Origin: Tricharina praecox
Lineage: Eukaryota
NCBI RefSeq assembly: GCF_024521635.1
Contig: NW_026250411.1
Coordinates: 992,001 to 1,056,000 of the forward strand
Length of the DNA: 64,000 bases
Reading direction: 5' to 3'
A program made the position numbers and the translations under genes. The notes below the pieces were generated by a model. The model searched no databases. It had not been told where the DNA came from and saw nothing but the letters and a program-made list of their open reading frames with translations. Below are positions 1 through 64,000 of the stretch, in pieces (the stretch's first letter is position 1; each line of letters starts with the position of its first letter).

Positions 1-991
1 GTTTTTTTTCTTCTTGATTCTTCGGTATTTGAGTGGGTTTATGAGCAATGCTCGCAATGGCACTCTATGGGCAATGAGTTAGGATGACATGAGATGAGTG
101 GGTTTCAACTGAACTTTTGAACACATAATTACGATTAAGAGTTGTTTTGATGCTATTCGTGAGGTTATAGCTGGCACGGCTTGTTAAGGATGAATGTAGC
201 CTTTTGAGATGCCATTGAGAGAGTGTGTGAGGGAGAGAACACCAATTTATTTCTCATACTGCCTTGCTGGACTACGGCGAACCAAACCTTTCCTACACTT
301 TGGCATTCCAGAGAGACAATATCGATTTACTACCTATCACATACAACCTTGCCAGACTATGACGACCACAAATCCGACCTTTCCTATCAGCTCCGCCTTT
401 GAGATTCAGAGAGAGAGAACATCGACATATTCTCGCACACGGGGCCGCCTTTGAGATTCCAAACCACACAGCCATAGTCGCAACACTGACCATTCGAGTG
501 AGAAGCAGTGCCTCCCACCGTTATGCACGCGGCCCGAGCCACGCCAAGCCACTATGCGTTCCGCACCCCCAACACAAACAAAAACAACAAGGGGCAGCAG
601 CGGCATCGCAACCAACACGCGACTGCTCGGACGACGGGTAACACTCCTCCTCCTCCCCGCCTCCTCAATCAATCCAGGCTTTCTCCCTTATCACATTGTC
701 CGCCTATCTGCCCGCCTGCCCGCCCCCCCTCCCCGCTCCTCCGCCCCCGCCGCCGCCTGACTTCGTCGTCGTCGCGTCGTGTCTCCTCCCGTAACCGAAG
801 AAAGAAAGCGTTGTTGTTGAGCCGCGTCCTCCCCATCGCAACCGTCAACAAACTAAACAACGCCCGCCCGACCCTACCCAACCACCCAACCACCCGCCCA
901 CCCACCGCCAGCAACCACAGGTACAAGCCATTGCGCGCGCTCAAAGAACGCACGAGATAGACGACGAGAACCCACGTCACCTGCGCGCCGA

Positions 992-3246
992 ATGCAGGTA
1001 GCACAGCGACCGCTCCCCGTCCACGCACAGCAGCAGCAGCCATCACCTCACACGCACACGCACACGATGCCCGCGGCAACAACCAAGCGGAAAAGCAAAG
1101 CGGCGGGCCTCGACGTGGTCGAGAACGGCATCGGCGGCGGGAAGGAGAATAGTAGTGTGGTGCTGCCGCGGAAGAAGCGGGACACTGCGGCTGGGAATGG
1201 GAGTGGGGAGAAGAAACCGGCAAAGGTCAGTGAGACACGAGAGCGCGTTTTTTTTAGTGTTTTTTTTCTCTTGCTTTCTTCCTGCCTTGCTCTTGCGGGA
1301 TGATAAGGTAGCTGATGAGGGGGACAGAAACGGAAGAAGGATCTGGATACCGATGGGGACTTTCAGTTCCGGAGGAGGAAGTCCACACGGTTAGCGACGC
1401 GCGCCGAGGCGGCTGCGGGTGCGAGTGAGGATGCGACGGTGATAGCTACGCCCGAGGAATTGGCGGCCCCCGCAACGACGGCAAGGACGCAAAGGAAGGC
1501 GGTGGCGAGTGTGGTCCCAGAGACGCCAGTGGTCAGAGCGAAGCCGGTGTCATTACCATTGGACTCGCCGACACCCCCGCCGCCGCGCGCGACAAGGAAG
1601 AAGAAGGAGAAGAGAAGGGAGGAGAATGGGGATGCGGTGATGGTTGAGAAGCCGGCATCCCCGCCGCTTGCACCTACGACTCGATCCAGGAAGCCTGATA
1701 AGAGACGGCGGAATGAGAAGACGGCTGGCGCGGCGACGGCGGTGTCGGCGTCGGTGTCGGAACATGATGCGTCCGTCGATGACTCGTATTCGAGGAAGAT
1801 ACAGCTTCCGACTTCGGATACTCCAATGCAGAGAAGGAATCAGGAGCTACGAAAGGGATCCGGCGCGGAAGGTTCAAGCCGGAGACGGTCGAGTTTAGGC
1901 ATGAGGGGTCGTCGAGCTTCCTCCATGATGCAGAGCGGTTTAGTGGGTATGACATAATCCGAACTCATCCTGTCACTCGGGAGCAGAGACATCTGACATT
2001 TTTTATTTTTCTGCAGCTGCTCCACACGGCGAAATTTCACACGAAGAGTTCTACAAACACATTGGGTCCGATGAGATGGAAAACACAAGGATGAAGCAGC
2101 TTCTCGTGTGGTGCGGTCGAAGGGCATTGGACAGTCTCGGGGATGCACCACCGGTACCACCGCCGTCGCAAGGGAGTAGCGGCGGTGTGGACCAGAGTGC
2201 ACGTCATATCGGTAGGTATTGGCTCGATTTATATCTGCTGGGACAGCTGGCTGACCACCTGGTTTCGTTGTGTTGCAGCACGGGTGATAGCTGAAAGTGT
2301 GGTCAAGGAGATCTCGACCAACGGAGCGTTGTCGACATGGTTCACACGGGTAAGCGTTACATCTACCGTCTCTTCCCGTCTCCTATCTGAGCCTGTAAAG
2401 CGATTTGCGATCTGGAATCGAATCAACTGACCACAAAAAACGTTGCTCCGACAGGCAAACTCACCGGCTTCTGCAGCGATCAAGAAACCCAACCCGAAGA
2501 ACGAGGAGAACCAGACAAAAGAGAAGGAGCTTCTAGCCCAGTTAGAGTCGTACGTCTATGCGCTCCATCTGTTTTTTTTTCTTTCTCCCGCGTAACCTCC
2601 CTCCCTCCCGACACGTTTGATTACCCAACGCTTGTGCAAGACAAGCGCACCTGTACAACCGCACAGTGCATGCAGGATTCAACGGGCTTCCCACTCAGCT
2701 CCGATCTGCTGCATGAAGCAAAGGGCAGATAACCCAGATTTCATCCCTGCTGTCTCACTCACGTGTCCTCGACTACTCTGCTACTCGCCGCCCGCAACGC
2801 GAAGCTAACGAGACGAATCGTGCAGACTCGATACCGAATGCAGCACCTGGAAAGCGCTTCGCGCACTCGACAAGCCGGACTTCCCCTTGCTACCAGCAGA
2901 AGGCGATGACGATCACACGGCGTTACTTCGCCCCGCGGAGCGTGCTTTTGCCGAAGCACGTCGAAGCGGGGACGATGTCATCGCCGCAGCAAAACGCCTC
3001 GTAAAACAGCAAACCACAGACATCGAATTCGATATGGATCGGTTCGCGGACAGCGTGCACCGCCTTCAGATTTACGGCGATGCGGCTGATCGATTAGCGG
3101 GTCAGGTTCTCGTCGGAGCTGGCGAGGCGGTTAGAAGGAACGACGCGATTGTAAAGAAGACGGTCGGAACCGATGGTTTACCCTTACAAGAAGTGCTACG
3201 GTCCATATCGAACACCTCTCACCACCACCTCCACGCTGCATCGTGA
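992..3246 (+). CDS. DSN1: Kinetochore MIS12/MIND complex subunit Mis13/Dsn1 (about 6 exons)
   Basis: Spliced model with introns at 1226-1327, 1947-2016, ~2212-2278, ~2350-2454 and ~2550-2826. Fungal Mis13-type motifs: DTDGDFQF, SDTPMQRRNQELRK, RRRSSLGMRGRRASS, EFYKHI...RMKQLLVWCGRRAL, KKPNPKNEEN, IEFDMDRFADSVHRL. The start could be ATG 992 or ATG 1067. Confidence 0.85.
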
Positions 3247-5928
3247 TGTCACCCCGCATGGAATCGAGTCGGTCACAGGGTCACCAAGGAGAAGGATTGG
3301 GGATCTGGGAAAGTTTATCGGAAGCGGGCGTGGTTATCTCGTCTTGGGTCGCCGGGGTCGGGAGGGGAGGCTGGGACTTGCTTTGGAGGATTTTTGCTTT
3401 TTTGAAATTCAACCTGGCTACTTGACTTGCGCATGCTGCTTCTTCTTTTTTTATTTGCTTTCTCGGGTGAAATTTGCGGGTTTTTTTTTTCTTGCTTCTT
3501 TCCTTTTCCTTTCGATTGGGGCGTACTCTATACTTGTATTTTCGTGTCGTCGCGGTGTTTTATTTTTCCTCCGCTTTTGCTTTTGCTTTTTTTGTGCTGG
3601 AGGGTTACAATTATGCCGTGTCGTGGTGTGTGTGTGTATGTGTGTGTGTGCTTGCACGATGCTTCCCAATCCCCCGCCCGCCGCCCGCCCGCTGTGGGAA
3701 TGAACGCACGGAATGGAGTTACATATCATTCAAAGAAGGAACACTTTACCGTTATGTTTTGTATGCATACCTGCTCGGCTCGAGATGGGAGGGGGCTTGT
3801 ACAAAGTGTCAGAGTCGTGAGCGAGCCTGAACTGTGAACTGTGAACTGTGAAGGCATATCAATTCTCCATCCGGCGTTGGGCATCATGCATCAGGCGTCA
3901 GGCATCAGGCATCAAGCGTCATGAGTACCGAGTAGCAACGAGTCTCGCGAGCGTCGTCGTCAAGTTTGAGTTTGAGTTTGAGTGAGGTGTGGTGATATTT
4001 AAACACCGGACGTTCTGGGCCATGGGCGGTGGGGAGCTATTATTGCGTACGCCGCGGATTGATGGGATGGGACGTCCACGGAACGGAACGGGATGTTTCT
4101 CTGGTTTGGGTGGGAGAGATAGAGGAAGGAGGGGGAGGGAGGGAGGGTAGATCTTCCGGCGCTCCGGAATCTGGATTATGTTTCTGTTTCCGTTTCTCCC
4201 TCTGTTTCTCCTTCTCGTTCATGCTCCTCGGTCCATGCGGATTGAGAGTGAGATTGGGATTGAGATTGAACGTGAATGATCAATTGAAAGTGAACGTGAA
4301 TGACAGGTGACAGGTGAAAGGTTTCCTCGCCCCTCCCCCTCCCACCAAGTACTCTGGAAACCTAGAAATCTGGAGACTTGGGAAACCTGGAAATCTGGAC
4401 CCTTTTTAAATAATAAAAGAATGGTGTTTCTCTCTCTCTCTCTCTCAACGGGCGCGCGATTTCGGGATTACGGGACCCGTATACCTGGGTGACTGGGTGA
4501 TTGGGTGATTGGGTGATTGGGTTAGATCTGGAATTCTAGGGGCGATAGAGTACATACGTTTTAACGGACCTATCAAGTAATGTACGGTAGATATAGTTAC
4601 TCTAGAATACTGCGGTACTTTTCTACGTACGCAGTTTACAGTTTACATACAGTGTACACCGCACCGCACTGCTCGCACCTGCCACGGGTGGTATCAGTGT
4701 CAATGTCGATGTCGATGTTGTACTCTACTTTACTACTCTATTCTAAAGTACCGGTATAGGTAAGGGACTGTGGGGCCGGAGCGTTAGCTGTCACCGTCAC
4801 CTCACCGTCCCATCACCCGTCACCGTCCCGTGCCGTCACATGTCGTCAAATGATTAGATATTTTTATTTTTATTTTTAGGGTGGCTGATCATTGATGGAC
4901 GGGTGACGATCACGGAATATCACGCCTTGTTCGTTCGTTCGTCGTTGCCGTCATAGTGTCGAGTTGTGTACTACGTCCTGCGTACTCCGTAGAGTATGGA
5001 TTCTCGGGCGAATGTGCATGTGTGCTTGTACTCTACCTATACTCCGCAAATTGCAATACTACAATTGCAACCCCGTCGCTGCCGCCATAGTTACTACGGG
5101 GCCGCGGTGACAGCTGCACCACACAGTACCGCACCGAGTATGATGTTGTACACGTACTGCGCCGCCGCCGCCGCCGCTTGCGCCGCAAGCGAGGGTGACT
5201 GGTGACTGGAGATTGGAGTAGCTAGGTCCAGGTACTTACGCTACGCCTTACACCTTACTTACACATTCATTTACACATGGATACCTTACACATTTACATT
5301 TACACATGGATACCTGCCTTCATCTCCCTCCCTCACTCCCTCGCTGGGGCATCCTCACACCGTCGAACTGACCACATCCTACGCAAACGGAGTCACGCGC
5401 CGGCCGGCAGTGTCAACTCGTCACCATCAATTCGTCAACCATCAACCCGTCAAAGTTGGGGAAGGAAGGAAGAAAAGAAAGATTTTTCGTTCCATCTCTT
5501 CCTTTACGCACATGCCGAGCGGCCCGGTCGGTGCCCACTGCCAATCAGTGTTTGTGGAGTATGTACGTTTGCGGAGTATGTACATACATATATAACGCAG
5601 AACGCAGAACGCAGAACGCAACACAGACCAGCGAGATGTCGATCCTCCGCCGATTCCGATCCTGAGAATCTCAGATTCGCTTAGATAGGTACTTACCTAT
5701 AACTAGGTACGCGGCGAGCATGACGCAGTGGCAGTCGCAGTGGCAGTGGTAGTCGCAGAAGCAGAAGCAGTCGCCGCTGCCGGATGTGATGTGGATGTGA
5801 TGAGTCGGTTTTTATGGTTTTTGTGGTATTTCTGGAAAGTTGCGGGTCGGGCGGTGTAGGAGGGGGAGCAGGATGGGGATGCGGAGGAGGAGGAGGAGAA
5901 TACGGTAAAAGGTGCTTTACATAAATAC

Positions 5929-6030
5929 ACATACACAAGTGCATACACAAGTACAAGTACATACACAAGTGCATACACAAGTGCATACACAAGTGCATAC
6001 ACAAGTGCATACACAAGTGCATACACAAGT
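5929..6030. repeat. 12-bp tandem repeat (GCATACACAAGT)n, about 8 units, one degenerate
   Basis: Read directly; it generates the spurious MHLC, VHTQ and LVYA repeat ORFs. Confidence 0.95.
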
Positions 6031-7830
6031 ATGCATGTATGTATTCCCGAAGTCCAATACCCGAAGCCCAATGCCCGATGTCCAATATCAGCTGTCCAGT
6101 TCCGCGACAGCATATTTCATTTCGTTCATTTTGTTCGTCCCGTTCCGTTCCAATTCAATTCATTTCAATTCGTTTCCTTTCGCGTCTGTCCGTGTCTGTC
6201 GCGACTCGCACGGGCAGCTACCGTACTTTCAAGTCTCCACTCTCCACTCTCCACTCTCCATAGTTATATAAATCTACCTTTGTATATGCAGGGTGTGATA
6301 CCTAGATGGCTGGAGTCAGTAGAGTATTGGTGTGGGTGTGTCGCTGGTACGATCGATATAGTGGAGAACCCGTCGGTGCCCTCGATACCTCGATACGGCA
6401 ACTGGCTGTCCCAGACTCCGCACTCTCCGCACTCTGGATACATAGGTATATATTCTGGTATGTACTCTATGCACCAACTCTGTCGTTCCACTTTTCTCCA
6501 GCCAGCCAGACACATGGAATCACTCGGCGTTACTAGTACTGACCAGTGACCACCCCCATCGGCCTCATCAGGCAGGAGGTAGATACTCTACTCTACTCTG
6601 GGTATGTATGTATGTACTCGACATATCATCGTCCCTCCATCTGCCCCTGTCCGCCCGGTGGTACATACCGCCAATCATACCGACCGTGCAACACACCGCT
6701 ACCCACTCTATCGATCGGGGAATCGATATCAGATGTCATCCATCGAATCGGCAGGGCAGGGGAAGGGGGAGGGGAGGGGAAGGGGAGGGAGGGGGGCAGT
6801 GTGGATGTGGATGGATGAATGGATGGATGGATGGATGATGGATGCGTGAGTAGAGTACTCTATGTACATATGCAGAGTGGGTACTAGAGTACCTACTACC
6901 GACTAGGTAGGGAGTGGTATTGAGCAGCAGCAGCAGCAGCGAATTAGATATTATTTTTTCGTCACTTTGTAGTTATGTAGGGGGGGGGGAGGGGGGAAGG
7001 AGGGACACCGAATCGGTCACGGTTCACGGTTCACGATGAATGGAAGGAAGGATTCTGAATCTGATTCCGATTCTGGTTCTGATTCTGTTCTTCCTGCGCG
7101 CACGCCGGACTGGGAGCACCCCTGATGCTGCTGCTCACAGGTCGATGGGGAGTTTTTGTGTATGCTGTCTCAAGTCTCGATCTCGCAGCGACACGAGGGC
7201 TAGTTCCGGAGGCGATGTTATGTTACATACATACGGGGAGGGAGGGGACCGGCTGGCGGTTGTGTTGTGTTATGTGTGGGTGTGTGTGTATGTGCGAGCG
7301 AGCTACATCGAGAGGGTGGGGGGAGGGGGGGCTGGTAGAGTGGGTGGGTAGGTGATTACCGGGGAGAGAGGCGGGGCTGATGATGACGATGGTTCTGCTC
7401 GTTTTTGTTGCCCTGCTGCTGGCTGGAAAGCGAATCTGAGATCTCGAATGAGTGAGAGCGCGGTGGGTACATGTGGCATATGAGATCCATGGACAGCTGG
7501 CCCCGGACAGCGATGGGGGGGCCTACCTACCCTATAAGCGTAGCCGATAATGATCTGACTCGGTTCCGTCTCACCTCACCCTCCCTCATGGGAGAGACAG
7601 CGAGCATCGTGCAGAGCTTGAGGCGGAGCTTGGGCTTCATTCCCGAGCTTCAGCTTCACCGAACAGCGCCTCCCATAGGTAAGTTTGTAAATACCTAGGT
7701 GGAATCGGTAGGGCCCTCCGTCGGGATTTTTTTCATTCTTTTCGCTGGAATGGTTCTCTTTCGGGACCTTAGTCATCGCGGTGCGCACTCTCACTCAGCC
7801 CCTGACCTGACTTGGTGGTTTCGATTGGAT

Positions 7831-7914
7831 TCATTCGTTCGGTCATTCGTTCGGTCATTCGTTCGGTCATTCGTTCGGTCATTCGTTCGGTCATTCGTTC
7901 GGTCATTCGTTCGG
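7831..7914. repeat. 12-bp tandem repeat (TCATTCGTTCGG)x7
   Basis: Read directly; followed by (GGTC)n. Confidence 0.95.
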
Positions 7915-10900
7915 TCGGGTCGGTCGGTCGGTCGGTCGTCGCACGTTCGTGGTCCTGGATCTTCTCCTCGCGCCCCACTCTCTCCCATCGCTGGTGCTGC
8001 TGGTGCTGGTGCTGCACAGTGCAGGCATCGAGTTCAGAAGTGGCCTGATCAGATGGCGGCCTGGGTGTTTTTAGGTTTTGGCCGTGGACCCTTGTCCGAG
8101 CCATGGAGCAGCCCCCGGTCATTTGGGGGCACGGCTGGGGCGTCAAGCGAGAGCCAGATGGAAATTTGGGCGCAGGGATGCTCTTATTCGCTCACAAGCT
8201 TTGGCGGCTGTGCGGCACTGGAGGGAGGGAGGGGAAGGGAGGGAGGGGAGTGGGAATGGGGGGAAGAGGCCTTCTAGAAGAGGGTCCTGCCAAGCGCATG
8301 GAGATTGCCGCATAGGCAAGTACCGTAGTTGACTGTAGCTCTTTTCCGGGCAGTGACCCGTGGCGATACGATACCACGAAGCAAGCTGGCGATGTTGGGG
8401 AGTTGTGGTGGTGGTGATGATGACGATGATGGAGTGCAGCAGGTATCATAGGTATGTAGACCCGATGAAACGGTACTCTCCGTAGCTGAGCACCGCTGGC
8501 TGGCTGGCTCGCTCGGTTGGTTGGTTGGTTGTTCGGTTGGTTGGTATGTAGTACTCTGCCAGAAGCATGTGGGTTACCCCGTGCACCCAACGTGCAAAGT
8601 GCAAGATGGATGGATACGGACGGTACAGTCACTCGGTGTACACACATTCACGGTACACTACCTACATGTGCAGTGCAGTGTGCAGATCATCCTCGAAATG
8701 GGTAGCCTGGACAGAACAGTCGAGGGAGCAGAAAAAGGGCGTGAACTTTGTGAGGCACCAGCCGCCCGTAGTGCACTGTTGGCTAGCACGCAACTACAAC
8801 GGAGACGCGGAAGCCACACACCACACACCCACATCACACTCACACTCAGACACACAGACACCCGCTCACACGCACGAGTGCACGAGCGTACGTCCAGGAG
8901 AGGAAGGGGAACGGACCCGGATCGAGGCCATCGGAAAGCTTCCTGGACCGGATCGCTGCTAACCAATCTCTGTTGGCTGCGGTGTTGGAAGCGGACGGGA
9001 AGCCGAGTGGCTGACAGTGCCTGCTAACCACCTATAGATACTGTACCATACACACATACCGCCATCCCCACGATGACATGCACGGGCAAGCCTCATTTCG
9101 CGGAAGAGGCCGGTGAAACACCGTGTTTCAATCTTATATAAGCCGGCACCTTCACTTTACCGCGAGCTCGGGTTCCCGTCGTATGTATGTACGTGCTGGC
9201 GGCGCTCTTCCGTGCATACACGGTAAGTACCGGTAGGTATCTACTCAGCCAGCCAGGGAGCTGAGAGACGGACGGGGAGGGAGCGAACGAACGGGCGAAC
9301 CACGGTAAATCATACTCACTACTCAGCCAGGGAGCTGGGCGAACGGGCGAACGGACGGACGGACCAACGAACGGAAGTTGCGGAAGCCGTCGAGGCTGCC
9401 GGATCTCCTCCACCAAAAAAACGAAAACCCAAAACTGCCGCTTGCCGAGGCCGCCCTCTGCCCCCCGTCCCCCCGTGTCCCGCCCCCCGCGAACGAATCT
9501 CCGCATCTCACTCCGGCGTTGCCCCGGAGGCTGGCCTGGCTGGCGTGTGTGGCGACTCCAGCTGACGGTGGCGGATCGGATCCGGCTGGGGCAGAACGTT
9601 TCTGGGAGTTTTCGGCTCGCGAGTCGCGAAGCAGCAGCAGCAAAAGCCCAAGGGGTTCGTTCCTTGGTTGCACCGCACTCCACTCCACTCCACCCTCTCC
9701 GGTGGGTTAGGGACCGAGGATCCGTCCCGGGTTTGGGATCGGCGGTTTCGGACGGAGATGTGCGAGCGCGCGAATGCAGCCGCCAAGAGTGCGGCGCGGT
9801 ATGGTATCCATCAATCATGGCAGATTGGATTGGTCGAGGAGTAGAAACAGGAGTAGAAGCAGGAGGAGAAGGAGAGACCGCATTGGCGCCCGCTTAGTCA
9901 CGGCCTCTAGTTGAACACAATGGGCGCGCGCAGCGCGCGCAGCGCGCTTGAGCCCTCAAAAGACCACATCGCCGAGCCGGCGGCCCATCTATCACACACA
10001 CAACACCCCACGGTCCCACCGCCGCATATCTCGTGTGTAAATTACGTACGTACCAGTACGTGCGTGAATGGGCCCCGCACAGCAGCAGCTGCTGCTGCTG
10101 CTGCTCCGGCAGTTGGGCTGGTGCAGCATATCCGGATTCGTAGCGACCTCCGCATTTTTTTGGTCCCGGGAGTTCGGTATACCCCCCCGTGGAGTGGAGG
10201 GAGGGCATGTATGGAGCACGGGGGGCAAACACGGCTTATCCGCCCTCTATTATGTATCCCCCCCTCCTCCTCCCCCCCCCCGGAATGCCGATGCTCGCTC
10301 GCTCGGCCATAAACAAACGCGCACTCATTAAAAAAAAAGAAGGGGAAGGGAAAAGAAGAAATGAGCAATCGGAGCCGGAATCGGGAATCCGGCAATTGGT
10401 TAATCTCAAATCTCGGATTGACCTACCTTGGAGTGGCGATGGTTATATACCGTACCTACTCTACCTACGTCACGCAGATAGGTACCCATCATACATACAT
10501 GTGTAGATACAGTGGGTAATGTAGAGATGTCCTGCACGACCGGACGTTGAGCCCCATTCCCGTCAAGGGGGCCGGGGCATGCGCACGAGAGAAGAGCGGG
10601 GTCCAGAGACATCGCATCTGAAGAGGTTAAAAGAGATCTTTTATCCCGCTTCCTTGCACTTGTTGGGTCGGACGCCCCAGATCCCGCAAAGTGACAAATC
10701 CACCACGATACGATAGGGAGGTACATATTGGTACGATGCACCGTAACCGTTGGATCGTATTGCAAGCGATACGGACTAACCAGCTGTTGCGATGGTAGGT
10801 ACCAGGTACTTAGGTAAGTACCTACTTCTTACTTACATCCTACCTCCCTACAGGCTACCTACTTCCCTACCTACCCACCCGAAGGTTCGGTGAGCGCTGT

Positions 10901-11275
10901 GATGAGTGATCCTTGAATGATGGACCGTCCGTGACGACGATTCGCTGGCCCTGCCGGGCCACACGCCAATCCAAGTCGGCATACCTAGGAAAGTACCTGC
11001 CCAGGGAAGGAGGGAAGGAGGGAGGGGAGGGAACAAGATCGTACGTTTTTTTCCCCCCAGGTCCTTTCCCATAGACACAGACCTCAGCCGATTTCCTCGT
11101 ATCCTCCTTCCATGCATATGTACCCTGCCCGTCCAATGCCCATTCTTGGTCATTCAGGTCATTCAGCTCCCTACCGGGCGTGCCGGATCTATATGTAACC
11201 ACTAACCAGCAGTATGTATCTACTCTAGGTATCTAACCAATGATCAATGATCAATCCATCGACGAGTGCGGGCGA

Positions 11276-11351
11276 CCAGATATAATCTAGATCTTCAGCC
11301 GACGGAACGAGGAGAGCGCGCTTCTCCAGATATAATCTAGATCTTCGGCCG
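11276..11351. repeat. 26-bp direct repeat CCAGATATAATCTAGATCTTC(A/G)GCCG, two copies 50 bp apart
   Basis: Copies at 11276-11301 and 11326-11351, with one mismatch. Confidence 0.9.
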
Positions 11352-13204
11352 GGAGCGGAGCGGAGGGGAGGGGAGGTACGATGACCCAGTTACCGGCTGG
11401 AAGAGCTTGTTTGCTTGGAATGCGGCGATAGCGACGTCACTCCGGTGAAGGGATCGGATCGGATCGTCTCTGTCGCTCGCGAACGCTCAAAGCGACGCAG
11501 CGAGTCGACGATTGTGAATTGCAATTGCAATTGGTGCGGTGGTGGTGGTGGTGGTGGAATACTCTGCTCGGTACAGGTACACAAGATAACTATATCTTGA
11601 GCTGAGCTGACTCACTGAGCCTGAGCTGAGCTGAGCCCAAGGAAACTGGAAGATACCCAATGCGTACATAAAAAGAACAAGCCCGCAAGCGAATACCTGA
11701 GTACTGACATACCGGTCTCACAGAATCTCACAAAATCTCCTAGTGTTTCTATTGGTGATGTTTCTTACCCATTGGATGATTCTGATTATATGTCTCCGAA
11801 AAGTCGCCGAGCAGTTCCGTTGCATGCCTGATTCCTTATGGCAGTCTCAACGGATTCCGCTTTGGAGAAGGTACTATAGATATCGAGTACCGGCTTCTGG
11901 ATGTCACTTCCATGTCGATCTTATGTACTTTTAGAGGGTTTGGGGGGAAGGAGGTTTGGGTGGGATAGGATGGGAGCGAGGGCAAGGAGACGGAAATTTG
12001 TTGGACGTCGGGGACGTCTTTTTCTCCATCTCTCTCCCTCTTGATGTAGGTTGCCTGATCGAGCAAGACCACCATCGACTGGCACTGGCTGCACGCCCCC
12101 TGCTTTGAGATGGAACCTGTCTGGCTATGCACGCCCAAGTTGCCCAACAGAAACTCGATGATGCATGTAATGCAGCACCGAGGTTGTCGCTTTAGATATC
12201 GGTACCGGTACCGGCATCACACACATCTCGGACATGAAGCGCGAGAGGGGAAGGCCTACCTGCTATACATAGGAGGTGATTGCAAGGGGAGTAGAGTATC
12301 CAGATGTAGTAAGAGTGCGTAGAGTAAGTGAGATACCTAGTAGGCACGTCCCGAGCCGCCGCCGCCGCTGTCGCCGCCGCTGTCAGGAGGGACTGTCAGG
12401 CAGACAGGAGGGAGAGACTGTCAGGACTCAGGAGGGAGTCTGTTCGTGCGTGCGTGCTAGTAGTGCGTGCGTGCGAACGTGCCCGGGTGGGTCGCCTGCG
12501 CCGTAACCCTAGGCCGCGAATTGGGCCGCAACTTGGGCCGCAACCTGACTGGACTCCTTCTGCTTCCGCTCCGATTTGATTTGAATCGACTCGACAGGGT
12601 TCTGCGAATACCGGTTATCTAGGTACTCTAGAGTGGAGTCTGGAGCAATGATGGCTATCTGGGCTCGGATCTGGTGAGCATCGGAGCTTTTGAAACGATA
12701 GCGGGAAGGCTTGATTGCCCCATTCGCAGCTGCTGCCGCTGCCGCATTGCATCGGATTGGGGCAGGGGAGGGGGGGGGGGGGCGGCTCGAGTTGAGTTGG
12801 GCGGAGTGTTGGTGGTCCGGGGGGACTCCAGATGAGGAAGAGGAAGAGGATGAGGAAGAAGAAGGGCTGAACTCCAAGTCTCCAACTCCAGCTGTCAGCC
12901 GTACCTACCCAGGTACTCTTCTTACCGGGTACCGTGGCAGATGCGGAGGATGCGGAGAAAATCACAAAAACAACAAAAACAACAACAGAAGCAACATCCG
13001 TCCGGACTCCGCGGCGATAACACGATTGATGTGTTTTTCGGGAGGAAATTCGGATACGATTGAGTGGAGGAGGATCCATCCATACCTGTGTGCGAGTATG
13101 GTACCGTCGAACGCACAGTTACATGATGGTTATTGGCCGGCTACATTCGCCGAGAAGACGAGGGGAGTGCAAATGTGCAAGTGTTGTATCCAGTGCGGCT
13201 GCGC

Positions 13205-13282
13205 TTCCCAAGTTCCCAAGTTCCCAAGTTCCCAAGTTCCCAAGTTCCCAAGTTCCCAAGTTCCCAAGTTCCCAAGTTCCCA
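13205..13282. repeat. 8-bp tandem repeat (TTCCCAAG)x9+
   Basis: Read directly. Confidence 0.95.
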
Positions 13283-16200
13283 TTACGTCCGTCCATCAGA
13301 TGTAGTTACATAGACCGCAATATACGGTAACCACTACAGTAGTATGATACGCGTGGGCGATGGAGATGAAGGCGGCGCATCTGGAGTAACCACTCTAACC
13401 ACTCTATACTCTACTAGCATCTACCGGCAAACTGCGGCTTCATCATTCATGGCAAACCAGTGCTGTCTGTTCGGTAATTAGAGTGTGTAACCGTACATAT
13501 GTCTGTGTATGAACGATCACCCCCCTCCCCCGCGCCCGGATAGAGTAAGCACACAACGGCCGGCCTGGTTTATTCTTGTTCTTGTTCTTTCTTGCCAGCA
13601 GCCAGATCAACGTTGGATCTGCACAGAGTACCTACTCTACCGGTACTATATAGAGTAGTAACTAAGCCCAAAGTATGGTACCCATTCCCTCCCATACGAT
13701 GTACGATGCGTGGAGTACTTTATGCTGCTGTGGGAGCGGATAACTACTAGTACATGAGTCCAACATCCATCATTTGAAGGGGGCGTTGTCTATCATCGGT
13801 ATGATACCGTAAGTGCCTACTCTACACCAACCTACCTAGAATACCTGCATACATACATAACACTAGATCGTTCTCCAACGTTCCGCTATCCACGGTCCCT
13901 CCACCAGGCCCCGCCAGGCCAGGCCGGGCCGGACCAGGTCAGGGCCAGGGCCAGGTGTGGCACTGTAGAAGGGACTCTACTCTCTATCATAGCACTCCCC
14001 TCCGGCCCTCTTCCTGACCCTTTCTTAAGTCTTGACCGTGACGGACTCGGAGCAGCCAGCTGCCAGCCATGCACAGCAGCTATCTACCTGGCTAACTGGC
14101 TAAGTAGAGCACCTCACCTGCTACATCGGACGTGAGTCCTGGCCCCACGCTGCTGCGTCGCTGCCCCCCGACCCCTCCCCCCTCTCGCGAACTGACTGGC
14201 CACAGAACAGCCAGCCCTCCGGGATTCCTCTGGGATTCGCGTGGTGCGTGGTGCGTGGTGTGTGGTCCGTCCGTCTGTCACGTCAAAACCGCTCGATCTT
14301 TCCCTTTCCCCCCCACCCCCCATCCCTACAATTGACAAACGTCAGGCGTAAACGGGTTAGAGTAGAAGGAGGTATCTAAGATGGTTCCGCGCTGGAGTTG
14401 CTGGGCGTAAATTGGTACATCGTTAGTTAGCTGGGCGCTCCAGTGGAGACCTTGGTTACCTGCCTAGCATGTGTAACAGTTGTGGAGTGCTCGCTCGCCA
14501 CCGGTTAGTTGTGTATCTAGACTCCATGGAGAGCAGCTGGAGCAGGAGTGTAGATATGCGGCATGCCAAAACCCTCGATCGGTGCCCACGCCAAGAGATC
14601 GTTCGGAACGCCTCTCGGTTCTTCCTGCCTCTGAGATTCTGCACTCGAGTAGAGTGCTAACCACATCGATCCGACCGGCTCCCTGTTTGGAACGTCTGCC
14701 CGTCATGCTGCCCGTGGGGCTTGATATCGGCCCATCTCTGCCGACCGGTGTCGTTTTCGTCGTCAGTCGTCGTCGTCGTCGACGCTGTCCTACATGGAGT
14801 ACCGATATGTATCCAACAGGCCTTCTTTACTTCTTTACTTCCTTTCTTCTTTTACTTCTTTCCTTCCACTTCCTTCCTTCCTTACCTCCGTACCTCCGTA
14901 CTTCCTTCTCTCCTTCCACTCCATCGCGCATCCAACGAGAACAGAAGAAGAAGGAAAAACTCGTTGCGGACTTACGGTGTCGATGGAAAAGTTCTGCTTC
15001 TCCGCCTGGATCGCCTATGTGCCAATGAGCAACTCCCCAGCCAGCAACAGCGGCGGCGGCGGCTGTGGCATACGTAAGCACGTATGTGTGTCTATATATG
15101 CACATATCTGCCGTATGTGCTAAACTCTTCATACGCATCGTCGCATCGTCGCATTCTAGACTGTGAGTCTGTGTCTGTCTGCCCCACTCGAGACGAGAAA
15201 ACATCATCAGCAGCAGCCACGAGGAAAAAAATAGCAGTGCGTCGCGGGATGCGATACGCTCTTCGTCTCGTTCTTCAATTCTGCTGTGGGTGTTGTGGGT
15301 GTTGTGTCTCACCCGTGCATAACATAACTATCCCTGGCTCAAGAATCAAGATGCATGCTGGCATAAGATGCTGCCCGCTGGCGTAGATGAGTGGTGGTGA
15401 GCACTGCGAGTCTGCGAGGAAGGGGAGGGAAGTCGGTCTCGTCTCGGGTGTTTCCCTCTTCCTTTGAGTCTGGTCCGTGGTTGGGCTGGTTGGCGAGCTG
15501 CGAGCTGGTGCTACGAGCTGAGTGCTGAGCGCTGAGCACCGAGTGCTATCTAGTGGCCCCGCCGGCACCATGGAGTCGTCGACGGGAAGCCGTTCGAACT
15601 TCGCCGTTTGGTGATCCTCATTCCTTCTGGGTATTCCTTCAATTCCCAATTCCCCATACATATACATAAACATGTAAGTACTGCCTGCCTGCCTGCCCAG
15701 CGCCTGCCAGTCACTCGTATATTCTTCTAGTTACATACATCCTACATAGTCCTCATGTATGTACTCTACTTACATCTTATGTACGCAACGCACGCAGCCT
15801 CGACCGCCGCCGCTGCATGCGCTCAGACGAGCAGCCACAATTCGCAATCCACAATCCACAATCAACTGCGACGGCTGGATATGTAGCCGCCCAGCTTCCG
15901 CACCTTCCTTCCCCCGCGCACGCAGACATATTATACACCTCCAACTAGGCAGTTACCCAACTTCCCATCCCAACTACGGTACTCCTTACCCGTGATTTGG
16001 ATCCCCAAGTTGTACTGTATGTATGTGCATACATACCCCATGAACCCGTCGACATGGGACGGATCTACATGCTCACCCAGCTTCGAACGGCAGAAGAGAG
16101 GGAGGATTGACATCCCGACCCCACAAGATTGCTTACTCCCCCCTCCCCTCCTTCTCTTTCCACACCACGAAGGGCAAGGAAAGGGGGTAGAGTAGAGTAG

Positions 16201-18232
16201 AGTAGAGTAAGTATCGGAGCCTGAAGCAGGATAGGATAGTTATGTAGGTAGAGTAGCTACCTGGGTAGTTAGGGTCAAAAAGCAAATCGACGATGCGTCT
16301 TTCACCGATTGCTGCTGCTGCTGGTGGTGGTGGTGCTCCTGGTGGTGTTGCTGTAGCTGTTGCGTGCCGTCCGCTCACTTTTTTTCGGGCATATACGGTT
16401 GGTACGGTCTCTGGGCTAGCGAAAAAAACATGTGGCGCATCTGGATTCTGGATTCTCACAACCATCCATCTGGCTTCCTCTGCTCTTCTCGGCGCTGCTC
16501 TGCTCGGATCTTCCAATGGCGGAAAGATCAGGGCCTTAACTTATATGGTAACTTAACTTATATGGGTACTCTACTCTACTCTACTCTATCCGCCTTGGTT
16601 CTAGACGCCTCCGCGAGAGGAGAGGAGAGGGATTGTCCGCTGTTTTATCTTGTCTCGTCTCGACCGACCGGGTCCTTTAGATACATATTTGGTCTCGGTG
16701 TTAACTTGGGGTCTCAGTCGCTACTGGTAGGGTAGAGTTGGACTGCGCTGGACTGGACTGGACCGGACCGGTTGGTGACCGACCCCCCCCCCCCCCCAGG
16801 TGCCATACCTCGATACCGGTAATTGCTTCTTTCCCCGCATAAAAGTTATTAGTTATGTATCCAGATATGTAAGTACCAAGTACCAATCTATGTCTCTGTC
16901 CGCTGGATTCCCGCTGGGTTCCCGCTGGGTTCCCGACTTTCGATGGATATAACTAGAGCAGTAGTAGTGCTGGAGCGGACTCCGATCGAGAGAGAGAGAG
17001 CTCGAAGCGTGGAACAGAGCTTGGAACAGAGCTAGGCACTACATAGAAGTTGGCTTCTCCTTTCGTTCAGCTGGCAACCATCGCCCCAATTCGTGCCCGA
17101 TCTATAGCACTGCATAGCAAGCTTGCGCTCGGCCTTGTCCGTAAACTGTCCGTCGTCTCGCCGGTGGTCTCATCCGACGACGACGACGACGACGACGACG
17201 AAGTGAAGCTGTGAGCGCAGGACAGGAGAGCGGCGCGGGATCGTGGTGGGCTGGCGGGTAGTCCGTCCGTCGTAGATGTCGAATTCTGAGGTGTAAACAC
17301 GGAGTTGAGCTGTGGGAAGTACTCTATCATGGTCTGTATATAAAGAGGACTGTGTATGAAGGAAGTGACGGATGGGAGAAACAAAAGAAACTAAAGAATC
17401 AACAGAAACAAAAGAAACATAAGAAAGCTGTGAGCGCCAGGATAGGCAGTTCCCGGGCGGTTTATGTACGATTATTATTATTATCTCGCAGGCCGGGATA
17501 GGGAGATCTTACCCAGGCTTGGGTGGAAGTGCCTTGCTATGTATGCTATGGGTGTATGTATGTGTGATATGTATGTGTGATATGTATGTGTGTACTCCAG
17601 AGCACCCAAGTGGTTACATACTCGCTCCAGTTCAGTGGACTACCCAGCAGAGCATAGCTGCCGTTCATCTCGTCGGCTCGCTCTGGAAGTGTCTTGGATC
17701 TCGGTGGCACCGTGAAAAGAACCCGATGGCAAAGGGTGTGGAGGGGCATTGTGGCCCATGGACGCTGCATAGGCGTTAGGGGCAAAAAAAACCAATCTGC
17801 TCCCACCAGCATCACCATCTCGATCCCTTTTTCCCGGGTACTACTCTACCCCTCGGCCGCCGCCACCCCTTCTACCCCTCTCTAGAGTACCCACACAATC
17901 TACTCCATGTATCTCTGCATATGTAGGCCGGCTCTCTATTCTTTTCCCAGCAGTTAGCGGGCCACACGAACGAACGAGCGAACGAACCAACGAACGAAAA
18001 AACCAACGAACCACGACGCAGGCGATTGCTCCTATCCTCCCTCACACCTTACTCCAAACCCGCCCGCCACGCCCTCCTCCTCCTCTTCTTCGGCCACTCA
18101 AAACCCTTTCGTGTCCGTGTCACATTGTTGCGGACCTAGCTGCTCCTAACTAAGGACGAGTACTCCCACCACCTACGTAGACAGAAGTGTGCCCTTCGCG
18201 ACATCGGCATTCACCCAGCCGCCGCCGCCCCG

Positions 18233-18234
18233 AA

Positions 18235-18270
<36 letters not shown>

Positions 18271-18272
18271 AA
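18233..18272. repeat. (GAAA)n microsatellite
   Basis: Read directly; lies within the putative nsdD leader. Confidence 0.9.
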
Positions 18273-19879
18273 AAACGCCTCCTTTGCCCTCAGCTTCTTT
18301 CTTCTCTCTTCCTCTTCGTCTTTGCCCTTGGCTTGCTCGTGCCTGTCTGCACTGCGCTGCCCGTCTCCTTCGTGTCTGCTGTTGCGTGTCGCGAGTCTCG
18401 ACACCGACGTCCGGTCAGTGCGGAATAAAAAAGACTTGGCTCTTCGTAACGTGTACCTACTATACTTCGAGTCTATAGTTACCGCCGTCGGTGGAGGGCA
18501 ACGGACGATTGCCGTGTTTGTCTGGCTGCGGCCAGCCTGTCTGTCTGTCTGTCCGTCTGCCTGCCGTCTGGCTGACTGGCTCCCTCGCTGGCTGGCTCGC
18601 TGGGATCTGGGGTGGGTTGTGTGAGCTTGCTGGGTATTATTGCAGACCGCCACATTCTTTTCCTGCGATCCGATCCATTTCATCCACATCGTCCACCAAT
18701 CTCCCGAGTTATCTGAACCCGTCGCCCGGGAACCTAGCAAGCAAGCAAGCAAGCAAGCAAAAGCAGGCAAGCAGAGCAAAGCCACGCAGAGCAGAGCAAC
18801 CAAGCAAGCAGCGAAGGAACCTTGACGGGCTGTGTGTGTGTGCTCACCTTTTTTGTCGAATCGGGCCTTCACGCACCCCTCCTGATCGATCCCATTCTCA
18901 ACTCAACCTCTCTCTTGCCTGCTCCTCCCCCCCTCCCCCTCCCTCTCCCGTCTCCGCTCAGCACACCCAAAACTGCCTGCCTCTGCTTTTCCCGCTCCTG
19001 GGCCCACCGTACCGCTCTCCGCTACTTACTCGATTATCGATATCTCTCCTGCGGCTCCCTAACACCCCCCATCCCCCCCCCCCCCCACCACCTCCCGCAT
19101 TTCCTAATTCACTACCCGTCCGCTGCCAGCCTCGCCACTCCTTCTCACTCGCGGCAGTCGTCCACTGCCATTATTCCTTGTTTTTTTTTGGGCGCAGTTC
19201 GTGGCCTGCGGCATCCGAAACTAAGAAGCTCCCGGAAAGGATACCGAGTCGGCGCGTCGACACACCGTGGACAAGATCTGTCCACGATCCTGGACTTAAG
19301 CGGCCGTCAGCATATCGATCCACCCATACACACCTGTCTAGTCAACCGAGAGTGATAACTCTCCCTCCCCTCCCACTCCCACCATCACCTACCACCATCC
19401 CGGAGTGCTTTGGCATTGCCGCCCCCGTCCAGTACATAGATAGTCTCCACCCTCCCGCGCGAAGTGACGGTGTTGTTTTTTTCCCTTGCCGCCCTACCAT
19501 CGCTAGGACGACATAGATTCGGTAGCTACACCACCACACCACCCAAGGTTCACCTCAACGTCAACGATAGCTTCCATCCCCGAGGACCTTGCCCACCGGA
19601 AAGACTCGCTGTGCCCCCCCCCATTCAACTCGACAATCGAAAAGAAAAAAAAAGTCTGCGCATTGTTTGCACCAGCTTGCAACAGCTTGCAACAACAATA
19701 ACGCCACGCACCACCACCACCACCACCACCAAGAAGGATCAGGATCAGGGTCAGGACCCCAGGACGTCCTCTTCTTGCACAATAGAAAAACGGAATCACA
19801 CCGCACGAAAACGATAAAATCCTTCACCATAACTTCTTTTACGAAACCACCGTCACCTCCTTTGTCTCCCGCCCCAGGC

Positions 19880-21927
19880 ATGGAGTCATCGGAAATCCGA
19901 AGGCAGAGGTACGTTTATCGCAACCCCCCACACACATATGATTGATCTTTCCTTCCCGCCCCCGCATGAGGAGGAGGTATGGAGGAGGAAGTAGAGAGGA
20001 AGAGGTGGTGAAGGAAGAGGAGTAGGAGTAGGAGGAAGAGGGGTCTCAACTCACCTCGGATGCGCTTGAGCTTGAGTATGATAGGGTCTCGGACCAGGCT
20101 AATTCCTTTCTTGTAGCGAAGCCTTGCCATCCATCAACTATGCAGAGTACGAACGTGCCGCAAGGGATGGAGCTCAATATCATCAGCGGCATGCTTCGAA
20201 CCCTCGGCCAAGCTTGTCCGCCGCCTCTCCCATAAGCCCGACAACGATGTTTGGGCCTTTACCCCTCCAGAGCTATCCGCAGCAGCCGACAAATGGCATC
20301 CACACGCCCCCCGAATCACGTAGGACCTCCGATGACGTGCCACCACCGCCACCGCCGCCACCGAGTAGACAGTCCCTTCCGTCTCTACATGAAGCGCTCT
20401 ACGAGAAAGGAGGATCGTTTTCGGCGCCACAGACACCGCCCATTGGATCCGGGTCCTTCTCTATTCCGCAGCCTCGGACGAACTCGATATCAAACTCGAT
20501 GTCTCGAGGCGGGCCTTCGGAACCTGGGCTGCAATCGCATCCCCCTAGCCAGCCACTGACACCTCATGGTTACGTTCCTGCTTCGCAGCCTTCTGCTCAT
20601 GCTCCCCAGATTCCTCCCCCGCCAATGCCCACACATAGCCACGAACCGCCGTACGGCCGCCACGACAGCCAAAGCAATGGTCGCTCGCTGCCACCAAACC
20701 CATACTCGCAAGCGCAGCCCCCTCCTCCTACCATGCCGCCGATGCATCCTTCGGAGTCGTACCAACCACCACCGCCGCCGCCGCAGTCGCAATCAGCCCC
20801 GCCGCACCACTCGCAGTCGCCGCCTTATCAGTCGCATCCGCATTACCAACATGCTCCTCCTCCCAGCCAGGCGCCGCCATCACATTACCAGCCTTCAGCT
20901 CCATTCGGCAATGGCTCCGCTCCACCACCGCCGCCACAGCAGTCGACACAATACCCGCCATACTCACAAGCGTCGCATCACCACCATCACCATCACCATC
21001 AACAACAACACCCAGCGCCAGCGCCGCCTTCAGCTCCTCAACCGCAAAATCAGCCTCCATATCAGCCGCAGCACGCTCAACAGCAGCCGCAACCGCAACC
21101 GCAACAGTCTGGATATCCGTTTCCGCCACCCCAGACGGAGGCACCAAAAGGCATCAAACGTCCGAGCGGATATGGCAGCGCTATCGAGAGGGCACTTTCG
21201 ATATCCACATTAAGACGCGACATGGAAGCGGTATGCACACCTTGACATCGGATATTATCCGAACATGGCCGCTGACACTTTCCGACAGATTAAAGAACAT
21301 GCGGCGCGGATATATCATATCGTTGACCAGTACCAGATGCTAAGCGCTGGAGGGCAACAACCATACCCTGGCGGGCTGCACGCATCGCTGAGCGAGTTCA
21401 ACGAAGCGCTACAGCGCTCGCACAGAACTACGGAGGCTCTCAACAATTGCCATCAGGTTTTCCAGGATCTCTCCAACAGGGAAGTTGCGGAGCAGAACAA
21501 CCACAAGATGAGCGTCGTTCATACGTCAGAGTATGGCACGGATGATGGGCAAGCTTATCAGGATGATAATCGGTCAAACGGGTCGCAACAACCGGAGAAG
21601 AAGATGAGGCGAGGCGTAAGTGGTCAGATTTACCCGTTATCACATTTTTCGGCTAACCCTTTTGAATAGCGAGCTGCTCCTCCCGGTCGTTGTCACAGTT
21701 GCCACAGAGCGGAGACTCCGGAATGGCGGCGAGGCCCTGATGGTGCCCGAACATTGTGCAATGCTTGTGGATTGCGTACGTATTCCTGTATATCTCGAAT
21801 ATTTGGGCCCACAAACTAACGAATCTGCCATCGTACAGACTACGCCAAGCTTACGCGAAAGCTCAGTAAAAACCCGGCCGGGCCTGGAGCCCTGGCAGCC
21901 CGCAAACCGAATTCACCTCTTCCATGA
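19880..21927 (+). CDS. nsdD: GATA zinc-finger developmental transcription factor, NsdD/SUB-1/Pro44/Ltf1 ortholog
   Basis: Exons 19880-19908, 20117-21230, 21289-21615, 21670-21776 and 21839-21927. C-terminal C-X2-C-X18-C-X2-C finger [43 protein letters not shown]. Long Pro/Gln/His-rich region containing TPPESRR and [11 protein letters not shown]. Confidence 0.93.
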
Positions 21928-24029
21928 TGACACGGCTTGCGCATCATTTGACGAACGAAGAGAAATTTGCTTGGGGTTTTGGATTCTCTCCCCAGCTCGC
22001 CAGGTGCTGCACTTGGGGAATCTACTTGCTTGTTCATTCATTCATCATGGGGTTTTCTTTCGGAGTGGGGTTAGGGGATGGGGCGTTTTTCATGATTATG
22101 GTCAATCTTCTTTTTTATTTCCCTTTTTTTATTTATCCGAGCGTGTTCTACTACTGTCTGCAGTTAAAAGGTTGTGGTTTTTTCCCCGTACATTTCTGCC
22201 TTTATTTCATCCAGGAGTTGACAGCATCGTTCTGCTTATTCGCTTTTGGGGTCTCAACTTTTTTTTCCAACCATTTTTTTTCTCGTTAGCTTATAGCGTG
22301 GATTATGTGCACCTTCGCTATTCTACTCATCACCGTTACAACATTGATTGCTGCGTCTCTTCTCTTCTCTTCTTTCTTTCTTCTTTTTCTATTTTCTATT
22401 TTCATTTTCAAAAGAGGGTTTCTTTTTGGATTTCTGATTTTTTTTATATCATACTTCGAATTGGGTACTGTTGCAGTTTTTCCCACTTTTCACTTTCTTT
22501 CTTTTCACTCTTTCTTTTCTTTTCCCTCATCTTTCTTTCTTTCTTTCTTCTTTCTTTTTTTGATTACTTTTCTGGGCTCGGGTTTACCTGCATGCATGCG
22601 TGTGGTCATGGCGGATTCATTGAGCTTTTTCTCTGTTCTTTCGATTCTTTCGATTCTTTCTTTTTGGTGTGGGTATGTTTTCTTTCTTTCTTCACGGGGT
22701 TTTGAGGATTGGGATTGGGATGGGGGTGGGATGGGGATGGGATGGGATTGGATGGGGGTGGGGCATTGTTGCAGCAGGAGGTGGGAGGAGGTGTTTTCTA
22801 CCACTGGAAGAGTCGGGGTACTCGGGGTTTTCATAGGTATAAAAATCCTCATTTTTTTCTCTTGAGATTTGATCTTCTTGAGAGTTGAGCTTCTTGAGCT
22901 GGTACTATAAGGTGAGGGTGGGGAGTGCATTTTATCAAAAGTGATGGGGGCCTGGGGTTTATGGGGTTCTTTTATTTCCTTCATTTTCTTCCCTTCCTTC
23001 TTTTTTTTTCATTTTCTTCATTTTCTTTTGATACTCGCAGTTCGAGTGGCCGTCCGGCGTCTATACTAGGTATACTGTACTACTTAGGTATGAAAAGAAC
23101 TCGATACGAGAACTGTGGTCTATGGCTACTGGTCACGAGTGCTTCTTCCTTGGGTACATACGGTAGTTACCGGGGATATTCGATTCGATACTTATGGCAA
23201 AATTATGCCTTCCTTCTTCTTTGGACTTTACCGGGGAATCAATTTCAATATCGATCTCAAAACGGAGATTGGGGGGGGGATAAGGATTGGAATTACGCCT
23301 ACCGTCAAGGGCCCACCGTCAGGGAAGTCAGGAGGAAAGGGAAGGGCATACCTACTCTACCGTCAGGGAAGGAGAGAAGTGTAGGAAGGCCCAAGTGACC
23401 AAGTAACCAACTTCCAAGTGACCAAGTGAAAGAAGTGAAGGGAAGGGGAGGGAAAGAAGGGTCCGTGTGCGATCATCTACGATCTGGATCTGAGATGTAA
23501 GTGATCCGATGCCCGGCAGCCGCGATTAGTGCCGCGATGGGGCTGGGGCTGGGCCGCTGCTGGGGTATGGTGGGTATGTGTACCTACTCTACCTAGCATA
23601 AATGTAGTTGCGTCCTGCCAGACGAACATGGACGGGTTAGGACGGGAGAAGGGAAGGAGGGAGGAGGGGAAGGGTTCGAGATCGAGTTGGAGTTGGCTAG
23701 ACGTAAGGGACGGTTCGTAGATGTGGTCTGTGGTCTGTGGCAGTAGCAGCAGCAGTGCGAAGACAAAGACGAGATCATCGGTTCCAGCCAGCTGGCGGAT
23801 TTCGTTCTCTACGGGATGCTCGCGGGGAGGCTAGAGCATGTACTTACTCTACATAGGGCTCGGCCACGCTTGTATCGTATCGTATCGTATCGTATTGTGG
23901 ATCGTCTGCTACTGCTACTGCTGGATGCCTAGTTTGTAACTTGGCAGTTGGTATGTAGACGAACCAACATAACCAACGCAACCCACATACAAAAGTTCCC
24001 AAAAGCACCCACCGAGCTGAGCTCCCCAT

Positions 24030-24190
24030 CTGAGCTGAACTGGGTTGAATAGAATTGAGCTGGACAGAGCTGAACAGAACAGAACAGAACAGATTCGAAT
24101 TGAGCTAAACAGGACAGAACAGGACAGAACAGTGCTGAGCTGAATACATAGAGCTGGACAGATCAGACGAGCTCAGAACCGAACAGAACC
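24030..24190. repeat. Mosaic pentanucleotide repeat region (GAGCT/GAACA/GGACA)
   Basis: Read directly; degenerate. Confidence 0.75.
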
Positions 24191-27100
24191 CGCTAAAGCC
24201 CAGCTCAAGCCCACGGCTCCACCCACCACCCACCTACACAACAAGCGGGCCCGGGGGGGCGGGGAGTATCTGGTGGCCTTCCTGCACTTCCATCGCTACT
24301 CACCTCCTACTCACCTCCCACCTCCTACCGATATTACATGCGTTGTTGGTGGGTGGATAGTCAGTTAGTGGATGGTCAGTTGGTGGATTATCAGTTGGTG
24401 GAGGGCTGTTGGGCCGTGGAGGCCTTCTGCTAGCACTATATCTAGCATCTAGTATACTATGATAGTGTATAGTAGGCAGTAGATGACGATGACGACGTCG
24501 CTGCTCGTCTGCTCGTCTGCTGCTGCTGCTGCTGCTGCTGTTGCTGTCTGTGAACTCCCCCACCCCCCACGCACCTCCGAGACGTCGACGGACGGAGGAC
24601 GGACGAACTGACCGCTTGTACAGTACTTGTACACCTCACACTGCCGGCGAAACCTGGTCCCCTCCGCCGACGTGGACGGACTAGTTGGACACACCAAGTT
24701 GAGTAAATTGAGTATAGCACCACCGAGATGGATCATGTATGTACTCTACTTATGTATGATCTGGCCCGGCGGGGCGATTCACTATGTATGTACAGGACCC
24801 TACACAACTGTTCCCGTCACGAGTGAAAGAGTGGTCCAGGCCAGGTTCTCTCCACTCTCCACACCTAAGCTGAGCACAGTACTGGCTGAGCAGAGCAGAC
24901 ATGCAACATACCAGCTGGCTGGCTGGCTGGCTGGCTGGCTGTCTTACTCTTACATTGTCACTAACTATACTCTACATAGTACTCTAGTATGATACCGGGT
25001 GCTCCGCTGGTCAGTTGTAGGTAGGTCATAGGTCATAGGTGGGTAGGTCATAGGTAGGCCACCTATTCGCACTATAGTACCGGGATATGTGGAGGACTTC
25101 GGAGGGGTATTCCAGCCATGTCTTGCCTGTCTGCTCGGTCTCGTTCATTCATGTCTCAAACCCTCACCCCTCCCAGCGAGAGTCATGATTCAGGATTCAG
25201 GATTCTGGAATATGCAACTACCATATCTACTCCACCTACGTACAGCCGTCCCCGTCTCGCCGCGCATGCCGATTGTCCTGCAGGGCTATGTATACCCAAA
25301 TATCCCACCGCCAAAAAAGCAAATTCCTCGTAAAAAATTGCGGTTGCGGTTGCGGGCGATCTAGGGAGCGAGTGCAGGAGTCCGTCAATCGGCCCATTCA
25401 CGTCACTGGAACTGGAACGGAAGGGTCGGGGTAGGCGGGTGGGCGGGGGGGGCGATATTAGTGCTTACTTTTTGTTGTGACTTGGGGAAATGGGTGAATG
25501 GGCGGACCACGTTTTTGGGAAGGGATGAAGGTGGAGGAGGATGGAGGGGAGGGAGGAGATCTGGGGACCGTATGGGACCGGCAATAATCGCCGTATGTAT
25601 GGGCGGGCTATAGACGGACGGAGGGGGGCCGGTAGTTGCCTGTGTAATTGGACCAGACTGGAACCCTGTGCGGGGGTTCGTGTGGAGATATGTTTGTGTG
25701 TTCCGGTACGTCGGGTACGGCGGGAGCATCACGGGCGTTGGCGAATCCATGTAGGAAGGAAGGAAGGAGGGGAGGGGCGCAGAGGGGAAGGAAGAGGCGA
25801 GCAATATGTAGAGCGTGACTGGGACTGGCGGGGATGCATGGAGAGTCTTGGGTATCTAGTGGCTGATCCACTCACTCCCTCGCACTCATCCCATCCCATC
25901 CTTCCGTTCCGTGCATTCGAGGCGGCCCCTGCCTTCCTCCCCGACGGAAGGAAAGCGAGCGAAAAACCCGTTTATGCGTCCAGGCAGGGAGGGAAGAGGC
26001 GTCTCGATCTCGCAAAAAGCAAGCAATGTGCAAGCAATGCAAGCACAAAGTTAAAAGCAAAGTACATGGAAAGCCAGGCGGGCAGCCGTTACCAACAACT
26101 GTGCTTCCTCTCCCCTCCCTCTCAACAACGAGGAACGATGTCGGCACTTGTTCCACGGGGTCCTAAATTTCCAGCGGAGCAGCAAGCAGCCCTATGTTGG
26201 CCCCCTACTACACATGCACGCAGCATCCCGCACAGGGACGGAGGGAGGAGAGGGGGTAGCTATCAACGCAGCCACCCTCTATTATCCCTTCTTCCCTTCT
26301 TCCCCTCTCTTCCTCTCCCCTCCCTCCCATCGTCCCCCCTCCCCTTCGGCAGTCAGTTCAGTCGGGTCCTGTGCTGCCGTGGACTGAACTGCCGAGTCAT
26401 AGGCGCGGTTGTCCGCCGCGCCTGGCATCTATCTGGCTGCTGGTGGCTGGTGGCAGGCGGACGACGCTGGAGAGATAGCTGAACGAGAGGTCCGGTACAT
26501 GCCGGTGCGAGGTGCCGCTCGGTAACAACCAGAAGTAAGCTGTGAGCGCGGCTGCCCGCTTTTCCCCTCGATCCATGCGAGTGAGAGGATCGCCGCATCG
26601 GCTCTTTTTTCTTTCTTTTCTTTCTTTTTTCGCGGCGCCGTGGTGTTTTAGAGTACGGCTGCTGCTGCTGCTGGTGGGATGGGTGAGCGAGTTGTTGTCG
26701 TGGTAGGGCTCAGTGCATCGTCGGAAAGCCGAAGGGGATGGATAGCCGCAGTACGACTGTGTCGTGCGCGTGTCCGTGGGGAAACATGCGGCGTATATGC
26801 CCTGTACGTCTGTAGATTCTTGCCCAAAGGAGATCCGAGCGGCAGGCGTATGGAAGGATGGGTAAGTGGGTAGTCGTATTATCATGCGTCAGCTCTTTGC
26901 TTTCATTCATTCTTTCCTTACCGTGCGTACCGCACAATAGATTGCGTTGTGGCTCGACGTCGTACCAAGCTGTATGCAGAGGGCGCATTGATTTTGAGTG
27001 CGTCGTCGTCTGTTGCCGCGCCGTCTAGATCTCGCTCCCGCCCTCAATTTTGCGGGTATCTGAGATAGATAAGGTTATTATTAAAAATCCCTTGGTTTTT

Positions 27101-29319
27101 TCTCCGCCTAGGATGATCTGCGGAATCAAAGCAGGGTGAACGATCATCAGGCAAACCACCCTGGAAAGAAATCCAGGCTGAAAAACGAAAATTTGAGGAC
27201 CGAGTAAAGAAAGTGCCGCTGCACGAGACAACTGCCAGCTTCGAAACCCCGCCCACAGTGCCAGCCGCGTCGTCATCATGATCGTCTTGCGTTACGTATC
27301 CGAAGGAGCACTATTGCAGCGATGGGAGGCCTATGGCTTCATCGTGCTTGTTGTGTTTCCCCCCTCCCAGGCACAGGGTCACTTAGTTTTTTATTTTTTT
27401 TGCAGATATCGCCGTTTGCTAAGAACGATGTGCGGAGCCTGGTGGTGCGCCCCGCTCACCCGTCCACGGGTGGAGACACTGGCGATGGATCGAATGACTC
27501 GATCCCACCGGCGTCCTCTATGGCGCGATGTTGGTCAGCTTTGATTCGCTCTGCCCCCCCCCGTTGAACGTAACTGCTGATTGCGGTGCGGTGCGGGGCA
27601 GTAAGAGCTATAGCAGAGGCAAATATAATAAGCTGTGCTCACCCATCGAACCGTAGGGTATGTGTGTATACGCACCTAGGTATGTACACCATAGCACCAT
27701 GGTAGGAAGTCCCTTCCCCCTCCCATCCTGGATTCACCCTCAATGTCTGACATGTGGCCAGAGAAAAAAACACACAGCATCGCGGTCACCATCACACACG
27801 TATGATTCATGGTATCAACTCGTGCCAAAAGCCTCGCCCCTGGAGGAAACACGTATCGAAGCTTCGTTGGCAATAGTAAGGTTTTTTTTGCTGCTCCTGT
27901 GACTCCTCCCTGTGTTCCGAGAGATGGTTGCTTTCTCGGCACAATTTCCTAATAGATACGAACCCCTCCCTATAATAGGTGCTCCGAGGGGGGAATTATG
28001 ATATGATGGAGGACCAGCCCTCCCTCCCCAGTGTCGAGTCTCCCAGCTCCCGAGCTGTGTCGAGCCTAACAAGACGTGATAGTTTTCGGAGAGACGCAGG
28101 CAACCGTCGACAGTTCTTGCCGTCAAACGACCGCTCTCGCTAGCACCCTATCGTGTGATTCGACCATCGTCCAACTGCCGTGGAATCGCGGAAGATGGCA
28201 TCATGCCCCGACGCATCTACAGTGCCATCCATCGATAGGTACGTGGGGAATCATCAGTTGAGGTTGTAAGTAAAGATAAGCCAGACCCTCAAATTTCGGC
28301 CGGCACAGCCCGCTACCCCGGATGGAAATGTGCTCCTGACCGCTGGGGAGTCGTGATACCGAGCCCTTTTTTCTTCGTACTTGTCGGGAGGCTGCAGCGA
28401 CGAGACGCTCACGTCCAATCACTCGGGTGCTGTGGTACCGGGATGCTGATCGCCCGATCGGGATCCCGATAGACGAGGGCGTGGGATCGGCGATGCCGCC
28501 ATGACCGAGCGCCGAAGATAGCCGCCGAGCGGCGATCCGAAAAGGCGCAGGACCGCAGGTGCTGCTGCGGAACAACCCGAGCCGCGCTAACGGATCGATC
28601 ACTAATCAATCGCGACGAGAGTGGCGTGCGGCGGCGTGCGATGTGGAAATGACTACGGGTATCGTTCCAATCAGCAGTGCGTGCGCATAGACACCCGTCC
28701 TTTCGCGTCGCGGCTCTTTGAGATGCGCTGTGTGTGGAGCAGCGACCAGTGAAGGAGGACGCAATCGGATGACTCTGCTCGGCATCGCATTGCTCACGGG
28801 GGAAGAGGGGCGACGACGCACCTAGCACGCAATTCCGGGCCAAGAGTGTGAGGATGCCACGTGCGCCGGGCGGAGGCCGTAGAGCATGTAGGGTAATTCA
28901 GTACTTATTGATCAGTAACTAAGCGACGGCCTGCGAACCGAGCCGCACGCAAGGACGAGCGTGCAACGAGAATCGCCAAACAGCGGTACTCGTCGCGACC
29001 GTATGTAATCGGGGAGGGGGAGGGGGGGCTCTTTCGGAGCAGAATCGGCCATCGACTGTCAGCAAGGAAGGTTCGTGCGCGGCGGCGGAGTTGCGCGTTG
29101 TGGGGTAAGATAGAGTGAAACCGGTCCCGCAGTTGCGAGCGCGTATATGTAGGGAAGTGGTCGCTGGTGGCTCGTCGGAGATCAGCGGACTTCGGTGGAA
29201 TCAAAGAAAAAACGCCCGGCTCTGAATTGGTAAGCGGGCTTCGAGCCAGGTCGTTTGACTCCACCCTCTCCCTCCAGAGTTTGTAGCCCAACTCCGGGTC
29301 CATTCCAGAGCTCTGCCGC

Positions 29320-29392
29320 TTCTGCTTCTGCTTCTGCTTCGTTGAATGGTGCCTTGACTTCCTCTGCTTCGTTGAATTGTGCCTTGACTTCC
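29320..29392. repeat. (TCTGCT)n followed by a ~30-bp tandem duplication TCTGCTTCGTTGAAT(G/T)GTGCCTTGACTTCC, upstream of gcs1
   Basis: Read directly. Confidence 0.85.
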
Positions 29393-29767
29393 TATACTAG
29401 CCCCCCCATCTCCCATCTACAGGTAAGCTTCCAGTCACCTACCTATATCCTCCTTCAAAGTGCTCATTGAAATTCATCCATTCTATCCAGCCAACTCGCA
29501 CCCCGTCCCCCACTACAGTTCCTATAAACAACGACCTAGTGGGCACGTTGTTTTGCCCGTAACGAGAGACATCCGCCGCCTACCGAAAATTAGCTTGAGC
29601 CGCAATCACTCAGCAACCTCAATCGGATCCCCGCCCCCAATAACTGCGTACTCGGCCATTACATATATCCCTCCCCCATCGATTGCGGCATCCGGCTCCT
29701 TCTTTCGTGATCGATACCCATACCATAGAACCCGCCTCCCAAGCTCTTCAAATCGGCAGATACAACC

Positions 29768-32368
29768 ATGGGCCTCCTGTAAGGCTGCATCTCCCATCCC
29801 ATCCCGTTCCCCGCCTATCCCCCGCAATTTAAACTCGGAAACTCACCCGTACTCTTTCCTTTAGGGCTCTCGGGACTCCGCTTGATTGGGAGAATGCGAA
29901 GCAGCGTGCCGACCAAGTGCGGACTCTCGGAATCCAGGTACGCACCACCCTTTCCCTCTCCCCGTCCGCGCTCTTCGTGCCATCGTGTTGCGAACCCCCC
30001 GAGAGAGAGAAAAAAGAAAAAAAAAGGCGAAATACGAAAAAAATAATTCTCCTATTCTTCCTACGCACGAATGAATATATGTGTGATGTGGCGCCTGACT
30101 CGGGGACGGTTTCTTCTGTAATAGCAACTCCTCGAAATATGGAATGCGTATCGTGGAAACGAGCGAGACATTTTGCTGTGGGGTGATGAGGTCTGTGGCA
30201 TCCCGCCTCCCCCTCCATATATTCGTGTCTCAGCGGCGCAGGAAGCTGACATGCCTCAACCCTGCGTGATCAGATCGAGTACCTCGTAATTGCCTTCGAC
30301 GAAGAGACAAAAAATGCATGTCTTTCTTTGAGGCAAGCCGAAATCCTCGAGGCCTTGGCTGCCGATGGCAAGCTGAGGGCCGCCGGTGGAGGCGTCCCGG
30401 AACTGCAGGATGTTCTACAAGAGTCTGTCCGACCTTGCCATAACGTGCCTTCTGTTGCGATTGTCTGATGGGAGGCTGTGCGACAGAAAACCAGAACCGC
30501 TGCCGACTTTCCACCCCGAGTTCGGCCGGTTCATGCTCGAGGCCACTCCCGGCGCGCCTTTCTCGCTGGCGTGGAAGGACCTGCTGAGTGTTGAGCCGAA
30601 CATGAAACTTCGGTAAGGGACTGCAATCGACACGACCCATCGTGCAGGAGGACATTTGCTCATCGTTCGTTGTGTGGATCAGGAGAACCATCGCAAAGCA
30701 GCACATGGCTGCGAACGAAGTGCCAATCACCATTCCGTCCTTCCCCCGCCTCGGTACGAAGGGTGTGTTTACCAACCCGTATTACCCTCCGACCGGGCCC
30801 CAGTCCCGCAGCCAGTTCATTCCCGATGAATGCATCAACCCACATATCCGCTTTCCAACATTGGCCGCAAATATCAGGTCTCGGAGGGGCAGCAAGGTGG
30901 CCATCAACATGCCCGTGTTCTACGATGACAACACGCCAAAGCCTTTCAACGATCCCACAATAGACTATGATAGACATCTGTACCCGGAGGATGACGACGT
31001 GAGGAATGGCGCAGCCAAGGAAGGCCACATCTACATGGACGCAATGGGGTTCGGAATGGGCTGTTGCTGCTTGCAGATCACGCTGCAGGCGAAGAACATC
31101 ACCGAAGCACGCACCTTGTACGATCAGCTCTGTCCACTCGGGCCCATCATGCTGGCGTTGACGGCGTGTGCCCCTGTCTTCAAGGGCTTCCTTGCCGACG
31201 TCGACGTGCGGTGGAATGTTATCTCTGGGGCTGTCGATGACCGCACCGAGGAAGAGCGCGGTATCAAGCCTCTGGAGAACAACCGGTGGAAGATTCCTAA
31301 GTCGCGGTACGATTCCGTGTCTGCTTATCTGTCGGAGGACCCCCGCCTGCGCCCCGAATACAACGACCTCGATTTGGTGGTCGACGAAGACATCAAAAAG
31401 AGGCTAATAGACAACGGTATACCCCCTCTGCCTCGTATTTATCATGCGATCAGCCTTGCTAAGTCATTCATGAAGGAATGGATGAACGGCTGTCGACACA
31501 TTTCGCTCACCTGTTCATTCGGGATCCCATTGTCATCTTCCAGGAGACATTGGAGGAGGCTCCAGAGGGGAAAGCAGACCACTTTGAGAACCTCCAGTCC
31601 ACAAACTGGCAGCACATGCGCTTCAAACCTCCACCACCAGGCGGAAACATTGGCTGGCGTGTTGAGTTCCGAAGCATGGAAATCCAGATGACGGACTTTG
31701 AGAATGCTGCATTCTCCATCTTTATCGTCTTGCTGACCAGAGTGATGCTCTCGTATGGCCTGAACTTTTACATTCCTATCTCCAAGGTTAGCTGCACCTC
31801 CTGCCAAAGGCGTACGCCGTTGTAAGAATAAGAAGGAAGGGCACATACTGATGGGCCTTTGCAGGTGGATGAGAACATGACAACCGCGCATTACCGGAAC
31901 GCCGTCCTTGCGAACAAATTCTGGTTCCGCAAGAACCTCTTCCCCCCAGCGCCCATCTCCAACCGCAACTCACCGTCGGGCAGCCGTGCACCCACGCGGC
32001 CGGTAACGCCTGTAGCAGTGGAGGATGAATACGGGCTCATGACCATCGACGAGATCATGAACGGCACCGGCGAATTCGTGGGACTGATACCGCTGATCAA
32101 CTCGTATCTCGACACGGTAAATGTGGATGTCGTCACGCGCTGTGAACTCGCGGGGTACCTGGCGCTGGTGTCGAAGCGTGCCAGTGGGGAGCTGCAGACG
32201 GGCGCGACATGGATCAGAGAGTTTGTCAAGGCGCACCCGGAATACAAGAAGGACAGCGTGGTTAATGAGCGCATCAATTACGATCTTATGAAGGCGGTCG
32301 AGAAGCTGGGGTGCGACGGATACCTGGAAGGTTTAGGCGAGAAGCTGCTGGGACGTCGGGACGAGTAG
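29768..32368 (+). CDS. GSH1: Glutamate-cysteine ligase catalytic subunit (gamma-glutamylcysteine synthetase), about 8 exons
   Basis: Spliced N-terminus MGLL|ALGTPLDWENAK. Motifs LLWGDE|IEY, FHPEFGRFMLEATPG, IYMDAMGFGMGCCCLQIT, KSRYDS, HFENLQSTNWQHMRFKPPP and GWRVEFRSME. Stop TAG at 32366-32368. Confidence 0.96.
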
Positions 32369-34509
32369 GGGGCGGATGGGGGGAGGTAGTAGACACCGGG
32401 TGAATGGTGATGATGTGACGGACGTACAACACACTTAGATGATAGATTTTCTTCCTTCTTTTTTCTTTTTTTTCTTTTCGGTTTTGTGAGGACGAGCCTG
32501 TTGAGTAACGGTAACCCGAAGGTGCAATTACAAGTGCATAAAAAATGATTTTTGGCCGAGTTCAGTGTTTGCATATGGGTTCTTGACGGAGTTCTGCTGC
32601 GAGTGTGTTGCTTTTTCCGCAGCATTCAGAAGGGGGGATACAAGCCATCGACGGGGAAGAGATGTGTTTCCGGTGCTCCAAAAAGCGCTTACCTACTAGT
32701 ATTGTATGTATCGATTGTCTGCCAAGTATGCGGTCGGAGTTGGACATCACATCAGGTACGCTGCTCCACGAGCCATGACTCGCCATCTCCCTCTCAACCA
32801 CCGCAGCCCATCGACCGCCCCCCCCCTCCCTCTGTCTCTCGGATCGCCAACCACCGCTTCCAACACTCAGTCCAATAGTTCACCACCAATCTGCCCCATC
32901 CCCGGCCCCCGCACACTGGGCACTTTCTCTGCATTGGCTCTGCACTGGTACAGCACGCAAAACCAACCACATCAACACATCAACACATCAAACGCACCCC
33001 CCATCCCGCATCGGAACGGGAGAACGCATAATATCTACGAACCTACAGACCTGCAGAGACTGGGGGCGCTCGACGAATCACAACGCTCCGCTCCGATCCT
33101 GCGGGGGTATGCGGGATCGTATGCTATCGTATTTACGTGACGGGGCGGGGGAGGGGAGCCTGGGGGGCGGACGGATAGGTTAATTACGTAGGTGGCTGCA
33201 GGCACAAGGGAGGGAGGAGGGACGGGGGGCGAGGGAGGGGGAGGGGTAGTATCAGCTGGGCGTTCTGGACCGGTCCGTGCGGCCTGGGGGTGCTTTGCGA
33301 AATATGGGGAGATGGGGAGGGGGAAGAGGGCGAACGGGGATGCTCCTGCGGGTTCGAAGCTTGACCAGTATGTATGTAGGTCCCCACCGGCCACCACCGG
33401 GGCTACTCTACAAACGAACGAACGAACTGATGAACTGACAGGCAGCGGGTGATGGGTGATGAGAGGTGGTTGGAGGGGGGGGTATAGAGCACCATCTCTA
33501 TAGCATCTCTACGGATACCCCCCTTCTCTGCACCTTCGCAACGCAGCTGTGCAGCGTGCTGTCCACAATCTCGCCCATGTCCCTGCCGCTTCCGGCCGTT
33601 ACATACTTATTTGCTGGCATCCACCCACCAACCCACCCACCCACACCCACAAGTGACCCACTCCCCCTCCCCGGATCCCAGTCATCTGGTTCGCAAGTCC
33701 AGAGTCGTGTCGTGTGTCGTGTGTTGTGTCGTGTTGGCCGCGACTCGCTCGCTCGCTCGCAAGACAGACAGACGGAACGGGACTGGGCTGGCTGCAAAAC
33801 TGGCTGCGAGCAAAACTAACTACCGTCCAATCTATGTTTGAGCTCCTAGGTCCATGGTCATATGTCGGTAGGCGGGGAGCGGGTTGGGTGAGGGGAAGGG
33901 GGACAGAGCTTTTGCACTTTTGTGCTTCCCGACGATGTCCGGAGGGGCTCGACTATCGTGCTCCCGATGCATCGAGGCGTGTGTGGATGGCTACTGGCCG
34001 CTGGCATGGCATGGCATGGATTGTTGGATTGATGTCATGTGATGGCTTGGGGGTCCGTGGGTGACTTGTGGTGTGGCAGGTCGCAGGTGGCAGGTGGCAG
34101 GTTGCGAGGTTGCGAGGTGTGGCATGCGAGTGATGCCTGGCCGGTCCGTCTTGGGGAAGATCCGCTGCGGACCTGCGGTGGTGAGTGATCATGGATCGAA
34201 CGAGATGGTGTTCTTGGTTTTTTATACTATTCTGTGTTTGGCCGTTTCCGGTCACGTTGAATCCTGTATGCCCGAAAGTCCTATTCGCTTCTTCCGCGTT
34301 GCCATAGAATCGACGGAATGACATTGTGACGTGAGGGATCAATGTGATGGTTCTACAGTGGTACTGCGAACTTGGTATATGGTGACAAAGAAAAGAAAAA
34401 GAACAGACAGGTAAAAAAACACCGTGACGAAATCAGTCAGAAGAAGCAATCAACCTTTCAAGCGCCTGATATCCCCAATCCCCAATGCAAGGAACAGAAA
34501 ACAATCTAT

Positions 34510-35155
34510 CTACTGCTTGTTGATGTCGGCCTCAACACCCCTCACATTGGTCTTTCCCTGGTCGTGCTGGCTCTGGTAGGCACCTATTCGTTACGCATCA
34601 GTCCACATCCTTTCACCATCATCACCCGTCGGGTAGGTAGTAAACTCACTCTGAGCCTGAGGATTTCCCGTGATTCCCGCAACGACCGAACCGATAGCGC
34701 CAGTGACCCTGTCAGCCGCGCCACCAACATAGTCCTTAATCTGACCGGCGGCCTCGCGTCCCTGGCCCTCATCGTTCTGGCGGCGGCCCTCACGGACCAG
34801 CGCATCGTTGCCGAGGGTGTTGCCCATAAACTCCTTGCCCGAGCCAACGAACTGGTCCTTCTTGCCGCCGATGCGGTCCTCGTTGTCGACGGTTACGCCC
34901 GACGTGGAGAAGTTGAGAGGGCCGGCTTTGGCGCCTGCGCGAGACGCGTCACGCTCGGCGTCAGCGGCGACGTGCTTATCGGCTGCGGCTTGCTTGTCAA
35001 TCGGGTTGCCTGGGAATGGGTTAGTTAGGGATATAATTGGATGGATGGGGCAGGATGGACATACCGGTGATCGAGCCGACGACGTTCTGAACCGTAGCGG
35101 CGGCAGAGTCGACGTAGGACTTGACGGTAGAAGGCTGCTGGTTGTTGGCGGACAT
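34510..35155 (-). CDS. CsbD-like / HMP1 (mismatched base pair and cruciform DNA recognition)-family small stress protein, 3 exons
   Basis: MSANNQQPSTVKSYVDSAAATVQNVVGSIT|GNPIDKQ...GKKDQFVGSGKEFMGNTLGNDALVREGRRQNDEGQGREAAGQ...DRVTGAIGSVVAGITGNPQAQ|SAYQSQHDQGKT...DINKQ*. Both introns are GT-AG. Confidence 0.85.
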
Positions 35156-35402
35156 GATTGTAGATGTGTGTGTGGTGGTGGTGTGTTTGGTTGTTTGGTT
35201 GTTTGGTATGGAGGTAGTTTGTGTTGTGCGTGTGGATTGTAGATGTGAAGATCTGCTGTGTTGTGTGATGGTAGGAAGAGAACCCGGGGTGGAAAGAAGT
35301 CTTTATAGAGATTGACAGCAGAAGCTTGTCTCTCACGATACCAAGTATCTACGGTCTGTAGGTACTTGTTCCTTTGATGTCTCACTTAGTTTGTGGTGAC
35401 GC

Positions 35403-35429
35403 ATGATGTCATATCATAGTATGACGTAA
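35403..35429. promoter_or_regulatory. Paired bZIP/CRE-type elements ATGATGTCAT and ATGACGTAA upstream of the CsbD-like gene
   Basis: About 250 bp upstream of the minus-strand ATG, with a TATA-like CTATAAAG at ~35301-35308 (minus). Function is inferred. Confidence 0.45.
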
Positions 35430-36873
35430 ATACCGGGACGGGCTTTTGAGCTAAGCTTTCCTTGCAGCTCGCCAAAGGGGGGAAAACCCTAGATCAGCAC
35501 CGGGAAAAACCAAGGCAGTGCCGACTCCAAAAGGGAAAGAGAGTCTGGAAACATCATTGACCCGCTGCAGAGGAAGTTCATCCTCGTCATCTATCTACAT
35601 CATACTACCGTACAGGCAGGCGCCATGTGATTCCGCACGATCGTGAACGGTGGTAGGTGTTCTCATCACGATTCACAGCCATTCAACACTAGATAATATG
35701 AAGGCATCGATCGAACATTCCCGTACAAGGAACTCTCGTGGCCGAATCGGCTGCTCGAGCTTGATCCACATCTGGTGCTGTGCTATGACTAGCTGGATCC
35801 AACACATACCTGTATGGGGGCGGCGACAACGGCAACCACTCGTTCCTACCGCAGTCCCGCCTTCAACGGACATGTTCGTTCTCCAGATCTATCGTTTGAC
35901 CACCTTCCCTTAGTAAACCTCACCACCTCCGCCCCCACGGCCTCCAGAAACCTCCTCGACCTAAGTATTCTACCTAAACAGACGTGTTCTTTCGCACCCC
36001 AACAATCTATGCGGTTTTCAAAGGATGTCCATTGGGATAGAGGGGATGTATCAAGACATCGACGAGGGCAAAGCGGTTTCCATTGAGGATGACTCGGTGG
36101 CAGAGCTTTCTTGGCGCATTACCGACGCCCACCAATCCACAAACATACATACCCCATAAAGCGATAGGTACCCGGAGGAGATGGAGTGTGTGTGCCTATT
36201 GTCCCGAGATGAAGAAACCTTAGGTATGTGTGTACGTCTCGAAGCTGGAGGAGCTGGAGGAGCTGAAGGCTGAAGCGGAGATCCCAAACGCGGGACGGAA
36301 GGAAGGAAGAGAAGAGAAAACCGCTCCACGTTGAGCGGTTGTTGTTGCCCCTTCGTTCGCTCAAGGCAAACCTTGGTGGTCTCGAGATCGATGTGAAGGA
36401 TTTGGGCAGGTTGTTTGGGCGGCACCGCCTTGAGGCCGAGATGGCAGACATCATCACTCTTTTTGCTGCGGCGTGACCGTGAGTTGAGATGTTTATTATC
36501 TTTACATTTTGTAGATGGAATGGCGGGGTTTAACTCCATGTAACGGTGGTTTCTCGAGTCGAGGGGCGATTAGGGGCTTCTGTTTAATCATCATTGCATT
36601 CGACCTTTTGGATCATCGTAGTTACATAACCTGTTCCACTCCCCACTGCCCTGACCGCTGGCCGCGAGCTCGATGTAGGTTCCCCAACGCTCTCCACCCA
36701 GCTCATGATTAGGTGGTTTGCCTACACTTCACGTGGGGAACATTCCTCAATTGACATCGACGCATTCATGTATCATTATTTACACCACCACCACCACTCA
36801 TCTCTGCACAATAGATAGAACTTTTGAGCAAACCCAAACGCCAACAGGAAATATGCAAAATATGACTGCAGCA

Positions 36874-38336
36874 TCACTCCTTCGCAACAATCATCGCCTC
36901 CCTCTGCGGTATCCTCCGCGAATCCTTCTTCTTCGAGTGACGCCGCCTGTTCTCCTCTCTGCGCTTGATCGATGCCAGCTCCTCCTTCTTGATCTCACCA
37001 GCCTTCTTGATCGGCTGTGGCACGTGGCGGTGGCGAGATATCCGTTTGATCTCCGGCATGTGCTTGTATCGTTCCTTGAGCGCGGCGTCGTACTCCAGCT
37101 TGGTACGTTCCTTGGCTGACCGGACGTGCGAGCGCTCAGAGGCCTGGGCGCGCCACAGACGGACGTTGCCGTCGTCGGAGCCGGAGAGGACGTAGCGGGT
37201 GTCGGTAGTGAAAGCGACGGAGAAGACACGCTGCATGCGTTTGGTGTGGTAGATGTCGCTGTAGTGTTCAAGTTAGCACCCAAACAATTGGTCGGTGGAT
37301 GGGAGGTTTTCCTACCGAGAATGTCCTTCCCTCGCCTTGTAGATCCTCACAGTGCGATCGTAACTTCCCGTCACCAGCTCCTCACCCGTGGGCGAATAGT
37401 CCACATCCATGACCGCAGCGACGTGGTCCTTGAGGATATTCAATGCGCGGTCCATCTTGCGCATATCGAATATATAAACGTTGTGGTCTTCGTTTGCTGC
37501 CGCAAAATTGAACGCCTCCATAGGGTTCCAGCAGATCTGGTTGGTCCTCAAGGCTGTGGTAATCTTTGATAGCGGCGAGTTGGTGCGGAGGTCGTACAGG
37601 ATCAACGTTCGGTCACCGCCGGCCGAGGCTAGCACAGACGTCTCGCTCTGGTTGAACTTGACAGTCGTGATGGTGTCGGCGCCCCACTGCAGCGTAGTAA
37701 TCGGCTTCTGTCGGCTCCAATCCCAAATGTCGACGGTAGACGAGGCGGTAGCGAAATTCCGATCGGTGCGATGATGCGAGACAGCATTAAACGCACCGGT
37801 ACCAAAGAACGTCGCCACCGGCGTATTATTCCCAGTACCATTCTGCTCAGGATCCCACAGCTTGACCGTACGATCGCTCGCACACGACAGGAGCCTGCTG
37901 TCGCCTCCCACAGATGTAAAACACAGTCCTTTAACGATCCCCTCATGCGCATGCACAGCCATAACTTCCTTCCGATCCACCAGATCCCAGATCTTGACCT
38001 CACCATCGCCGGAACCAGAAGCGACCCGGTCCAGCCGCCGCAGGTCTTTCGCAAAGCTGTAGACACCATCGATGTGGCCGCTGCCCAACTGCGCGATGAA
38101 GGGCTTTGCAAACATGCGCTCCATCTTCGTCGCCGTTAGGGCGCGCGTATATTCACGCGCCTTCTCGAACGGGTGCAGTTCGGGATTCAGGTTGCGTGGC
38201 TGCACCACCGCCGTGGTGCCGGTGGGGTTGTAGGTTTCGGACGAGCGGGAGAGGGCTTTGATTTTCTACCATGCTGTTAGCAACGACGTAACTACGGTAG
38301 AGGATGGCGAGAAGAAAGGCGGGGAGAGCTTGCCAT
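36874..38336 (-). CDS. SOF1: SOF1/DCAF13 U3 snoRNP WD40 protein
   Basis: ATG|GC-AG intron (38333-38266)|KIKALSR...PRNLNPELHPFEKAREYTRAL...GHIDGVY, then WD40 repeats. C-terminal Sof1 domain SR|DIYHTKRMQRVF...SGSDDGNVRLWRA...HMPEIKRISRHRHVP. Confidence 0.96.
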
Positions 38337-39509
38337 GGTGTGCGGTTGTTGGAGGCGGGATTGAAATGTTGAGTGCGGGAAACTTTTGATTGAAATTATT
38401 CAGTGTGGTGTAACCACGCTAAAGAATTTAAAGCCTAGTTCAACTCGGGCTTGATTTTGAGCCGAGTGATATCGCATGCCAAGCTCGTGATAGTTCTTCG
38501 TGGTGCCCGAAACTGTCACTTCCATGTGTATTGGTAGAGTAGGAGAAGTCGTTAATTCACCGGAATCTCTTGGATGAAAAGTTTCTCTGTCATGATATCA
38601 CCGTGATCTAGAAGTCATGGCAGGTTTATTCACTTCCTCTCTCCACTGCTAGAGACACTTGTGACCACAGCGTTGCATCACTTATCCCTCCGTTACCGCG
38701 TGAGGTTTGGCCCATCGTTTTCCAGCTCGTCCCCCTACAAAAAAGAGCGGGGATGTGTGTTTAGGAGGGGGATATCTGCTCATCCCTCATCACAACGTCG
38801 AACCCAATGGAATGTCAATGCATACATTGAAGTATTGACTCGGCATAATCAGCATCACTACCATTTTTCGGTAATAATATGAGTTCCCTCACAGGACTCA
38901 TTCACTCTCACTTATTTTACCCTGTAGTTGTTGAGAGGTTCCACCGTTAGTTAAGCTAACCATAACTCTGACTTCTCGTGGAGTGCCAAAACCACTCGTT
39001 TCCCCGCGGTTCGAAGTTGGAAGCTACACACATATAGTAGCTACTAGTAGTCCACTATTGAATAGAATTTCATAAGCCCTTACAATGTTCCGCAATTTAG
39101 CAAGCTTCTGAACTCCGAGATGAAAGAATCCACACTGATCCTCCTTCAATGCTTCGCGTGACAGTCCATGAAGATGTCAACCCTAAGCCCTGTACGGCAG
39201 GGCGTCAATGTTAGTGCCCTTCTCCCCGCATGTGTGTAACGTAATGGAAGCTGCTTGATCTCCATCACCCAACGCGTTCTTTTCCCTTCCCAGGCTTCAA
39301 CCTCTTCAGCACATTACAAATCATCGTTCGCCTATTCAGTAACGCTTCCCCTCCATGACCTGTCGGCAGCTTTGACTTTCCGTGCTTCTGCTAAACTGTT
39401 CCTTGCTTGATAGTCACTGTCGTCACCTCGCCTCCACCCAACGTCTTCCAAAGTGTCGAAAAGAAAGGCTTCGAACGATACTCTCGTTCGCCCGGAGAAG
39501 CTCGCAACT

Positions 39510-42500
39510 ATGGTAGACTACCGTCAGGATGATGGGGTTGATGGAATATCGAGCTTATGGATTTAGGATACCACAAAGATGCAGATCGATTCGCCGGCCG
39601 AAGCTCCGAGCTCTACCATCGATGAGGGACTCTACAGTCGTCAGCTGTACTTATCTCACTCGACGTCGTGAATGGAGCTCCTACTGATCAATCACTAGAT
39701 ACGTGCTTGGCCATGAGGCGATGAAACGCATGAGTCAGTCGGATATTCTGATCGTTGGACTCAAGGGACTCGGTGTCGAGATCGGTAATGACGCATACCA
39801 GGCCATGCTACGTGGGGGAGGGGCTGCTAACTTGCCACAGCAAAAAACATCTGTCTTGCCGGTGTCAAATCCATCTCCCTTTACGATCCGGGCGCCGTCG
39901 ACATCGCCGACTTGTCGGCACAGTTCTTCCTTCGCGAGGCCGATGTGGGGAAGCGACGAGACGAGGTTTCCGCCCCCCGGTTGGCCGAGCTCAACAACTA
40001 CACCCCAGTAGAAGTCGCCCCGTCAGATGTCCTTGGCCAAGATCTGTCGCAGCTGTCGCAATACAAGGCAGTTGTCTTGACCGACTATCCTTTGTCCGAG
40101 CAGCTCCGGATCAACGAATTTTGTCACCAAAACAAGATCGCCTTTGTATCCACAACCACCCATGGTCTCTTCGGAAACATTTTCTGCGATTTCGGTGCCG
40201 AGTTTGCGGTCGTTGATCCGACTGGTGAGACCCCGGTGAGCGGAATCTTGGCGGGGATCGACGAGACAGGATTGGTCACTGCTCTGGATGAGAGTCGACA
40301 CGGATTGGAGGACGACGATTATGTCACCTTCAGTGAGGTTCAAGGGATGGACAACATCAACGGTGCAGAGTTTAAGGTGGAAGTCAAGGGTATGGCATGC
40401 TTCCTGCGACACAGTGACTCTCACTAATCGCGTCTTGCAGGACCGTACACCTTTTCCATCGGCGATGTCTCGAGCTACGGAATGTACGTGCGCGGAGGCC
40501 AGTTCACGCAGGTCAAGAAGCCTAAGATCATCAACTTTAAGTCTCTGGCGGAACAGCTCGCCGCACCAGAGTTCGTCTACTCCGATTACGCCAAGTTCGA
40601 CAGGCCGATGCAGCTTCACGTTGGTTTCCAGGCGGTTCAGCAGTTCCAGGAGGCACGTGGATCGCTGCCTCGTCCCATGAACAAGGAGGATGCCGCTGAA
40701 GTGTTCGGCCTTGCCACCAAGATCGCGGAGACCTACGGGGATGCAAAGCCGGAGTTGGACCAGAAGCTTATCGACGAGCTTTCTTTCCAGGCTATGGGTT
40801 ACCTGTCTCCGATGTGTGCGTTGTTCGGCGGAATGGCAGCCCAGGAGGTGCTGAAGAGCGTGTCCTGCAAGTTTGGACCAATTGTCCAGTACATGTACTT
40901 CGATTCTTTGGAGAGTTTGCCGACTTCTGTCACTCGGTCCGAGGAGACTTGCAAGCCGTTGGGTACTCGTTACGATGGCCAGATTGCTGTGTTTGGAAAG
41001 GAGTTCCAGGACAAAATCGCCAACATGAAGCAATTCTTGGTTGGAGCTGGTGCTATCGGTTGCGAGATGCTCAAGAACTGGGCACTGATCGGTCTGGGCA
41101 CTGGTCCCAAGGGCAAGATCTCGGTCACCGACATGGACACCATCGAGAAGAGCAACTTGAACCGACAGTTCCTTTTCAGGCCGGCTGATGTTGGAAAGCT
41201 GAAGAGCGAGTGCGCCGCGACCGCCGTGCAGGCGATGAATCCGGATCTGCAGGGCAGGATTGAGACCATGAGGGATCGTGTGGGTCAGGACACGGAGAAT
41301 GTCTTCAACGAGGACTTCTGGCAAGAGCTCGACGGAGTTACAAATGCGTTGGACAATGTTGAAGCGCGAACCTACGTCGATCGCCGCTGCGTTTTCTTCA
41401 TGAAGCCACTTCTCGAGAGCGGTACCCTCGGGACCAAGGGAAACACGCAAGTGGTGCTGCCTAGGATAACCGAGAGTTACTCGAGCTCCCAGGATCCTCC
41501 GGAGCAGTCCTTCCCTATGTGCACTCTGAGAAGTTTCCCAAACAGGATCGAGCACACCATCGCTTGGGCTCGTGACGTGTTTGAGAACTACTTCGTCCAG
41601 TCGGCAGAGAATGTGAACCTGTACCTCTCGCAGCCTAACTTCCTCGAGTCCACCCTCAAGCAGTCCGGCGACCAGAAGCGAATCTTGCAGACCATCAAGG
41701 ACTACCTCGTCTCTTATAAACCCATCACATTCGAGGAGTGCATTGTTTGGGCTCGCAAAGAATTCGAGGAACAGTACAATAACAACATCCAGCAGCTTCT
41801 GTTCACTTTCCCGAAAGATTCCGTGACTTCGTCGGGAACCCCGTTCTGGAGCGGACCCAAGAGGGCACCTAACCCCTTGACGTTTGACGTTTCCAACCCG
41901 GAGCACATGCTTTTCGTTAAGGCTGCGGCTAATTTGCACGCTTTCAATTATGGTATTAAGGGCACCAACATTGACGATTCCACTTACCGAAAGGTTCTCG
42001 ACAACATGATCATTCCTGAGTTCACGCCGAGCTCCAGCGTGAGGATCCAGGCGAATGACAGCGAGCCGGATCCAAATGCCAACCAAGGGTCCAGCTTCGA
42101 CGACCAGACCGAGCTGAACAACCTCGTTGACAGCTTGCCCCCACCAAACACCCTAGCCGGCTATAGACTCACCAAGGTAGAGTTCGAGAAGGACGACGAT
42201 ACCAACCACCACATGGACTTCATCACTGCCGCGTCCAACTTGAGGGCCCTTAACTACAACATCCCTATTGCCGATAAGCACAAGACCAAGGGAATTGCTG
42301 GCAAGATCATTCCCGCCATTGGTAAGTCGTGAGATTTTGGATCCTTGGATACAATAGGAACTGATAAATGTTACAGCCACGACCACTTCGTTGGTCACTG
42401 GTCTCGTCTGTCTCGAGCTCTACAAGCTCATCGACGGCAAGAACAAGCTTGATGACTACAAGAACGGTTTCATCAATCTTGCTCTGCCGTTCCTGGCTTT

Positions 42501-42919
42501 TAGTGAACCCATTGCCAGTCCCAAGGGCAAGTACGTCGGAAAGAACGGAGATGTCGAACTGGACAAGCTGTGGGACAGATTCCAGTACGACCAGGACATC
42601 ACTCTCCGGGAGTTCTTGAACGACATGGAGTCAAAGGGTCTGGAGGTGACCATGTTGAGCTCTGGCGTTAGCTTGCTCTACGCGAGCTTCTTCCCCAAAA
42701 AGAAGAGGGAAGAGCGCTACGGATTGAAGTGAGTTTATTACCCGCTGTAGATACGAGGGACATTTTGCTGACGATATAATTAGGATGAGCAAGCTCGTCG
42801 AGTTTGTCTCGAAGGTTCCGGTGCCGGAGCACACCAAGAACCTGATCTTTGAGGTGTGTGTGGACGACCAGTCGGGTGAAGACGTGGAGGTTCCTTTTGT
42901 CTGCATCAAGTTGAGGTAG
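39510..42919 (+). CDS. UBA1: Ubiquitin-activating enzyme E1, about 7 exons
   Basis: [30 protein letters not shown]-binding [30 protein letters not shown], catalytic [32 protein letters not shown] and UFD ending [13 protein letters not shown]. The first ATG (39510) is followed directly by intron 39513-39566. Confidence 0.97.
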
Positions 42920-43223
42920 AGTTAGGGGTGTTTTGCAGAATGCGTTGGAACGTGAATTCATGCTTGTTTGTAATTCTTATGAGCTGTTGTTCTGGGTGGG
43001 ACTCCCTACGTTAGAGAAGATTTCTCCCCCCAATAAGAACAAAGCCGAGTGATACCTTGCTTGAGTATAACCTTGATGGTGGCGATTCGCCACAAATGAC
43101 GTGCACCCCTGCTCCAATCAGCCACGCCACGGGGCGCGTCCCTGTCGCTGTGGTTGTTCCAGCACGCTCACCTCGTTAACAAACACCTACAACCACTTCA
43201 CCAAACACGACCATTACCACATC

Positions 43224-43825
43224 ATGGCTTCCTCCAGTGCCTCCAACTCGATGAACGCCTCGAAACGTCTCCTAAAAGAAATCAAAGACTATGCGAAATC
43301 GCCGAATCCGGTGTTGGCATCGCTCGGCCCCATCGACGACGATGACCTCCTACACTGGAGCGCCGTGCTCCTCGGCGCGCCCGAGACCATCTACGAGGGC
43401 TGTCGCTGGACAATCGACATCCAGATCCCGGAGCAGTACCCGCACAAGCCGCCGTTAATGGTGTTCAAAACTCCGTGCTGCCATCCGAACATCCACCTTA
43501 AGGTCAGTTTTTTTTTTACCGTAGATGTAGATGTGTGCGCCCCCACTGCAGGAGCGAGCGCGAGCTGATCATGATGATGATGATGGGGATGTAGACGGGA
43601 GAGATCTGCCTCGATCTCCTGCGAGGCACCGCGTGGTCCCCCGCGTACACCATCAGCACCACGCTCACGGCCATAAGCCACCTGCTCACACAGCCGGAAC
43701 CGAATAGTCCGCTGAACGTGGATGTCGCGGCGGTGCTTAGGGTAGGCGATACCGTCGGTTACGAGAGTCTGGTCAGGGTTTGGGGCGTGCTGTTTGCGGG
43801 GAAGCCGCCGACTACGGGATGGTAG
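43224..43825 (+). CDS. PEX4: Ubiquitin-conjugating enzyme E2, peroxin-4 type
   Basis: KRLLKE...DDLLHWSAVL...YEGCRWTIDIQIPEQYPHKPP...CCHPNIHLK|TGEICLDLL...WSPAYTISTTLTAISHLLTQPEPNSPLNVDVAAVLRVGD. Intron 43503-43594. The E2 assignment is firm; PEX4 is inferred from the SPLNVD...LR.GD..GYESLVR tail. Confidence 0.85.
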
Positions 43826-44980
43826 TTACTACAACTACAACTACAGTGCGGCATAGTTGGAGGGGAGGGGAGTTTTGTTTGTTTGTTTGTAAGTTTTTTT
43901 GGCTTGGTTTGGTTTGGTTTGGTCTGATTTTGATTTTGCGTGCGTTGTAATGTCGAGTTTACTCCGAGTTATATATGGGCTTTGCGGGGGTTTCGTTACT
44001 GGCGATGTTTTTTTCTTGCATACAGAAAGCTCAATCGATACTGGATTTGATGTTGCGATTCAGCATACATGCAAGTGCAGTGCATATCACGCTACTAGGC
44101 ATAGCACAGGGAGGGTGAGATCTTTCAAGCCTTCCATAAATCTATCCTCTCTTGTCCGGCATATCATCAATCAGATCGTTCCGGACGTCCTTATGGCTCC
44201 AGTCGGTCTCGTTCCTCATGCACAGCCTTATTTGTGCCTCCGAGGGTGTCGACGACACTAGCCGCGCCTTACTGCCCTGCTTCATGATTCCCCATAGGTG
44301 CATTCTCGATGGAACAGGATGTGTGAGTGTGCAGCGGAGGAATACCTACGATTGTGTTTACAAGTATAAGGTATGTACGTTGACCTGAACTTACCCCACG
44401 AATAGCAGAGCCGCCCGCTGCGGAAAGCACTCTAGTAGAAGTACTGTATGATCATACCCAGCCATGCCCATGGAAAGCACGACAATCAATGGGTTCTGTA
44501 ACCTGCCCATAACCAGTACCGTATCCTTCCTACCGGTAATCACACCATTCCTATCCGTTTCTTCCAAGATATGTATTTTAAGTTGCAGTTGGCAGAACTT
44601 TGGTTCCTTCCCAAGCGGTTCCGAAAACATTATGTACTTACTCGATCTTCAGGTTTTATTGATGTGTAGTACCTATTATAAGGAGTCATTCATCTTGTAT
44701 GCCCGGCGGATCCCACCCGTTCGACAGAATTGTTTGGTGAGTGTCAAGACTCGGAATCTTGGAGCCCCAAACCAAAGGATCTCGAAACCAGTGTGTAATA
44801 GTGGGTGGCTGAATGATTGCACATCATGCCACCAACGGGCCTCCCTTGATAAGTGACGGAGAATGACGCTTGAGAAATCTATACTAGTATACAATGGCAA
44901 TAGCAATGGCCTTTGCCTGGAGAAAACAAAGCCGTGTCGAAGAAACATTATGTATGATACGAACCACCATCCCCCCAAGC

Positions 44981-45387
44981 TTATGAAGCACCACCACCGC
45001 CACAACCTCCACCACCTCCTCCACCTCCACCATCTCCTCCACCTCCTCCACCTCCACTACCAAGATCACTACGCATCCATTAGCCTCACGTTCCTCCTTC
45101 CCCTTCCTTTCCGTTCCAGTGCAGGTAAGTACTCACGCCAACCCAGTCATATCCGGCCACAGCACAGTATGCTCCTTCTTCCCATTCTTCCCTTTCCCGT
45201 TCCTCCCGTTCCTCCCTCCGTTCTTCCTGTAGTTCCTGATCGCCTTCTTCTCCTCCTTCATCTCCTTCCTGCGCCGCGCCATCGCCTTCTTCTCGTCCTT
45301 GAGCGCTTTCTCGCGCCGCGCTAGCGCCTTCTTCTCCGCTTTCAGCGCTGCCTTGTTCGCTGTGCGGGATTTGCTGCCGAAACACAT
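44981..45387 (-). CDS. Hypothetical 112-aa Lys/Arg-rich protein with Gly-rich C-terminal tail (2 exons)
   Basis: ATG in CACCATG context after a C/A-rich leader. Intron 45136-45069 (GTGAGT...GCTAAT...TAG) joins in frame to ...[33 protein letters not shown]. Confidence 0.65.
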
Positions 45388-48300
45388 GGTGATTGGGTGT
45401 GTAGGTGGGTTGTGGGTTGTGGGTTGTGGGGTGTGGGGAGTCGGGAGTGCGGAGTCGGGAGTGGAGGTATCTATGGCAGGAGAGCGGGTTGGGACTTGGG
45501 GCCGCCGTATTTATCTCCTCCGTGAGGTTGGCCGTGCGTGAGACATCTGCTACTGTAATTACATACTCTATATTGTAGGCCAGACATGGATGCGCATCGT
45601 GTACCATACGACGCAAGGCTGAATGCGCAGTTCTAGCTAACCAACTGCCGTATCTACGTAACTACACAACACGCGTACAGTGGAAACAGAAGACTTCTGG
45701 ACCCTGGAGTAACGAGTAACAAAGCAAATAGGTACACACATACTGCACGCTGCGGATCTACAACCGTGATCTACCTTCTTTATATTGATCGTGGCTGAAG
45801 CCTGAGATCCGGACTCCGGAGTCGGAGATATACAATTGGTATGTAGAGGCTTATTTCGATGGTCGTACGTACATACATGCTGGAGCTCGCATGGCCATGG
45901 ATTCCGCCTTGCCCTTGCACTCGCGTGGGCTGCTAGGTAGAAAGTAAGCGGCGATCTGGTCCGGTGGTTTAAGAAGTCGGGATGTTGTTTAGCCGAGTCT
46001 GCTGATTAACCAGCAAACGAGAAGAAGGAGGAGGAGGAGGCGGAGGAGGAGAGTATGTATAGAGACGATGAACCGTGGTTATTCGAGTACCTGTGTAGTG
46101 TATTCGTGAAAAAGTGCCCTCCAATGTCGAACTTGGGTGTGTGATATGGTTCCTCGAACCCGAGTCTGAATAGGCATTCCCCAGGCCTTCACGTGGCCTA
46201 CTGGCGATGAGTGACCGCCGGTGCACCGCAGGGCCGCAGCTCCCTTACTCAACCACCTTCGGGCATGCCCGGACTCCAGATTCGCTTCGACAGCAGGTTC
46301 CTGGGAACGCATGGGGCCGATTGCATACCCAGTGCGTTTACAGTACCGATGGGCACTGCAAGGAGGGTGGGCGAGACGAGGCGGGGGAGGATGCGTGCGT
46401 GCGGCGTGCGAATGTAAATTCAACAATGGTGAACCCGAACACTGGATCATCATTCGCCTTTCCCCCTCGTTTTATCTCCACCGGTTCAGAACCCGCTTTG
46501 CTTGAAATTCTGAGCCATGGTCATGTGGTTGCATGGCGGTATTATCAGTATTGTCACCCGCCTGCAGGATTAACTTACATTCGACTCACAATTTGATTCC
46601 CAGTTCCTTCTCGAGCCATGGGAATGATTGGTATTTCGTACAGTATGAAATCCTAAGGTTATGGCCGGTATTCCATGGGAATGAACGGCCAATAGGTACT
46701 CAATGGAGGATTCCGTTTGGTTCGTTTTCGTCGGAAAGTGGCGGCAGGAAGCTCGGGCTCCGAGGATGCAGGCTCGGGTTTCGATGGGAATCCTTCTTCT
46801 TTGTCGTTCCGAGCGATTGTTTACTAGTGGAGTATTAGTTGGGCTGTGGCTTTTCTTTTCTTCTCGAGATGTAGATGGGGTTTACCTATACGGCTTGACA
46901 GTGAAGCTCGACCGCTTTGGCCTGGCCAGAGACGATGGAGAGGGCTTTGAAAGCTGGATGGAACCGTTCCACCAGGAAGCTCTTGAGTATTGACACCGTG
47001 CACAAGACGGTCCAAAAGCCTCAGGTTGGACCATGGTCGTCGTGGAGCCCAGTTGACTTCGGATCAACTGTGGATTTCGCTCAAGATTCAATCGAGGAGG
47101 TTGGTAGTGATGATCGGTAGGTATCGACGTGGTCCGGGGAAAGAGTAGACTGGAGTGATCCACAAGGTACCCATTCAGTGTATTTCCAAGCTCTTTAGGT
47201 GCCTGGCGAGCTCAAGGCTACATATGAGCTGGAACATGGCGGTTTCTCCCAATTCTCATCCCCAACTAGTAGTGGAGTAACATTGAAGGAGATATCTAGT
47301 TAGCCTAAGCAACACTTCTACATGAAGACTGGACAATCGTATGTAACTATATCCAACCATCCAACCTCCAGAATTCCCGTTAGCTGGAATACCAACACTC
47401 CAGTACCTGTCTCCAGCTTTGGCCCCAACTGGTGGAAACACCGCTACTCACTAGAGTATACAGGCAGTACCTGAATGGTTCGCCATCTCGACCTCTTCTG
47501 CACGGCAATTCCATCCGCCTCCTCCTCCTAGCCTGGTGTCCACGCCATCCGTTTCCCCGGACGCCACACGCCCTCCGGCTAGAGTACCGCCATGAACTAT
47601 GTACCTACTCTAGCCGTTGCATGAAGTGGTTGTCGTGTGGATGATGCGTAACGGACATTGGGTTCCGATCAGCTCGCGGGGGTGCCGAGATGGATCGCCA
47701 CCGAAACTGTAGGCACCCCATCAGATGTTTTTCCTTCGGTACTCTGCTCGGCCGCCTGAATTGCCTCGGGATCGCCTGTCCGGTCCTCTGGGTTGGTCGA
47801 GAGACACACTTCCCCGCGCCTCGGCGAAACTTGATGCTGATGCAAGGTCCCAGACAATTCAAGCGACGCAGATCTTAGTATGTATCATAGAGTAGAGTAC
47901 ATGAAGGTTGGGTTGGAACTGGGAGCTAAAGTTGGGGAGCTACTACGGTAGTCACTACTCTAGTACATAGAGTAACGTAGTTCCAGCCCGTTGGACGTTG
48001 GATGCCGAAATGCTTCTCCAGTGCAGTGGCTTGGCTTGGCTTGAGGATCGAGGCCTTGATGGAGCGGGGCTTGTCAACACCAAATCTTCATGTTGGTCTG
48101 CGGAATGAAGATATCGATGCACAGAACGTGTTTGGGAAGTTGGGAGGAAGTCCGAGTCCGAAACAATGAACATGTCATGTTATATTCCCGTCGCCTGATT
48201 CTGAATCGTTTCCAGAAAGCGGCCATGATTAGTCTCGCGTTGCACGTTCACTGCCATCCGCATGCCACCATGATAGGTATGTAGTCCCCGGTAACCGTTC

Positions 48301-48936
48301 ATCTGCAACGGCACTCAGCATCGGTCCCACCATTCCCACCACCCTCACGATCCGTCCTACACCCCCCGGAGTCGCCGGATTACAGAGTATTTATCTAAGC
48401 CCAGGGTGATAGATATTCCGCTGGCCCGCATACAATTCGGCTGAACGGGGGGATTCCGGTAGCTGCGGGAGGTGGCGCGCTAAACTAGGCGAATGCGGGG
48501 TCTGGGGAAGGCGCGGAGAGGAAGGAGGCAAACCTATTGTTTTTGCGCTTCAAGCCGCCTCCTCCTCCAGCTTGCGAGGCTTCTTTCGACTCGACTAACT
48601 ACGAGTAGTAGATCTGGGGATAGAGAGGAAACTGCGGATATGGGAGGGGGAACCGATGGGAGTAAACGGTGTACGGTACACAGCTGCCTGCAACTGGGCG
48701 GTTCGCGCACTGTCGCCAGCCACCATTCCGACTGCAGTAACGGTCCCACGAACTTCGCCGACACCGAGAAACGGAAAAACATTTTGACAGGTCCCCCGCC
48801 TAAGCGTGGGGCGATTATCTGCAGCGAGGCCACGATAGCCTCGGAACGGTGTACGCATCGAGCGTAACGCGGATCCATCGTGCGCCTGCCAGCGAGTGGA
48901 TACCGTCGGATTCCCTAACATCGTGCATACCTATCA

Positions 48937-49008
48937 TGCCCCCCATTCCACAGTGCTCTGCCCCCCGCCATTCCACAGTGCTCTGCCCCCCGCCATTCCA
49001 CAGTGGAA
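48937..49008. repeat. Three tandem ~25-bp units (TGCCCCCCGCCATTCCACAGTGCTC) in the MFS promoter
   Basis: Read directly; the first unit is shorter and the last ends in the palindrome TTCCAC-A-GTGGAA. Confidence 0.9.
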
Positions 49009-49254
49009 CCAACTCGGGATTAAGCATGGGCGGTTTCACACGCTCTGTGTTCTGGCCGGCAGCTGCCCTTGAAGTTGTATGTACATACACATGCGGGGTG
49101 CGCCGGCTGTGCCGGACGTCCGGAGTAGAGTTCCCCAAAACGGCTGGCGGGCGTGAAGATCCCATATTGCGGGCGAGACAATATAAAGGTCAACAGTGAG
49201 CCTGTTTTTTTTCTCTTTCTTTCTGCCAGTCATTCAACAACGTATCTGGAAACT

Positions 49255-50993
49255 ATGGCTGCCCTCAATGCGAGCCCAGCGACGACAGTCGAGAAGCCGA
49301 CTGCTGAGATGAAAGAGCATTTCGATGTCCCCGAAGACCCCGATGCGGGACTCTCGGATGAGGAGCGGGAGGCTATTGTGTGTATATTCCGAGGATTCGT
49401 GGATGACTAGGTGCTAACTTCTGCATGTAGGATCGTGCCCTCGTGCGAAAACTCGACTGGAAGCTTATCCCGTGGCTCTGTATGTCTTACCTGTGGATGG
49501 ATGAACGAATGGAAGGGCCAATGAGTGCTGACTGCTGGATCCATAGGTCTGCTATACCTCGTATCCTTCCTCGACCGCACGAACATCGGAAACGCAAAGA
49601 TTGAAGGCCTGATCGAGGACCTGGGCATGACGAATACTCAGTACAATGCGTGTCTCACCATCTTCTTCGTCAGCTACTCGGTATTCGAGCCACTGTCGAA
49701 CATCCTCCTGAAGTGGATGAAGCCGAGAATTTACATCCCCGTGATCATGTTGGCTTGGGGACTTTGCATGACTTGTATGCTTCTCACTTCCCGCATTGTA
49801 TCGCAAAAGTACATGGCTGACAGTTCGCAGTTATGGGTCTCTGCCACAACTACAACGGCCTGATGGCGGCCCGCTGGTTCCTGGGTTTGACCGAAGCCGG
49901 TCTCTTCCCCGGTGTAAACTACTACCTTAGTTGTTGGTTCAAGCGCAGAGAATTCGGAATTCGCGCCGCCATCTTCTTTTCCGCTGCGGCCGTCAGCGGT
50001 AGTTTCGGTGGACTCCTCGCCGCCGCCATCTCACGCATGGACGGCATCTCCGGTCTGCACGGGTGGCAATGGATCTTCATCCTCGAGGGTATTGCCACTT
50101 TCGTCATCGGCATCGCCTCCTTCTGGATGGTCCACGACTTCCCCGACGACGCCAAGTTCCTCACCCCCCTCGAGCGTGCCCGCGTGCTGCGGCGTCTCGC
50201 CGAGGACGGCCAGGCCTCGTCCTCGCACGAGGACATCAAGTCCGTATACGTCTGGCAGAGTCTGAAGGACTGGAAGACCTGGGTGGGCGCACTGATCTAC
50301 ATGGGAGTCGCCGGCTCTCTCTACGCCTTCTCCCTGTTCCTCCCGACCATTATCAAAGAGCTCGGCTATAGCAGCACCACCGCGCAGCTCCTCAGTGTGC
50401 CGCCATACGCGCTCGCCTGCGTGCTCACCATCCTCGTAGGATGGTTCGCCGATCGGGCCGGCCAGCGCGGGCTCTTCAACATCTTCATCTCGCTGCTCGG
50501 GGTCCTCGGCTTCGCGATCCTCCTCGGCTCGAACTCGCCCACGCTCAGCTACATCGCCACGTTCCTCGCCGCGCTCGGTATCTACCCGTGCATCTCCAAC
50601 ACCATCACCTGGGTCTCCAACAACGTCGAGGGCGTGTACAAGCGCGGCACCACCATCGGCATCGTCATCGGCTGGGGAAACCTCAACGGCATCATGGGCA
50701 GCAACGTCTACCGCGCAAAGGACGCCCCGCATTACAGGCTCGGCCATGCTGTCGTCCTCGGATACCTCACTATCGGATTGTTTGGTGGGTCGGTCCTCAA
50801 CTACTTCCTGCTCCGTAGGGAGAATGAGAAGCGCCGTACTGGCGAGCGCGATGTCTGGATCGAGGGCCTCTCGCGCAAGGAGATTGAGGGGTTGGGTGAT
50901 AAACGGTTGGTTCCCCTACACTGCTTCTTTATTATTCTATCCACCTTGCTAATAATATACCTTCACAGACCCGACTTTTTGTACACCTTGTAG
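49255..50993 (+). CDS. MFS anion:cation symporter (TNA1/Dal5 nicotinate-allantoate permease family), about 5 exons
   Basis: DRALVRKLDWKLIPW, SFLDRTNIGNAK, RWFLGLTEAGLFPG, AVSGSFGGLLAAAI, GWQWIFILEG, AQLLSVPPY and C-terminal GDKRPDFLYTL*. The substrate cannot be determined from sequence. Confidence 0.92.
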
Positions 50994-51512
50994 TACCTAC
51001 CTGCCCTTCGGTGATGGATGTACCTAGGCGTGCTGGACGGGGACGACGATGTTGATGACGTGACGATGTGGGATACCTATTTCTGTTCAATTTTGTACCT
51101 AGGAGTTTTCAATTTTTTGCTGTATATATCACTTGTATGAATCTATGATGATAGAATCTACCAAACACACCCCGTAATCCTGTTCGTGCAGTGTGCGTAC
51201 GAGTAGTTGTAGTCGAGTGAGAGCATAGAATCTCGAGTGAAAAAGCACCTACACCACAGGTCCACAGCAGCTCTAAAAGTTCCGGCAGAGTATTTACCCA
51301 GGTACCTGCCACCGAGCGAAACTCCTCGAAAGCCTGCTGTACCAGAGCACCGTACCAGAGCAGAGTAGGTACTGCAGTATAGAGTACCTAGTATGTATGG
51401 TAAACGACGATACCTACCCTCAAGCACGACGATCGGAAGTAATCATTAGGTAGAGTGGCGGAGAGTGAGTGGACCAAAGCCATCCCATTGAGTGTTTACT
51501 CGCTTTCTCGCT

Positions 51513-51729
51513 CGCTTGCTTGCTTGCTTGTCTGTTTGCTTGCTTGCTTGCTTGCTTGCTTGTCTGCTTGTCTGCTTGTCTGCTTGTCTGCTTGTCTGCT
51601 TGTCTGCTTGTCTGCTTGTCTGCTTGTCTGCTTGTCTGCTTGTCTGCTTGTCTGAACGTCTAACGGTCTGAACGTCTATCTAACGGTCTGAACGTCTATC
51701 TAACGGTCTGAACGTCTAACCGTCTGAAC
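51513..51729. repeat. Compound repeat (GCTT)n -> (GTCTGCTT)n -> 16/20-bp GTCTGAACGTCTA(TCTA)ACG units
   Basis: Read directly. Confidence 0.93.
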
Positions 51730-52391
51730 AAATACGAACCCACAACCTCCCCGCAAGTACATGACCCTACTATGTGTCTAGGAGAGCATCGAAATAGGCA
51801 TGATTGTGCTGTGGTGCTGCGTGCTGCTGTGGTGGGCATTGGTAACGTCTTCACAAACTCAGAGTGCCAACTTCCAAGCAAGCTCTTTCACTCACTCGAA
51901 ATGTCACACTCTCGTTCGACTGGCTGGGTGTAACTATTGGACAAAAACGGTGGTATGTATTTGACAGATTTCCGATGTATTCACTGTTCAGCATCAACGC
52001 CGTAAACCCATCTGCATGCGGGAATGGATTTGGCAAGAAAAGGTTGCCGACTGGTGACTGGTGAGGATTCATGATTGTAGGGACTTGGGATGTCAGACAA
52101 GTAAGGTTCATTCCATCGAGTAGCACTCGCGGCTCATGTTGCCAGCTCACGCTGCTCAGCTGCTCAGATCAGCTGCAACAGCGTGCAAGACGGGACCTTG
52201 CATATCATCGCGGAACATGCAGGACAAGTACAAGTAAAATTCCCATTGTACACAGGTAGGTACTGAGTAAGTACACACTTCAATCCCAACAGTCAACCTC
52301 TCCTGGGGTATCCCCCCCCCACCTCCCACTCCCATCCCTTCAAAGCATACTCCCTCCCCCCCTCCCTCCCCCCTCCCCTCTCCCCCTTCAC

Positions 52392-53237
52392 TCACGAAAC
52401 AGGCGCCCCCTTCGCCAGCTCCCTCTCGATCGCGCCAGCCAGACTCTCCGGCTTCGTGACGCTCGCCCAGCGCTCGACGACCTTCCCGTCCCGTCCGATC
52501 AGGAACTTCTCGTAGTTCCACTTTACGCGCTTCATGCCCAGCATCCCCGGCTTCTCGTTCTTGATGTGCTCCCACAGTGGGTCCGCCGCCTCCCCGTTCA
52601 CGTCCACTTTCTTCATCATGGTGAATTTTACGCCGTAGTTGGTTTGGCAGAACTGTTGGGGTGTCAGCGCGGAATTAGCCTGGGTGTTGGAGATGCGTGC
52701 AGATTGGTGAGGTGGGGGTGCGGATGGGGATGGAGATGGGGGGATGCAGGGTGGGGAAAGGACGGTGGTTATGGGGTACTCACGTTCTGAATATCCTCAT
52801 CAGTGCCCGGCTCCTGTCCGCCGAACTGGTTACACGGGAAACCGAGGATCTCGAGACCCTTGTCATGGTACTTCTGGTTAAGCTCCTCGAGGCCCTTGTA
52901 CTGCGGGGTGAAGCCGCACCTAATTCCCATCATTAGCATCCCACGATTGCCTATTGGAGGGTGGGGAGTGGGGAGTGGGGAGGACGCACTTGCTGGCGAC
53001 GTTGACGATCAGGACCACCTTACCCTTCAGCTGCGACATGGGCAGCGGCTCGCCCAGCTGCTTGGTGGCGGTGAAATCGTAGATTGTGCTGGCGGACGAC
53101 ATGGCTCGGGCTTGTTGTAGTGTTCGTGGTTTGAAGATTGTGGGGATGGTGGTGGTGGATGCTAGTATTGCCGCGGTGGTTCGTAAGGTGGTGGTGTTGT
53201 TTGTGGTGCGGCGAATGAGGAGGAGGGGGAGGGACAT
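52392..53237 (-). CDS. HYR1: Cys-type glutathione peroxidase-like thioredoxin peroxidase (HYR1/GPX3 family), 3 exons
   Basis: [18 protein letters not shown] (Cys encoded by TGC), [23 protein letters not shown] and [14 protein letters not shown]. Introns 52989-52920 and 52783-52653. Second in-frame ATG at 53102. Confidence 0.94.
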
Positions 53238-54843
53238 GGCGTGGTTTTATAGCTTCAGGCTTCAGCTGCTTGTTCTTGTTCTTCTTCTTCTTTCGTTCTG
53301 CGTGGTGACCGGGGCGGCGAGGCGAGGCGAGGCGAGGGCAGCGTCCGAGTCCGACACATGTGTCAGTGAGGCGGTCGGTCGGTCGGGACGGCCCACATGA
53401 CGTCGTTGTGTTCCACTCGAGGAGCCAGAGGGATTGACGGGATTTACCGCGCGGACCTCTCACCGCGAATTGAAGGAAGGGACCCCCCCACCCCCCACCC
53501 CTGGAACATCATAGCCGAGTCGAGGCAAGGACACGGAGAAAGGATCCAGGCTCCAGCAGCAACAAGCGACGGAGGAAAGAACACATCTAGAAGTCCCCCA
53601 GCTGCGGAATGACAAATAACGCTTCCGCATATCAGATCAGCACCGGTAGGTAGCTACTATATCGCGGGTGCTTCCCTGAAGGCCGCAGAACCGGTACCGT
53701 GCAAGGGGTCTGTCTGTATGTGCGGTGTATATAGGTAGAAACATTCTCCGAGCCATAGGTCCAGAGTTAGGAACGGAACTCCGCTGTCGATTCCGCGGCC
53801 TTCTAGAGACGACCAGGCGACCAGTGGGGTGCATACCAACCTACGGGCTCACATGTCAACCCTGGAAAGGAGGGGAAGGGAAACAACCGAATGCCTACGG
53901 TTCTGGAATGGAACTGACAAAACGTGGAAATCTAGAATCGCGGGATTCGGAGCGAGGGTGGTCCGGTCCGATGGAAGCGAGAGCGGGCTGGACGCCGTGT
54001 GTATTGTACATAACTAGTGGAGTGGAGTGGAGTGATGGCGAGGACGGGGTAGGTACGGTATTTGGAAGGGCCCAGATGGATGAAGCGGCATTGTTGGAGG
54101 GGGAAGTGGGTGGACGGGGGGTATGTACTTGGGCACTTATATAAGTACGACTGCTCTCCCCATAAGAAAACAGAACAGAAGGATTCTATCTCCAGCTTGA
54201 TGTAGAATGGAGTATCTACGTATCACAGGTAGTGGTGTCGATTGTCAGTATGCTATGAGCTTACGGGTGGTGGTGATTCGTGGGCTTCATATGAAAGCTA
54301 GGAATGGGATGGGGCTGATGAATCATGAATACCGACCCGCCTACGGTATGGCCAGAGCTGGCAGACTCGGGACGTGCATATTGAGACGATCACACGCCAT
54401 CACGGCATCACACAAGTCGCAAGATGCAGTACAAAGCATGTACAGTAGGCAAGCGCCAATGCCAATCCATCATGTAGATACACTATATAGCACCCTCCGA
54501 GATCCAGCGCGCCATCCGCCAACTCCCTCCCCCACAGTGAGTACCAGTATATACCACACGTAAAGAGGTGCATCCGTCCGTCCATCCCCTCAAGTTCAGC
54601 ACACGCAGTCATTTTGAACGTGAAAACAAGCCCGAAAACAAGAACAAAAGCAATTACAGCGCACCACACCAGCAGTATTATCTCATGAGTAGTCACTTAA
54701 AAGGCAGAGCAAACCAACGGGAAGAAAAAAAACAGAGACCCTAGTATTGAGCAGCAGAAACATAACCATCCTCCCCCTACTAACAAGAAAGCAAGCACAT
54801 CAAGACGTAGAGGCAAAGGGAAGAAGAGCTAATTCGCTCAAGT

Positions 54844-57140
54844 CTACTCTCCATTCTTACCGGCGGTCTGGGCCAGCTGCTTCTGAGCAACCAACGCACC
54901 CATCTTGTGGTGATATCCCGGCGCAGGGTTGAACTTGCGGACCGTGCGGATCTCGTCGGCCGAGTATCCGGGGATCCTGATGTTCCAGTTGCGTTCCAGA
55001 ATGATCTGGATGTCCTTGATGTCGAGCGTGTCCGAGCCACGGAGCTTAGCCAGCTTGCAGGCGGTCGTGGAGATCGTATCGATAAACTCGTCAACGAGCT
55101 CCAGGATCGACTGGTTGTCCACTGGGTTAGCAGATGTGGAAAGGAAAGGTGGGGGAGGTGCTTGCTTACCTCTTCAACATCGGGGTCGAGTTTCTCCTCC
55201 GGGTCGATCTGCTTGACGAGTTCCTCGAGCTTGCGCTTGCTCAACAGACCCATACCACCTTCATCGAATTCGAATGCGGGCTGCTTGATGATGGCTGGGG
55301 TGCCGAGGACCGAGTTGGCCGGGGTGTTGGCACCACCGGTAAGGGACGGCCGGCCCGCGGGGATCGACACCGGAACCGGCTGAGGAATCGCGAGATTCTG
55401 GGGGATCGGCATGCGCTGGGGTTGAGCGTTTTCACGCTGGGCAGCAGCTTGAGGAGTTGGGGGCATCTGGTTAGGAGGGATGAGACGTTGTTGTTGCTGC
55501 TGTTGCTGTTGCTGTGGATGGGGTTGCTGCTGTTGCTGTGGATGGGGTTGCTGTCCCGGTTGCTGTGGGAGCTGTGGGGCTTGGCCCTGTGCCGGCGCAC
55601 CAGTTGCGGTTTGCGGTCTAGCGGTCTGCTGCGATTGCGCAGAACCAGGTCTCGGCGCGGGCGAGTTTGGACCCGCCGCCATGGGTGTTCCAGCATTCGT
55701 CGGGGCAGGAGATCGTCCCATCACTTGGGCCTGGGCTTGCTGCTGCTGCTGCTGAGCCTGTTGTTGAATCATGTTCTGAGGTACCCTGGGAACTTGCTGC
55801 TGCGGGTTCTGGGCCTGTTGCTGTTGCTGGGGATTCTGTAGCTGCATGTTTGACTGGTTTGGTGACATTGCAGCTTGGTGTTGAATCGCGGCTTGCTGCC
55901 TTGCCTGATTCATCGATGTCACGTGACTGTTGACATTTGCAGGGGACCCTACATGCGTCTGGTCGACCGGCGTGGAAACCCTCTGGACAGGAGTGCCCTG
56001 CGGCTGTTGCTGCTGAGTCATTTGCTGTGGTTGCTGTTGGGGCTGTTGAGGCTGCTGCATCTGTGGAGGAGCGGGAGGTAGCGGCTGCTGTTGCATCGGC
56101 GTGCCTTGTGGTGGCTGCTGTGGTGGACGTGCTTGCATGTTTTGCGGTTGTGGTTGCTGTTGGTGAACGACACCAGCAGGCGCCATGCCGGGCTGTTGGG
56201 GGTGATGGGTCTGCTGCGGCTGCATGGGTCGAGGCTGTTGCGTTTGCATCTGTTGCTGCTGCTGCTGCTGCTGCGGGCCACCGCCGGGATGGATTGGTGC
56301 TCCACCCGGGAGCTGTGGCTGCTGTGGCTGCTGACCCTGTTGCAGTTGCTGCTGCTGTTTCTGCGCTTGCATCTGCTTCTGGGAATGGTAAAAGTTTCCA
56401 AGTATCTCCTTGCATTGCGCAAAGTTCGCCTGGGCCTCTTGCAGCTTCTTGCGGATTTCTGCCTCAGCCTCTGCCGTGTGTCCTCCCCTCTCCAGCGCTG
56501 CAAGTTGCTCTTGAACCTGCGCTTTGGCAGCAGCTAGCTTATGTCCGAGTCCGGTGAGCTTGGTACCGATGTCGGCCTTCCACTGTTCGGCCGCCTGTGG
56601 GGTCAGCCCCGCTGGAGGGATCCATCGCGACGCCGCCGTAGGTGCCATTATGTTGTTCGCCGAGCCAGTTGGAGCGGCTGGGGTGGGTACAGCAGCACCG
56701 ACACCAGGGACACCCGCGACAGCACCCGAGGGAACGACGCCACCACCACCACCACCACCCATCGTCGCAGCCGCGGCCGCCGCGGCCGCCGCCTGCTGCA
56801 TTTGAAGCTGCTGCTGCTGCTGTCGCTGCGCGACCTGTCCGCGTAGGTGAGTCAATATCTTATCGATCTTCGCCTGAGCGACCTGTCCTTCCGGCGAGCT
56901 GATCCCCTTATTCTCGACGATCTGCCGTAAACTCTCGATTCCGCCGAGATATTTGCGCTTAGTTTCGGCGGGCCATCCGGGGAACGCCATGATGGTGTCG
57001 GTGATCTCCTGCTGCACGAGCGGCCGGCGCGTGGGCGGGACGGACGCCATCGTCGTCTCGTCGATCTTGAGGTGCTTGGGCGCCGGTGAGCTTTCGGGAT
57101 TTTGGTCTGTGGGTTTCCGCTTGTTGCCGTTGGTCGACAT
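54844..57140 (-). CDS. TAF12: TFIID/SAGA subunit TAF12 with long Gln/Pro-rich N-terminus
   Basis: C-terminal histone fold LLSKRKLEELVKQIDPEEKLDPDVEE|SILELVDEFIDTISTTACKLAKLRGSDTLDIKDIQIILERNWNIRIPGY. Intron 55169-55111. Confidence 0.94.
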
Positions 57141-57840
57141 CAAAATGTGATCGGCCGACTGCTGCTGCTGCTCTACGATGCGTGCGTGCAAAGCTTTATA
57201 CGATAAAATGGGTTCGCTTTCCCCGCCTTCTTCCGAGAGAGGCGCCGCGTTGAGTCACTCGCGTAGGTTTCCGGTGTGTGCGCTGCGACGGGAAGTTGAG
57301 AGGAGGGTGGGTTCGCGGTATGAGTCGAGTGCGATAAGAGTGTTATTATACGAGCGCGAGAAGAGTGAGTGGGGAATTCAGTCGGAAAGCGGCAATTTTG
57401 GATGTCTCCGGACGTGGTGGACAGAGGTTGCTCAGCTCGACGTTGTTGTTGTTGTTGTTGTAGTAGTAGTATGTAGTAGTAGTGGAGAGGTGAAGTGAAG
57501 TGCGCCGTTGACCTTTGGGTTCGGCAATGCGCGACCGATGCGACAACACAAAAAATGAATCAATACGGAATTCTCTAAAAGCTATATGGCCAAAGACAGA
57601 TATAAAAAAGACTCCGCACGGTTTGTGGCAGCGATTTTACATCGTGTTGTGGTCTCGATGAATGGCGGCTCTTAGTAGGGACATTCCCAGCGAACACAGG
57701 TTGAATGTGGACACCGAACACCTACAAAGCACCAGTAGAGCTACATCCTAATCCAACAACCGCTTATTCCAGGAAGCCGCATAAACATCCTTCAATCCTT
57801 CAATTCTTCACAAAAACCTACATCACATACCTCCGCGCCA

Positions 57841-59013
57841 ATGGATCCATTCTCATCTGAAGGAGGTAACTTGTTTGCCCCTAAAGTTCTGTCTTGTTGC
57901 GGTGTCAGGTTGCCCCACTAACACGCACCCACCCACCACCGGCTAGAGCTCCTAAACATCCACAATGCCTTCCACCAAGGCCAATACTCGTCGGTAGTAT
58001 CGCAAAGCACATCGAGCCTGTCGCCCGAAAACCAGCTCCGTGCAAAAGTCTACATCCTGCGTGCGCGCATCGCCAACGGCGAGGCAGCGGACGTGATCGG
58101 CGAGCTTGGAGGCGCCGACGAGCCCGACCTCAAAGCTGTCAAGGCTTTTGCCGAGTACACAACTGGAAACACCGAGTCGGCGGTTGCCGAGATCGATGCG
58201 CTTGTTGCCGCGTCTTCGGATAATAGGACGGTGCAGGTGCTGGGAGCTACGGTGTTGCATTTGGAGGGGAGGAGTGATGATGCTCTCGGCTTGTTGAGCA
58301 AGCATGAGGGCAACTTGGAAGCGTAAGTCCGAACCGTGGGGAGCGACGATATGGCACCGCTGACGGACTTGCGGGCTCATAGTTTGGCTCTGACAGTACA
58401 GATCCGTTTGGCCCTGAACCGGACAGATTTGGCTGTGAAGGAGGTACAGTCGGCCAAGAAGTGGGCGCAGGACAGCTTGCTTGTTAATCTGGCCGAGTCG
58501 TGGGTTGGGCTGCGAATCGTAAGCTTCTTGGGTCGCGAAGTTGAAGGTATCGTACTGACGATGTATGCGTAGGGTGGTGACAAGTACCAACAGTCGTACT
58601 ACGTTTACGAAGAACTCGCACAGGCACCGATCTCCTCGTCGCCGCAGACGTTGGTCGGTCAGGCAGTGGCCGAGCTACACCTGGGCCGCCTGGAGGAGGC
58701 AGAAGTCGCTCTTCAACAGGCCCTCGAGAAGAACCCGAACCACACGGAAGCTCTCGCCAACTCGATCGTGCTCTCGGTCCTCGCAGGCAAAGACTTTGCG
58801 GACTATCTCAAGTATGCGCATATATTCCCTCCACGGGCGGGGATGCGGGGCAGCATCCCGAGAGGCTGGACCGGATAAGGCTGACTGCTTCTGCTTCACA
58901 CTAGGACCCTACAGACTGCTGCGCCCTCTCACATCTTCCTGACCGATCTCGAGCAAAAGAGCGAATTGTTCGACAGGGCGGCCGCGAAATATACCGCCAG
59001 GGTGGGTGCATAA
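57841..59013 (+). CDS. SEC28: Coatomer subunit epsilon, about 5 exons
   Basis: MDPFSSEG|ELLNIHNAFHQGQY, VQIRLALNRTDLAVKEVQSAKKWAQDSLLVNLAESWVGLR, GGDKYQQSYYVYEELAQ and LHLGRLEEAEVALQQAL. Ends FDRAAAKYTARVGA*. Confidence 0.93.
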
Positions 59014-59392
59014 TCATGTCACTTTAGATGTTTGGGCCAGGCGGAGTAGGTGAATCGAATGCATACCTACATATTCGCAGATAGAGGGAAATACTTAATC
59101 CATGCTCGATCTGCTTACTTCAACGCATCTGAACGCGTCGATGACTATTCCCCATACCCATGAGATATCGATCTGGCGGTGAGACGTGAGGGAATTTGAG
59201 TATGACTATGCGCCACAATATTAGCCGCGACTTCTGTAACAACGTGCAAGCCCTGCCGTCACATCGCAAGGGAAGTTGATGGATGACGATTCGCACGGAC
59301 CCAAGCCCACGCATCGAAATGTTCCTGGCCCTGCCTTGTTTCACAGGTTATTGAGTCTTGAGGGATTAGGATTCCGGGCTGGCCGGGACTGG

Positions 59393-59402
59393 TTGACGTC
59401 AA
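59393..59402. promoter_or_regulatory. Perfect CRE palindrome TTGACGTCAA upstream of the HAD phosphatase
   Basis: Seen directly, ~1.3 kb upstream of ATG 60674. Function is inferred. Confidence 0.35.
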
Positions 59403-60673
59403 TCCTCGCCGCCTAGTGCGGCGGGCGCCGTTGGAACGGGCTTGACCCGATGTGACGGTGCTAACCAAACCAGCCACACCGCGTAATTCGCGCCTCCGCA
59501 CTGCACATACAGAGTGGTTGCCGTGGCAAGATTGCGGACCGTCGGGCGTGCGAGGAATCGACGTCAGTCGGTCCTGACCGCGTAGATGGCCAACCCAAAG
59601 TGGACGGAAACGTGGGTCTTCTTGTGGTGACCTGGTCTCCAAATGCAGTGGCTACTTTTGGGCCAGTCGGCTGCCCGCGATGAAGCGTACTCTACTCTTC
59701 GGTAGTGTGCACTAACCACTCTGCGGCCGGATCGTTATCACGGGGATGAGAGACCACCCAGGAAGATAAAGGCCCTGAGTGAGGATCGATGAAGCTCGCC
59801 AAGCACGGGGCCTTATGTCAGCGCCAGGGGTAAAAAGAGTTTTCTGCTGGCCAGTCAGAGTGGCCGCCATCATAGTTATCGGCTCTCTTCCAGATCGAGC
59901 GGGATTTTGACATGACCTGCGGGCAATCCGCTTCGGCCTGTCTGTCTGGCTGGCTGGCTGGCTGCTGGCTGGCTGCTGGCTTTCGATGCGCGGCCAGCTT
60001 CAATTCCAATCGCATACATATCATACATGGAGCACTAGCAGCTGGTAGTAAGCCGATTCAGAAATGTCCCCATAAGGCAAGGACTACCCTAATCAATCAA
60101 ATCACCCATGGCCACCTTATCAGGTCTCTACTCTAACCTCCGCCCCGCTTCACCTTCCCTCCTAGAAGACACACAGCAGCAAGCAGCAGCAGCTGTGAGT
60201 GCTCACCGTTTGTGCCTAGACAAGCCGAGAGATCTCGCCGGCGACGGTGATCCGGTGGCACACGGCGGCCAACCGATATGTCTTAGCTTGCGTCTCGTCA
60301 CTGGTGCTGCCCCTCCATCCATCCATCCCGGCCGCCGCTTTAAAAAAGACACTTCCCATAACGATGCCAGTGCGTTTAAAGAGAAGCCACCAAGCCCTCC
60401 TCCCCTCACCACCTCTCCTTCCCCCCCGCTTCCTTCCTTTCCATTCCAGCTCCTTCAGTATCCGTCTCTCTGGCTTTCTGGCTTGCTTGCTCTCAGCTTC
60501 GAATCCCTCTTAGCGCGGAATTCGCCCCTCCTCCCTCCACCCTCCATCTACAGTACCCCATTCTCTCTCAGGTACCTTGATTGAAGCTCTCCTCGCTGCG
60601 TTCTGTATCCCTCTCTCCTCTGCATCTCCTTGCCACCTGGCGTCGATAGAGACTCCACGTTGCTACACACACA

Positions 60674-61931
60674 ATGGCTCCTCACGTCCTCAGCTCCGAC
60701 CCTGCCGGAGCCGCCCCCGAGCTAGAGAGGGCGAAGCCGAACCTTGGAGGTGCCACACCTCAGGACCTCCGGATACCGATCAAGAGCAGCGAGAGCAGCG
60801 ATGACCTTGCCGGCTTGTCGAAGCGTGACATTATCATCTTCTCCGGTACTATCCCTCTAGCCAAACTCCCCCCTCCTAAGATCTCCTCTTTCTGGGGCAT
60901 GGTGCTGACCGATAAAAGATTTCGATGGCACAATCTTCATGCAGGACACCGGACACATTCTCTTCGACGCTCACGGATGCGGAGCCGATCGTCGAGAAGA
61001 GCTGGACGAGCAGATCCGCATGGGCGTGAGGTCGTTCCGTGACGTCTCGGAGGAGATGTGGGGTAGTCTCAACGTTCCGTTCGAGAACGGCTTCGAGGTG
61101 ATGAAGGAAGCTCTCAAGATTGACCCGCACTTCCTCGAGTTCCACGACTTCTGCATCAAGAATAACATCCCCTTCAACGTTATCTCGGCCGGACTTAAGC
61201 CCATCTTGAGACGTGTGCTGGACGAGTTCCTGGGAAAGAAGCAGGTATGTCGGAGCTTGTGTTGCATTTGCCCGTTGATTTTTCCGGCTGACAGGTGCAT
61301 TGCTAGTCTAAACATATCGATATCATTGCCAACGACGCAATCATCCCCGAGGACGGTAAATCGTGGAAGCCCATCTGGCGCCACGAGACGCCACTCGGTC
61401 ACGACAAGGCCGCTTCGATTCAGGAGTACCGCACCATCGCCTCGTCCGAGAGCGAAGACGGCTCCGTGCCCCTCGTTGTATTTGTCGGAGACGGTGTTTC
61501 GGATCTTGCCGCCGCACGTGAGGCCGATGTCCTGTTTGCTAGGAGAGGTCTCAGGCTCGAAGAGTACTGCAGGACTTGCAAGATCCCGCACATCTCTTTC
61601 GACACGTTCAGGGACATTCAGACGGAGATCATCAGGATCATGAAGGAGGACACAAAGAAGACTGCCGGTGCCGGAAAACCCACGCACTACAATCCTCGGG
61701 CAAACTTCTGGAGGAAGGCCGTCAAGAAGAAGAACGTATGCTAACTCCCCACTTCCGTCCTTTACGAGTAATGTGCAGGACTGATGTGTATCACTCATGC
61801 AGATTCCCCGTTTCGTCAAGAACTCTACACAACAGGACAAGATGCACCTCTGGCCCGAGACATTTACGGTCACGGCCGAGCAGCAGCAGCAGCAGGGCGA
61901 AAGCTCGGGTTTTGCAGACCAACAGTCGTAA
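60674..61931 (+). CDS. HAD-superfamily phosphatase (MtnX/PYP1-like, probably the Neurospora cut-1 type), 4 exons
   Basis: IIFS|DFDGTIFMQDTG (motif I), VISAGLKP, GHDKA and VFVGDGVSDLAAAREADVLFAR (motif IV). Last exon 61803-61931. The cut-1 assignment is from recollection. Confidence 0.9.
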
Positions 61932-62739
61932 CCGGTAGTGTTCGAATTGTGCAGCAGGGAAGGAGGAAGATAGATGGAGTTGGAGCTTGCCGCTTTGATA
62001 GAGTAGAAGGGGTGTTGTTTCTTTTTTTCCTTTTGCTCTTCCCACTTCCCAACACTATCATCCCTCTACCTCCCCCCACGCTTTTGTTCCCCTTTTGGGC
62101 ATTTTTTTTTATCGATACCTCTTATAGGGTCTTATCTACCTATCCTGTCTGTCTTGTCTTCCGGCCGTGTTGTGTTGTGGTTAATGATGTTGCATGTAAG
62201 AATTGTGGTATTCATTGCGGCGTACTGGCGAGGTTTCTGTTTGTTTGTTATTTTTTTCTCCCGTTTATTGATTGATTACGTCAAGTCGCAAGTTGCAGAG
62301 CATGCGGGGCAGCGTGTTAAAACTACATCTGTTTTTCATTTCTAGAATGCAACACAATGCGATGCTCGCTCACGAGATTCTGTGTATCTTTTTACTTTTT
62401 GTTTGGATGTGATGTGATGATGGCCAAACGCAAACTGCCGTGTCGCCGCCGTCCCCGCCGCCGCTCGTGCCGGATGCGCATGTGGAGGAGGAGGAGGGTG
62501 TGAGAGTGTGGTGGGATGGTCGGAGCAGTTCCGTCCGCACTGCTGATGATCGGCGGGTGTTTCGGTTCTAGGCTTCTGGATCTGGATGCGGTCGTGAGGG
62601 GGGGTGTTCCGGTGCATGTAATCACATGGTATCACTCGAGTGTTGGGATGGTAATGGAGAATCTGGACTGTAGTAAAGAAACTCCCCCCGCATCTAAAGC
62701 TTTCATTCCTTTTTTTCTATCACCGATAGAACACGATAT

Positions 62740-63920
62740 CTATGACTTATCCAACCTGACCGCAGCATTGTTCTCGATGAATCCCAGATCGACCTTATGG
62801 CCAAGGAGCTCACGAATATTGCTAACCTTGTATCTGATCATTGTCGGACGCTCAAGCGACAATCCCCATCCGTAGACGCGCAGGTCCTTGGGCAGTCCCA
62901 TGCTCTCGAGCATTTCGGGGCGGAACATGCCCGAGTTCCCGATCTCGACCCACTTTCCGAGGCCCTTGTGCTCGCCAAAGATCTCCATTGACGGCTCCGT
63001 GTACGGGTTGTACGCCGGCTTGAACCGCAGGTCGTCGATCCCCATCTTCCGGAAGAACTCCTTCATGAACCCGATCAGCCCGCCGAGGGTGAGCCCGTAG
63101 TCGGCGATCACGCCCTCGACTTGGTGGAACTCTGCGAGGTGTGTCGCGTCCACCGTCTCGTTGCGGAAGACTCGGTCGATAGAGAAGTACCGTGCCGGCC
63201 CGGGGTTCTGTGCCAGCTTGTGCAGCATCGCGACGGAGGTGGCGGTCGTGTGCGTGCGCAGCACGAGGCGGAGCGCTTCCTCGGCCCGCCAGGGGTAGCG
63301 GTACCCCGCTGAGCCGTATTTGCCCTGCTCGTGCACTTCGCGCACGTTGTTCCAGTACTCGGTGTCCTCCGGGAGATCGGCAACCGCCGGGTCCGAGATG
63401 TAGAAGGTGTCTTGCAGGTCGCGCGCGGGGTGCTGCTGCGGCACGAACAGCGTGTCGAAGTTCCAGAAGCCGGATTCCACAAAGCTGTGGTCATTGCGTC
63501 AGCAGTCCGCCCCACCACCGCCACAGCGTCAGATGCGTGTGGCATAGGTATACGTACCGGTCGGTCGACATCTCGGTGAATCCCATCTCGAAGAAGATAT
63601 TCCTGAACTCGTGGCGGACCTTATTGAGGGGGTGTAGGGCACCGCTGTTCTGCTTCGCGCCGAGCGCGGCAAAGTTGTACGCCTTGAACGTCTTCTCCTT
63701 CCAAGCACCTCCGGCCACCATCTCCGCGGTCAGATCCGTCTCCTCGCGCACTATCTGCAGCGCGAACTTGGCCCCCTTGTTGATCAGGAAGCTGATCCGC
63801 TTGTTCATCACGACAAGCTTGCGCTTCTTCAGGTCCGCGAGAATCTTAACGTCCGGATACGTCTGCGTCTCCGCGATCACGTTCAGCTGCTCGCGCGTCA
63901 CGTCTTTGATCGAGTCGGCC
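62740..63920 (-). CDS. FRS2: Cytoplasmic phenylalanyl-tRNA synthetase alpha subunit (5' end outside the window)
   Basis: [87 protein letters not shown] and [11 protein letters not shown]. Confidence 0.97.
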
Positions 63921-64000
63921 TGTACACACACATTGTCATCAGCCTTTCCCGTACCATACCCATAAATCGTTTCATCTCAACTCAATAGGGAGTGGCAGAC

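Follow-up and report, generated by a model that had tools for sequence, protein, structure and literature searches.

A nearly 2-kb ATG-free interval upstream of an NsdD-type GATA factor gene in Tricharina praecox

The nsdD locus and its transcripts

The window analyzed here is a 64-kb stretch of Tricharina praecox DNA. On its + strand, an ATG-free interval of 1956 nt (17924-19879) lies between ATGs at 17921 and 19880. By homology, the ATG at 19880 that closes it is the conserved start codon of a Pezizomycete GATA factor of the NsdD/PRO44/SUB-1 type. Exon 1 (19880-19908) is a 29-nt micro-exon that contains this start codon, encodes MESSEIRRQ and is joined to position 20117 across a GT..AG intron of 208 nt (19909-20116) holding 5 ATGs. 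The later coding exons on the same strand (20117-21230, 21289-21615, 21670-21775 and 21839-21927) are given by spliced RNA contigs, and the 3' UTR extends from 21928 to 22630 (X1 record 4 ends at 22630, X2 record 9 at 22521). The encoded protein of 554 aa has a single C-terminal GATA zinc finger (Pfam PF00320, E 1.1e-13, 50.9 bits with a cut-off of 26.8; window positions 21670-21774). With exon 2, not the full spliced protein, as the homology-search query, we found 7 matching Pezizomycete proteins (Wilcoxina 65%, Pyronema 56%), which have N-terminal and central blocks in common and 6 of which contain PF00320. Their N-termini read MESSD.RRQ in Wilcoxina, Rhizina and Tuber and MESADARRP in Pyronema, and one homologous start codon was found in 40 of 44 loci. 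The Pyronema protein appears to be the pro44 ortholog, as judged from PMC3778014 and name matching. Full-length similarity, including the conserved N-terminus, points to membership in the NsdD/SUB-1/PRO44/LTF1 family.

The abundant mRNA of this gene begins at about 19101-19181, as read from spliced RNA contigs of two runs (X1 and X2), the ends of which cannot show transcription start. X1 record 4, with 3171 nt and depth 776, extends unbroken from 19101 to 19906 and then crosses four GT..AG introns. In X2, record 9 (depth 730) begins at 19181 and likewise contains leader and coding sequence in one spliced contig. The 24 loose letters ahead of 19101 in X1 record 4 are presumably sequencing adapter. 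The leader of this mRNA, the proximal part of the ATG-free interval (19101-19879, + strand), measures at least 779 nt and sits on one transcript with the coding sequence, placing the 5' end 779 nt upstream of the start codon rather than within a few hundred nucleotides of it. A few identical short pieces from the metatranscriptomes X3 and X6 (19096-19302, 19686-19856 and 19459-19635) fall on the proximal leader and coding sequence, including a 100%-identical X3 contig that starts at 19096. Upstream of 19.09 kb, these two sets gave low-complexity matches alone, and absence of cover there proves nothing.

A poly-C tract (19065-19086, + strand), with C/T-rich blocks before it at 18924-18955, lies just upstream of this 5' end. 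In fungi, transcription starts are known to follow pyrimidine tracts; the poly-C tract could also act as a breakpoint for assemblies. Going upstream, RNA depth falls at about 19.1 kb from about 750 to about 10-20. The low-depth contigs comprise 17965-18185 (depth 24) and 18327-18525 (depth 20) in X1 and one 720-nt record, 18358-19077 (depth 8.8), in X2. RNA over 17965-19077 thus amounts to roughly 1-3% of the depth of the abundant mRNA, i.e. it is 30-90 times less deep. Among the pieces listed for X1 and X2 (strand not given), none joins this RNA to the mRNA contig. Farther upstream, a stretch without RNA cover (17368-17801; depth 0 in X1, 0-0.64 in X2), within which lies a (TATG)n array at 17538-17594, parts an upstream transcript from the ATG-free zone. 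Because this stretch is silent in the same runs, its lack of cover argues against DNA carry-over or read-through as the source of the 17965-19077 RNA.

The initial annotation had suggested a transcription start near 17.9-18.1 kb. This was not borne out: the abundant mRNA starts at about 19.10-19.18 kb and the contigs upstream of it have depths of 8-24 vs 730-776, so that a start near 17.9 kb could account for no more than an isoform that is minor or made under certain conditions. The distal ATG-free part (17924-19100, + strand) is a candidate leader of such a rarer, longer isoform, with a plausible, putative start near 17.93-17.97 kb. The very long 5' leader proposed in the same annotation therefore stands for 19101-19879, and for the distal part only as a plausible extension. 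In the region beyond the uncovered stretch, a transcript covers 16500-17367, and no ORF of at least 110 aa with obvious gene structure was found in 12.5-17.5 kb.

Strand-specific depletion of ATG

The gap between the flanking + strand ATGs is 1959 nt by direct count, exactly as first annotated. The 64-kb window served as background for gap length and for the rate at which AT is followed by G; the second-longest of its 1030 ATG gaps measures 571 nt. An expectation of about 30 ATGs, as initially quoted, is correct for uniform composition but not for the actual sequence. It drops to 18.9 with the real base composition of the interval (C 705, T 431, A 428, G 392), to 14.4 with its dinucleotides, and to 14.1 and 11.4 with blockwise composition in 200-nt and 100-nt blocks, respectively, vs 0 observed. 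Dinucleotide-preserving shuffling of the whole interval gave no ATG-free sequence in 20,000 trials (mean 14.4, minimum 4), and neither did 20,000 shuffles confined to 200-nt blocks. For the distal part alone (17924-19100; 7.9 expected), zero ATG was reached in 0 of 20,000 such dinucleotide shuffles (mean 7.9, minimum 1), and for the proximal part alone (19101-19879) in 15 of 20,000.

Inside the interval, AT was followed by G in 0 of 64 cases, compared with 1030 of 3387 (30%) outside it in the window (P about 8e-11), and TG was preceded by A in 0 of 97 cases (23% elsewhere). The switch at 17921 is sharp. In the 2 kb upstream, AT was followed by G in 33 of 116 cases, with 16 ATGs between 17464 and 17921; the count then drops to zero. 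The antisense strand is normal: CAT, described initially as common, starts 25 times within 17924-19879, 24 times in the interior (22.1 expected) and once overlapping the start codon, and in the distal part 10 times vs 9.4 expected. ATG depletion is thus strand-specific and goes beyond local composition, which the shuffles and the 0 of 64 rule out as a full explanation of the absence of ATG. The purge ends at the homology-confirmed start codon.

Upstream ATGs and leader features in orthologs

The ortholog set consisted of 24 non-redundant loci (clusters) from metagenome contigs, which are not fully independent because of residual kinship (e.g. 73% between L010 and L017). Depletion of ATG upstream of nsdD orthologs, suggested initially as a check, was clearly positive: 36 ATGs were observed at -600 to -1 vs 160.4 expected, making ATG the most depleted of the 64 trinucleotides. 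The next most depleted was TTA, at 0.67, and CAT ranked 36. At -2500 to -1200 ATG ranked 33 of 64, i.e. normal, the return to normal occurring beyond about -900. In each of the 17 loci whose upstream sequence reached 600 nt or more, upstream ATGs were fewer than expected. These comparisons indicate that orthologs share the upstream AUG depletion, which is limited to the leader zone. For most of them, the depleted stretch spans about 0.6-0.9 kb only, which is a better fit to the proximal leader than to a leader of 1.96 kb. Many lineages keep one or two proximal upstream ATGs, at -44/-45 (7 loci), at -59 (5 loci), or at about -47 to -64 plus -118 to -135 (others). Absence of AUG uORFs, as initially claimed, therefore describes T. 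praecox but not the gene family.

Two Tuber-like loci (L003 and L006) have a longer depleted zone, with 5 ATGs each over 1835 and 1902 nt (14.4 and 14.9 expected), while the next 1900 nt beyond contain 37 and 39 (30.4 and 32.3 expected). Their ATG-poor boundaries, at -1838 and -1905, are close to that of the window at -1959, and in the corresponding distal zone they have their own ATG-free run of 846-923 nt, with normal density farther out. By blastn, the window and the Tuber-like loci are 79-81% identical over 94 nt (-62 to +31). This alignment delimits a conserved leader element of about 62 nt directly before the AUG (19818-19879, + strand), the last ~30 nt of which are nearly invariant; the differences within it show no 3-nt periodicity. 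Beyond the last ~62 nt, blastn of the window against the Tuber-like leaders returned only microsatellite-type matches.

The distal part contains many microsatellites incompatible with ATG: (ACGA)n, (AAAG)n, (CTGT)n, (CTGG)n and (AGCA)n. No Rfam 15 family matched the interval at the gathering-score cut-off, and the 4 sub-threshold matches all fell on (AAAG)n/(CTTC)n repeats at 18234-18326 (18-24.5 bits vs cut-offs of 62-100). The predicted MFE per 120 nt is -21.8 kcal/mol for the sense leader, vs -30.3 for the window and -31.4 for the leader's own antisense. Exon 2 is also predicted to fold weakly (residual +12.7), which makes weak folding a trait of the whole C-rich gene rather than of the leader.

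A probable long scanned leader and its alternatives

At least the last 0.8 kb of the interval is mRNA leader, and probably all 1.96 kb is. The upstream AUG purge is real, conserved and strand-specific, and lies in a long, probably scanned leader as an extreme case of a known phenomenon. We consider it rather likely that the interval as a whole is the 5' leader of the nsdD/pro44/sub-1 ortholog, selected to be AUG-free, with the distal 1177 nt (17924-19100) as the leader of a rarer or condition-specific isoform starting at about 17.93-17.97 kb. The interval would lack ATG because a long mRNA leader is kept clear of false start codons: a 43S complex loaded at the cap and scanning would be captured by any upstream AUG and miss the real start. 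The C-rich, G-poor sense RNA, with its weak predicted folding, may permit scanning over long distances, and the nearly invariant element of ~30-60 nt that adjoins the AUG probably serves to bind a factor or to set how efficiently initiation occurs. In this species, NsdD output would probably be set by scanning capacity or leader-binding proteins together with the choice of start site, in a two-promoter layout resembling that of A. nidulans nsdD, and not by AUG uORFs.

An unlikely alternative restricts the leader to the proximal ~0.8 kb. The distal 1.18 kb would then be promoter or an independent upstream non-coding transcript (acting e.g. by transcriptional interference) and would lack ATG through pyrimidine-rich, microsatellite-laden sequence and luck. 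The abrupt loss of RNA depth at about 19.1 kb, the lack of any listed contig bridging the poly-C tract into the mRNA contig, the many ATG-incompatible repeats and the 0.6-0.9-kb depleted zone typical of orthologs would all fit such an arrangement. However, no shuffle of the distal part alone came out free of ATG, CAT is at its normal frequency there, and the Tuber-like loci have an independent ATG-free run in the matching zone. We know of no reason for a non-coding promoter or lncRNA to shun ATG on one strand only.

That the whole gap reflects composition, or chance from scanning many windows, is hardly credible. Other trinucleotides do have long gaps in skewed stretches of the window (TTT 1536 nt, GTG 1283 nt), and by the number of missing occurrences ATG (11.4-14.4) exceeds the second most surprising trinucleotide (10.7) by a moderate margin only, although it is the top outlier among all 64. 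Chance would have to account for AT never being followed by G (P about 1e-10) and for 0 of 20,000 shuffles, for a gap that stops precisely where homology puts the start codon, and for an ATG-specific depletion that recurs in 24 ortholog clusters. Non-canonical use of the leader, through a non-AUG-initiated N-terminal extension or internal cap-independent entry, would turn the pre-AUG element into coding sequence or an entry site and make full-length scanning unnecessary. The start-codon frame is indeed open for 103 codons upstream (19571-19879), and the last ~62 nt are kept between distant Pezizomycetes. The differences in the element lack codon periodicity, which renders an N-terminal extension unlikely as the cause of its conservation, and conservation ends about 62 nt upstream; internal entry, for its part, predicts no selection against AUGs over the whole leader. 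The literature checked mentions no uORF or extension for an nsdD-type gene, and sub-1 is absent from the available text of PMC5487733. Such non-canonical use is very improbable.

A more far-reaching version of the scanned-leader model is possible, but we hold it only tentatively. Here ribosomes would scan the full 1.96 kb as one unbroken leader, on an isoform made from the distal promoter under developmental or light control. An AUG-purged architecture of ~1.9 kb would be ancestral in Pezizomycetes, as proposed from the shared boundary of the Tuber-like loci, and part of a family-wide translational control module: a long AUG-poor leader and an invariant pre-AUG element, with fixed proximal uORFs in other classes. 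If the full length is scanned, few AUG-free leaders on record would be as long, and the gene would offer a natural test bed for scanning distance and fidelity.

The choice between sexual and asexual development hinges on NsdD/SUB-1/PRO44/LTF1 as a core switch, which also acts in light responses and, in some pathogens, in virulence. Earlier work on it centered on transcription. An AUG purge on the kilobase scale across many fungal lineages argues for long-standing selection on NsdD translation and start-site choice. For annotators, the 2 kb of 'intergenic' DNA before nsdD is probably transcript, and the leader offers a clean natural substrate for tests of long-range scanning. The searched literature contained no paper on the AUG-free state of an nsdD-type leader or its conservation, although supplementary material could still hold one. 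Long leaders on developmental regulators have precedents in a different lineage and in different genes: the Candida albicans morphogenesis regulators UME6, EFG1 and WOR1 reportedly have kilobase-scale leaders that tune translational efficiency.

A close parallel is A. nidulans nsdD, of the same family, with a long leader and two transcripts with different starts, the second start being putative here (PMC4929475, as far as its accessible text goes, which is silent on AUG content). Its nsdD-beta and nsdD-alpha 5' UTRs measure 1,037 and 150 nt, compared with 779 nt (observed) to about 1.95 kb (putative) in T. praecox. The short A. nidulans transcript starts inside the gene and yields a protein 37 aa shorter, whereas both putative starts in the window lie upstream of one AUG. 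Selection against leader AUGs that capture initiating ribosomes follows the same logic as general upstream AUG depletion (Wallace et al. 2020, PMC7049704). According to the portion of that study available, short depleted leaders are exceptional in fungi and Neurospora and Cryptococcus leaders are long and AUG-rich; the window leader is very long with none. Filamentous fungi do have leaders of about 2 kb: very long 5' UTRs have been mapped in A. fumigatus, and transcription factors and kinases are over-represented among the genes with long leaders (PMC12810187, main text, which does not mention nsdD in the part available). Two 2.1-kb examples there contain 30 and 34 upstream AUGs, as opposed to 0 in 1956 nt, and their authors suspected misannotation or non-coding RNA. 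GCN4 and cpc-1 are also fungal transcription factor genes with long leaders (over 700 nt in cpc-1) and translational control (PMC5487733, available text). Their leaders work via AUG uORFs, whereas 17922-19879 contains no ATG, although in several nsdD orthologs one or two proximal ones persist. In B. cinerea, phenotypes arise from three T-DNA insertions that lie 1.608 kb ahead of the bcltf1 ORF (PMC3886904, available text). A long purged leader would explain why constructs or insertions so far upstream, such as the Botrytis T-DNA at -1.6 kb, matter.

ATG absence upstream of the nsdD-type start codon

The + strand ATGs flanking the interval 17924-19879 lie at 17921 and at 19880, the nsdD-type start codon. 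Counting confirmed the ATG-free stretch reported in the initial annotation, with a gap of 1959 nt; of the 1030 ATG gaps in the whole 64-kb window, no other exceeds 571 nt. About 30 ATGs had been expected. However, C is abundant and G scarce in this sequence (C 705, T 431, A 428, G 392), so that its base composition predicts 18.9. Dinucleotide frequencies predict 14.4, and block-wise estimates are 14.1 (200-nt blocks) and 11.4 (100-nt blocks). No other of the 64 trinucleotides is as rare in the interval as ATG; TGA comes next (n = 7). CAT is indeed common, with 25 starts, one overlapping the start codon and 24 interior (22.1 expected).

Dinucleotide-preserving shuffles (20,000 per region) of the whole interval never yielded a sequence free of ATG (0/20,000; mean 14.4, minimum 4), nor did shuffling within 200-nt blocks (0/20,000; mean 14.1, minimum 3). 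The distal part (17924-19100) likewise gave 0/20,000 (mean 7.9, minimum 1), and the proximal part (19101-19879) gave 15/20,000 (mean 5.7, minimum 0). AT was followed by G in 0 of 64 cases, compared to 1030 of 3387 (30%) in the remaining window (P about 8e-11), and TG was preceded by A in 0 of 97 cases, compared to 23%. This test is independent of microsatellites and agrees with the shuffles. In the 2 kb directly upstream, G follows AT in 33 of 116 cases; thus, the boundary at 17921 is sharp.

Within the 64-kb window, none of the 64 trinucleotides has a gap more surprising than that of ATG, with the caveat that skewed stretches also yield long TTT (1536 nt) and GTG (1283 nt) gaps. Expressed as missing occurrences, the ATG gap amounts to 11.4-14.4 and the runner-up gap of any trinucleotide to 10.7. 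The GTG gap and a TGT-free gap of 1191 nt arise from exon 2, a low-complexity region extremely rich in Pro, Gln and His with a run of eight His (window 20337-21691), showing that kilobase gaps of other trinucleotides can result from composition alone. TGA is also scarce in the interval (7 vs 23.3 expected from dinucleotides), with a TGA-free stretch of 860 nt at 17713-18573; selection against upstream AUGs (uAUGs) gives no account of this scarcity. Note that the ATG-free zone contains ~10 microsatellites, all of ATG-free types (ACGA, AAAG, CTGT, CTGG, AGCA, C-runs and CCA), and that a (TATG)n microsatellite (17538-17594) lies just outside it in an RNA-silent stretch.

Downstream gene and RNA cover of the leader

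RNA contigs define four GT..AG introns in the downstream gene, with coding exons on the + strand at 19880-19908, 20117-21230, 21289-21615, 21670-21775 and 21839-21927. The encoded protein has 554 amino acids and a GATA zinc finger in exon 4 (PF00320, E 1.1e-13). A search with exon 2 returned seven protein matches, all from Pezizomycetes: Wilcoxina (65% identity), Pyronema (56%), Rhizina, two Morchella, Tuber and Ascodesmis. The window thus derives from a Pezizomycete, and its own protein is absent from these matches. The start codon at 19880 is supported by homology, since the encoded N-terminus, MESSEIRRQ, matches those of Pezizomycete proteins (MESSD.RRQ in Wilcoxina, Rhizina and Tuber; MESADARRP in Pyronema). 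The gene belongs to the NsdD/SUB-1/PRO44/LTF1 group of developmental and light regulators (PMC3778014). Intron 1 (19909-20116, 208 nt) contains five ATGs, an ATG-rich stretch that the 1956-nt ATG-free interval precedes with only the 29-nt exon 1 in between.

Two sequencing runs, X1 and X2, have no more than a guessed RNA label, but splicing in their contigs shows them to be RNA. In each, a single contig of high depth matches the window exactly, at 19101-22630 in X1 (record 4, depth 776) and 19181-22521 in X2 (record 9, depth 730), representing the main mRNA. The X1 contig carries 24 loose letters ahead of 19101, presumably sequencing adapter; this would be consistent with numerous fragments that end at this position. 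An identical 207-nt contig in a metatranscriptome (X3) starts at 19096. A poly-C tract (19065-19086), preceded by C/T-rich blocks, lies just upstream. The nsdD leader is thus at least 779 nt long, its 5' limit being a contig end, which cannot prove a transcription start. The initial annotation had placed the start site near 17.9-18.1 kb; the main one lies about 1.2 kb further downstream.

Upstream of 19.1 kb, the X1 and X2 contigs listed are solely of low depth. X1 has 17965-18185 at depth 24 and 18327-18525 at depth 20, and X2 has a single 720-nt record at 18358-19077 (depth 8.8). This weak RNA starts no more than about 45 nt past the ATG boundary. DNA carry-over or read-through was ruled out as its source, because the preceding stretch is silent (two bins over 17368-17801; X1 depth 0, X2 depth 0-0.64). 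A separate transcript covers 16500-17367 (contig depth 17-148); it is possibly non-coding, and no convincing long ORF was found in the 5 kb upstream (12500-17367).

ATG depletion at nsdD ortholog loci

Scanning metagenome contigs with an exon-2 alignment identified 44 ortholog loci (L001-L044). Exon 1 is a micro-exon with conserved sequence (M-[E/D]-x-x-[D/E]-...-R-Q-R/S), usually with the intron at the same position, and 40 of the 44 loci have exactly one homology-defined start codon. L001, L002, L037 and L043 were left out for short upstream DNA. The other 40 loci formed 24 clusters, not all phylogenetically independent, by leader similarity (≥85% over ≥100 nt); the member with the longest upstream DNA was kept per cluster and the other 16 were dropped.

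In 100-nt bins from 0 to -600, ATG observed/expected ratios were 0.50, 0.30, 0.03, 0.23, 0.04 and 0.22 (CAT 0.89-1.31), followed by 0.65, 0.53 and 0.45 from -600 to -900 (CAT 0.94-1.42) and 0.79-1.25 from -900 to -3000 (CAT 0.55-1.32). Over the -600..-1 zone (13,070 nt), 36 ATGs were observed vs 160.4 expected. With this ratio of 0.22, ATG heads the 64 trinucleotides in depletion; TTA is next (0.67) and CAT ranks 36. In a control zone (-2500..-1200, 14 loci) ATG ranks 33 of 64. All 17 loci with ≥600 nt upstream had fewer upstream ATGs (uATGs) than expected (0-4 vs 5.6-10.1). The check on orthologs proposed in the initial annotation was therefore positive.

The layout of the remaining uATGs varies by lineage. 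None occur for 399-649 nt in L008/9, L013, L014/41, L030 and L042, or in the 501 nt available for L029. Seven loci (L007, L010, L015, L017, L023, L026, L040) have one fixed uATG at -44/-45 and five (L018-L022) have one at -59, each followed by a long free run. In the others (L011, L012, L016, L024, L027/28, L032-L036, L039, L044), uATGs lie at about -42 to -64 and/or -118 to -135. Many of these loci carry two, at about -47 to -64 and -118 to -135, then 340-1241 ATG-free nt in members with enough upstream DNA. The fixed-distance uATGs resemble short uORFs conserved within particular lineages; T. praecox has none of them. The absence of AUG uORFs proposed in the initial annotation thus holds for this species, but AUG uORFs do occur in other lineages.

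L003-L006 are probably of Tuber-like origin, judging from an N-terminus resembling the Tuber protein. L003 and L006 have ATGs at about -330 (three), -520 and -985, then none until -1838 and -1905. Their depleted zones contain 5 ATGs vs 14.4 and 14.9 expected, and the next 1900 nt contain 37 and 39 vs 30.4 and 32.3, indicating a second Pezizomycete lineage with an ATG-poor zone nearly as long. The window and the Tuber-like loci share 79-81% identity over 94 nt spanning the start. A conserved element occupies the ~62 nt before the AUG (window 19818-19879, L003 4823-4884, L006 4822-4883). The ~30 nt closest to the AUG hardly vary; they are more conserved than the first codons and lack codon periodicity. 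This pattern points to a nucleotide-level function rather than an N-terminal extension, making the element a candidate initiation-context or protein-binding element.

Interpretation of the leader

Selection against uAUGs in a long, cap-dependent, scanned leader is the most economical reading. For the proximal 779 nt it is demonstrated in every step except translation, and the scanning logic of the initial annotation, partly supported overall, holds here: depletion exceeds that in shuffles, and at least 779 nt are transcribed. Four observations suggest that the distal 1177 nt also serve as leader: they are depleted in their own right, the boundary is sharp, weak RNA begins just after it, and the Tuber-like zone matches. 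All four would be explained by a distal promoter that is minor or condition-specific. The main rival, less likely but compatible with the RNA data, is that the distal part is a promoter or a separate non-coding transcript; it cannot account for an ATG purge limited to one strand.

uAUG depletion in scanned leaders is textbook knowledge; length and completeness of AUG absence stand out here. A distal promoter would have a counterpart in A. nidulans, where nsdD has two transcripts with 5' UTRs of 1,037 and 150 nt (PMC4929475). It would also agree with the phenotypes caused in B. cinerea by three T-DNA insertions that lie 1.608 kb ahead of the ORF (PMC3886904). Published values are about 500 bp for S. 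macrospora pro44 UTRs (PMC6293562), a median 5' UTR of 156 nt for Pyronema (PMC3778014), and 30 and 34 uAUGs in two highlighted 2.1-kb leaders of A. fumigatus (PMC12810187). According to Wallace et al. (PMC7049704), leaders that are short and poor in uAUGs are the exception in fungi, and those of Neurospora are long and AUG-rich. No description of an AUG-free nsdD leader or its conservation was found in the literature searched. The leader seems an extreme case of uAUG depletion, and the family-wide pattern seems unreported.

Predicted folding in 120-nt segments was -21.8 kcal/mol for the sense leader; the window average was -30.3, and the antisense of the leader gave -31.4. The residual after GC correction was about +9.8; exon 2 is similarly weak (+12.7), and the weak folding is therefore a consequence of a coding strand that is C-rich and G-poor throughout the gene. 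No Rfam family scored above threshold in the interval. In the putative distal leader, CTTC/CTCT repeats lie about 20 nt downstream of an (AAAG)n run (18234-18322), where Rfam miRNA and snoRNA matches were all sub-threshold (18-24.5 bits); together the two repeats could form a long purine-pyrimidine hairpin.
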